A stretch of DNA of 64,000 nucleotides, taken from NCBI RefSeq assembly GCF_003334785.1, contig NZ_QOWV01000001.1, one strand, 5' to 3'. How positions within the stretch are numbered: the first letter of the stretch is position 1; each line of letters starts with the position of its first letter. Below are positions 1 through 64,000 of the stretch, piece after piece. The DNA comes from Escherichia coli. Lineage in GTDB: Bacteria > Pseudomonadota > Gammaproteobacteria > Enterobacterales > Enterobacteriaceae. Below the pieces are notes generated by a model. The model was not told the origin of the DNA, ran no database searches, and saw only the letters and a list, made by a program, of their open reading frames with translations. The position numbers were made by a program, and so were the translations under genes.

Positions 1-14830: not shown

Positions 14831-14838
14831 GATTTCAT
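14831..14838 (-). other. treA: Displaced native treA start (ATG AAA TC), now separated from the gene body by the IS
   Basis: Plus-strand gatttcat is the revcomp of atgaaatc; together with the left flank it restores ATG AAA TCC CCC GCA CCT (MKSPAP). Confidence 0.6.
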
Positions 14839-15157
14839 CAATCATTCTCCTTTGGCGAAACCGAATAAAACGGTATTCAAGTATCAGAAAACCTTAGTTC
14901 AGGATCGCACTAGCTGCATGATCGAAATCTCATTCTGCGAACTGTCAGGCATTTTAGAAAAGGGAATTAAAGGGATAAATAACGGCGAAATAGAGTGATC
15001 AAATAACGTCTGTTTATTAGCCAGCCAGCGGCGTTGGGTTCGTGATTAGCGAAGAAAAATCATCATAAATTGGTGAAAAATATAACAGGTAGTTAAAAAC
15101 CATTAGTGCTGAGTAAATTGCCGGATGACATCAGAACGATGCCATCCGAACAGTGGC

Positions 15158-16576
15158 TTAACCCTGACGGTTGAAACGTTGCGTTTTAACGTCCAGCGTT
15201 AGCGTTTCTTCTGGTTGTATCGCATACAGTTTCTCACCCTGCTGGCAAATCCAGCCAATCCCCAGTTCACGGGCGATTAGGGCGCTGTGGGATACCGGAC
15301 TTCCGGCGCTAAGGCAGATACCTTTTACAACCGCCGGATCCAGTTGCAGTACTGTGGAAGGATAAATGTTCTCCGCCAGTAGAATAGTTGGCGAGTTAAA
15401 CTGCGGGAGTTCTTCTTTCGTTTGGGTCAGGTGGACCAGGGTGCGATGCAGAAGATCGTCCACATCAATATAGCGAGCTTGTAGATATTCATCATCCAGT
15501 TGCTGGTATTGCTGGCTAAGTTCTTTAAGAACTTGCTGCCAGGCATATTCTGCCGTGCAATGTTCATGCTGAAGGAGTTCGCTTGCCGCCGCCAGCAGTT
15601 CCGGATCATCTAACAGTGTATGGTGACCAGAAAAGATTGCGGCAATATCGTCAAGCCCGCTGGCTTCTGCTTTCGCTGTTAACGTCATCAGATCTAATAA
15701 CGTGAAGTCAATAGCCTGGCGTAATCGATCTTGTTCTTCTTCCACGGTCAGGGTTGATTTTGCCTGTACCGTACATAAAACTGGTTGATAATAAAAGGCT
15801 TTACCCGAAACAGGCGGAACGGGACGCAGAGTAGGTGGAGCGACTTCCTCCGTTTCACCAAAGTTATCTTCAGCCAGCTGACGGAAAGCGATCAGTGCCT
15901 CTTCAGCTTCTGGCCCTTTCGCAATCAGGCGCAGCGTATCGTTATAGCGAACTTGTAGTAACGCAATCTGGTTAATACTCTCTGGTGTGACGCATTTGCC
16001 GTTTTTTTCCAGCAACATATCGGCATTAAATGTCGATAAGGTATAAACCAGCCGGGAGGCCGGACGTACATGCAGGCCGTTACGGTTTTTTATGACCACC
16101 GCCAGAGAACGGGCTTCTTCATCGTACGCAGGACATGTGTCAGAGATTTCAGTGTCGGAGGACGGTAAACCCAGTTGTTCACGTTTGGCTTCCAGCGCAT
16201 GCATGGCGTCAAAGATAACTTTGTCGATATCCGCCCCCGAGGCCGCGCTGACCGTTGCTGCCAGTGTACCTTCGACCAACGGCGCAGCACACAAACGTAC
16301 TTTTGCGGCGATCTCGGGAGCCAGCAATTCCAGCGCAGTTTCAGCACTCAATAATGCGCTACCCATATCCATCATGACCAGCACATGGTCGGCATCAGCA
16401 ACAGATTCGATGGCCTCCATCACTTTGACGGCATCGGTACCAATGGGATTTTGTGGATCGTCAATTCCCGCGGCAATGGCGATTTTACAACTATCACTCA
16501 TTAACATCTGACGGGCTAATTCACCGACACCTTCTCCCAGTCGGCTGCTATGTGAAACTATGACCAGGTTTACCAT
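15158..16576 (-). CDS. dhaM: Dihydroxyacetone kinase phosphotransferase subunit DhaM (EIIA-HPr-EI-like fusion)
   Basis: ORF 15158..16582; likely start MVNLVIVSHSS at 16576. Confidence 0.85.
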   Translation of the reverse strand: MVNLVIVSHSSRLGEGVGELARQMLMSDSCKIAIAAGIDDPQNPIGTDAVKVMEAIESVADADHVLVMMDMGSALLSAETALELLAPEIAAKVRLCAAPLVEGTLAATVSAASGADIDKVIFDAMHALEAKREQLGLPSSDTEISDTCPAYDEEARSLAVVIKNRNGLHVRPASRLVYTLSTFNADMLLEKNGKCVTPESINQIALLQVRYNDTLRLIAKGPEAEEALIAFRQLAEDNFGETEEVAPPTLRPVPPVSGKAFYYQPVLCTVQAKSTLTVEEEQDRLRQAIDFTLLDLMTLTAKAEASGLDDIAAIFSGHHTLLDDPELLAAASELLQHEHCTAEYAWQQVLKELSQQYQQLDDEYLQARYIDVDDLLHRTLVHLTQTKEELPQFNSPTILLAENIYPSTVLQLDPAVVKGICLSAGSPVSHSALIARELGIGWICQQGEKLYAIQPEETLTLDVKTQRFNRQG

Positions 16577-16586
16577 CACCAATTCC

Positions 16587-17219
16587 TTACTCTTTTGCGG
16601 CTAACGCCAACATTTGCATCATAAACATCACCGAGGTCGCGCCGGGATCCTGGTGACCAATACTGCGTTCACCGAGATAACTGGCGCGGCCTTTGCGGGC
16701 TTGCATCGTAATCGTACTTTGTGCAGCGGATTCGGCGATGCTACTGGCAGCTTCGAGCGCCACCGGAACAGAGAGATTTTGCTCGCTGGACTGACGTAAC
16801 GATTCCACCACCGGCACCCACACATCACACATGGTTTTATCGCCAGGTTCGGCTTTCCCGCGACTGATTACGCCGTCCGCGCCATCGCGGAACATCTGAT
16901 AAAGCTCTTCCAGTGTCAGGCTTTGCCGTGCCTGGGTCGCCTGTGCGGCGCGGATAAAGAAGGTACCGAACAGCGGACCACTGGCACCACCGACGCTGGA
17001 AAGCAGCGTCATACCGGTATTCTTGAGAATGAAACCGATATCTTTATCTGCGATAGCAGGGAGTTTTTCCACCACTTTGCTAAAGCCTCGGTTCATATTT
17101 AGCCCGTGGTCAGCATCGCCAATTTCGCGATCCAGTCCGGTAAGATACTCGCTCTCGGTGCTGAAAATATCGCCACAACGAGTGAGCCAGTTAACAATTT
17201 GAGTTCTGCTCAGTGACAT
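16587..17219 (-). CDS. dhaL: Dihydroxyacetone kinase ADP-binding subunit DhaL
   Basis: ORF 16587..17297; likely start MSLSRTQIVNWL at 17219 (210 aa). Confidence 0.85.
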   Translation of the reverse strand: MSLSRTQIVNWLTRCGDIFSTESEYLTGLDREIGDADHGLNMNRGFSKVVEKLPAIADKDIGFILKNTGMTLLSSVGGASGPLFGTFFIRAAQATQARQSLTLEELYQMFRDGADGVISRGKAEPGDKTMCDVWVPVVESLRQSSEQNLSVPVALEAASSIAESAAQSTITMQARKGRASYLGERSIGHQDPGATSVMFMMQMLALAAKE

Positions 17220-17229
17220 TGCTTTCTCC

Positions 17230-18300
17230 TTATTTACCCCAGTTAAGGGCCGGGGTGTGAACCGGGGCGTCCCAGAGTGCCAGCGTTTCGTCATCAACTT
17301 TCAGTAAGGTGATTGAGAAACCGGTCATATCCAGTGAGGTGCAGTACGCGCCAATTAAATTACGTTCGATAGTCAATCCCGCTTGCTGGCAACGTGTGGT
17401 CAGGCGGTTATAGACGCCGTACAGCTCAGAAAGCGGAGTTGCGCCAAGATTGTTAACCAGCGCAATCACCCGATCGCCAGACTGGAGCGGTTGTTTGGTT
17501 TGTTGTTCTTCCTGCCAACTGCCTTGTTGATAATCCCAGAAACGCAAAGTGCGATGGTATGAGCCATTTACCAGCAGGGTGTCGAACATTTCATCGACGG
17601 TTTGATCAAGGGAAGAGAAGGGGCGGCGGTCAATACCCGGCTCACCATGAATGCCGACGCCAAACTCCATCTCATTATCCGCCAGGGTAAAAGAAGGTTT
17701 GCCCGCGGCAGGAACGGTACAGGCACCGAGAGCGATACCTATTGAGTGGCCTTGATTATTCAGCTTACGCCCCAGTTCCGCACAGGCGTCCAGTGAGTCG
17801 CCACGCTCCGCCGCTGCGCCTACGAGTTTTTCAATTAATACGGTGTTGGCAACGCCGCGTCGCCCGGCAGTATAAAGACTGTCTTTTACCGCAACGTCGT
17901 CATCAATGACCACAGTGGTCACTTTTACGCCGCTATCGTGCAGTAACTCGGTCGCTGTTTCAAAGTTAAGAATATCGCCGGTGTAATTTTTGATAATCAA
18001 CAGTACACCTTCGCCGCCATCAACTTGCATGGCGCATTCAAAGATTTTATCGGGCGTCGGTGAGGTGAAAATTTCGCCCGGACAGGCCCCCGAAAGCATC
18101 CCCTGACCGATATAACCACAGTGCATCGGCTCGTGTCCGCTGCCGCCACCCGACAGCAGGGCGACTTTTCCTTCAACAGGGGCATCAGCTCGGGTGACAT
18201 ACACCGGATCCTGATGCAGTGTCAGCGATGGATGCGCTTTCGCCAGTCCTGCCAGTTGTTCGTCCAGTACGTCTTGCACATCATTGATCAATTTTTTCAT
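17230..18300 (-). CDS. dhaK: Dihydroxyacetone kinase DHA-binding subunit DhaK
   Basis: ORF 17230..18330; likely start MKKLINDVQD at 18300 (356 aa). Confidence 0.85.
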   Translation of the reverse strand: MKKLINDVQDVLDEQLAGLAKAHPSLTLHQDPVYVTRADAPVEGKVALLSGGGSGHEPMHCGYIGQGMLSGACPGEIFTSPTPDKIFECAMQVDGGEGVLLIIKNYTGDILNFETATELLHDSGVKVTTVVIDDDVAVKDSLYTAGRRGVANTVLIEKLVGAAAERGDSLDACAELGRKLNNQGHSIGIALGACTVPAAGKPSFTLADNEMEFGVGIHGEPGIDRRPFSSLDQTVDEMFDTLLVNGSYHRTLRFWDYQQGSWQEEQQTKQPLQSGDRVIALVNNLGATPLSELYGVYNRLTTRCQQAGLTIERNLIGAYCTSLDMTGFSITLLKVDDETLALWDAPVHTPALNWGK

Positions 18301-18417
18301 TATTTTGCTCCAGCAATTACGGTAGGGCATGGATGATGTTCAACGACACGGCGACCACTGACTGCCGATGAATCCATTGTGCATCAGGCAAGGGAAAAGA
18401 AAATTAGCCCAAATTAT

Positions 18418-18463
18418 GTTTCATAGTGAAACATATGCTTTAATGAATGTTCCATATTGAAAC
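18418..18463. promoter_or_regulatory. Two related 15-bp dyads in the dhaK-dhaR divergent region (candidate DhaR operator)
   Basis: gtttcaTAGtgaaac (18418..18432, perfect palindrome) and gttccaTATtgaaac (18449..18463), centres 31 bp apart. Confidence 0.4.
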
Positions 18464-18518
18464 TTTTACGTGTATTAATACTTAAAATTGCGAGCCGGAA
18501 CACCTTTTGTCATAAGGG

Positions 18519-20447
18519 ATGCGGGATATGAGTGGCGCTTTTAACAACGATGGTCGGGGCATATCTCCCTTAATTGCAACCTCCTGGGAGCGATGCAATA
18601 AGCTGATGAAACGGGAGACATGGAACGTACCACATCAGGCCCAGGGCGTGACATTTGCTTCTATTTATCGGCGTAAGAAAGCGATGCTGACGCTCGGGCA
18701 GGCTGCGCTGGAAGATGCCTGGGAATATATGGCACCGCGAGAGTGTGCGCTGTTTATCCTCGATGAAACCGCCTGCATTCTCAGCCGTAATGGCGATCCG
18801 CAAACCTTGCAGCAGCTAAGTGCACTGGGATTCAATGACGGCACGTATTGCGCCGAGGGAATTATTGGTACTTGTGCGCTATCGTTAGCGGCTATCTCTG
18901 GTCAGGCCGTGAAAACGATGGCCGATCAACATTTCAAACAGGTACTCTGGAACTGGGCCTTTTGTGCAACGCCGTTGTTTGACAGCAAGGGCCGATTGAC
19001 GGGAACAATAGCGCTGGCGTGTCCGGTTGAGCAAACTACCGCAGCTGATTTGCCGTTGACGTTGGCAATCGCCCGCGAGGTCGGAAATTTACTGCTGACG
19101 GACAGTTTGCTCGCTGAAACTAACCGTCATTTAAATCAACTTAATGCCCTGTTAGAAAGTATGGATGATGGCGTGATTAGCTGGGACGAGCAGGGTAATT
19201 TGCAATTTATTAATGCCCAGGCGGCGCGGGTCTTGCGCCTTGACGCGACGGCAAGTCAGGGACGGGCAATCACTGAACTCTTAACGTTACCCGCCGTATT
19301 GCAACAAGCAATAAAACAGGCACATCCGCTCAAACACGTAGAAGCAACCTTTGAAAGCCAGCACCAGTTTATTGATGCGGTGATAACCCTTAAACCGATA
19401 ATAGAAACGCAGGGAACCAGCTTTATTTTGTTGCTCCATCCTGTGGAACAGATGCGGCAGTTGATGACCAGTCAATTAGGAAAAGTCAGCCATACCTTCG
19501 CTCATATGCCACAGGACGATCCGCAAACCCGCCGCTTGATTCATTTTGGTCGCCAGGCGGCGCGCAGTAGCTTTCCTGTCCTGCTTTGTGGAGAAGAGGG
19601 CGTGGGCAAGGCACTGCTAAGTCAGGCAATTCATAATGAAAGCGAGCGTGCTGCAGGTCCTTATATCGCCGTCAATTGTGAGTTATATGGTGATGCTGCG
19701 CTGGCGGAAGAATTTATTGGTGGCGATCGCACGGACAATGAAAATGGCCGTCTGAGTCGGCTGGAACTGGCACACGGCGGCACGCTGTTTCTTGAAAAGA
19801 TTGAATATCTGGCGGTGGAGTTACAGTCTGCTTTGCTTCAGGTTATCAAGCAGGGGGTTATCACGCGACTGGATGCGCGGCGTTTAATACCAATTGATGT
19901 CAAAGTGATTGCAACAACGACCGCGGACCTCGCAATGCTGGTGGAACAAAATCGTTTTAGTCGCCAGCTGTATTACGCGCTGCATGCATTTGAAATTACC
20001 ATCCCGCCTCTGCGTATGCGGCGTGGCAGCATTCCGGCGCTGGTGAATAACAAATTACGCAGTCTTGAAAAACGCTTCTCTACGCGGCTGAAAATTGATG
20101 ACGATGCCCTCGCTCGCCTGGTTTCTTGTGCATGGCCAGGCAACGATTTTGAACTTTACAGCGTCATCGAGAATCTTGCTCTGAGTAGTGATAACGGGCG
20201 CATTCGCGTCAGTGATTTGCCGGAACATCTGTTTACCGAGCAGGCGACAGATGATGTCAGCGCCACCCGCCTTTCCACCAGTCTGTCATTTGCGGAAGTT
20301 GAAAAAGAGGCAATTATTAACGCAGCCCAGGTCACAGGCGGTCGCATTCAGGAAATGTCGGCTTTACTTGGGATCGGCCGCACTACGCTGTGGCGGAAAA
20401 TGAAGCAACATGGCATTGATGCAGGGCAGTTTAAGCGCCGGGTATGA
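18519..20447 (+). CDS. dhaR: Sigma-54-type (AAA+) transcriptional activator of the dha operon
   Basis: 642-aa ORF with GAF/PAS-like N-terminus, AAA+ core and C-terminal HTH (IGRTTLWRKM); the true start may be the Met at 18528. Confidence 0.85.
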   Translation: MRDMSGAFNNDGRGISPLIATSWERCNKLMKRETWNVPHQAQGVTFASIYRRKKAMLTLGQAALEDAWEYMAPRECALFILDETACILSRNGDPQTLQQLSALGFNDGTYCAEGIIGTCALSLAAISGQAVKTMADQHFKQVLWNWAFCATPLFDSKGRLTGTIALACPVEQTTAADLPLTLAIAREVGNLLLTDSLLAETNRHLNQLNALLESMDDGVISWDEQGNLQFINAQAARVLRLDATASQGRAITELLTLPAVLQQAIKQAHPLKHVEATFESQHQFIDAVITLKPIIETQGTSFILLLHPVEQMRQLMTSQLGKVSHTFAHMPQDDPQTRRLIHFGRQAARSSFPVLLCGEEGVGKALLSQAIHNESERAAGPYIAVNCELYGDAALAEEFIGGDRTDNENGRLSRLELAHGGTLFLEKIEYLAVELQSALLQVIKQGVITRLDARRLIPIDVKVIATTTADLAMLVEQNRFSRQLYYALHAFEITIPPLRMRRGSIPALVNNKLRSLEKRFSTRLKIDDDALARLVSCAWPGNDFELYSVIENLALSSDNGRIRVSDLPEHLFTEQATDDVSATRLSTSLSFAEVEKEAIINAAQVTGGRIQEMSALLGIGRTTLWRKMKQHGIDAGQFKRRV

Positions 20448-20546
20448 AAGACAGAAACGATTTCTGATACATCAGAGTGATCTGTATTTCATTCCGGCGC
20501 ACGCTAACAATTTTCAGCATCGTTTAAGGGCTTGTCTATCCCGCAC

Positions 20547-23414
20547 TTAAAAGCTGAAGCGATATCCTCCGTTGACTTGCTTCTGATCAAAGAGGTTACC
20601 CTGCGTGTAATCCGCTTCGAGATAGAATGTGTGCTGTTTGTTATACTGTGCACTGACTCCCACGCCGTTATTCCAGCCATTACCTTTGAAACTGTACTTC
20701 TCCCGGGAGTTGTTCAACAGATATTCGGTATCCCCTGAAAACTCGCGGATAGCGCCAGTCTTCACATAGACATTCAGCTGGCTGTTGCCTGCGGTGATGT
20801 CATACCCCAGTATCATGCTGGCACGCCCCAGCAGCGATTCGTAGTGATTCAGATGTATATTGAGGCCATTACTCGCCTTCATAGTCATCTCATTCTGGTG
20901 GCTGTATGTAAGCTGGGTTTGCGGCTCTATATAGAACCCATAACCAGTAGGGGACAGGTTGAACCTCTGCCCGGCTTCCAGGGAGATGCTCATTCCATTC
21001 GCAGTGCCGTTGGCGTTAACGCCGTTGTTCTGACTGTCCAGTACGTGGAAACTATTTTTCTGGCGCGATGCTTTTATAACGAGATCGCTGTAAAAACCGT
21101 TTTGTGCCATGTAACTGGCGTACATTCCCATGTAGTCTGAACGTGCGGTACCGTCGCCTCCGCTATAGTCCGGCGATGCATGTGTTGAGCCAATATACAG
21201 ACCGACATACAACGGCATTACATCAGAGAGACGTTTATCCCCACCAAACTGGATACCGCTGTAACCCATGTCAAAGCCGCTCAGTTTGCCACTGGCAAAG
21301 GAGTCCAGGCTTCCCCCATAACTGCGCAACCAGATATTACCGTCTTTACTCTGATTTCGCAGGTCACCCATCCGTTGCATCAGCGTACGGTTTTCAACAT
21401 AGTTCAATAAGTAACCGACATTGAGATAATTGCCGCCAGCATCTGCGGTCGTGGTGGGTTTAGGCGTGGGAGCGGGTTCAGGCGTAGGATCGGGGTTGAC
21501 TATGGGAGGCTGAGCGGGAGCTGGTGTGGGTTCAGGATTAGGAGTCGGTTCCGGAACTGTCCCGGAAGCGTAAAGCTCCCAGTTAGTGCCATTTTTACGC
21601 ACATCGTACAGATATCCCCCCAACTCAACCTGAGAAGACGCGCTGAACGAGGCCGCGCCGTCAGTGGTTTTTACCACTGTCAGAACTTCATTTCCCGTTG
21701 TGGCCTCGCTGCCCTGGTTGCGGATAGCCAATACGTGATTACCAGCACTACTCCCGCTGATATTCAATAAATCCCCTTTATTATTAACGCCATTACCCTC
21801 GCCAACAACATCAGCACGCATAATAAAGGTACTGTTACCGCTCAGGTTCTCTACGTTTAATGTGGCAAATGTGCCGGCAGTTGACCCGTGGCTGGCAAAA
21901 TCGACAGTTGAATGGCTCAGCGCCAGCGTGTCGAGATTAGAATTACTTGTTACGTTCCAGACGCTGTTATTCATTGCAACGTCCAGTTTTCCGCCATTGA
22001 CATTATCGCTGAGGGAGGAACCTGTCCAAACCGACCCAGGGTGCATATCCAGATTGATTAGCCCACCTTTGGAAAGAACGCTACCGTTGATAAGCATACG
22101 ACCCGAGGCGTTGATGCGGCTGGCGGCATAACCATCGTCATGTTGCGTTGCGATGGCCATCTGGTCGGGTGTACTCATATCAATGACCAGATCGCTCGTG
22201 AGGTCGATCTGGCTGTTGGTCATGGCATAAATTCCCCTGGCTCCTGCCGCGCCGGTGATAGCCAAACTGTCTCCGGTTATTCTACCGCCGCTGAGAGCCC
22301 ACAAACCCAGCGCCAGACTGCCATTACGATCAACTGTAATATCGGTATTTTGCATGTTGACAACAGCCGTTGCCGTCTGGGCCGAGGCACCATAAGAACC
22401 GCCGGAAAAGATGCTGTTTCGTTGCGCTGCCGTGCCAGTAAAATTGATTATCGCGTCTGAACCACTGGTGACGAGGCCACCGCCCTGCGCGGAAGAAATA
22501 TGGCTATCTGCACCGATAGTGGTTGTACCACCACGAACTTCGACGCCATTGGCCGCGGCTCCAGTTACATCAACAGTGAGTGCATTCGCGCTAACCTGGC
22601 CAAAGCTCCAGAGGCCGTGAGCATTATCGCCATTGGTTTTAATGGTACTGTTTGTTCCGAGATCGACAACAGAGTTTTTCTGTACGTTTATCCCCATGGC
22701 GCTGTAGCCCTGAACATCGATTGTCAGGTCTGTAGCCGTAAAACGCGCAGCACCATTGGCGTTATTGCCGTTGAGACCACCGATATAAACACCTGTACTT
22801 CCATCGGTCGTGATTTTACTTCCGCTTCCAAGATCGACACTGGTGCCATAGTCATTGATGGTTAGGCCTATACCGTTCGAGTTTTCAATGGTGAATTGAG
22901 TGGCTGTTAGTGTTGAGCTATGCCCAATAATGATGCCGTCATCGTTACTCTTAATGGTGCTGCCTGTGCCTAAGTCAGCATGGGTATAGTCACCAATTAA
23001 GTTAATGCCGATGGCAGAGGTTTGACCAACAACATCTACTGTGAGTCGGTTAGCTGTCAGGGAGCTGTTTTTGCCCTGAATAATGATTCCTTTTGCATAT
23101 CCAGAGGCGTCGTTGACATTGACGGTGACATCATTACCCAGGTTGATATTGCCAGGCGTGTTTCCTGCTGGGGTCATTACACCATAGAGGTTTCCTGATG
23201 GATCGGCGGTATCTCCTGTAATTCTGTCACCATCATTAATAGTAATATTGGTGCCATATTGACTTCCTGTATCAGCAGCTATCAGCAGGGGGGAAAAGAT
23301 AATTGCATTCAAACCAATAGCGCCAAATTTTATCAGTTGAATTGAGGGCGAACGGATTTTTAATTCAGCGAGACGATCTGCTTTGGTATTCCCATTGTGT
23401 TGTTTGATGCCCAT
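20547..23414 (-). CDS. ycgV: Autotransporter (AIDA-like) adhesin: repetitive passenger plus C-terminal beta-barrel
   Basis: 955 aa; Gly/Thr/Ser/Asn-rich passenger repeats, Pro-rich linker (PEPTPNPEPTPAPAQPP), C-terminus ends ...GGYRFSF. Confidence 0.8.
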   Translation of the reverse strand: MGIKQHNGNTKADRLAELKIRSPSIQLIKFGAIGLNAIIFSPLLIAADTGSQYGTNITINDGDRITGDTADPSGNLYGVMTPAGNTPGNINLGNDVTVNVNDASGYAKGIIIQGKNSSLTANRLTVDVVGQTSAIGINLIGDYTHADLGTGSTIKSNDDGIIIGHSSTLTATQFTIENSNGIGLTINDYGTSVDLGSGSKITTDGSTGVYIGGLNGNNANGAARFTATDLTIDVQGYSAMGINVQKNSVVDLGTNSTIKTNGDNAHGLWSFGQVSANALTVDVTGAAANGVEVRGGTTTIGADSHISSAQGGGLVTSGSDAIINFTGTAAQRNSIFSGGSYGASAQTATAVVNMQNTDITVDRNGSLALGLWALSGGRITGDSLAITGAAGARGIYAMTNSQIDLTSDLVIDMSTPDQMAIATQHDDGYAASRINASGRMLINGSVLSKGGLINLDMHPGSVWTGSSLSDNVNGGKLDVAMNNSVWNVTSNSNLDTLALSHSTVDFASHGSTAGTFATLNVENLSGNSTFIMRADVVGEGNGVNNKGDLLNISGSSAGNHVLAIRNQGSEATTGNEVLTVVKTTDGAASFSASSQVELGGYLYDVRKNGTNWELYASGTVPEPTPNPEPTPAPAQPPIVNPDPTPEPAPTPKPTTTADAGGNYLNVGYLLNYVENRTLMQRMGDLRNQSKDGNIWLRSYGGSLDSFASGKLSGFDMGYSGIQFGGDKRLSDVMPLYVGLYIGSTHASPDYSGGDGTARSDYMGMYASYMAQNGFYSDLVIKASRQKNSFHVLDSQNNGVNANGTANGMSISLEAGQRFNLSPTGYGFYIEPQTQLTYSHQNEMTMKASNGLNIHLNHYESLLGRASMILGYDITAGNSQLNVYVKTGAIREFSGDTEYLLNNSREKYSFKGNGWNNGVGVSAQYNKQHTFYLEADYTQGNLFDQKQVNGGYRFSF

Positions 23415-24182
23415 ACCACTCCTATATAGTACCCAGACTATGGGTCTATGGATTTTGTCATTTTGTTTAAATCAATGAATAATATCCTCTTATCATCATG
23501 ATATTTGTATGGTGCAATCATGATGAGCTTCTCAGAGAATAATTCTCTATTACCGGGCAAAATCAGGAATACAGGAATTAATATATATTTAACATCCCCC
23601 TTACAAAGGTGAGTTTATATCGAGTTATTCCCTAAGTTGTCGTTACTTATTCCAATTCGTTACTATAAATATGGCAAAAATATTACAACAAACAGCGGTT
23701 AAAAAATTTGGTGAAGATTTTTTGTAATAATCCTAATTAGTTATGGGAATTTCGCTTGATGTATCTGCATAACAAAAACAATATGCGCCATTTTTGCATT
23801 ACTAATAAGAAAAAGCAAAAAACATCGATATTCATTTTTGGTCAATGGGTTTTCTGGCCTATCGTTGTTATTGTGCTACTGGTTATCATTTTCATCTTGC
23901 CAGCATATTGGAGCGTGATCAATTTTGATCAGCTGTGAAGGGGGCTGATGTGTAGTGATACAAAAACTTACGTTATATCACTGCTAATGAGATATCCGTC
24001 ATCTGAACACTTATGTCTTTAATTATTCTCGTGGTTCACTATAGGCAATAAGCACAAAAGTGTAGGATGTTACAAGAATGATTAGGACTAGGTGAAATGA
24101 AAAATCCACGCAATTGCGTGGATTTTATATACTTTTGCGCTCTTCATGAGATTTAGCGAAACCTCATGAGACAATAAATTAA

Positions 24183-25274
24183 TTAGACGTTGAAAAGGAA
24201 GTTCATCACATCGCCATCTTTCACGATGTAATCTTTACCTTCTGCACGCATTTTGCCTGCTTCTTTCGCGCCTTGTTCACCTTTGTAAGTGATGAAATCT
24301 TCAAACGAGATGGTTTGTGCACGGATAAAGCCTTTTTCAAAATCAGTATGGATTTTGCCCGCTGCCTGCGGCGCGGTTGCTCCAACCGGAATGGTCCATG
24401 CACGCACTTCTTTCACCCCAGCGGTGAAGTAAGTTTGCAGGTTCAGCAGTTTATAACCGGCACGGATCACACGGTTCAGGCCCGGCTCTTCCAGCCCAAG
24501 CTCCTGCATAAACTCGTCACGTTCTTCGTCGTCCAGTTCGGCAATGTCTGCTTCAACAGCAGCACAAACCGGAACCACAACAGAACCTTCTTTCGCCGCG
24601 ATTTCACGCACCTGGTCAAGATATGGGTTGTTTTCAAAACCGTCTTCGTTGACGTTGGCGATGTACATTGTTGGTTTCAGCGTCAGGAAGCTCAGGTAAC
24701 GAATAGCCGCTTTCTCTTCAGCGCTTAAATCCAGCGCGCGCAGCATACCTGCATTTTCCAACTGGGGCAGGCATTTTTCCAGGACCGCCAGCTCAGCTTT
24801 CGCGTCTTTATCGCCACCTTTGGCTTTCTTCTGTACGCGATGAATCGCACGTTCGCAGGTGTCGAGGTCTGCCAGCGCCAGTTCGGTGTTGATAACTTCA
24901 ATATCGTCAGCCGGGTTAACTTTGCCGGAAACGTGAATGATGTTGTCATTTTCAAAGCAGCGAACAACGTGACCGATCGCTTCGGTTTCACGGATGTTGG
25001 TCAGGAACTGGTTACCCAGACCTTCGCCTTTCGATGCGCCTTTTACCAGACCGGCGATATCGACAAATTCCATGGTCGTGGGAAGCGTACGCTGCGGTTT
25101 TACGATTTCAGCCAGTTGATCCAGGCGAGGATCAGGCATTGGTACGACGCCTGTGTTCGGCTCAATGGTGCAGAATGGAAAGTTGGCCGCTTCAATACCG
25201 GCTTTGGTCAGCGCGTTGAACAGGGTAGATTTCCCGACGTTGGGCAAACCGACGATACCGCATTTGAATCCCAT
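24183..25274 (-). CDS. ychF: Ribosome-binding ATPase YchF (Obg-family P-loop NTPase)
   Basis: 363 aa; Walker [10 protein letters not shown]; ends FNV. Confidence 0.9.
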
Positions 25275-25390
25275 GATTTAAATCACCTTAATATCTTAAT
25301 AATCAACCTGTTATTGCTAACAGATTGCAGAAATGGAAATAACTTTGCCTATTATACACGGCACTCGGCAAAAATGCCGCAGACAACGAC

Positions 25391-25975
25391 TTATTGCGCT
25401 TTAAAGGCGTGCAATCGGTTCGTTGCTTTGGTCAAGCCATCTGTAAACCACATTTCAGTACAACGCGCCGCTTCGTCAATGGCTTCATCAATTAACTTCT
25501 GTTCACTAACAGGCGGTTTGCCTAACACAAAACCGACAACTTTATTTTTATCGCCCGGATGACCGATTCCGATGCGTAAACGGTGAAAGTTAGGGTTATT
25601 ACCCAATTTACTGATGATGTCTTTCAGTCCATTGTGACCACCATGGCCACCGCCCAATTTAAATTTGGCGACGCCAGGAGGCAGATCCAGTTCGTCGTGG
25701 GCCACCAGAATTTCGTCCGGATTAATGCGGAAAAAACTGGCCATCGCCGCAACGGCTTTGCCGCTGAGATTCATAAATGTAGTCGGGACTAACAGGCGGA
25801 CATCTTCGCCTCCAAGAGTGACTCGCGAAGTATAACCAAAGAATTTAGCCTCTTCGCGCAGCGGAGCGCGCAAACGCTCTGCCAGTAAGTCAACGAACCA
25901 GGCACCAGCATTATGTCGCGTTGCGGCGTATTCAGCACCGGGGTTCGCCAGGCCGACAATCAATTTAATCGTCAC
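25391..25975 (-). CDS. pth: Peptidyl-tRNA hydrolase
   Basis: 194 aa starting [13 protein letters not shown]. Confidence 0.9.
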
Positions 25976-26252
25976 GTTTTTTTGTCCTGAGTGTGTACAT
26001 AACTGGCGCGTAGTTTACTGGTTGCGGCCCCGCTTGACAAAAAACTGCGTATCAAATGCAGATAACGTAATAATTGCCTGAGTGGACTATTAGAAAGTCA
26101 AGGTGTTCAGGCGTTTATTTGTAAAGTTTTGTTGAAATAAGGGTTGTAATTGTGATCACGCCCGCACATAACCCACTGGGTGTTGTCTATACTTTACACA
26201 TAAGGAAGAGGGGTATTCCCTGTTACAACCCAGAAAGTTCCGGAGGTGACAT

Positions 26253-26531
26253 ATGAAACGCAAAAACGCTTCGTTACTCGGTAACGTGCTCATGGGGTTG
26301 GGTCTGGTGGTAATGGTGGTCGGCGTGGGGTATTCAATCCTCAACCAGTTACCACAGTTTAATATGCCCCAGTATTTCGCACATGGTGCAGTGCTAAGTA
26401 TTTTCGTCGGTGCCATTCTCTGGCTGGCGGGTGCCCGTGTTGGCGGGCATGAACAGGTGTGCGACCGTTACTGGTGGGTTCGCCACTATGACAAACGTTG
26501 CCGCCGTAGCGATAATCGCCGTCATAGCTAA
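26253..26531 (+). CDS. ychH: Small membrane protein YchH
   Basis: 92-aa ORF with two hydrophobic segments; K-12 synteny. Confidence 0.7.
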   Translation: MKRKNASLLGNVLMGLGLVVMVVGVGYSILNQLPQFNMPQYFAHGAVLSIFVGAILWLAGARVGGHEQVCDRYWWVRHYDKRCRRSDNRRHS

Positions 26532-26544
26532 CAAATAATGCAGT

Positions 26545-26576
26545 TTGCTGACCAGTCAGTTTGCGCTGACTGGTCA
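26545..26576. terminator. Palindrome between the convergent ychH and dauA genes (likely bidirectional terminator)
   Basis: ctgaccagtcag-tttgcg-ctgactggtcaa: 12-bp stem with one mismatch. Confidence 0.45.
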
Positions 26577-26585
26577 ATCTCGTAC

Positions 26586-28265
26586 TTATAAATCCGCCAT
26601 CGCCGCGCGACGATTCGGGAAGAACGCCAGGCGTCCCGGGATCGGTTGAATGCCAGCGCGAGCCATAGTGCGCAGTGGCTGGAATTCCACGTTGCACACG
26701 CGCAGTTCACATCCCTCGGGCAGACGCTTCACAAAACGCTGGAACGCATCAAGACCACCAGCATCAAGTACCGGAACGGCATCCCACTTCAGAATCACAA
26801 TCCGTTTGCCTTCAAGACGTGACTCCAGGTCCGTGAATAAGCCTTCAGCAGCAGCAAAAAACAGCGGGCCAATAACGCGCAGAACCAGGACATCGTCTGG
26901 AACATCTACGACTACCGGTGCCAGGCGAGTCATACGTGCGATACGACGCATAAACAGCAGCGATGCCAGCACGATCCCCACGCTGATGGCAATAACCATA
27001 TCAAACAACACGGTCAGCGACATGCACAGCAGCATGACGATGATGTCATCTTTCGGCGCATGACGCAGCAAGTCGACCACTTTGTGCGCTTCACTCATGT
27101 TCCACGCCACCATCAACAGCAGGGCTGCCATGGCGGAAAGCGGCAGCCAGGAGAGCAGCGGTGCCAGTACCAGCAGGGCAAGAATAACCAGAATAGAGTG
27201 GATCACCGCCGAGATAGGGGACGTTGCCCCGGCACGGACGTTAGCGGCAGAACGCGCGATGGCAGCTGTAGCGGTAATACCACCAAAGAACGGAGCGATA
27301 ATATTCCCCAGTCCCTGTCCAACCAGTTCGCTGTTCGCCTTGTGTTTCGTCCCGGTCATACCATCCAGCACCACGGCGCAGAGCAGAGATTCGATTGCGC
27401 CGAGCATTGCCATTGAGAATGCCGCAGGCAGCAGTGTGCGAATAGAATCCCAGGTTAGCGTGAATTCTGAATTAGGCAGATCCCACGGCAGCACCAGTTG
27501 CGGCAGCAGTTGCGGAATACCGTTACCCTGAGAACCATCGGCCAGGACGTAGTGGAATTGCGAACCGATGGTAGCAACATGTCCGCCGAGCAGGTTAACA
27601 ATCCCCATCACCGCGCAACCAGCCAGCAAGGCCGGAAGGTGACCGGGTAAACGAATGCCCAGACGCGGCCAAAAAACAAGAATACCTAGCGTCACAATGC
27701 CAATGGCAGCATCACCCACATTAATGGTCGGCAGCGCCATAAATAATGCGCCGACTTTTTGTAGATAATGTTCCGGGACATGGGCCATTTGCAGACCGAG
27801 AAAATCTTTAATCTGCATGGTACCGATGGTGATCCCGATACCCGAGGTGAAACCTAAGGTGACGGAAACCGGAATATACTCAATCAGGCGACCAAAGCGT
27901 GCCAGACCCATCAGAATCAAAAAGATCCCCGACAGCAAGGTCGCAACCAGCAGTCCTGCCAGTCCAAACTGTTGCGACACGGGATAGAGAATTACCACAA
28001 ATGCCGCAGTCGGACCGGAAACGCTAAAGCGTGACCCACCCGTCAGAGCAATGACAATCCCCGCAACAGCTGCGGTATATAAACCGTACTGGGGTGCCAC
28101 ACCACTACCAATAGCCAACGCCATCGCCAGCGGGATAGCAATAATCCCGACGGTTATCCCGGCAATCAGGTCACGGGTAAACCGTGCGGCAGTATATTTT
28201 TCTTTCCAGCAAGCGTCGATCAGAGCGCGGAAAGGCATCACATGTGAGGAAAATATTTTGTTCAC
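26586..28265 (-). CDS. dauA: SulP-family C4-dicarboxylate transporter with C-terminal STAS domain
   Basis: 559-aa polytopic ORF; K-12 synteny (formerly ychM). Confidence 0.85.
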
Positions 28266-28389
28266 AATAATGTTTCATCCGTGAGCGCATCATCTGTCAA
28301 CTAAATGGCAGGTGAAGGAGGCATAGGTCATACAAATGGATATTACAGACAAAAAAACCCGCCGCAGCGGGTCTTTGAGCCGGGTTCGA

Positions 28390-29463
<1,074 letters not shown>

Positions 29464-29487
29464 TCACCGAAACTCAGCTTGCCCGGC

Positions 29488-30338
29488 TTAAAGCATGGCT
29501 CTGTGCAATGGGGAAAGATTAGCGCCTTTCGCCACAAAGCCATTGAGCCATTCCGGGGCTTGCTCTAGCACCTGGCGGGCTTCAGACTCTGTATCAAATT
29601 CAGCAAAGACACAGGCCCCTGTCCCAGTCAGGCGCGACGGGGCGTATTCTAACAGCCAGGAAAGCACCGCATCAACCTCGCGAAAACGTTTTCTTGCGAT
29701 AACCTCGCAATCATTGCTGAATTCACATTTTAGCAACGTTTCTATTGACCTTTTTGGCGTATTGCGCGGGAGTTCAGGATCTTTAAAAATCACCGGAGTC
29801 GGAATACTTACACCAGGGTGCGCCACCAGATACCACTTCTCTGGCGGATCCACCGGCGTTAGTATTTCACCAACGCCTTCGGCAAACGCGGCATGCCCCC
29901 GAACAAAGACAGGAACATCTGCGCCCAGCGTCAGCCCCATTTCCGCCAGCTCATCCATGCTTAGCCCGCATTGCCAGAGATGATTTAATGCCACCAGGAC
30001 CGTCGCGGCATTGGATGAACCACCGCCGAGACCGCCGCCCATCGGCAAACGCTTGTCAATGCTGATATTCGCACCGCTTCCCGTCGGAAGACGCCCGCTG
30101 TCTGCCGCAGTTTTCATCAACAATCGCGCTGCGCGAACGATCAGGTTATCTTCATGTTCCACGCCTTCAACGGGCGTTAACAGACGAATATCCCCATCGT
30201 CACGAAGCTCAATGCTGATGGTGTCGCCGTAATCAAGAAACTGAAACAGCGTTTGCAGCGTGTGGTAACCATCCGCACGCTGACCGGTAATGTATAAAAA
30301 CAGATTAAGTTTTGCCGGAGAGGGCCACTGTGTCCGCA

Positions 30339-30339
<1 letters not shown>
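29488..30339 (-). CDS. ispE: 4-diphosphocytidyl-2-C-methyl-D-erythritol kinase
   Basis: 283-aa GHMP-kinase ORF ([14 protein letters not shown]). Confidence 0.9.
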
Positions 30340-31031
<692 letters not shown>

Positions 31032-31175
31032 CTATGTTCAAGTTGTCTTAATTGCCAGAATCTAACGGCTTTCGGCAATTACTCCAAAAGGGGGCGCTCT
31101 CTTTTATTGATCTTACGCATCCTGTATGATGCAAGCAGACTAACCCTATCAACGTTGGTATTATTTCCCGCAGAC

Positions 31176-32432
31176 ATGACCCTTTTAGCACTCGGTATCA
31201 ACCATAAAACGGCACCTGTATCGCTGCGAGAACGTGTATCGTTTTCGCCGGATAAGCTCGATCAGGCGCTTGACAGCCTGCTTGCGCAGCCGATGGTGCA
31301 GGGCGGCGTGGTGCTGTCGACGTGCAACCGCACGGAACTTTATCTTAGCGTTGAAGAGCAGGACAACCTGCAAGAGGCGTTAATCCGCTGGCTTTGCGAT
31401 TATCACAATCTTAATGAAGAAGATCTGCGTAAAAGCCTCTACTGGCATCAGGATAACGACGCGGTTAGCCATTTAATGCGTGTTGCCAGCGGCCTGGATT
31501 CACTGGTTCTGGGGGAGCCGCAGATCCTCGGTCAGGTTAAAAAAGCGTTTGCCGATTCGCAAAAAGGTCATATGAAGGCCAGCGAACTGGAACGCATGTT
31601 CCAGAAATCTTTCTCTGTCGCGAAACGCGTTCGCACTGAAACAGATATCGGTGCCAGCGCTGTGTCTGTCGCTTTTGCGGCTTGTACGCTGGCGCGGCAG
31701 ATCTTTGAATCGCTCTCTACGGTCACAGTGTTGCTGGTAGGCGCGGGCGAAACTATCGAGCTGGTGGCGCGTCATCTGCGCGAACACAAAGTACAGAAGA
31801 TGATTATCGCCAACCGCACTCGCGAACGTGCCCAAATTCTGGCAGATGAAGTCGGCGCGGAAGTGATTGCCCTGAGTGATATCGACGAACGTCTGCGCGA
31901 AGCCGATATCATCATCAGTTCCACCGCCAGCCCGTTACCGATTATCGGGAAAGGCATGGTGGAGCGCGCATTAAAAAGCCGTCGCAACCAACCAATGCTG
32001 TTGGTGGATATTGCCGTTCCGCGCGATGTTGAGCCGGAAGTTGGCAAACTGGCGAATGCTTATCTTTATAGCGTTGATGATCTGCAAAGCATCATTTCGC
32101 ACAACCTGGCGCAGCGTAAAGCCGCAGCGGTTGAGGCGGAAACTATTGTCGCTCAGGAAACCAGCGAATTTATGGCGTGGCTGCGAGCACAAAGCGCCAG
32201 CGAAACCATTCGCGAGTATCGCAGCCAGGCAGAGCAAGTTCGCGATGAGTTAACCGCCAAAGCGTTAGCGGCCCTTGAGCAGGGCGGCGACGCGCAAGCC
32301 ATTATGCAGGATCTGGCATGGAAACTGACTAACCGCTTGATCCATGCGCCAACGAAATCACTTCAACAGGCCGCCCGTGACGGGGATAACGAACGCCTGA
32401 ATATTCTGCGCGACAGCCTCGGGCTGGAGTAG
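31176..32432 (+). CDS. hemA: Glutamyl-tRNA reductase
   Basis: ORF 30978..32432; likely start [19 protein letters not shown] at 31176, 418 aa. Confidence 0.9.
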
Positions 32433-32473
32433 CAGTACATCATTTTCTTTTTTTACAGGGTGCATTTACGCCT

Positions 32474-33556
32474 ATGAAGCCTTCTATCGTTGCCAAACTG
32501 GAAGCCCTGCATGAACGCCATGAAGAAGTTCAGGCGTTGCTGGGTGACGCGCAAACTATCGCCGACCAGGAACGTTTTCGCGCATTATCACGCGAATATG
32601 CGCAGTTAAGTGATGTTTCGCGCTGTTTTACCGACTGGCAACAGGTTCAGGAAGATATCGAAACCGCACAGATGATGCTCGATGATCCTGAAATGCGTGA
32701 GATGGCGCAGGATGAACTGCGCGAAGCTAAAGAAAAAAGCGAGCAACTGGAACAGCAATTACAGGTTCTGTTACTGCCAAAAGATCCTGATGACGAACGT
32801 AACGCCTTCCTCGAAGTCCGAGCCGGAACCGGCGGCGACGAAGCGGCGCTGTTCGCGGGCGATCTGTTCCGTATGTACAGCCGTTATGCCGAAGCCCGCC
32901 GCTGGCGGGTAGAAATCATGAGCGCCAGCGAGGGTGAACATGGTGGTTATAAAGAGATCATCGCCAAAATTAGCGGTGATGGTGTGTATGGTCGTCTGAA
33001 ATTTGAATCCGGCGGTCATCGCGTGCAACGTGTTCCTGCTACGGAATCGCAGGGTCGTATTCATACTTCTGCTTGTACCGTTGCGGTAATGCCAGAACTG
33101 CCTGACGCAGAACTGCCGGACATCAACCCAGCAGATTTACGCATTGATACTTTCCGCTCGTCAGGGGCGGGTGGTCAGCACGTTAACACCACCGATTCGG
33201 CAATTCGTATTACTCACTTGCCGACCGGGATTGTTGTTGAATGTCAGGACGAACGTTCACAACATAAAAACAAAGCTAAAGCACTTTCTGTTCTCGGTGC
33301 TCGCATCCACGCTGCTGAAATGGCAAAACGCCAACAGGCCGAAGCGTCTACCCGTCGTAACCTGCTGGGGAGTGGCGATCGCAGCGACCGTAACCGTACT
33401 TACAACTTCCCGCAGGGGCGCGTTACCGATCACCGCATCAACCTGACGCTCTACCGCCTGGATGAAGTGATGGAAGGTAAGCTGGATATGCTGATTGAAC
33501 CGATTATCCAGGAACATCAGGCCGACCAACTGGCGGCGTTGTCCGAGCAGGAATAA
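32474..33556 (+). CDS. prfA: Peptide chain release factor 1
   Basis: 360 aa with the GGQ motif ([14 protein letters not shown]). Confidence 0.9.
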
Positions 33557-34389
33557 TGGAATATCAACACTGGTTACGTGAAGCAATAAGCCAACTTCAG
33601 GCGAGCGAAAGCCCGCGGCGTGATGCTGAAATCCTGCTGGAGCATGTTACCGGCAGAGGGCGTACTTTTATTCTCGCCTTTGGTGAAACGCAGCTGACTG
33701 ACGAACAATGTCAGCAACTTGATGCGCTACTGACACGTCGTCGCGATGGTGAACCCATTGCTCATTTAACCGGGGTGCGAGAATTCTGGTCGTTGCCGTT
33801 ATTTGTTTCGCCAGCGACCTTAATTCCGCGCCCGGATACGGAGTGTCTGGTGGAGCAGGCACTGGCGCGGTTGCCTGAACAACCTTGCCGTATTCTCGAT
33901 CTCGGGACGGGTACCGGGGCGATTGCGCTTGCGCTGGCTAGCGAGCGCCCGGACTGCGAAATTATCGCTGTAGATCGTATGCCTGATGCTGTCTCCCTGG
34001 CACAACGTAATGCCCAGCATCTGGCGATCAAAAATATCCACATTCTGCAAAGCGACTGGTTTAGCGCGCTAGCCGGGCAGCAGTTTGCGATGATTGTCAG
34101 CAATCCGCCGTATATTGACGAGCAGGACCCTCATCTTCAACAAGGCGATGTCCGCTTTGAGCCGCTCACTGCGCTGGTTGCGGCAGACAGTGGAATGGCA
34201 GACATCGTGCATATCATCGAACAGTCGCGTAACGCGCTGGTATCCGGCGGCTTTCTGCTTCTGGAACATGGCTGGCAGCAGGGCGAAGCGGTGCGACAAG
34301 CATTTATCCTCGCGGGGTATCATGACGTCGAAACCTGCCGTGACTATGGTGATAACGAGCGCGTAACGCTCGGCCGCTATTATCAATGA
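33556..34389 (+). CDS. prmC: Release-factor glutamine N5-methyltransferase
   Basis: 277 aa; NPPY motif (VSNPPYI) and SAM-binding LDLGTGTG; start overlaps the prfA stop. Confidence 0.85.
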   Translation: MEYQHWLREAISQLQASESPRRDAEILLEHVTGRGRTFILAFGETQLTDEQCQQLDALLTRRRDGEPIAHLTGVREFWSLPLFVSPATLIPRPDTECLVEQALARLPEQPCRILDLGTGTGAIALALASERPDCEIIAVDRMPDAVSLAQRNAQHLAIKNIHILQSDWFSALAGQQFAMIVSNPPYIDEQDPHLQQGDVRFEPLTALVAADSGMADIVHIIEQSRNALVSGGFLLLEHGWQQGEAVRQAFILAGYHDVETCRDYGDNERVTLGRYYQ

Positions 34390-34778
34390 CAAGTTTTTCT
34401 ACACTGCTTAGTGTTCATCTTATTAGTATCGCGCTTTCTGTTGGGCTATTAACCTTACGTTTCTGGCTACGTTATCAGAAGCATCCACAGGCATTTGCTC
34501 GCTGGACGCGCATTGTGCCGCCGGTTGTCGATACGCTGTTACTGTTAAGCGGCATTGCGTTGATGGCTAAAGCGCACATCCTGCCATTTTCCGGGCAGGC
34601 ACAGTGGCTGACTGAAAAGCTGTTTGGAGTTATCATTTATATCGTTTTGGGTTTTATTGCACTCGATTATCGTCGTATGCACAGTCAGCAGGCGCGCATT
34701 ATTGCCTTCCCGCTGGCGTTGGTGGTGCTGTACATCATCATTAAACTCGCCACCACAAAAGTACCGTTACTGGGGTAA
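34386..34778 (+). CDS. ychQ: Inner-membrane protein YchQ (SirB2 family)
   Basis: 130-aa hydrophobic ORF overlapping the prmC stop. Confidence 0.7.
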   Translation: MTSFSTLLSVHLISIALSVGLLTLRFWLRYQKHPQAFARWTRIVPPVVDTLLLLSGIALMAKAHILPFSGQAQWLTEKLFGVIIYIVLGFIALDYRRMHSQQARIIAFPLALVVLYIIIKLATTKVPLLG

Positions 34779-34781
34779 GTC

Positions 34782-35591
34782 ATGAGATCGTTAGCTGATT
34801 TCGAATTTAATAAAGCGCCATTGTGCGAAGGCATGATCCTGGCTTGCGAAGCAATCCGCCGCGATTTTCCCTCGCAAGATGTTTACGACGAACTGGAGCG
34901 TCTCGTTAGTCTGGCGAAGGAAGAAATCAGCCAGCTTCTGCCTTTAGAAGAGCAGTTGGAAAAACTGATCGCGCTGTTTTACGGCGACTGGGGATTTAAA
35001 GCCTCACGCGGTGTTTATCGTCTTTCCGATGCATTATGGCTGGACCAGGTGTTAAAGAATCGACAGGGCAGTGCGGTATCATTAGGTGCGGTTTTATTAT
35101 GGGTCGCGAATCGTCTCGATTTGCCGCTGCTGCCGGTGATTTTCCCTACGCAGCTGATATTGCGCATTGAATGTCCGGATGGCGAAATTTGGCTGATTAA
35201 TCCTTTTAACGGTGAATCGTTAAGCGAACATATGCTGGACGTATGGTTAAAGGGAAATATCAGCCCGTCGGCGGAACTGTTTTATGAAGACCTTGATGAA
35301 GCTGATAACATTGAGGTAATCCGCAAATTGCTGGATACACTCAAAGCCTCGTTGATGGAAGAAAATCAGATGGAGCTGGCGTTACGCACCAGCGAAGCTT
35401 TATTACAATTCAACCCTGAAGATCCCTATGAAATTCGCGATCGCGGGTTGATTTATGCGCAACTGGATTGCGAACACGTTGCGTTGAACGATTTAAGTTA
35501 TTTCGTTGAACAGTGTCCGGAAGACCCGATCAGCGAAATGATCCGTGCGCAAATAAATAACATCGCGCATAAACATATTGTGCTGCATTAA
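34782..35591 (+). CDS. ychA: SirB1-family (transglutaminase-like/TPR) protein YchA
   Basis: 269-aa ORF; K-12 synteny. Confidence 0.75.
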   Translation: MRSLADFEFNKAPLCEGMILACEAIRRDFPSQDVYDELERLVSLAKEEISQLLPLEEQLEKLIALFYGDWGFKASRGVYRLSDALWLDQVLKNRQGSAVSLGAVLLWVANRLDLPLLPVIFPTQLILRIECPDGEIWLINPFNGESLSEHMLDVWLKGNISPSAELFYEDLDEADNIEVIRKLLDTLKASLMEENQMELALRTSEALLQFNPEDPYEIRDRGLIYAQLDCEHVALNDLSYFVEQCPEDPISEMIRAQINNIAHKHIVLH

Positions 35592-35617
35592 TTAATCGAC
35601 ATTTTACTCAAGATTAA

Positions 35618-36481
<864 letters not shown>

Positions 36482-36629
36482 TCTTTTTTGCTTGAAAAAT
36501 AAAGTATTAGCGTTCTGCGTTAAGACTTTTTTCATGGGTGCCGGATACAAAAAAGGCCGCAGGCTGTTACCCCTGCGGCCGGTTTCGGGCGCATATTGCC
36601 ATCACGGCAGCCTGACGCCCGTTTTCACC

Positions 36630-36737
36630 TTACTTCCGGTTACGCCACCAGCTGACAATCGCTGCGGTAATAATTCCCGCCAGGATCGGTGCTGCCAGGT
36701 CGTGCCAGAAAATCATGGCAAACTGCGCGAGCGTCAT
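36630..36737 (-). CDS. ldrA: Type I toxin Ldr, 35 aa (copy 1)
   Basis: Minus-strand translation MTLAQFAMIFWHDLAAPILAGIITAAIVSWWRNRK*; too short for the 60-aa ORF track. Confidence 0.8.
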   Translation of the reverse strand: MTLAQFAMIFWHDLAAPILAGIITAAIVSWWRNRK

Positions 36738-37164
36738 ATAGCCGCCTTGTTGTAATGACAACATTTTGCGGCTATTCTTGAAGTGTCTGGTTTCAAGATT
36801 AGCCCCCGTTCTGTTGTCAGGTTTTACCTCTCAACGTGCGGGGGTTTTCTCTTTCCAGCAACCAATGCCACCAGGGATAAAGCCCCCGCAACATTGCGCC
36901 TCACCGGATAACGCCGGCTTGGTGTGGATACTACGACTCAATTCATCTTCACTTCATCCCTGAAATGTTTGCAATGAAGAGTGCATTCCGGTTTTTCAAC
37001 AGCTGTTACAGTCATTTCATGAGTGCTCTGGATGAGGCTTCCAGCTCGGGTTGCCAATATTTACTTGTGGAAGTGATAAAGACAAAAATGGCCGCAGGCT
37101 GTTACCCCTGCGGCCGGTTTCGGGCGCATATTGCCATCACGGCAGCCTGACGCCCGTTTTCACC

Positions 37165-37272
37165 TTACTTCCGGTTACGCCACCAGCTGACAATCGCTGC
37201 GGTAATAATTCCCGCCAGGATCGGTGCTGCCAGGTCGTGCCAGAAAATCATGGCAAACTGCGCGAGCGTCAT
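37165..37272 (-). CDS. ldrB: Type I toxin Ldr, 35 aa (copy 2)
   Basis: Same coding sequence 535 bp downstream of copy 1. Confidence 0.8.
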   Translation of the reverse strand: MTLAQFAMIFWHDLAAPILAGIITAAIVSWWRNRK

Positions 37273-37699
37273 ATAGCCGCCTTGTTGTAATGACAACATT
37301 TTGCGGCTATTCTTGAAGTGTCTGGTTTCAAGATTAGCCCCCGTTCTGTTGTCAGGTTTTACCTCTCAACGTGCGGGGGTTTTCTCTTTCCAGCAACCAA
37401 TGCCACCAGGGATAAAGCCCCCGCAACATTGCGCCTCACCGGATAATTCCGGCTTGGTGTGGATACTACGTCTCAATTCATCTTCACTTCATCCCTGAAA
37501 TGTTTGCAATAAAGAGTACATTCCGGCTTTTCAACAGCTGTTGCAGTCGTTTCATGAGTGCTCTGGATGATGCTTCCAGCTCGGGTTGCCAATATTTACT
37601 TGTGGAAGAGATAAAGACAAAAATGGCCGCAGGCTGTTACCCCTGCGGCCGGTTTCGGGCGCATATTGCCATCACGGCAGCCTGACGCCCGTTTTCACC

Positions 37700-37807
37700 T
37701 TACTTCCGGTTACGCCACCAGCTGACAATCGCTGCGGTAATAATTCCCGCCAGGATCGGTGCTGCCAGGTCGTGCCAGAAAATCATGGCAAACTGCGCGA
37801 GCGTCAT
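37700..37807 (-). CDS. ldrC: Type I toxin Ldr, 35 aa (copy 3)
   Basis: Same coding sequence 535 bp downstream of copy 2. Confidence 0.8.
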   Translation of the reverse strand: MTLAQFAMIFWHDLAAPILAGIITAAIVSWWRNRK

Positions 37808-38210
37808 ATAGCCGCCTTGTTGTAATGACAACATTTTGCGGCTATTCTTGAAGTGTCTGGTTTCAAGATTAGCCCCCGTTCTGTTGTCAGGTTTTACCTC
37901 TCAACGTGCGGGGGTTTTCTCTTTCCAGCAACCAATGCCACCAGGGATAAAGCCCCGCAACATTGCGCCTCACCGGATAACGCCGGCTTGGTGTGGATAC
38001 TACGTCGCAATTCATCTTCACTTCATCCCTGAAATGTTTGCAATGAAGAGTACATTCCGGCTTTTCAACAGCTGTTGCAGTGGTTTCGTGCAGGGTGTGG
38101 TACAGGCTCGCAATTCTGATTAACGACCTGTCCAGGTAGTATGAAGAAATACAATAAGCAGGAATTTATATTATCTCCCCCGATTACCGTCATCGGAGGA
38201 GATATAACTG

Positions 38211-39311
38211 TCAGGCAAATATCGTCATCAAATAGGCGGCAAACAGTGCCAGATGCGCTGCGCCATTGAGCACGTTAGTACGTCCGGTGGAGAAGGAGAT
38301 ATGGCACAGCACTAAAGAGGCCACCATCACCACCATTTCTGGCGCACCAAGTGCAAACTGCAATTCGTTACCCGTCATAAAGGCAATTAGCGTGACGACA
38401 GGTACGGTAAGCGAAATGGTTGCTAACACTGAACCAAAGAACAGATTCATCGCGCGCTGAACCTGGTTGTTCAACACTGCTTTTAATGCACCTAAACCTT
38501 CCGGCGACAGAATCAACAGTGCCACCAGGAAGCCAGTAAAGGCGACAGGGGCATTCATGCTGTCGAGCAATGTCTCCAGCGAGCTGGCGTTCATTTTGGT
38601 CACCGCAATAACGGCAATCAGATGGATAATCAACCAGATAGCATGCCACAGGCTGCTATGGGCAGACGGTTTACCGTGATGCGGGTCGTCATCATCACTG
38701 TCATCTTCGTGCTCGTAGACAAACAAACTTTGATGCGTTTTGGTCTGGATCAGCAAAAATACGCCATACATTGCCGCAGAAATTAATGCTACCAGTAACG
38801 CCTGACCGGTTGAAAAATTCGCCGCAGGCAGAGCCATTGGAAATACCAGTACGATTATCGCCAGGGGGAACAGCGCAATTAAATACTGCTTGATACCAAA
38901 CAGATTCATATATTGGGTGGCAAACTTACGACCGCCCAACAATAATGAAAAGCCAACCAGCCCACCGGTAACAATCATAATGATTGAATAGAGCGTATCA
39001 CGCATTAGCGTTGGCGCGGCGTCGCCGGTTGCCATTAAAGCTGAAATCAAACTGACTTCAAGAATAACCACTGAAAGGCTAAGAATAAGCGAACCGTAAG
39101 GTTCTCCCAGGCGATGGGCTAATACGTCCGCATGACGGACAACACTAAAGGCGCTACTTAAAATACCAATAAGCGCAAGAAGATTGATGGCAATGACCAC
39201 TGGTAGTGTCTGGCTGCTTCCCCACAGGAACAGCACTACCAGCGCCAGAACCGGGAAAATAAGCGAAGTCTCCTTGTGGCGGGTTTTTACCGCCTCTTGA
39301 GCATTTGACAT
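38211..39311 (-). CDS. chaA: Ca2+(Na+)/H+ antiporter
   Basis: ORF 38211..39398; likely start MSNAQEAVKTRHKE at 39311 (366 aa); polytopic with an acidic loop HEDDSDDDDPHHGK. Confidence 0.85.
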   Translation of the reverse strand: MSNAQEAVKTRHKETSLIFPVLALVVLFLWGSSQTLPVVIAINLLALIGILSSAFSVVRHADVLAHRLGEPYGSLILSLSVVILEVSLISALMATGDAAPTLMRDTLYSIIMIVTGGLVGFSLLLGGRKFATQYMNLFGIKQYLIALFPLAIIVLVFPMALPAANFSTGQALLVALISAAMYGVFLLIQTKTHQSLFVYEHEDDSDDDDPHHGKPSAHSSLWHAIWLIIHLIAVIAVTKMNASSLETLLDSMNAPVAFTGFLVALLILSPEGLGALKAVLNNQVQRAMNLFFGSVLATISLTVPVVTLIAFMTGNELQFALGAPEMVVMVASLVLCHISFSTGRTNVLNGAAHLALFAAYLMTIFA

Positions 39312-39580
39312 TATGGTTATCCCTTTGCAGATGAATTTATCGAAAATGTAAAAAATAGGTAGGAAAAATAACAGAAAGTGTCTGGATATCGGTAACATTT
39401 TACGAATTTTTACCCCGCTGTCGATTTTTTACTCATTGGGGCATAAAAATAAGTATTACGTTTAGACAATGTTTGTTTTAGCGTTTCTTAAGAAGAGTCT
39501 GACCTGAAAATTCTTATGTTTTGGCAAGAGTAGATATTGTTGACCACACTTAATGTTCAACTTTGTAAAAGGAGTCAACG

Positions 39581-39811
39581 ATGCCGTATAAAACGAAAAG
39601 CGATCTGCCGGAAAGCGTAAAGCACGTTCTACCGTCTCATGCCCAGGATATCTATAAAGAAGCGTTCAACAGCGCATGGGATCAATATAAAGATAAAGAA
39701 GATCGGCGTGATGACGCCAGTCGCGAAGAAACCGCGCATAAAGTGGCCTGGGCTGCTGTGAAGCATGAATATGCCAAAGGGGATGATGATAAATGGCATA
39801 AAAAATCGTAA
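39581..39811 (+). CDS. chaB: Cation-transport regulator ChaB
   Basis: 76-aa ORF with RBS aaggag upstream. Confidence 0.8.
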   Translation: MPYKTKSDLPESVKHVLPSHAQDIYKEAFNSAWDQYKDKEDRRDDASREETAHKVAWAAVKHEYAKGDDDKWHKKS

Positions 39812-39968
39812 AACCGGTCGCTTAGTTAAAGCTATTCGTGCGGTGTTGCCTTGCAAGTGGTCCGTGGATTGCATATTGTCCCGTTAGTGGTTTCAAAATG
39901 AGCAGTAAAAATGTCCGGAAGACACCAAAAAGTTGTCGCAGGGAAGTATGCAGTGGCGGAGGTGTAAG

Positions 39969-40664
39969 GTGATAACGCGTGATTTCTTGATGAATGCCGA
40001 TTGTAAAACGGCATTTGGTGCCATTGAAGAATCACTCTTATGGTCAGCAGAACAACGGGCGGCTTCGCTGGCGGCGACGCTGGCTTGTCGACCTGATGAG
40101 GGACCGGTGTGGATCTTCGGCTATGGATCGTTGATGTGGAATCCGGCACTGGAGTTTACCGAATCGTGCACCGGTACACTGGTTGGATGGCATCGCGCAT
40201 TTTGCCTGCGCCTGACCGCCGGGCGCGGGACTGCGCACCAGCCGGGACGGATGCTTGCACTGAAAGAGGGCGGACGCACCACAGGCGTCGCCTATCGACT
40301 GCCAGAAGAGACGCTGGAGCAGGAACTAACCCTGTTGTGGAAGCGAGAGATGATTACCGGCTGTTATCTGCCAACCTGGTGTCAGCTTGATCTTGATGAT
40401 GGACGCACAGTAAACGCCATTGTGTTTATTATGGACCCGCGACATCCAGAATATGAATCTGATACTCGCGCTCAGGTCATCGCGCCGTTGATTGCGGCGG
40501 CGAGCGGTCCGCTGGGAACCAACGCACAATACCTGTTTTCACTGGAACAGGAGCTTATCAAACTGGGAATGCAGGACGATGGGCTGAATGATTTGCTGGT
40601 ATCGGTAAAAAAACTGCTGGCGGAGAATTTTCCGGATGGTGTGTTACGTCCGGGATTCGCCTGA
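39969..40664 (+). CDS. chaC: Gamma-glutamylcyclotransferase-family protein ChaC
   Basis: ORF 39933..40664; likely GTG start at 39969 giving (M)ITRDFLMNADCK; contains the motif WIFGYGSLMWNP. Confidence 0.75.
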   Translation: MITRDFLMNADCKTAFGAIEESLLWSAEQRAASLAATLACRPDEGPVWIFGYGSLMWNPALEFTESCTGTLVGWHRAFCLRLTAGRGTAHQPGRMLALKEGGRTTGVAYRLPEETLEQELTLLWKREMITGCYLPTWCQLDLDDGRTVNAIVFIMDPRHPEYESDTRAQVIAPLIAAASGPLGTNAQYLFSLEQELIKLGMQDDGLNDLLVSVKKLLAENFPDGVLRPGFA

Positions 40665-40707
40665 GTAAACTTCCCGCATAGTGGGGCGTCAGACGCCCCC
40701 TCAAACA

Positions 40708-41061
40708 TTAAAATGTGAGCACTTTATCGGCTGACAGCGTCCATTGCGCCAGTTCCACAAGAGTACCGATTTCCACCCCATCAATCAGAGGAAGTGTACT
40801 AATCCCGCGCCCGTCGGTACAGGTTTTGCACAATTTCACCGGTACATTCTGAGCGGTAAGGATCTCCAGCATTTGCTGAATGTTGTAGCCTTCCCCTGGT
40901 TTTTGCCCGCGCAACCCGGCTGTGACCGCATCAGACATGAGGAACAGACGCAGATCCAGATTGCTCTCCTGCTCTCGTAACGCAATGGCCAGCCGCAAGC
41001 TGTTAAACAAGGATTCGCTCCCGTAAGGTGCGCCATTGGCAACGATCACGATTTTTTGCAT
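40708..41061 (-). CDS. ychN: DsrE/DsrF-like sulfur-relay family protein YchN
   Basis: 117 aa starting MQKIVIVANGAPYGSE. Confidence 0.8.
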   Translation of the reverse strand: MQKIVIVANGAPYGSESLFNSLRLAIALREQESNLDLRLFLMSDAVTAGLRGQKPGEGYNIQQMLEILTAQNVPVKLCKTCTDGRGISTLPLIDGVEIGTLVELAQWTLSADKVLTF

Positions 41062-41078
41062 TATTTACTCCTGTATTC

Positions 41079-41182
<104 letters not shown>

Positions 41183-41183
41183 T

Positions 41184-41223
<40 letters not shown>

Positions 41224-41245
41224 ATTACCGGAAGTTACCGACGTT

Positions 41246-42640
41246 TTGAGCCGTTTCGTTCCTCGCATTATCCCGTTTTATTTACTCTTGCTTGTAGCAG
41301 GCGGTACAGCTAACGCACAATCTACCTTCGAGCAAAAAGCGGCAAATCCCTTTGATAATAACAATGATGGTCTGCCGGATTTAGGCATGGCTCCCGAAAA
41401 TCATGATGGGGAAAAACACTTTGCTGAAATTGTGAAAGATTTCGGCGAAACCAGTATGAATGATAACGGGCTGGATACTGGCGAGCAGGCAAAAGCTTTC
41501 GCATTGGGAAAAGTCCGCGACGCGCTTAGTCAACAGGTTAATCAGCACGTAGAGTCCTGGCTATCACCGTGGGGAAATGCCAGTGTTGACGTCAAAGTGG
41601 ATAACGAAGGACATTTCACCGGCAGTCGTGGAAGCTGGTTTGTGCCGTTACAAGATAATGATCGTTATCTCACCTGGAGCCAGCTTGGTCTTACTCAGCA
41701 GGATAATGGGTTGGTGAGCAATGTGGGCGTTGGGCAACGCTGGGCGCGCGGCAACTGGCTGGTGGGTTATAACACTTTTTATGACAACTTGCTGGACGAA
41801 AATCTTCAGCGAGCGGGCTTTGGTGCCGAAGCGTGGGGCGAATATTTGCGATTATCGGCAAACTTTTATCAGCCGTTTGCTGCATGGCATGAACAGACAG
41901 CCACGCAGGAACAACGGATGGCGCGCGGGTACGACCTGACAGCTCGGATGCGCATGCCGTTCTATCAACACCTCAATACCAGTGTCAGCCTAGAACAGTA
42001 TTTTGGTGATCGTGTTGATTTGTTTAACTCTGGTACGGGTTATCACAATCCCGTCGCGTTGAGTCTGGGATTAAATTACACCCCTGTGCCATTAGTCACT
42101 GTGACGGCCCAGCATAAACAGGGTGAAAGTGGCGAAAATCAAAATAACCTCGGGCTGAATCTTAATTACCGCTTTGGTGTACCGCTCAAAAAACAACTTT
42201 CTGCGGGCGAGGTTGCCGAAAGTCAGTCGTTACGTGGTAGTCGCTATGACAATCCGCAGCGAAATAATCTACCGACTCTTGAGTACCGACAGCGAAAAAC
42301 GTTAACGGTGTTTCTGGCGACACCGCCGTGGGATCTAAAACCTGGCGAAACAGTGCCGCTGAAATTACAAATCCGCAGTCGTTACGGTATTCGGCAACTG
42401 ATTTGGCAGGGCGATACACAGATATTAAGTTTGACGCCGGGCGCACAAGCCAACAGCGCGGAGGGCTGGACGCTGATCATGCCTGACTGGCAGAACGGGG
42501 AAGGGGCAAGCAATCACTGGCGATTGTCTGTGGTGGTGGAAGATAACCAGGGGCAGCGTGTCTCCTCCAATGAGATCACGCTAACGCTTGTCGAACCGTT
42601 CGATGCATTGTCAAACGACGAACTGCGCTGGGAACCGTAA
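41246..42640 (+). CDS. ychO: Putative invasin/intimin-like outer-membrane protein YchO
   Basis: 464-aa ORF with a signal-peptide-like N-terminus; K-12 synteny. Confidence 0.7.
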   Translation: MSRFVPRIIPFYLLLLVAGGTANAQSTFEQKAANPFDNNNDGLPDLGMAPENHDGEKHFAEIVKDFGETSMNDNGLDTGEQAKAFALGKVRDALSQQVNQHVESWLSPWGNASVDVKVDNEGHFTGSRGSWFVPLQDNDRYLTWSQLGLTQQDNGLVSNVGVGQRWARGNWLVGYNTFYDNLLDENLQRAGFGAEAWGEYLRLSANFYQPFAAWHEQTATQEQRMARGYDLTARMRMPFYQHLNTSVSLEQYFGDRVDLFNSGTGYHNPVALSLGLNYTPVPLVTVTAQHKQGESGENQNNLGLNLNYRFGVPLKKQLSAGEVAESQSLRGSRYDNPQRNNLPTLEYRQRKTLTVFLATPPWDLKPGETVPLKLQIRSRYGIRQLIWQGDTQILSLTPGAQANSAEGWTLIMPDWQNGEGASNHWRLSVVVEDNQGQRVSSNEITLTLVEPFDALSNDELRWEP

Positions 42641-43291
42641 TCAGAAAATGCGCTCCTGATGCACCCATACCGCTGCTTCCACGCGAGACTTGAGCTTCAT
42701 TTTCTTCAGCATGTGCTTGACGTGCACTTTTACTGTGCTTTCGGTGATATCCAGGCGGCGGGCAATCATCTTGTTCGGCAAACCCTGGGCAATCAGCTTG
42801 AGAATATCGCGCTCGCGTGGGGTTAACTGGTTAACATCGCGCTCAGTAGTGGCACGGTTAGCGCGCAAGCTGGCGGCCAGAACAGGCGTTAATGCTTCGC
42901 TTAATACCATTTCGCCAGCAGCTGCCTGATGCAATGCTTTCAGCAGATCTTCCGGTTCCATATCTTTTAACAGATAGCCATCCGCGCCGCGTTTCAGTGC
43001 GGTGACCACATCTTCTTCATGGTTAGAGACGCTGAATACCACAATGCGCCCTGAGAGGGACTTTTCGCGCAGTTTATCCAGCGTTTCCAGACCGTTCATG
43101 CCGGGCATATTGAGATCTAACAGGATCAGATCGGGATCAAGAGACTCCGCCAGTTCAATACCCTGTTCGCCATTACTCGCTTCGCCAACCACGGTGATAT
43201 CTGGTGCCATACTGATAAGCTGTTTTACGCCAGTTCGCAGCATCGGGTGATCGTCAATCAGCAGGATAGTAGCCGGTTCCTGATTACTCAT
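42641..43291 (-). CDS. narL: Nitrate/nitrite response regulator NarL
   Basis: ORF 42641..43405; likely start [22 protein letters not shown] at 43291 (216 aa); LuxR-type HTH at the C-terminus. Confidence 0.9.
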
Positions 43292-45080
43292 GGGTATCTC
43301 CTTGGACGTCTGTGAAAGTTTTTTCGGGAATAAAGGTGACCACCACTTCGGTGCCACCTGATTCACGACGGCGGACGCGGCAATCGCCTCGTAAACTTTG
43401 CGCACGATCGCGCATTATTATCATGCCGTAGTGATTGCTGCGGATGGCATTTTCAGGCACGCCGCAGCCGTTATCCTGGACGGTCAGTTTGACCTGATTA
43501 TCGTTTTGCGCCACCGTCACCACGACTTCACTCGCTTGCGAATGTTTGAGGGCGTTACTTAATGCCTCACGGGCAATTTGCAACAAGTGGATTGCCTGAT
43601 GCGAAGGCACCAGGCGAGGCGGCAATTGATAATCCAGCTTCACCGGGAAGCCAAATTTGGCGCTGTACTCTTCGCAACTCGCCTCCAGCGCCGGACGTAA
43701 TCCAGGCTCGGTGAGCTGCAAGCGGAATGTGGTGAGCAATTCACGCAACTGCGCCCAGGATGCATTCAGTTCGTTACGGATCTGACTTAACAGTTCGCGG
43801 CTGCTTTCTGGCAGCGCATCGCCCTGCATCTGTAAACAACTCACCTGCATCTTCATGCAAGAGAGAGATTGGGCAATAGAATCATGCAGTTCGCGCGCAA
43901 TGGTGGCACGCTCTTCCATCACGATCAACTGTTGCTGACGTTCCTGATGGCGATCCAGCGCCAGCGTGGCGGTGAGTTGTTCAACCAGGGTATCCACCAG
44001 TTGTTGTTGATCATGGCTAAGATGACGCCCCTGCGGCAGGGTCGCCAGCAAAATACCGTACTGCGTATGAGAGTCAGCCAGCCGCCACTTCAGGGTCGTG
44101 CCGCGATCACCAACGGGTAATACGCCGCGCGGGCAGAGCTGGCAGCCTTTATCATCACAAGTCATATCTGGCTGGCAGGTAAACTCCTGATGATTCTCTT
44201 CATCATCAGTGTCATACACCCGCAATTCGATATCACGTAGCAGGGTTAAATTCTGTAAGCCGTTGAGTACAGGTGACAGGCGTTCACACAGCGGGGCGCG
44301 GGAATGCAAACGGCGGTTAGCCTGCCATAAAAAAGAGAGGATCTGATTTTTATGCTCCAGCCCGGCGGTTTTCTCCTGAACCCGCTGCTCAAGTACGGCA
44401 TAACTTTCGGCCAGTTCTGCAGACATATTGTTCAACGCAGTTCCAAGCATCGCCATTTCGTTGCGCCCGCTGATGTTTGCGCGTTGGGTAAAATCGCGAT
44501 GACTGACGGCACTCGCCATTGCCAGCAGTTGCCGCCACGGTTGTAGCAGTCGCGCCCGCAACCAGATAATAGTGAACACCAGTAAAAGTGCCATAAATAC
44601 CGCCATTACCCGATGGACCAGTACCACTGTCTCGATGCGCATTTCCGTGGTGCGGTCAAAACCAGATACCAGTTGATCAAGCCCGGCAACAAACTGGCTG
44701 ACATCCGCTGACACCGTTTCTCGGTTTTGTGCACGCATCAGCGCAGGGATCAGTTCATTACGCCAGTAATCTTGTAAACCCTGTAATTGCGCCAGTTGTC
44801 CGTCTCGTTCTGCTGCTCGAGTCAACTCGGCGCTAAATGCCGTTTGTTCCATCTCTTTAATTAAGGGCTTGTCTTTCTCGCTTAATGGCACTGCCGCCAA
44901 CAGACGGTAACTTTGCATGCGCAGCGATCCCGCTTTGTTGATCGCATGGGCGCTGCCCTGAACGCCTTGCACCAGCCAGCCAGAAACCGCCATCCCTGCC
45001 AGTCCAATAGCAGTAGAAAGCAACACAATAAGCGCAACCTGATTAACCAGGGTGAGCGGAGAGAGACAACGTTTAAGCAT
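43284..45080 (-). CDS. narX: Nitrate/nitrite sensor histidine kinase NarX
   Basis: 598 aa; H-box [12 protein letters not shown]; stop overlaps the narL start by 8 bp. Confidence 0.9.
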
Positions 45081-45345
45081 GTAAACCTCTTCCTTCAGGC
45101 TTTAAATGAGCAATAACCTTAATGAATGTGACGATACATTCTGGAATGGCAGTATTCTCGGCTATTGGCTGAAGTATACCCATACCCGGAAAGAGTTACT
45201 CCTTATTTGCCGTGTGGTTAGTCGCTTTACATCGGTAAGGGTAGGGATTTTACAGCACCGTGAAAAATCTCATAATTTTTATGAAGTCACTGTACTCACT
45301 ATGGGTAATGATAAATATCAATGATAGATAAAGTTATCTTATCGT

Positions 45346-45359
45346 TTGATTTACATCAA
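45346..45359. promoter_or_regulatory. FNR box in the narK promoter
   Basis: TTGAT-TTAC-ATCAA, perfect consensus half-sites, about 60 bp upstream of the narK start. Confidence 0.55.
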
Positions 45360-45412
45360 ATTGCCTTTAGCTACAGACACTAAGGTGGCAGACATCGAAA
45401 CGAGTATCAGAG

Positions 45413-46810
45413 GTGTCTATGAGTCACTCATCCGCCCCCGAAAGGGCTACTGGAGCTGTCATTACAGATTGGCGACCGGAAGATCCTGCGTTCTGGCAAC
45501 AACGCGGTCAACGTATTGCCAGCCGCAACCTGTGGATTTCCGTTCCCTGTCTGCTGCTGGCGTTTTGCGTATGGATGTTGTTCAGCGCTGTTGCGGTGAA
45601 CCTACCGAAAGTCGGCTTTAATTTTACGACCGATCAGCTATTTATGTTGACTGCGCTGCCTTCGGTTTCTGGCGCGTTATTACGTGTTCCATACTCCTTT
45701 ATGGTTCCTATCTTCGGTGGTCGTCGCTGGACGGCGTTCAGCACCGGTATTCTGATTATTCCTTGCGTCTGGCTGGGTTTTGCCGTGCAGGATACCTCCA
45801 CGCCTTATAGCGTCTTCATCATCATCTCTCTGCTATGCGGCTTTGCTGGCGCGAACTTCGCATCCAGTATGGCAAACATCAGCTTCTTCTTTCCGAAACA
45901 GAAGCAGGGTGGCGCGCTGGGTCTGAATGGTGGTCTGGGAAACATGGGCGTCAGCGTCATGCAGTTGGTTGCTCCGCTGGTGGTATCACTGTCGATTTTC
46001 GCAGTATTTGGTAGCCAGGGCGTCAAACAGCCGGATGGGACTGAGCTGTATCTGGCGAATGCGTCCTGGATATGGGTGCCGTTCCTTGCCATCTTCACCA
46101 TTGCGGCGTGGTTTGGCATGAACGATCTTGCTACCTCGAAAGCCTCCATCAAGGAGCAGTTGCCGGTACTCAAACGGGGTCATCTGTGGATTATGAGCCT
46201 GCTGTATCTGGCAACCTTCGGCTCCTTCATCGGCTTCTCCGCGGGCTTTGCAATGCTGTCAAAAACGCAGTTCCCGGATGTTCAGATTCTGCAATACGCT
46301 TTCTTCGGGCCGTTTATTGGTGCGCTGGCGCGTTCTGCAGGTGGTGCATTATCTGACCGTCTGGGCGGAACTCGTGTCACGCTGGTGAACTTTATTCTGA
46401 TGGCGATTTTCAGCGGCCTGCTGTTCCTGACCTTACCGACTGACGGGCAGGGCGGAAGCTTCATGGCGTTCTTCGCGGTCTTCCTGGCGCTGTTCCTGAC
46501 AGCTGGGCTGGGTAGTGGTTCCACTTTCCAGATGATTTCAGTGATCTTCCGTAAACTGACAATGGATCGCGTGAAAGCAGAAGGGGGTTCTGACGAACGT
46601 GCGATGCGTGAAGCGGCAACCGACACGGCGGCGGCGCTGGGTTTCATCTCTGCGATTGGCGCGATTGGTGGCTTCTTTATCCCGAAAGCGTTTGGTAGCT
46701 CGCTGGCATTAACGGGTTCGCCAGTCGGCGCAATGAAGGTATTTTTGATTTTCTATATCGCCTGCGTAGTGATTACCTGGGCGGTATATGGTCGGCATTC
46801 TAAAAAATAA
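45413..46810 (+). CDS. narK: Nitrate/nitrite antiporter NarK (MFS)
   Basis: 465-aa polytopic ORF; start may be the Met at 45419. Confidence 0.9.
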   Translation: MSMSHSSAPERATGAVITDWRPEDPAFWQQRGQRIASRNLWISVPCLLLAFCVWMLFSAVAVNLPKVGFNFTTDQLFMLTALPSVSGALLRVPYSFMVPIFGGRRWTAFSTGILIIPCVWLGFAVQDTSTPYSVFIIISLLCGFAGANFASSMANISFFFPKQKQGGALGLNGGLGNMGVSVMQLVAPLVVSLSIFAVFGSQGVKQPDGTELYLANASWIWVPFLAIFTIAAWFGMNDLATSKASIKEQLPVLKRGHLWIMSLLYLATFGSFIGFSAGFAMLSKTQFPDVQILQYAFFGPFIGALARSAGGALSDRLGGTRVTLVNFILMAIFSGLLFLTLPTDGQGGSFMAFFAVFLALFLTAGLGSGSTFQMISVIFRKLTMDRVKAEGGSDERAMREAATDTAAALGFISAIGAIGGFFIPKAFGSSLALTGSPVGAMKVFLIFYIACVVITWAVYGRHSKK

Positions 46811-46811
46811 A

Positions 46812-46940
46812 CCGTTACTCGTCATACTTCGGGTTACATGTGCTGCGGCTGCGTTCATTCACCCCAGTCACTTACTTTAGTAAGCTCCTGGGATTCATTC
46901 ACTTGCCGCCTTCCTGTAAACCGAATTATATAGAGTAAAA
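46812..46940. repeat. ERIC (IRU) enterobacterial repetitive intergenic consensus element
   Basis: Contains cgttcattcaccccagtcacttactt and agtaagctcctgggattcattcac, which match the ERIC2 and ERIC1R primer regions as I remember them. Confidence 0.6.
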
Positions 46941-46956
46941 TATTTGATTATCCTTT

Positions 46957-46983
46957 GCGCGGCATGATGTCGCGCTTTTTTTA
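46957..46983 (+). terminator. Rho-independent terminator downstream of narK and the ERIC element
   Basis: gcgcg-gcatgatgt-cgcgc followed by eight T. Confidence 0.5.
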
Positions 46984-47070
46984 TGCGTCATTTAGTTACA
47001 ACATACTAATGTTATATGGTTTATTTCGCCGGATTTCATTAAGAGCCATTAATATGTTACCCATGGGGAA

Positions 47071-47087
47071 TACTCCTTAATACCCAT
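47071..47087. promoter_or_regulatory. NarL heptamer sites upstream of narG
   Basis: TACTCCT and TACCCAT (NarL heptamer consensus TACYYMT), about 200 bp upstream of the FNR box. Confidence 0.45.
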
Positions 47088-47220
47088 CTGCATAAAAATC
47101 TTAATAGTTTAAATAACTACAGGTATAAAACGTCTTAATTTACAGTCTGTTATGTGGTGGCTGTTAATTATCCTAAAGGGGTATCTTAGGAATTTACTTT
47201 ATTTTTCATCCCCATCACTC

Positions 47221-47234
47221 TTGATCGTTATCAA
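47221..47234. promoter_or_regulatory. FNR box of the narG promoter
   Basis: TTGAT-CGTT-ATCAA, perfect FNR consensus, about 100 bp upstream of the narG ATG. Confidence 0.7.
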
Positions 47235-47325
47235 TTCCCACGCTGTTTCAGAGCGTTACCTTGCCCTTAAACATTAGCAATGTCGATTTATCAGAGGGCC
47301 GACAGGCTCCCACAGGAGAAAACCG

Positions 47326-50300
47326 ATGAGTAAATTCCTGGACCGGTTTCGCTACTTCAAACAGAAGGGTGAAACCTTTGCCGATGGGCATGGCCAGCTT
47401 CTCAATACCAACCGTGACTGGGAGGATGGATATCGCCAGCGTTGGCAGCATGACAAAATCGTCCGCTCTACCCACGGGGTAAACTGCACCGGCTCCTGCA
47501 GCTGGAAAATCTACGTCAAAAACGGTCTGGTCACCTGGGAAACCCAGCAGACTGACTATCCGCGTACCCGTCCGGATCTGCCAAACCATGAACCTCGCGG
47601 CTGCCCGCGCGGTGCCAGCTACTCCTGGTATCTTTACAGTGCCAACCGCCTGAAATACCCGATGATGCGCAAACGCCTGATGAAAATGTGGCGTGAAGCG
47701 AAGGCGCTGCATAGCGATCCGGTTGAGGCATGGGCTTCTATCATTGAAGACGCCGATAAAGCGAAAAGCTTTAAGCAGGCGCGTGGACGCGGTGGATTTG
47801 TTCGTTCTTCCTGGCAGGAGGTGAACGAACTGATCGCCGCATCTAACGTTTACACCATCAAAAACTACGGCCCGGACCGTGTTGCTGGTTTCTCGCCAAT
47901 TCCGGCAATGTCGATGGTTTCTTACGCATCGGGTGCACGCTATCTCTCGCTGATTGGCGGTACTTGCTTAAGCTTCTACGACTGGTACTGCGACTTGCCT
48001 CCTGCGTCTCCGCAAACCTGGGGCGAGCAAACTGACGTACCGGAATCTGCTGACTGGTACAACTCCAGCTACATCATCGCCTGGGGGTCAAACGTGCCGC
48101 AGACGCGTACCCCGGATGCTCACTTCTTTACTGAAGTGCGTTACAAAGGGACCAAAACTGTTGCCGTCACACCAGACTACGCTGAAATCGCCAAACTGTG
48201 CGATCTGTGGCTGGCACCGAAACAGGGCACCGATGCGGCAATGGCGCTGGCGATGGGCCACGTAATGCTGCGTGAATTCCACCTCGACAACCCAAGCCAG
48301 TATTTCACCGACTATGTGCGTCGCTACACCGACATGCCGATGCTGGTGATGCTGGAAGAACGCGACGGTTACTACGCTGCAGGTCGTATGCTGCGCGCTG
48401 CTGATCTGGTTGATGCGCTGGGCCAGGAAAACAATCCGGAATGGAAAACTGTCGCCTTTAATACCAATGGCGAAATGGTTGCGCCGAACGGTTCTATTGG
48501 CTTCCGCTGGGGCGAGAAGGGCAAATGGAATCTTGAGCAGCGCGACGGCAAAACTGGCGAAGAAACCGAGCTGCAACTGAGCCTGCTGGGTAGCCAGGAT
48601 GAGATCGCTGAGGTAGGCTTCCCGTACTTTGGTGGCGACGGCACGGAACACTTCAACAAAGTGGAACTGGAAAACGTGCTGCTGCACAAACTGCCGGTGA
48701 AACGCCTGCAACTGGCTGATGGCAGCACCGCCCTGGTGACCACCGTTTATGATCTGACGCTGGCAAACTACGGTCTGGAACGTGGCCTGAACGACGTTAA
48801 CTGTGCAACCAGCTATGACGATGTGAAAGCTTATACCCCGGCCTGGGCCGAGCAGATTACCGGCGTTTCTCGCAGCCAGATTATTCGCATCGCCCGTGAA
48901 TTTGCCGATAACGCTGATAAAACGCACGGTCGTTCGATGATTATCGTCGGTGCGGGGCTGAACCACTGGTATCACCTCGATATGAACTATCGTGGTCTGA
49001 TCAACATGCTGATTTTCTGCGGCTGTGTCGGTCAGAGCGGGGGCGGCTGGGCGCACTATGTAGGTCAGGAAAAACTGCGTCCGCAAACCGGCTGGCAGCC
49101 GCTGGCGTTTGCCCTTGACTGGCAGCGTCCGGCGCGTCACATGAACAGCACTTCTTATTTCTATAACCACTCCAGCCAGTGGCGTTATGAAACCGTCACG
49201 GCGGAAGAGTTGCTGTCACCGATGGCGGACAAATCCCGCTATACCGGACACTTGATCGACTTTAACGTCCGTGCGGAACGCATGGGCTGGCTGCCGTCTG
49301 CACCGCAGTTAGGCACTAACCCGCTGACTATCGCTGGCGAAGCGGAAAAAGCCGGGATGAATCCGGTGGACTATACGGTGAAATCCCTGAAAGAGGGTTC
49401 CATCCGTTTTGCGGCAGAACAACCAGAAAACGGTAAAAACCACCCGCGCAACCTGTTCATCTGGCGTTCTAACCTGCTCGGTTCTTCCGGTAAAGGTCAT
49501 GAGTTTATGCTCAAGTACCTGCTGGGGACGGAGCACGGTATCCAGGGTAAAGATCTGGGGCAACAGGGCGGCGTGAAGCCGGAAGAAGTGGACTGGCAGG
49601 ACAATGGTCTGGAAGGCAAGCTGGATCTGGTGGTTACGCTGGACTTCCGTCTGTCGAGCACCTGTCTCTATTCCGACATCATTTTGCCGACGGCGACCTG
49701 GTACGAAAAAGACGACATGAATACTTCGGATATGCATCCGTTTATTCACCCGCTGTCTGCGGCGGTCGATCCGGCCTGGGAAGCGAAAAGCGACTGGGAA
49801 ATCTACAAAGCCATCGCGAAGAAATTCTCCGAAGTGTGCGTCGGCCATCTGGGTAAAGAAACCGACATCGTCACGCTGCCTATCCAGCATGACTCTGCCG
49901 CTGAACTGGCGCAGCCGCTGGATGTGAAAGACTGGAAAAAAGGCGAGTGCGACCTGATCCCAGGTAAAACCGCGCCACACATTATGGTCGTAGAGCGCGA
50001 TTATCCGGCGACTTACGAACGCTTTACCTCTATCGGCCCGCTGATGGAGAAAATCGGTAATGGCGGTAAAGGGATTGCCTGGAACACCCAGAGCGAGATG
50101 GATCTGCTGCGTAAGCTCAACTACACCAAAGCGGAAGGTCCGGCGAAAGGCCAGCCGATGCTGAACACCGCAATTGATGCGGCAGAGATGATCCTGACAC
50201 TGGCACCGGAAACCAACGGTCAGGTAGCCGTGAAAGCCTGGGCTGCCCTGAGCGAATTTACCGGTCGTGACCATACGCATCTGGCGCTGAATAAAGAAGA

Positions 50301-51069
50301 CGAGAAGATCCGCTTCCGCGATATTCAGGCACAGCCGCGCAAAATTATCTCCAGCCCGACCTGGTCTGGTCTGGAAGATGAACACGTTTCTTACAACGCC
50401 GGTTACACCAACGTTCACGAGCTGATCCCATGGCGTACGCTCTCTGGTCGTCAGCAACTGTATCAGGATCACCAGTGGATGCGTGATTTCGGTGAAAGCC
50501 TGCTGGTTTATCGTCCGCCGATCGACACCCGTTCGGTGAAAGAAGTGATAGGCCAGAAATCCAACGGCAACCAGGAAAAAGCGCTCAACTTCCTGACGCC
50601 GCACCAGAAGTGGGGTATCCACTCCACCTACAGCGACAACCTGCTGATGCTGACTTTAGGTCGCGGTGGTCCGGTGGTCTGGTTGAGTGAAGCCGATGCC
50701 AAAGATCTGGGTATCGCCGATAACGACTGGATTGAAGTCTTCAACAGCAACGGTGCTCTGACTGCCCGTGCGGTTGTCAGCCAGCGTGTTCCGGCAGGGA
50801 TGACCATGATGTACCACGCGCAGGAACGTATCGTTAACCTGCCTGGTTCGGAAATTACCCAACAGCGTGGTGGTATCCATAACTCGGTCACCCGTATCAC
50901 GCCGAAACCGACGCATATGATCGGCGGCTATGCCCATCTGGCATACGGCTTTAACTACTATGGCACCGTAGGTTCTAACCGCGATGAGTTTGTTGTAGTG
51001 CGTAAGATGAAGAACATTGACTGGTTAGATGGCGAAGGCAATGACCAGGTACAGGAGAGCGTAAAATGA
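47326..51069 (+). CDS. narG: Respiratory nitrate reductase A, alpha (molybdopterin) subunit
   Basis: 1247 aa; N-terminal Fe-S motif HGVNCTGSCSWKIYVKNG. Confidence 0.95.
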   Translation: MSKFLDRFRYFKQKGETFADGHGQLLNTNRDWEDGYRQRWQHDKIVRSTHGVNCTGSCSWKIYVKNGLVTWETQQTDYPRTRPDLPNHEPRGCPRGASYSWYLYSANRLKYPMMRKRLMKMWREAKALHSDPVEAWASIIEDADKAKSFKQARGRGGFVRSSWQEVNELIAASNVYTIKNYGPDRVAGFSPIPAMSMVSYASGARYLSLIGGTCLSFYDWYCDLPPASPQTWGEQTDVPESADWYNSSYIIAWGSNVPQTRTPDAHFFTEVRYKGTKTVAVTPDYAEIAKLCDLWLAPKQGTDAAMALAMGHVMLREFHLDNPSQYFTDYVRRYTDMPMLVMLEERDGYYAAGRMLRAADLVDALGQENNPEWKTVAFNTNGEMVAPNGSIGFRWGEKGKWNLEQRDGKTGEETELQLSLLGSQDEIAEVGFPYFGGDGTEHFNKVELENVLLHKLPVKRLQLADGSTALVTTVYDLTLANYGLERGLNDVNCATSYDDVKAYTPAWAEQITGVSRSQIIRIAREFADNADKTHGRSMIIVGAGLNHWYHLDMNYRGLINMLIFCGCVGQSGGGWAHYVGQEKLRPQTGWQPLAFALDWQRPARHMNSTSYFYNHSSQWRYETVTAEELLSPMADKSRYTGHLIDFNVRAERMGWLPSAPQLGTNPLTIAGEAEKAGMNPVDYTVKSLKEGSIRFAAEQPENGKNHPRNLFIWRSNLLGSSGKGHEFMLKYLLGTEHGIQGKDLGQQGGVKPEEVDWQDNGLEGKLDLVVTLDFRLSSTCLYSDIILPTATWYEKDDMNTSDMHPFIHPLSAAVDPAWEAKSDWEIYKAIAKKFSEVCVGHLGKETDIVTLPIQHDSAAELAQPLDVKDWKKGECDLIPGKTAPHIMVVERDYPATYERFTSIGPLMEKIGNGGKGIAWNTQSEMDLLRKLNYTKAEGPAKGQPMLNTAIDAAEMILTLAPETNGQVAVKAWAALSEFTGRDHTHLALNKEDEKIRFRDIQAQPRKIISSPTWSGLEDEHVSYNAGYTNVHELIPWRTLSGRQQLYQDHQWMRDFGESLLVYRPPIDTRSVKEVIGQKSNGNQEKALNFLTPHQKWGIHSTYSDNLLMLTLGRGGPVVWLSEADAKDLGIADNDWIEVFNSNGALTARAVVSQRVPAGMTMMYHAQERIVNLPGSEITQQRGGIHNSVTRITPKPTHMIGGYAHLAYGFNYYGTVGSNRDEFVVVRKMKNIDWLDGEGNDQVQESVK

Positions 51070-62907: not shown

Positions 62908-64000
62908 TTAAGCGGATTTTTTCGCTTTTTTCTCAGCTTTAGCCGGAGCAGCTTCTTTCTTCGCTGCAGTTTCACCTTCTACATAATCACGACCGTAGTA
63001 GGTATCCAGCAGAATCTGTTTCAGCTCGGAGATCAGCGGGTAACGCGGGTTAGCGCCGGTGCACTGGTCATCGAATGCATCTTCAGACAGTTTATCCACG
63101 TTCGCCAGGAAGTCTGCTTCCTGAACGCCAGCTTCACGGATAGATTTCGGAATACCCAGTTCAGCTTTCAGCGTTTCCAGCCATGCCAGCAGTTTCTCGA
63201 TCTTAGCAGCAGTACGGTCGCCCGGTGCGCTCAGACCCAAGTGGTCGGCAATTTCAGCATAACGACGGCGAGCCTGCGGACGGTCATACTGGCTGAATGC
63301 AGTCTGCTTGGTCGGGTTGTCGTTCGCATTGTAGCGAATAACGTTACAAATCAGCAGGGCGTTTGCCAGACCGTGCGGAATATGGAACTGGGAACCCAGT
63401 TTGTGCGCCATTGAGTGACATACACCCAGGAAGGCGTTCGCAAACGCGATACCCGCGATAGTCGCTGCACTGTGAACACGTTCACGCGCTACCGGATTTT
63501 TAGACCCTTCGTGGTAGGACGCTGGCAGATATTCTTTCAGCAGTTTCAGTGCCTGCAGAGCCTGACCATCAGAGAACTCAGATGCCAGTACAGAAACATA
63601 AGCTTCCATGGCGTGAGTTACTGCGTCCAGACCACCGAAAGCACACAGGGACTTCGGCATGTCCATAACCAGGTTGGCGTCGACAATCGCCATATCCGGA
63701 GTCAGCGCATAGTCTGCCAGCGGATATTTCTGACCAGTAGCGTCGTCAGTTACAACCGCAAACGGAGTGACTTCAGAACCTGTACCAGAAGTGGTGGTGA
63801 CAGCGATCATTTTCGCTTTCACGCCCATTTTCGGGAACTTGTAGATACGTTTACGGATATCCATAAAGCGCAGCGCCAGCTCTTCGAAGTGAGTTTCCGG
63901 ATGTTCGTACATAACCCACATGATCTTCGCGGCGTCCATCGGGGAACCACCACCCAGCGCGATAATCACGTCTGGTTTGAAGGAGTTTGCCAGTTCTGCA
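62908..64000 (-). CDS. adhE: Bifunctional aldehyde/alcohol dehydrogenase, 3' (C-terminal) part; gene continues past the window end
   Basis: 353-aa ORF fragment from the Fe-ADH domain, ending ...AAPAKAEKKAKKSA. Confidence 0.9.
   Translation of the reverse strand, partial: AELANSFKPDVIIALGGGSPMDAAKIMWVMYEHPETHFEELALRFMDIRKRIYKFPKMGVKAKMIAVTTTSGTGSEVTPFAVVTDDATGQKYPLADYALTPDMAIVDANLVMDMPKSLCAFGGLDAVTHAMEAYVSVLASEFSDGQALQALKLLKEYLPASYHEGSKNPVARERVHSAATIAGIAFANAFLGVCHSMAHKLGSQFHIPHGLANALLICNVIRYNANDNPTKQTAFSQYDRPQARRRYAEIADHLGLSAPGDRTAAKIEKLLAWLETLKAELGIPKSIREAGVQEADFLANVDKLSEDAFDDQCTGANPRYPLISELKQILLDTYYGRDYVEGETAAKKEAAPAKAEKKAKKSA

What the first reader, a model, noticed from the sequence alone, without database searches (positions are those of the whole stretch)
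18418..18463. Paired 15-bp dyads in the dhaK-dhaR divergent region
A perfect palindrome gtttcaTAGtgaaac and a close relative gttccaTATtgaaac lie 31 bp apart between the divergent dhaK and dhaR starts. That is the arrangement expected for binding of a dimeric or oligomeric enhancer-binding protein such as DhaR.
Basis: inference. Interest (0 to 1): 0.3.

Follow-up and report, generated by a model that had tools for sequence, protein, structure and literature searches.

The report
DhaR operator: paired dyads at dhaK
The two 15-bp palindromes between the E. coli dhaK and dhaR genes are real, and they are very probably where the regulator DhaR binds to switch on dihydroxyacetone kinase genes and damp its own gene: an ordinary operator of a regulatory circuit that is already known.

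Summary
GTTTCATAGTGAAAC (18418-18432) and GTTCCATATTGAAAC (18449-18463) lie 31 bp apart in the 227-bp spacer between dhaK (ATG 18300, minus strand) and dhaR (ATG 18528, plus strand). The spacer is identical to E. coli K-12.

The motif GTTYCAwwwTGRAAC occurs as pairs spaced 31-33 bp apart in dha promoter regions of every DhaR-encoding locus examined. These were Escherichia, Citrobacter, Klebsiella, Pantoea, Serratia, Aeromonas, Photobacterium and the alphaproteobacterium Martelella. I counted 18 pairs in 224 kb and none in 100 shuffles.

The pairs follow the dha promoters, not the dhaR gene. The C. freundii dha regulon carries five pairs, including one in the dhaB/dhaT spacer.

A -10-like hexamer starts exactly 36 nt after the promoter-proximal dyad in 7 of 8 lineages. 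That places the E. coli dyads at about -56 and -87 of a predicted sigma-70 dhaK promoter with a poor -35. Dyad 2 overlaps the -35 region of the predicted dhaR promoter, which fits autorepression.

DhaR orthologs lack the GAFTGA motif, and the spacer has no sigma-54 promoter.

DhaR control of dhaKLM and dhaR is established, so novelty is low. I could not read the primary paper (Bächler 2005) to check whether these exact sites were mapped. No binding was tested.

The parts
18418..18432 (.). Dyad 1, GTTTCATAGTGAAAC. It is the dyad nearer dhaK and the predicted DhaR dimer site, centred about -56 from the predicted dhaK start site and about -70 from the predicted dhaR start site.
   Evidence: It is conserved in the Escherichia and Citrobacter alignment and matches the 32-site consensus GTTYCAwwwTGRAAC.
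18433..18448 (.). A 16-bp AT-rich spacer between the dyads. It puts the dyad centres 31 bp apart, about three helical turns, so both face the same side of the DNA.
   Evidence: Spacing is 31-33 bp in all 18 pairs.
18449..18463 (.). Dyad 2, GTTCCATATTGAAAC. It is the dyad nearer dhaR, centred about -87 from the predicted dhaK start site. It overlaps the -35 region of the predicted dhaR promoter.
   Evidence: Other Escherichia and Citrobacter carry GTTCCATAACGGAAC at the same position.
18399..18404 (-). ATTTTC, a T-rich hexamer at the -35 position of the predicted dhaK promoter and a poor match to TTGACA. It lies 13 nt after dyad 1.
   Evidence: ATTTTn sits at the same offset in the dhaK promoters of E. 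coli, C. amalonaticus, Pantoea, C. freundii and Aeromonas, and in the C. freundii gldA and dhaD promoters. This is an inference.
18376..18381 (-). CACAAT, the predicted -10 hexamer of the DhaR-dependent dhaK promoter. It begins 36 nt after dyad 1. The predicted start site is A at 18369 (K-12 1,250,907).
   Evidence: An nAnAnT hexamer sits at the same 36-nt offset in 7 of 8 lineages, followed after 6 nt by a conserved ATCG. It is invariant between Escherichia and Citrobacter. It has not been mapped experimentally here.
18483..18488 (+). TAAAAT, the predicted -10 hexamer of the dhaR promoter, with a start site near 18495.
   Evidence: 5/6 match. Other Escherichia carry TAAATT and Citrobacter CAAAAT at this position. 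This is an inference.
17230..18300 (-). dhaK coding sequence, the first gene of dhaKLM and the activated target.
   Evidence: K-12 annotation.
18528..20447 (+). dhaR coding sequence, encoding the proposed binding protein. It has GAF-PAS, AAA+ and HTH_8 domains and no GAFTGA motif.

Best explanation
The two dyads form the DhaR operator shared by the divergent dhaKLM and dhaR promoters.

Each 15-bp dyad (consensus GTTYCAwwwTGRAAC) is proposed to bind one DhaR dimer through its C-terminal Fis/NtrC-type helix-turn-helix. The two dimers sit three helical turns apart on the same face of the DNA and can join into a higher-order complex.

On the dhaK side, the dyads lie at about -56 and -87 from a sigma-70 promoter. 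That promoter has a recognisable -10 (CACAAT) but ATTTTC in place of a -35, so it needs the activator. When dihydroxyacetone is present, DhaL-ADP replaces DhaK on the DhaR sensor domain and the bound DhaR turns transcription on.

On the dhaR side, dyad 2 covers the -35 region of the predicted dhaR promoter, so the same bound protein represses its own gene.

Shown here by computation:
- the dyads exist;
- they recur as pairs with fixed spacing wherever DhaR occurs;
- they sit at a fixed distance from a -10-like hexamer;
- DhaR orthologs lack GAFTGA and the Walker B DE pair;
- the spacer has no sigma-54 promoter.

Inferred: DhaR is the protein that binds, one dimer occupies each dyad, the start sites are where I predict them, and activation and repression work as described.

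Taken from the literature: sigma-70 dependence and the opposing roles of DhaK and DhaL (PMC10084136 and PMC5890353, both citing Bächler 2005). Autorepression comes from my recollection of the abstract of Bächler 2005.
For: - Only these two sites in the window match the motif.
- Both dyads and their 31-bp spacing are kept in four other Escherichia lineages and three Citrobacter lineages (DhaR 71-73% identical), while much of the surrounding spacer diverges.
- Pantoea has one pair upstream of dhaK and a second upstream of gldA-dhaR.
- Martelella alba (DhaR 47% identical) has a pair upstream of dhaK, with dhaR 3 kb away and convergent.
- The C. freundii plasmid dha regulon has five pairs, all in promoter spacers: one upstream of dhaK, one upstream of each of the two glycerol dehydrogenase genes, one in the gap between those two genes, and one in the dhaB/dhaT spacer.
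- Aeromonas (41%), Serratia (54%), Photobacterium (34%, NF008485 at 768 bits) and K. aerogenes all carry pairs next to dha genes.
- There are 18 pairs against 0 in 100 shuffles.
- The consensus from 32 sites is GTTYCAwwwTGRAAC.
- A -10-like hexamer sits at a fixed 36-nt offset in 7 of 8 lineages.
- The helix-turn-helix IGRTTLWRK is invariant in DhaR orthologs. GAFTGA is absent, and Walker B reads E[KQNH] instead of DE.
- The spacer contains no GG-N10-GC.
- The C-terminal domain is HTH_8 and resembles Fis and NtrC DNA-binding domains.
- Genuine sigma-54 activators with the same recognition helix RTTLWRKMKQHG (one has RSTLWRKMKQHG) carry the same dyad upstream of -24/-12-like promoters.
Against: - No binding or expression data were produced here.
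- The primary papers (Bächler 2005, Shi 2014, Daniel 1995) are not in the held library. I therefore could not check the mapped start sites or any footprint.
- The promoter positions are predictions. The consensus scan found no sigma-70 promoter in the spacer. The one TSS table I could search lists only a 6-read start inside dhaR.
- ChIP-exo places two LysR-type regulators (YgfI/DhfA and YneJ/PtrR) at the dhaK promoter, and dyad 1 contains a T-N11-A box.
- One Citrobacter lineage (L004) has a one-base deletion in dyad 1.
- Many loci are related enterobacteria, so the 18 pairs are not 18 independent events.
Confidence: 0.86

Rival explanations
1. The dyads are the recognition and activation sites of a LysR-type regulator, YgfI/DhfA or YneJ/PtrR. 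Such regulators typically bind two sites about 30 bp apart near -65 and -35.
For: ChIP-exo detected DhfA and PtrR at the dhaK promoter, and a dhfA deletion lowers dhaK expression (log2 -1.4) (PMC9068703). Dyad 1 contains T-N11-A (TTTCATAGTGAAA). The 31-bp spacing resembles a LysR-type two-site layout.
Against: - The DhfA site predicted by those authors is GATGCACAATGGATTC, at window 18370-18385, not the dyads.
- The PtrR motif is TTC-N9-GAA, and the authors found no match at dhaK.
- The dyad pairs recur next to dha genes in Vibrionales, Aeromonadales and an alphaproteobacterium, and five times in a plasmid-borne dha regulon. The shared regulator gene in all of these is dhaR, not a LysR-type gene. 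Only Martelella has a LysR-type gene beside dhaR.
Confidence: 0.05
2. The dyads are bound mainly by another Fis/NtrC-type protein, either Fis itself or NtrC, rather than DhaR.
For: NtrC genomic SELEX gave a peak in the dhaK/dhaR spacer (PMC8743547). The NtrC box TGCACCAnnnTGGTGCA shares the frame GnnYCAnnnTGRnnC with the dyads.
Against: - The positions most conserved in the dyads (T2 T3 and A13 A14) differ from the most conserved NtrC positions (C2 A3 and T13 G14). In Fis sites those positions are unconstrained.
- The motif tracks dha genes and DhaR, not nitrogen genes.
- The SELEX peak centre, at about window 18395, lies closer to a TGCACAA half-site at 18377-18383.
Confidence: 0.04
3. The dyads are Cra (FruR) operators, because the half-site TGAAAC is the Cra half-site and the operon feeds glycolysis.
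For: From memory, the Cra consensus is GCTGAAnCGnTTCAGC. The hexamers TGAAAC and GTTTCA are present in the dyads.
Against: In Cra sites the halves abut as TGAAnC-GnTTCA. Here they are in the opposite order, GTTTCA-N3-TGAAAC, so a LacI-family dimer could not read them in the same way. The motif co-occurs with DhaR in taxa and on plasmids, independent of Cra.
Confidence: 0.01
4. The palindromes arose by chance in AT-rich intergenic DNA and have no function.
For: Within the window alone the excess is modest. Five of 100 shuffles give as many strand-hits.
Against: There are 18 pairs with 31-33 bp spacing in dha promoters across three gammaproteobacterial orders (Enterobacterales, Aeromonadales, Vibrionales) and one alphaproteobacterium, against none in shuffles. 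The dyads are conserved islands in the Escherichia-Citrobacter alignment.
Confidence: 0.01

Closest known systems
NtrC enhancer at glnAp2 (two NtrC dyads, as I recall centred at -140 and -108, 32 bp apart)
   Same: Both are pairs of dyads about three helical turns apart, read by a Fis-type helix-turn-helix at the C-terminus of an AAA+ enhancer-binding-protein scaffold. The NtrC box TGCACCAnnnTGGTGCA (PMC8743547) and the DhaR dyad share the frame GnnYCAnnnTGRnnC.
   Different: The specificity positions differ: TT/AA in the DhaR dyad and CA/TG in the NtrC box. There is no -24/-12 promoter and no GAFTGA. The dyads are predicted at -56 and -87 of a sigma-70 promoter, not at enhancer distance. One dyad also doubles as a repressor site for the divergent gene.
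TyrR and its TyrR boxes (an enhancer-binding-protein homolog that regulates sigma-70 promoters)
   Same: Both have an AAA+ core that has lost contact with sigma-54. Both bind paired palindromic boxes close to or overlapping sigma-70 promoters. The same protein activates some promoters and represses others according to box position. PMC8743547 groups DhaR with the TyrR family.
   Different: The box sequence differs (TGTAAA-N6-TTTACA, from memory). TyrR is controlled by small-molecule ligands, whereas DhaR is controlled by protein partners DhaK and DhaL. The fixed pair spacing of 31-33 bp seen here is not a TyrR feature.
Fis binding sites (15-bp core)
   Same: Both are 15 bp long with G and C at the outer positions, Y/R at plus and minus 4, and an AT-rich centre. 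The DhaR C-terminus matches Fis and NtrC DNA-binding domains.
   Different: The dyads have strong extra conservation at T2, T3, C5 and G11, A13, A14. They occur only in dha promoters.

Membership tests
DhaR operator (cis-element of the DhaR regulon) | Lies in the control region of genes known to be regulated by DhaR | tested here: met
   It lies in the dhaK-dhaR spacer. DhaR is reported to control dhaKLM (PMC6643234, PMC5890353). A regulon of 2 operons is listed in PMC10647483.
DhaR operator (cis-element of the DhaR regulon) | The motif co-occurs with DhaR orthologs and dha genes across taxa, whatever the gene order | tested here: met
   Every DhaR locus examined has at least one pair next to dha genes, including loci where dhaR is convergent.
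DhaR operator (cis-element of the DhaR regulon) | Direct, sequence-specific binding by DhaR protein | not testable with these tools
   This needs EMSA, footprinting or ChIP. No DhaR DNA-binding-domain or DNA complex has been solved; only residues 1-318 are in the PDB.
DhaR operator (cis-element of the DhaR regulon) | Mutating the site abolishes DhaR-dependent regulation | not testable with these tools
   A genetic experiment is required.
Enhancer (upstream activating sequence) of a sigma-54-dependent activator | Two or more dyad sites in helical phase, bound by an activator with an HTH_8 domain | tested here: met
   Spacing is 31-33 bp. PF02954 is present in DhaR, and the C-terminus resembles Fis and NtrC.
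Enhancer (upstream activating sequence) of a sigma-54-dependent activator | A -24/-12 (GG-N10-GC) promoter lies downstream | tested here: not met
   There is no GG-N10-GC on either strand of 18301-18527.
Enhancer (upstream activating sequence) of a sigma-54-dependent activator | The activator carries the GAFTGA loop and a Walker B DE pair | tested here: not met
   All eight DhaR orthologs lack GAFTGA and have E[KQNH] in place of DE. The literature agrees (PMC10084136).
Enhancer (upstream activating sequence) of a sigma-54-dependent activator | Sites lie roughly 80-150 bp upstream of the start site and act through DNA looping | tested here: inconclusive
   The predicted centres are -56 and -87, derived from a predicted rather than a mapped start site.
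LysR-type regulator binding sites (recognition plus activation site) | T-N11-A dyad | tested here: met
   TTTCATAGTGAAA lies within dyad 1. This is a weak criterion, met by many AT-rich palindromes.
LysR-type regulator binding sites (recognition plus activation site) | The motif travels with the LysR-type regulator gene or its experimentally derived motif | tested here: not met
   The published DhfA and PtrR motifs differ from the dyads. The dha loci that carry pairs share dhaR, not a LysR-type gene.
Cra/FruR operator | Abutting half-sites TGAAnC-GnTTCA | tested here: not met
   The halves are in the reverse order with a 3-bp centre.

The most novel reading that the evidence does not exclude
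The dyad pair may be one instance of a rigid, widely conserved promoter design that has not been described. The design is two GTTYCAwwwTGRAAC dyads 31-33 bp apart, then 13 nt, an ATTTTn element at the -35 position, 17 nt, a -10 hexamer, and a start at ATCG. Through it, an enhancer-binding protein that lost its sigma-54 contact drives sigma-70 promoters.

The same design appears in all five promoter-region spacers of the Citrobacter dha regulon, including the dhaB/dhaT spacer of the 1,3-propanediol pathway; the Klebsiella locus examined shows it upstream of dhaK and dhaD. The same dyad also serves as the upstream site of genuine GAFTGA-bearing sigma-54 activators in Desulfobacterota. That would mean the DNA-recognition module predates the switch of sigma factor.
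Probability: 0.3. Interest if true: 0.4.

Novelty: already known. Interest (0 to 1): 0.25.

Why it matters
DhaR is the textbook case of a metabolic enzyme (DhaK/DhaL) controlling a transcription factor, and of an enhancer-binding-protein homolog working with sigma-70. Pinning its operator to two defined dyads gives three things.

- A precise target for EMSA and mutagenesis.
- A motif that predicts DhaR regulons in other bacteria. That includes all promoters of the Citrobacter dha regulon (and the dhaK and dhaD promoters of the Klebsiella locus examined); this regulon is used for 1,3-propanediol production.
- A defined promoter geometry for asking how a sigma-54-type activator was rewired to sigma-70.

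For E. coli itself, the finding adds detail to a known circuit rather than revealing a new one.

Tried and rejected
1. Literature. Bächler 2005 (PMC545809, DOI and PMID), Shi 2014 and Daniel 1995 are not held. Full-text searches for the dyad sequences found nothing. Searches for DhaR with binding-site, inverted-repeat, biosensor or RegulonDB terms found no paper that gives an operator sequence. I therefore could not establish whether these exact sites were footprinted.

2. Start-site data. The Cappable-seq supplement is truncated before this locus. The Kim 2012 table lists only a 6-read start at old coordinate 1,250,379 on the minus strand. That is inside dhaR and is probably not the induced promoter. 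The ChIP-exo supplements of Gao 2018 are not held.

3. The consensus promoter scan found no sigma-70 promoter in the spacer. This fits activator dependence but gives no help in locating the promoter.

4. I tested whether E. coli gldA (the ptsA-fsaB-gldA operon) also carries a DhaR pair, as gldA does in Pantoea, Citrobacter, Serratia and Photobacterium. It has none, even allowing 2 mismatches.

5. A sigma-54 promoter in the spacer was rejected.

6. The DhfA site predicted in PMC9068703 is at 18370-18385 and is distinct from the dyads. It overlaps my predicted -10 and start site.

7. Among distant activators that share the helix TLWRKMKQHG, only 3 of 19 loci show the dyad in their flanks. That helix alone therefore does not predict the motif.

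8. E. albertii (L011) has lost the 5' part of dhaR and the spacer, so it is uninformative.

Full report
**What is there**

The window is E. coli chromosome. The 331 bp around the finding occur in 5384 of 5426 complete E. coli genomes. The dhaK-dhaR spacer is identical to K-12 MG1655 (near this locus, K-12 coordinate = window coordinate + 1,232,538).

NCBIfam identifies dhaM (15158-16582), dhaL and dhaK on the minus strand and dhaR on the plus strand. The profile matches and the K-12 annotation put the real starts at 18300 (dhaK) and 18528 (dhaR). The spacer is therefore 18301-18527, 227 bp.

GTTTCATAGTGAAAC lies at 18418-18432 and GTTCCATATTGAAAC at 18449-18463, 31 bp apart. They are the only matches to the pattern in 64 kb.

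**More than chance**

Within the window alone the statistics are weak. Related loci settle the question.

A scan of one genome per species with the DhaR protein returned Escherichia, Citrobacter, Pantoea and Martelella loci, plus distant enhancer-binding proteins. A tblastn search of plasmid records added the full dha regulon of C. freundii, and loci from K. aerogenes, Aeromonas caviae and Photobacterium. A Serratia contig came from the protein index.

In eleven non-redundant loci (224 kb) the pattern GTTYC-N5-GRAAC forms 18 pairs with start-to-start spacing of 31-33 bp. One hundred block shuffles gave no pair, and a mean of 0.81 exact single sites against 27 observed. Thirty-two sites give the consensus GTTYCAwwwTGRAAC. 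G1, T2, T3, A13, A14 and C15 are nearly invariant, and position 4 is C or T in equal numbers. Both E. coli dyads are therefore full consensus sites.

**Whose site it is**

The pairs follow dha promoters, not the dhaR gene.

| Organism | DhaR identity to E. coli | Where the pairs lie |
|---|---|---|
| Pantoea | 68% | One pair upstream of dhaK, a second upstream of gldA-dhaR |
| Serratia | 54% | Upstream of gldA-dhaKLM; dhaR convergent at the far end of the operon |
| Aeromonas | 41% | Upstream of dhaK; dhaR convergent at the far end of the operon |
| Martelella (alphaproteobacterium) | 47% | Upstream of dhaK; dhaR convergent at the far end of the operon |
| Photobacterium | 34% (still above the DhaR equivalog cut-off) | One pair in the dhaK-gldA spacer, one upstream of dhaR |
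| C. freundii plasmid regulon | 71% | Five pairs: upstream of dhaK, of each of two glycerol dehydrogenase genes, in a gap between those two genes, and in the dhaT/dhaB spacer |

In the C. freundii locus there are no exact sites anywhere else in 30 kb.

DhaR is the regulator these loci have in common. Its helix-turn-helix IGRTTLWRK is invariant from E. coli to Martelella.

Three genuine sigma-54 activators from Desulfobacterota metagenomes carry GAFTGA; two have the recognition helix RTTLWRKMKQHG and one RSTLWRKMKQHG. They have the same dyad just upstream of -24/-12-like promoters. This shows that this kind of domain reads this kind of site. However, 16 other loci with a similar helix showed no dyad in their flanks.

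**How it probably works**

Aligning the DNA downstream of the promoter-proximal dyad reveals a fixed layout:

- the dyad;
- 13 nt;
- ATTTTn;
- 17 nt;
- a hexamer of the form nAnAnT (CACAAT, GAGAAT, CAGAAT, TAGACT, TATAGT, TATGCT, TACAGT, TAAAGT);
- 6 nt;
- often ATCG.

The distance from the dyad end to the hexamer is exactly 36 nt in 7 of 8 lineages, and 35 nt in Photobacterium.

I read this as a sigma-70 promoter with a usable -10 and no real -35, which makes it dependent on the protein bound just upstream. In E. coli this puts the -10 at 18381-18376 on the minus strand, the start near 18369, and the dyad centres near -56 and -87.

No GG-N10-GC exists in the spacer. All DhaR orthologs lack GAFTGA and have E[KQNH] in place of the Walker B DE pair. 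This agrees with the published statement that DhaR acts at a sigma-70 promoter (PMC10084136).

Toward dhaR, the best conserved -10 candidate is TAAAAT at 18483-18488. That places dyad 2 over the -35 region. This fits the autorepression I recall from the abstract of Bächler 2005.

The signal logic is from the literature: DhaK holds DhaR off, and DhaL-ADP turns it on.

One dimer per dyad, and the same-face arrangement implied by three helical turns, are inferences from the symmetry, the spacing and the Fis/NtrC-type domain.

**Rivals**

Two LysR-type regulators give ChIP-exo signal at this promoter (PMC9068703), and a T-N11-A box can be read inside dyad 1. Their published motifs lie elsewhere or differ, and they cannot explain the distribution of the motif across taxa.

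NtrC gave a genomic SELEX peak in this spacer. Its box shares the frame GnnYCAnnnTGRnnC with the dyads, so weak cross-binding in vitro is possible. The specificity positions differ, however.

Cra half-sites are present but in the wrong order.

Chance is excluded.

**Comparison with what is known, and novelty**

The element works like the paired NtrC sites of glnAp2 in symmetry and spacing. It works like TyrR boxes in acting at sigma-70 promoters, both positively and negatively. It fails two defining tests for a sigma-54 enhancer: there is no -24/-12 promoter and no GAFTGA.

DhaR regulation of dhaKLM and dhaR is established and curated; a regulon of 2 operons is listed. I therefore file the finding as already known.

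The caveat is that none of the papers I could read gives the operator sequence, and the primary paper is not held. The cross-taxon motif, the fixed promoter geometry and the five-spacer coverage of the C. freundii dha regulon may or may not be in print.

**Verdict**

It would not surprise a specialist. Interest is 0.25.

Noticed in passing
window 18337-18369: A block (plus strand GTGTTCAACGMCACGGCGACCRCT..CTGCCGAT) is almost invariant between Escherichia and Citrobacter amalonaticus, although the rest of the spacer diverges. It lies in the predicted dhaK 5' leader, just downstream of the predicted start site. Its first bases (ATCG on the dhaK strand) recur at the same offset in other DhaR-type promoters. 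Its function is unknown; it could be a leader element or a site for another regulator.
   Followed up: partly
window 18370-18385: The DhfA (YgfI) site predicted in PMC9068703 Table S1, GATGCACAATGGATTC, overlaps my predicted dhaK -10 hexamer and abuts the predicted start site. That is an odd place for an activator. It also contains a TGCACAA half-site that may explain the NtrC genomic SELEX peak in this spacer (PMC8743547).
   Followed up: partly
window about 13470-14840 (transposase ORF 13547-14551, plus strand): An IS110-family element (ISSfl8-like) is inserted between treA and dhaM. Only 2 of 5426 complete E. coli genomes share the insertion at this place.
   Followed up: partly
window 54166-54724: A tandem array of 3.1 copies of a 178-bp unit, 97% matching. 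Each copy contains the palindrome GTTGCCTGCGGCAAC. By position and sequence it looks like the known 178-bp repeats downstream of tyrT. It surfaced only because it matches the loose pattern GTTNC-N5-GNAAC.
   Followed up: no
L012 4772-4910; L016 3011-3180; L019 4910-5090: Desulfobacterota sigma-54 activators that carry GAFTGA have GTTYC-N5-GRAAC dyads 70-150 bp upstream of -24/-12-like promoters. L016 and L019 have the DhaR-like recognition helix RTTLWRKMKQHG; L012 has RSTLWRKMKQHG. In L016 and L019 the two dyads are 80-81 bp apart and precede a universal-stress-protein-like gene. The DhaR dyad specificity therefore seems to be shared with genuine sigma-54 systems.
   Followed up: partly
L031 11785-12814: The C. 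freundii plasmid dha regulon contains two glycerol dehydrogenase genes. The gap between them holds a second copy of a dhaK-type DhaR promoter (pair at 12366/12397 with CAGAAT at the 36-nt offset) with no annotated gene behind it. It looks like a segmental duplication of the dhaK-dhaD control region.
   Followed up: no
L011 (Escherichia albertii NBRC 107761): Only the last 111 codons of dhaR remain. The dhaK-dhaR spacer and the dyads are absent, so the dha regulatory region seems to be deleted in this species representative.
   Followed up: no

Follow-up and report, generated by a model that had tools for sequence, protein, structure and literature searches.

The stretch of DNA analysed here, hereafter referred to as the window, comprises 64,000 nucleotides (64 kb) from Escherichia coli. 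It includes ycgV (20547–23414, minus strand), the product of which is a putative autotransporter adhesin, and ychF (24183–25274, minus strand), both of which match their counterparts in NC_000913.3 (b1202 and b1203, respectively); positions in that record are obtained by adding 1232538 to those of the window. The spacer between the two genes shares 100% identity with that of strain JKHS016 and 99.6% with that of K-12, and no annotated feature lies within it in NC_000913.3 or in the other RefSeq E. coli records matched. The spacer and the part of it that has been described previously are the following.

23415–24182, no strand assigned: intergenic spacer between ycgV and ychF, 768 bp, 33.5% GC
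About 23572–23872, no strand assigned: promoter island 1255333_301, given in U00096.2 coordinates and converted by adding 777 to NC_000913.3 and thence to the window

With a GC content of 33.5%, against 50.6% for the whole window, the spacer has the AT-richness by which promoter islands and H-NS-silenced regions are recognized. It is the lowest-GC 768-bp stretch in the window; only 0.09% of the 768-bp windows are equally low, and the runner-up among distinct low-GC regions has 39.7% GC. Among the six spacers of the dhaK–dauA neighbourhood it is also the longest, the other five measuring 54–277 bp. The first-pass annotation had described a long, AT-rich region upstream of ycgV, and the length and composition of the spacer bear out this description. 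Neither direct repeats nor a mobile-element signature were found within it.

The spacer is a published, H-NS-bound promoter island and, as such, is already known. Table 1 of Panyukov and Ozoline (2013; PMC3661553) lists the entry ‘1255333_301 ycgV(-)ychF(-)’ as one of 78 promoter islands in K-12. The H-NS column reads ‘A’ for this entry, denoting binding in all of the ChIP-chip studies compiled there (Grainger, Kahramanoglou, and Oshima). After a coordinate conversion inferred from the positions of ycgV and ychF, the island spans approximately 300 of the 768 bp and overlaps the start of the open reading frame (ORF) described below. The earlier statement that the region is of the kind often silenced by H-NS is thus supported by the literature, i.e., by the same Table 1, and not by data generated here. 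Moreover, a genomic-SELEX peak of the RNA polymerase holoenzyme has been assigned to the ycgV–ychF spacer (PMC5493296), and the LysR-type regulator YbdO was reported in 2024 to bind the ycgV-proximal 126 bp in an EMSA, and to repress ycgV, in an APEC strain (PMC11681634). The EMSA probe of that study corresponds to positions 23415–23540.

An exceptionally high density of promoter-like sites over at least 300 bp, which characterizes promoter islands, was reported by the authors of the list on the basis of PlatProm; we applied a strict scan for sigma-70 hexamers, and the two algorithms differ. The strict scan of positions 23300–24300 returned a single match against a mean of 4.9 in shuffled sequences, and thus the designation as a promoter island rests on the PlatProm algorithm of its authors. 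The 10-bp H-NS nucleation motif TCGATAAATT, searched with up to two mismatches, occurs 64 times in the window against 65 expected, and the spacer is not enriched in it. The motif of a published intragenic sigma-54 site (IS15, PMC4591121), TTGGCTCAACACATGCA, is present in exactly one copy, at 21177–21193 on the minus strand, within the coding sequence of ycgV.

At its right-hand end the spacer carries the 3' UTR of ychF, the folding of which (-27.8 kcal/mol, z = -4.77) yields two hairpins with a U-run after the second.

24144–24169, minus strand: first hairpin of the ychF 3' UTR, located between the stop codon and the terminator and conserved across strains
24101–24126, minus strand: intrinsic terminator of ychF, a perfect 13+13 hairpin followed by a U-run

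The terminator is almost invariant among 14 strains and is kept in ST131. T-runs occur on both strands of the terminator hairpin (24101–24140), so that it is potentially bidirectional and could also stop a plus-strand transcript coming from the AT-rich region. At a permissive threshold, Rfam reported two matches to Leu_leader with scores of 33 and 31 bits, as compared to a gathering score of 50; since both of them lie on the ychF terminator hairpin, they were rejected as terminator look-alikes.

Substitution densities were calculated for successive blocks of the spacer as events per column of the 14-strain alignment. Two blocks and one promoter-like site are of relevance to ycgV and to the DNA upstream of it.

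23415–23545, minus strand: conserved ycgV-proximal block of 131 bp, presumed 5' UTR and core promoter
23455–23483, plus strand: sigma-70-like hexamer pair TTGTCA-17-AATAAT, a consensus match only
About 23939–24095, no strand assigned: most variable part of the spacer in the 14-strain alignment, with substitutions and small indels

The ycgV-proximal block accumulates 0.038 events per column, the lowest value in the left part of the spacer. The non-coding DNA at 23546–23755 follows with 0.105 and the ORF with 0.097, i.e., both change at the same pace, and the block at 23939–24095 reaches 0.176, including five indel columns. Positions 24096–24182 are again almost invariant. The conserved parts of the spacer are therefore the approximately 130 bp adjoining ycgV and the ychF terminator, and not the ORF. 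The ycgV-proximal block contains the Shine-Dalgarno sequence of ycgV, AGGAG at 23419–23423, the duplex of which with the anti-SD sequence is worth -7.6 kcal/mol. It also contains an inverted repeat at 23493–23526 with perfect arms of 10 nt (TCATCATGAT ... ATCATGATGA), inside which two ATCATGAT palindromes are spaced 22 bp apart. As this repeat is part of the best-conserved block on the upstream side of ycgV and falls within the probe bound by YbdO, we propose the pair of palindromes as a candidate operator. The TTGTCA-17-AATAAT pair, which is the single match of the strict sigma-70 scan, is directed away from ycgV and towards the ORF.

The census of complete genomes indicates that most of the spacer is accessory, as is expected of promoter islands, which are associated with accessory or acquired genes. 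It is present in 4,096 of 5,426 complete genomes. Genomes of the ST131/B2 type share with the window only positions 24094–24173, and an integrase-bearing island replaces everything to the left; the segment missing from them has its right-hand end at 23939–24093. Thus, the accessory ycgV segment accounts for approximately 680 bp, the ORF among them, and the core gene ychF for approximately 90 bp. In the ST131 strain 751, homology starts at the foot of the ychF terminator (approximately 24094), and just past this junction a tyrosine integrase gene accompanied by IS elements (L003:3702-5092) stands where ycgV and dhaR would otherwise be. The DNA immediately past the ychF terminator thus resembles a boundary at which island content varies, without the involvement of a tRNA gene.

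Two further observations concern ycgV itself. In the O157:H7 strain Z1767 (L002:2250-4000), ycgV is annotated as a truncated pseudogene that has lost its C-terminus, and the upstream spacer is kept. The pseudogene abuts a partial ORF of 126 bp at the place where dhaR starts in K-12; this ORF is probably a remnant of dhaR, with a single deletion having removed the 3' parts of both ycgV and dhaR. In a scan of one genome per species, the N-terminus of YcgV was found on no contig other than those derived from E. coli. Fragments of YcgV with 100% identity to E. coli do occur on JAEWQO010000123.1, a MAG labelled ‘Actinomycetes bacterium’, and on NZ_JADCSA010000422.1 of Nocardioides malaquae, and these almost certainly represent contamination with E. 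coli DNA.

The ORF within the spacer lies on the strand opposite to both genes.

23756–23938, plus strand: ORF of 60 codons, with possible starts at TTG 23756, ATG 23759, and ATG 23783 and the stop codon TGA at 23936–23938
23895–23904, plus strand: junction of a 75-bp indel within the ORF, located from the strain alignment and the junction census

The product would comprise 60 amino acids from the TTG or 59 from ATG 23759, with a lysine-rich N-terminus followed by a single hydrophobic segment that includes WVFWPIVVIVLLVIIFILPAYW. The hydrophobic stretch that had been noted in a 60-aa frame at these positions is accordingly confirmed. The length of the ORF is unremarkable, since an ORF of at least 60 aa arises in 45% of the spacer shuffles that preserve dinucleotide composition, in which the median longest ORF is 57 aa. 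Its hydrophobicity stands out more. The best Kyte-Doolittle mean over 19 residues is 3.06, at which a transmembrane helix is predicted, and this value was reached by none of 1,264 shuffled ORFs of at least 40 aa. Of the 27 hydrophobic codons, 70% have T at the second position. The local T-rich tract is lost, however, when the whole spacer is shuffled, and the choice of frame was made afterwards, so that the excess of hydrophobicity is not a proof of coding; given this post hoc choice of frame, the bias towards T at position 2 (19 of 37 T's; estimated chi-square approximately 5.6, df 2) is marginal. We regard the extreme hydrophobicity as suggestive of coding, now or in the past, but not as evidence for it.

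The first-pass annotation had also found no obvious ribosome-binding site, which proved roughly right. Upstream of the ATG, at a distance of approximately 10 nt, there is only a GGGA that is polymorphic at 23748–23749 and forms a weak duplex with the anti-SD sequence (-4.2 kcal/mol, as compared to -4.0 for pth, -7.6 for ycgV, and -13.8 for ychH). The supplements of acid-stress Ribo-seq data have no entry for the position of the ORF. The ORF is unannotated in NC_000913.3, a record that carries small proteins such as the 47-aa YpaB. Automated pipelines have sometimes given it the label ‘membrane protein’. In the records CP032515, CP030768, CP028192, and CP027437, the locus-tag numbers skip between ycgV and ychF (e.g., from RS21200 to RS21215), and it may be that one or two earlier ORF calls in the spacer were withdrawn on re-annotation.

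Protein-level searches returned the same locus only. The 93 matches among 5.8 billion proteins are all length or frameshift variants of it, those that name a source come from E. coli or Shigella, and the seemingly ‘divergent’ ones prove to be the same DNA translated with frameshifts. When 1.84 billion cluster representatives were screened with HMMER in filter-only mode, no further homologue emerged, and comparison to Pfam and NCBIfam gave no significant match. With tblastn against plasmids, only E. coli records were recovered, several of them chromosome-sized (4.8–4.9 Mb), and a distant blastn search of phages with the 845-bp long form of the spacer returned nothing. YpaB, the product of a small annotated ORF that precedes yfaL, a related adhesin gene, was considered as a relative and rejected, being hydrophilic and without evident similarity on inspection.

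Many strains carry an additional 75 bp inside the ORF, corresponding to 25 codons in frame, which are absent from the window and from K-12. The census over 5,426 complete genomes distinguished three major forms.

Short junction, 75 bp absent, product of 59/60 aa: 1,988 of 5,426 genomes
75 bp present with an internal TAA, product of 67 aa: 1,841 of 5,426 genomes
75 bp present with CAA instead, open-frame haplotype, product of 84 aa: 276 of 5,426 genomes

Their sum of 4,105 nearly matches the number of genomes with the spacer (4,096). In one sampled strain with the CAA haplotype, the frame ends at a TGA instead, and the product would be 61 aa long. The 75-bp segment has a GC content of 48%, shows no terminal inverted repeats by eye, and is bounded by a direct repeat of GCCAG, one copy of which is left in the window at 23900–23904. 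From the sequence we read the difference as a probable deletion through GCCAG microhomology in the K-12 form rather than as an insertion.

The substitution pattern of the ORF is that of non-coding DNA. Among the 14 strains, the 84-codon frame has sustained 5 synonymous changes and 19 non-synonymous ones, including two nonsense changes (13, 5, and 6 substitutions at codon positions 1, 2, and 3, respectively), for a pN/pS of 0.96. For comparison, 17 synonymous changes and 1 non-synonymous change were counted in these strains over the 3'-terminal 99 codons of ychF (pN/pS 0.02), and 7 and 9, respectively, over the 5'-terminal 100 codons of ycgV (0.41). Both the pS (0.099) and the pN (0.094) of the ORF equal the synonymous rate of ycgV (0.096). 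In a binomial test, omega values of up to 0.3 (p approximately 0.01) and up to 0.2 (p = 0.0005) are rejected; the 24 substitution events are few, and a weak constraint with omega of approximately 0.5 is still compatible with them. The first-pass annotation had proposed a codon-substitution analysis as a check and had left the choice between a small membrane protein and a mere open frame. The analysis across strains now favours the open frame, together with the segregating stops, the indel, and the lack of homologues, and it speaks against a gene for a membrane protein. Purifying selection and a conserved frame, as would be expected of such a gene, were not observed, given the pN/pS of 0.96, the two independent nonsense alleles, and the coexistence of 59-, 67-, and 84-aa forms. 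Most likely, the ORF is without protein-level selection and is accidental or, at most, a decayed relic.

We consider it highly likely that the spacer is a non-coding, H-NS-bound control region of ycgV and that the ORF within it is fortuitous. The composition, anatomy, terminator, polymorphism, and neutral substitution pattern on which this reading draws were established here, and the binding of H-NS and YbdO is taken from the papers cited. In the arrangement we propose, the right-hand 90 bp or so (24094–24182) would be the 3' UTR and intrinsic terminator of ychF and belong to the core genome, and the transcript of ychF, presumably together with that of pth, would be terminated at the hairpin at 24101–24126. 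The other 680 bp or so would constitute an AT-rich upstream control region that accompanies the accessory autotransporter gene. Coating of this DNA by H-NS, as reported in the literature, would keep ycgV silent under laboratory conditions, silencing by H-NS being our inference from the reported binding. The proximal 130 bp would provide the translation signal of ycgV, its presumed core promoter, and the candidate operator palindromes. The ORF on the opposite strand would be an accidental frame that owes its membrane-like appearance to a T-rich tract in a frame that places T at position 2 of the codons.

We think it unlikely that the ORF is the remnant of a gene for a membrane protein of approximately 84 aa, with one or two transmembrane segments, which arrived with ycgV and has since lost its function, leaving premature stop codons and the 75-bp deletion free to segregate. 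Such a history would account for the extreme hydrophobicity and for the preference for T at codon position 2, although the latter is marginal once the choice of frame is allowed for. It would also agree with the 84-aa form, which is open in 276 genomes and has a plausible positive-inside N-terminus. Alleles containing the 75 bp occur on every haplotype background seen, and the short form occurs on two of them (K-12-like and PT62-like), each of which has relatives with the 75 bp; this distribution suggests that the long form is the older one. Against this stands the failure of the protein, HMMER, plasmid, and phage searches to find an intact or diverged homologue, and the scan of one genome per species offers no outgroup by which the changes could be polarised.

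The probability that the ORF is instead a functional, lineage-specific small membrane protein is in our view very low. According to this proposal, some 48 N-terminal residues would be translated and the C-terminus would be dispensable, perhaps in a proto-gene that emerged only recently from silenced, AT-rich DNA. Codons 1–48, which encode the lysine-rich and hydrophobic parts, are uninterrupted in each of the 14 strains and in every one of the three major length forms, and ATG 23759 is invariant in the strain alignment. The weak GGGA precedes this codon, a transcript could be framed by the consensus-like plus-strand promoter at 23455–23483 and the two-way ychF terminator, and automated pipelines occasionally call a membrane protein. 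However, the same 48 codons have 2 synonymous and 10 non-synonymous changes, the latter including, within the hydrophobic stretch, replacements of G by D and of P by S, H, or L. Furthermore, the curated K-12 annotation lists the 47-aa YpaB and not this ORF, the gaps in RefSeq locus tags may reflect withdrawn calls, and the region is reported to be H-NS-bound and transcriptionally silent (PMC3661553). It is therefore improbable, judging from the sequence, that a product of codons 1–48 would be translated once silencing by H-NS is lifted, as a very young small membrane protein restricted to E. coli. If the ORF were truly translated, it would represent a clean case of a species-restricted proto-gene.

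A module resembling type I toxin-antitoxin systems, in which an antisense RNA would hold off a small, toxic hydrophobic peptide, is scarcely credible, since beyond the general look of a small, hydrophobic, intergenic ORF that lacks a strong SD sequence, the ORF matches no toxin family in Pfam or NCBIfam, the spacer matches nothing in Rfam except for the sub-threshold terminator look-alikes, there is a single copy per genome, and nonsense and indel alleles are frequent on a neutral background of substitutions.

The highly likely reading, i.e., a control region of ycgV with a fortuitous ORF, adds nothing new in kind; it confirms a published promoter island and gives a reasoned ground for leaving the ORF unannotated. 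More generally, a T-rich tract within silenced, AT-rich DNA easily passes for a small membrane protein, and a within-species census of length alleles combined with a count of synonymous and non-synonymous changes, controlled by the neighbouring genes, permits a quick resolution of such ORFs.

Among known systems, the type I toxins Hok, Ldr, Ibs, and TisB resemble the ORF in being small, hydrophobic, and without a strong SD sequence. Most type I toxins of E. coli are shorter than 59–84 aa. The comparison was rejected because the ORF has no family match, is present in single copy, and is freely disrupted in the population.

The Dam/OxyR switch of Ag43 (flu) is called to mind by the location of the spacer upstream of an adhesin gene of the Ag43 family and by its two GATC sites, at 23917–23920 and 23927–23930. 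These sites are 10 bp apart and lie in the last codons of the ORF, and the first is lost in O157 through an A to G change at 23918. In a preprint (10.1101/2022.12.14.520158), ycgV is among the biofilm genes tied to differentially methylated GATC sites in evolved clones. An Ag43-type switch was nevertheless rejected, as the GATC sites number only two, one of which is polymorphic, and are approximately 500 bp away from the start codon of ycgV.

With the small membrane proteins of E. coli that have been validated by comparative genomics, models of the ribosome-binding site, and ribosome profiling, the ORF shares its size, its single hydrophobic helix preceded by a positively charged N-terminus, and its intergenic position. 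Unlike them, it is not conserved across species, its pN/pS is neutral, stop codons and a 25-codon indel segregate in it, its SD sequence is weak, and it is unannotated.

The spacer, itself a listed member, shows no material difference from the promoter islands, although a high density of sites is not reproduced by our simple hexamer scan and the published island covers only approximately 300 of the 768 bp. It is AT-rich, it lies upstream of a gene for an accessory surface protein, and it is missing from part of the species; in the same Table 1 (PMC3661553), the yfaL/ypaB island is likewise situated upstream of another autotransporter gene.

Follow-up and report, generated by a model that had tools for sequence, protein, structure and literature searches.

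The three-unit repeat array between kdsA and chaA in an Escherichia coli chromosome: correspondence to LDR-A/B/C and candidate elements for repression of ldr by Rdl

The LDR locus of Escherichia coli has been described since 1999-2002, and it has Pfam and Rfam families of its own as well as a solved toxin structure. The LDR-A/B/C array of MG1655, said to have been described by Kawano et al. in 2002, comprises three units (ldrA/rdlA, b4419/b4420; ldrB/rdlB, b4421/b4422; ldrC/rdlC, b4423/b4424). It is collinear with the locus analysed here, occupies the same position between kdsA and chaA, and agrees with it in unit spacing and in the 1-bp deletion of the third unit. LDR-D (ldrD/rdlD, between bcsG and yhjV), which has been characterised experimentally, lies far from the array as a single copy. 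Like the units described below, it has a 35-aa toxin, an Rdl RNA antisense to the leader (-112 to -49), a leader ORF-A and a terminator, and the ldrD locus, the best match in a genome that lacks the array, is 80.6% identical over 37% of a 2-kb query. The LdrA and LdrD peptides are 57% identical (PMC8309996). A leader frame starting with TTG is in frame with ldrD in LDR-D, whereas that of the present units ends in ATGA.

Ldr is an alpha-helical inner-membrane peptide whose structure has been determined by NMR, and its overproduction leads within minutes to the collapse of ATP synthesis and to nucleoid condensation (PMC8309996, PMC7472228). Published work on toxicity concerns LdrA and LdrD rather than each copy, and Rdl counteracts this toxicity (PMC4147584, PMC8309996, PMC7472228). 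Rdl blocks Ldr synthesis post-transcriptionally, as published for the RdlD/LdrD pair, and both transcripts as well as an ldrD-rdlD duplex cut by RNase III have been shown in vivo in K-12, the duplex as p19-captured dsRNA (PMC7373196). Reviews up to 2021 nevertheless treat the mode of Rdl repression of ldr as unsettled (PMC8309996).

Several other type I systems bear comparison with ldr/rdl. The hok/mok/sok system of plasmid R1 and its chromosomal copies may work alike (PMC4147584, PMC8167048). As in ldr/rdl, the leader is long, the antisense RNA binds ahead of the ribosome-binding site of the toxin gene, RNase III cleavage occurs, a leader frame has been proposed (mok; ldrX), and the full-length mRNA is predicted to close between its 5' and 3' ends. 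In contrast, there is no sequence or family kinship between the two, and 3'-end processing and coupling are at most putative for ldr. The Fst/RNAI-RNAII system (par of pAD1), which belongs to the Fst/Ldr superfamily, has a small single-helix membrane toxin with a P-x-x-x-G motif (P17 to G21 in Ldr) and a charged C-terminus, and nucleoid condensation on overproduction is common to Fst and Ldr (PMC7472228). The NCBIfam Fst model NF033608 scored the ldr peptide at 14.6 bits, below its cutoff of 26 (E 0.022), which amounts to a distant superfamily resemblance only, and the NCBIfam scan gave no Ldr-specific match. The antitoxins also pair differently, since the par RNAs are convergent and pair at their 3' ends, whereas ldr and rdl are divergent and pair in the 5' leader. 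Finally, Ibs/Sib and Zor/Orz of E. coli are likewise tandem chromosomal type I modules, with different toxin and RNA families, and their cognate specificity is attributed to small differences between antisense RNAs (PMC2943612; PMC8167048). The three Rdl RNAs described below are identical, and discrimination between copies on this basis is therefore impossible.

The window analysed here is a stretch of 64,000 nucleotides from E. coli (RefSeq assembly GCF_003334785.1, contig NZ_QOWV01000001.1), and all positions refer to it. Judged by its sequence, the locus is almost certainly the chromosomal LDR-A/B/C array of E. coli; it is already known and annotated, and it is ordinary. The repeats are laid out as follows.

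36547..38081, no strand assigned: LDR array of three units of the long direct repeat in tandem, from repeat search, unit alignment and self-BLAST
36547-37081, 37082-37616 and 37617-38081: LDR units 1, 2 and 3, head-to-tail
37953..37956, no strand assigned: site in unit 3 where a 1-bp deletion leaves CCCC in place of CCCCC, also found in MG1655 ldrC

An earlier note, made from the letters alone, had described three tandem units of about 535 bp between kdsA and chaA, each encoding the 35-aa Ldr toxin on the minus strand in a frame under the 60-aa cutoff of the ORF list, and had expected Rdl on the plus strand upstream of each ldr without placing its ends. It had also called the units imperfectly identical, with a 1-bp deletion in unit 3 near 37955, and had proposed aligning them. 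All of this has held up: repeat search and alignment confirm three tandem units, RefSeq annotation of identical and near-identical records confirms the flanking genes, Pfam, the PDB match 5LBJ and RefSeq confirm the toxin, the Rfam rdlD model confirms Rdl and now places its ends, and the deletion falls in the C-run listed above, which reads CCCCC at 36883-36887 and 37418-37422. Two repeat families were returned by the repeat search. The first, D1, is 300 nt long (36547-36846, 37082-37381, 37617-37916), 100% identical among copies and spaced by 535/535; the second, D2, is 205 nt long (starts 36884, 37419, 37953), 95/100/81% identical and spaced by 535/534. In the unit alignment, the ldr-rdl core shows no difference among the three copies, and all inter-unit differences are confined to the ldr-distal part of about 235 bp and to the first few bases. 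Self-BLAST limits the homology to the array boundaries given above, so that unit 3 is truncated on the chaA side. Tandem Repeats Finder reported no repeat because the 535-bp period exceeds its maximum of 500.

The toxin genes lie on the minus strand.

36630..36737, minus strand: ldr copy 1 (ldrA position), 35 aa MTLAQFAMIFWHDLAAPILAGIITAAIVSWWRNRK, from Pfam, RefSeq CDS WP_000170955.1 and substitution pattern
37165..37272, minus strand: ldr copy 2 (ldrB position), same sequence as the other two copies, from ORF list and RefSeq
37700..37807, minus strand: ldr copy 3 (ldrC position), from ORF list and RefSeq

The ORF called mechanically is 44 aa long, as it starts from an in-frame ATG further upstream, and its last 35 codons are MTLAQFAMIFWHDLAAPILAGIITAAIVSWWRNRK. 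The peptide matches Pfam PF13940 (Ldr_toxin) with residues 1-35 on model positions 1-35 of 35 (E 1.8e-24) and PDB 5LBJ, the LdrD structure (E 1.5e-10). In a record 100% identical to the region, the RefSeq annotation has three Ldr family toxins between kdsA and chaA, and all three products are named 'type I toxin-antitoxin system toxin Ldr family protein'. The peptide WP_000170955.1, whose accession is also that of the two flanking copies in strain JKHS016, is presumably the published K-12 LdrA sequence. Homologues were collected by scanning genome contigs with a degenerate DNA pattern that encodes FWHDLAAP; of the 44 loci so found, four (Rothia L021, Nonomuraea L039, L047 and L048) were set aside as chance matches. 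About 50 homologous genes from Escherichia, Citrobacter, Pseudocitrobacter, Kluyvera and Salmonella are each 35 codons long, with start and stop in common. Among 44 distinct homologous CDS, single-site codon differences in the ldr frame are 6731 synonymous vs 4495 nonsynonymous, counts to be read with the caveat that the scan pattern fixes codons 10-17, and the other two frames of the same strand give 3321/8883 and 1121/10455. This substitution pattern identifies the 35-codon frame as a real coding sequence under purifying selection.

The antisense RNA and its putative promoter could be positioned in every unit.

36785..36850, plus strand: Rdl copy 1 (rdlA position), Rfam RF01813; MG1655 rdlA maps to 36785-36851
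37320..37385, plus strand: Rdl copy 2 (rdlB position), Rfam RF01813 and MG1655 annotation
37855..37920, plus strand: Rdl copy 3 (rdlC position), Rfam RF01813 and MG1655 annotation
36750..36778, plus strand: predicted Rdl promoter, copy 1, TTGTAA at 36750-36755, 17 nt, TATTCT at 36773-36778, then 6 nt to G36785

The Rfam rdlD model (RF01813) has three full-length matches (1-66 of 66), each scoring 91.4 bits where the gathering score is 50, and the ends it assigns fall within 2 nt of the MG1655 annotation of rdlA, rdlB and rdlC. The 66-nt RNA is fully complementary to positions -113 to -48 of the ldr leader relative to the start codon; Rdl thus overlaps the 5' untranslated leader of ldr, and neither the coding sequence nor the ribosome-binding site. 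It is predicted to fold into a 16-nt single-stranded 5' tail followed by a terminator-like stem-loop of 9+5+4 bp (-26.7 kcal/mol, z -4.5), and the changes seen in the stem, when read on the Rdl strand, are compatible with G-U pairing (116 G-U vs 12 A-C cells). A small hairpin at the start of Rdl (CTTGAA...TTCAAG) also shows compensatory changes, with a G-U/A-C pattern that fits no one strand specifically. The predicted promoter is repeated at +535 and +1070, and its hexamers are conserved in an alignment of 48 sequences (AGAATA/GGATAG and TTACAA/TTGCAA on the ldr strand), although it scores below the threshold of the consensus scan.

Every one of the 5,426 complete E. coli genomes searched matches the region, and the genomes carry one, two or three LDR units. 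The window and MG1655 are 99.5% identical over 2 kb, with only 10 substitutions, all in the array; each replaces a variant found in one of the three MG1655 units by the majority base of the other two, and together they form three separate tracts. Unlike in MG1655, all Ldr peptides of the window have the LdrA/LdrC sequence, with no LdrB variant, and all Rdl copies are identical. In MG1655, the ldrB coding sequence is set apart by three substitutions (at 37188, 37228 and 37247), rdlA has four differences in the 5' tail, one in the body and one just upstream of its start, and rdlC has one. Either gene conversion or assembly polishing has thus removed the ten unit-specific variants of MG1655 from this array.

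That the identity of the 300-bp core is a product of assembly or polishing, in which reads of three near-identical units were pooled, is plausible, though it falls somewhat on the doubtful side. If so, the source strain would have the unit-specific variants of the MG1655 type, including the LdrB peptide variant. In its favour, all ten differences from MG1655 lie inside the array and go toward the two-of-three majority base. The window, which differs from MG1655 by about 15 scattered SNPs, carries a rare ISSfl8 insertion common to only two natural isolates, JKHS016 and AST198; on account of these SNPs and this insertion, a K-12 laboratory strain was rejected as its origin. The close relative JKHS016 has the MG1655 state at all ten sites. 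The homogenised array occurs in only two of the 5,426 genomes, one of them a J53 hybrid assembly that is 100% identical to the window over 2 kb, whereas the canonical J53 assembly is 99.6% identical over the 2-kb query. The rtT repeats at 54427-54514, which form another repeat family, are homogenised too relative to both references; however, the change there is one unit copied onto its neighbour, with no majority rule. In favour of a biological origin, gene conversion and unequal crossing-over are clearly active at the locus, given the one, two or three units found among genomes. The other relative with the ISSfl8 insertion, AST198, has a single unit, and several genomes stand at intermediate identities of 99.7-99.8%. 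The array thus changes fast, as related strains have one unit, three distinct units or three identical ones, which calls for caution with copy-specific variants such as LdrB and rdlA in assemblies.

The comparative alignment also offers concrete candidate elements for the repression of ldr by Rdl. Each unit is predicted to give an ldr mRNA of about 374 nt, in which a leader of 184 nt precedes the 35 codons of ldr and a 3' UTR of 81 nt follows them.

36928..36933, minus strand: predicted ldr -10 box, copy 1, TAGTAT; copies at 37463-37468 and 37997-38002
36555..36580, minus strand: intrinsic ldr mRNA terminator, copy 1, with a GC-rich stem of 9 bp and a T run to about 36548; copies at 37090-37115 and 37625-37650 by terminator scan
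36587..36620, minus strand: 3' UTR element with predicted pairing to the SD and start codon of ldr and the adjacent leader (36732-36765); copies at 37122-37155 and 37657-37690

The mRNA start is placed near 36921 (37456 and 37990 in units 2 and 3) from the position of the -10 box, and a TAGAAT/TAGTAT box is kept 31-36 nt upstream of the leader ATG in homologous loci. A simple sigma-70 consensus scan of the region gave no site above threshold; both promoters, placed by conservation, are predictions only. The terminator scan found terminators for both RNAs, ldr mRNA and Rdl, and that of ldr is conserved with compensatory changes (alignment columns 363-372 with 383-392). The mRNA of a single sequence folds at -165.1 kcal/mol (z -6.07), and in the consensus fold, too, the SD and AUG of ldr are paired with the 3' UTR. 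This pairing is kept in 98.2% of 1199 cells, as opposed to 30-61% when the partners are slid against each other, and it contains seven double-change cells, a number reached in none of 500 shuffles. Covariation in the long-range helices is modest: three pairs have double changes, a level reached by 75 of 500 shuffles, and the percentage paired, at 98.2, barely exceeds the 97.9 of the shuffles, most columns being invariant or showing wobble-compatible transitions. Among the five genera, conservation is 95% over roughly the first 70 nt of the leader and 81% over the toxin gene.

Two frames in the leader deserve consideration.

36817..36894, minus strand: leader ORF-A in the ldr 5' UTR, SD GGTGAGG at 36899-36905, ATG at 36894, 25 aa MLRGLYPWWHWLLERENPRTLRGKT
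36734..36796, minus strand: leader frame B, 20 codons, TTG 6 nt after a conserved GGGGG in the Rdl-complementary region; copies at 37269-37331 and 37804-37866

The second copy of ORF-A spans 37352-37429, and that of unit 3 is frameshifted by the 1-bp deletion to 20 aa (37901-37963). Its start codon is ATG in 40 of 48 sequences, GTG in five, ACG in two and GCG in one. ORF-A as a conserved peptide was rejected, with 68 synonymous vs 550 nonsynonymous differences and indels in six of the 48 sequences. The TGA of frame B overlaps the ATG of ldr (ATGA), and the frame is open to the ldr start in all 46 distinct loci, with one control frame open in about 33 of the 46 too; as a coupling ORF, frame B is therefore putative only.

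A hok/mok/sok-like model for such a leader was reportedly proposed by Gerdes, Wagner and Kawano. To our knowledge, a hok-like fold-back lock with an activation step has never been demonstrated for the ldr family. The array is very probably best explained as three Ldr/Rdl type I modules, for which a mechanism of this kind is proposed. The full-length ldr mRNA would be translationally closed, with its SD and AUG paired with the 3' UTR and its 5' GGCGC paired with GCGCC near the 3' end. As the SD and AUG would be sequestered, ribosomes would reach ldr only via the proposed entry site in the upstream leader. The single-stranded 5' tail of Rdl may bind this entry site (GGGGG-N6-UUG and a neighbouring hairpin loop), and the initial pairing would then zip into a 66-bp Rdl-ldr duplex that would stop upstream translation and mark the mRNA for RNase III. 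Within this scheme, the leader-coupling step is finely poised, leaning slightly to the negative, and the ldrX leader-frame model, described along with the LDR repeats in PMC4147584 and PMC8167048, is explicitly unconfirmed in the literature (PMC4147584).

Rdl might instead act without any upstream frame, either through RNase III decay only or through a refolding of the leader that keeps the ldr ribosome-binding site closed, an option that deserves serious attention even if we consider it rather improbable. The ldrD-rdlD duplex was captured in the form of RNase III products, and both RNAs were slightly stabilised in an rnc mutant; on the other hand, full-length ldrD was only slightly affected in that mutant (PMC7373196). 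The lack of coding constraint on ORF-A and its indels, as well as the control frame that is open beside frame B, also speak for an action of Rdl without translation of the leader. In the consensus fold, moreover, the 5' half of the Rdl target (CCCCCGCACGUU) partners the AUG-A region, so that Rdl binding would rearrange the leader. Two further observations weigh against this alternative. Rdl pairs at least 48 nt upstream of the start codon, a distance that makes direct occlusion of the ldr SD impossible, and the SD-like GGGGG and the UUG are conserved in the Rdl target, with a frame that enters the ldr AUG in every locus. To return to the mechanism with upstream ribosome entry, the conserved upstream AUG is predicted to lie in a helix whose partner strand is inside the Rdl target. 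The modelled folds tentatively suggest that ldr may use a hok-like fold-back lock and an activation step, with Rdl steering leader refolding and ribosome entry and not masking the toxin start.

The plus-strand ORFs of 61-95 aa are the only ones of more than 60 aa in the array, but it is hardly credible that they are the true genes, with the short frames of the minus strand being incidental. They have no NCBIfam match and are annotated in neither RefSeq nor MG1655; stops interrupt the frame opposite ldr in 26 of 44 distinct homologues, and its substitutions are of a non-coding type (3006 synonymous vs 8304 nonsynonymous); and the 1-bp deletion extends the ORF of unit 3 from 65 to 95 aa (37836-38123). 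The earlier note had regarded these ORFs as artefacts and had noticed the effect of the deletion, and both views are supported here. A sub-threshold Rfam match to bxd_2 was dismissed. The notion that the units are of the hok/sok type and not ldr/rdl is similarly remote: the sok model (CssrC, RF01794) matches the ldr leader at 36735-36887, 37270-37422 and 37805-37956 with 25.7-29.3 bits (E 0.001-0.01), yet these scores fall short of the gathering score of 59 and belong to a gapped alignment of low confidence, the Pfam scan of the peptide returned Ldr_toxin only and no Hok/Gef, and the rdlD model matches over its full length and well over threshold.

Between kdsA and chaA, the flanks named in the earlier note, RefSeq annotates three genes as "type I toxin-antitoxin system toxin Ldr family protein", and a repeat search of the window recovered the three tandem units as head-to-tail copies at 36547-38081. 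From 14831 on, the window is collinear with E. coli K-12 MG1655 (window x = NC_000913.3 x + 1,232,538), which carries ldrA/rdlA, ldrB/rdlB and ldrC/rdlC at the collinear positions. The locus is not new: it is the LDR-A/B/C array of Rudd (1999) and Kawano et al. (2002) (summary in PMC4147584), for which annotation and experimental work already exist. Its 2-kb region was matched in every one of the 5,426 complete E. coli genomes that were searched. The earlier observation is confirmed and its interpretation supported by the following features:

36547, 37082, 37617: 300-nt repeat family, three copies, 100% identity throughout
36884, 37419, 37953: 205-nt repeat family, three copies, 95/100/81% identity, spacing 535, then 534
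36630-36737, 37165-37272, 37700-37807, minus strand: ldr ORFs (ORF list), each ending in MTLAQFAMIFWHDLAAPILAGIITAAIVSWWRNRK
36555-36580, 37090-37115, 37625-37650: intrinsic terminators of the ldr mRNAs (terminator scan)
36785-36850, 37320-37385, 37855-37920, plus strand: Rdl, full-length Rfam rdlD matches, 91.4 bits against a gathering score of 50

Tandem Repeats Finder missed the array only because it accepts periods no longer than 500. When the units were aligned column by column, as the earlier note had called for, their differences were confined to the ~235 bp distal to ldr and the first few bases. The 1-bp deletion noted near 37955 is real: the C-run of unit 3 is CCCC (37953-37956), as against CCCCC at 36883-36887 and 37418-37422, and MG1655 ldrC has the same deletion.

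The 35-aa peptide encoded by the minus-strand ORF of each unit has an end-to-end match to Pfam Ldr_toxin (E 1.8e-24); it also matches the LdrD NMR structure 5LBJ (E 1.5e-10). A search of one genome per prokaryotic species with a degenerate DNA pattern for FWHDLAAP yielded 44 loci, 40 of them in Escherichia, Citrobacter, Pseudocitrobacter, Kluyvera, Salmonella enterica subsp. arizonae/diarizonae and other enterobacterial contigs. The homologous genes have 35 codons each, with start and stop unchanged. Among 44 distinct coding sequences, single-site codon differences in the ldr frame were 6731 synonymous versus 4495 nonsynonymous, as compared with 3321/8883 and 1121/10455 in the other two same-strand frames, and the variable columns fell 24/19/33 by codon position, codons 10-17 being invariant by construction of the search. 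One Pseudocitrobacter vendiensis copy (locus L036, 1255-1638) has a premature stop (…IVGW*RNRK) and is probably decaying. An E. coli-type ldrD on a 503-bp contig (L024, coverage 0.66) of an assembly labelled Bacillus sp. is most likely contamination.

The plus-strand ORFs of 61-95 aa were rejected as genes, as the earlier note had held: they have no NCBIfam match, are unannotated in RefSeq and MG1655, and the frame antisense to ldr is interrupted by stops in 26 of 44 homologues. On the minus strand, an in-frame ATG at 36764 (37299, 37834), 27 nt upstream of the ldr start, opens a 44-aa ORF (MLSLQQGGY + Ldr). Its use as the ldr start appears unlikely, because it is without a Shine-Dalgarno sequence and confined to Escherichia A/B/C-type copies (at -27; -30 in one).

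The ends of Rdl, expected on the plus strand upstream of each ldr, can now be placed, and those annotated in MG1655 lie at most 2 nt from the Rfam matches. Rdl opposes the ldr leader from -113 to -48, leaving the coding sequence and the ribosome-binding site outside the overlap. In its predicted fold (-26.7 kcal/mol, z -4.5), 16 nt at the 5' end stay free as a tail, ahead of a long stem-loop and a U-run. On the Rdl strand, the changes seen in the stem are compatible with wobble pairing (116 G-U versus 12 A-C), a pattern that fits selection on Rdl itself. A small hairpin also spans the Rdl start (36776-36796, minus strand CTTGAA-ACCAGACAC-TTCAAG), with compensatory changes between genera (GC to UA, 4 sequences) and a wobble pattern compatible with either strand; in the mRNA, the complement of the Rdl 5' tail would be exposed in the loop of this hairpin.

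The leader itself was compared in a 48-sequence alignment of the whole predicted ldr mRNA (A1). A TAGAAT/TAGTAT box conserved 31-36 nt upstream of the leader ATG predicts an mRNA start near 36921 and a length of ~374 nt. Across five genera, mean column identity reached 95.4% in A1 columns 27-100 (36825-36895 in unit 1) versus 81.3% in the toxin coding sequence, and what variation these columns show is C/U facing G in predicted helices, indicative of constraint on the RNA rather than on a peptide. The leader ORF whose ATG lies at 36894 (ORF-A) follows a strong Shine-Dalgarno sequence, GGTGAGG, and its start is kept as 40 ATG, 5 GTG, 2 ACG and 1 GCG (n = 48). Its substitutions, 68 synonymous and 550 nonsynonymous, are the reverse of a coding pattern, and 6 of 48 copies have indels; if ORF-A is translated, the act of translation alone could matter. 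The unit 3 deletion, one of these indels, frameshifts the conserved leader ORF of ldrC (minus-strand ORF 37901-37963; MLRGLYPWWHWLLERENPRTLRGKT to MLRGFIPGGIGCWKEKTPAR) and leaves the G-run opposite CCCCC in a predicted leader helix one G shorter. This effect on the ldr-strand leader ORF is more relevant than that on the plus-strand artefact.

The single-sequence fold predicted for the ldr mRNA (-165.1 kcal/mol, z -6.07) agrees with the consensus fold of A1. In both, the ldr Shine-Dalgarno sequence, AUG and adjacent upstream leader pair with a 3' UTR element (36587-36620), the 5' GGCGC pairs with GCGCC near the 3' end, and the ORF-A AUG pairs with CCCCCGCACGUU, within the Rdl target. In the long-range helices, 98.2% of 1199 cells are paired, versus 30-61% with slid partners, and 7 cells have double changes (0 of 500 shuffles); support is moderate because the percentage paired is barely above that of the shuffles.

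LdrA and LdrD are alpha-helical inner-membrane peptides; ATP falls within 2 minutes of LdrA overproduction, and LdrD condenses the nucleoid (PMC8309996, PMC7472228). RdlD blocks LdrD toxicity post-transcriptionally (PMC4147584), and RNase III cleavage of the ldrD-rdlD duplex yields a ~21-nt product that ranks among the most abundant dsRNAs captured by p19 in E. coli (PMC7373196). The mode of Rdl repression is still listed as unknown (PMC8309996), and coupling of ldr to a leader ORF, "ldrX", has been proposed but is unconfirmed (PMC4147584, PMC8167048). From the comparative leader and fold analysis, we tentatively favour a hok/mok/sok-like model, in which the full-length mRNA would be closed, ribosomes would enter from the leader, binding of the Rdl 5' tail would block this entry, and RNase III would then cut the ldr-Rdl duplex. 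The main rival, mRNA decay or refolding without any coupling, is only somewhat less probable. Bearing on coupling is a leader TTG located 6-10 nt after the conserved GGGGG, inside the Rdl target. Its frame is open to the ldr ATG in 46 of 46 distinct loci, being in frame with ldr in 31, ending in ATGA in 8 (window included) and ending inside ldr in 7; since one control frame is open in ~33 of 46, this result is consistent with coupling and no stronger. Rfam sok on the ldr leader (25.7-29.3 bits, threshold 59) and NCBIfam Fst (14.6 bits, cutoff 26) are sub-threshold and confer no membership; at most, they echo an analogous architecture and the distant Fst/Ldr superfamily.

Relative to MG1655, the window differs at 10 positions in the array, each unit-specific variant being replaced by the majority base, and carries an insertion element elsewhere:

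36783, 36787-36791, 36824: homogenised sites, rdlA region
37188, 37228, 37247: homogenised sites, ldrB
37881: homogenised site, rdlC
13477-14830: IS110-family ISSfl8, 1,354 bp, transposase of 349 aa on the plus strand, at the treA-dhaM intergenic boundary

As a result of the ten changes, the window has neither the LdrB peptide variant nor the rdlA tail variant, and the 300-bp cores are identical. This state was found in only 2 of 5,426 genomes. ISSfl8, with inverted sequence (ATGGTCACCCCC / GGGGGTGACCAT) near both ends, occupies the treA-dhaM site in only 2 of 5,426 complete E. coli genomes, the isolates JKHS016, which has the MG1655 state at 10/10 sites, and AST198 (L052, NZ_AP043606.1), which has a single ldr unit; the window thus derives from a K-12-like natural isolate and not from laboratory K-12. 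Homogenisation of the same kind affects the rtT repeats after two tRNA-Tyr genes (54427-54514), which differ from both MG1655 and JKHS016 by nine substitutions, so that a 178-bp unit now differs from its neighbour at 1 position instead of 10; this region holds four RtT copies and two tRNA genes by Rfam, identified as tRNA-Tyr by the MG1655 and JKHS016 annotation. The homogenised ldr array may reflect either gene conversion in three tracts or an assembly-polishing artefact.

Copy number at kdsA-chaA differs among closely related strains: AST198 has one unit, and one MG1655-labelled assembly, NZ_CP010442.1, has two. Of 30 records sampled at even spacing, three units were present in 11, two in 11 and one in 7, and 1 record had a match at the ldrD locus only. 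Tandem arrays were also seen in other homologous loci (L045 6597-8008, L044, L028, L009, L022, L010), with three copies in Kluyvera sichuanensis (spacing 532/496), two each in Escherichia whittamii and K. cryocrescens, and two ldrD-type copies each in E. coli SCPM-O-B-8794 and Escherichia sp. E1V33; the ldr family seems prone to tandem duplication.
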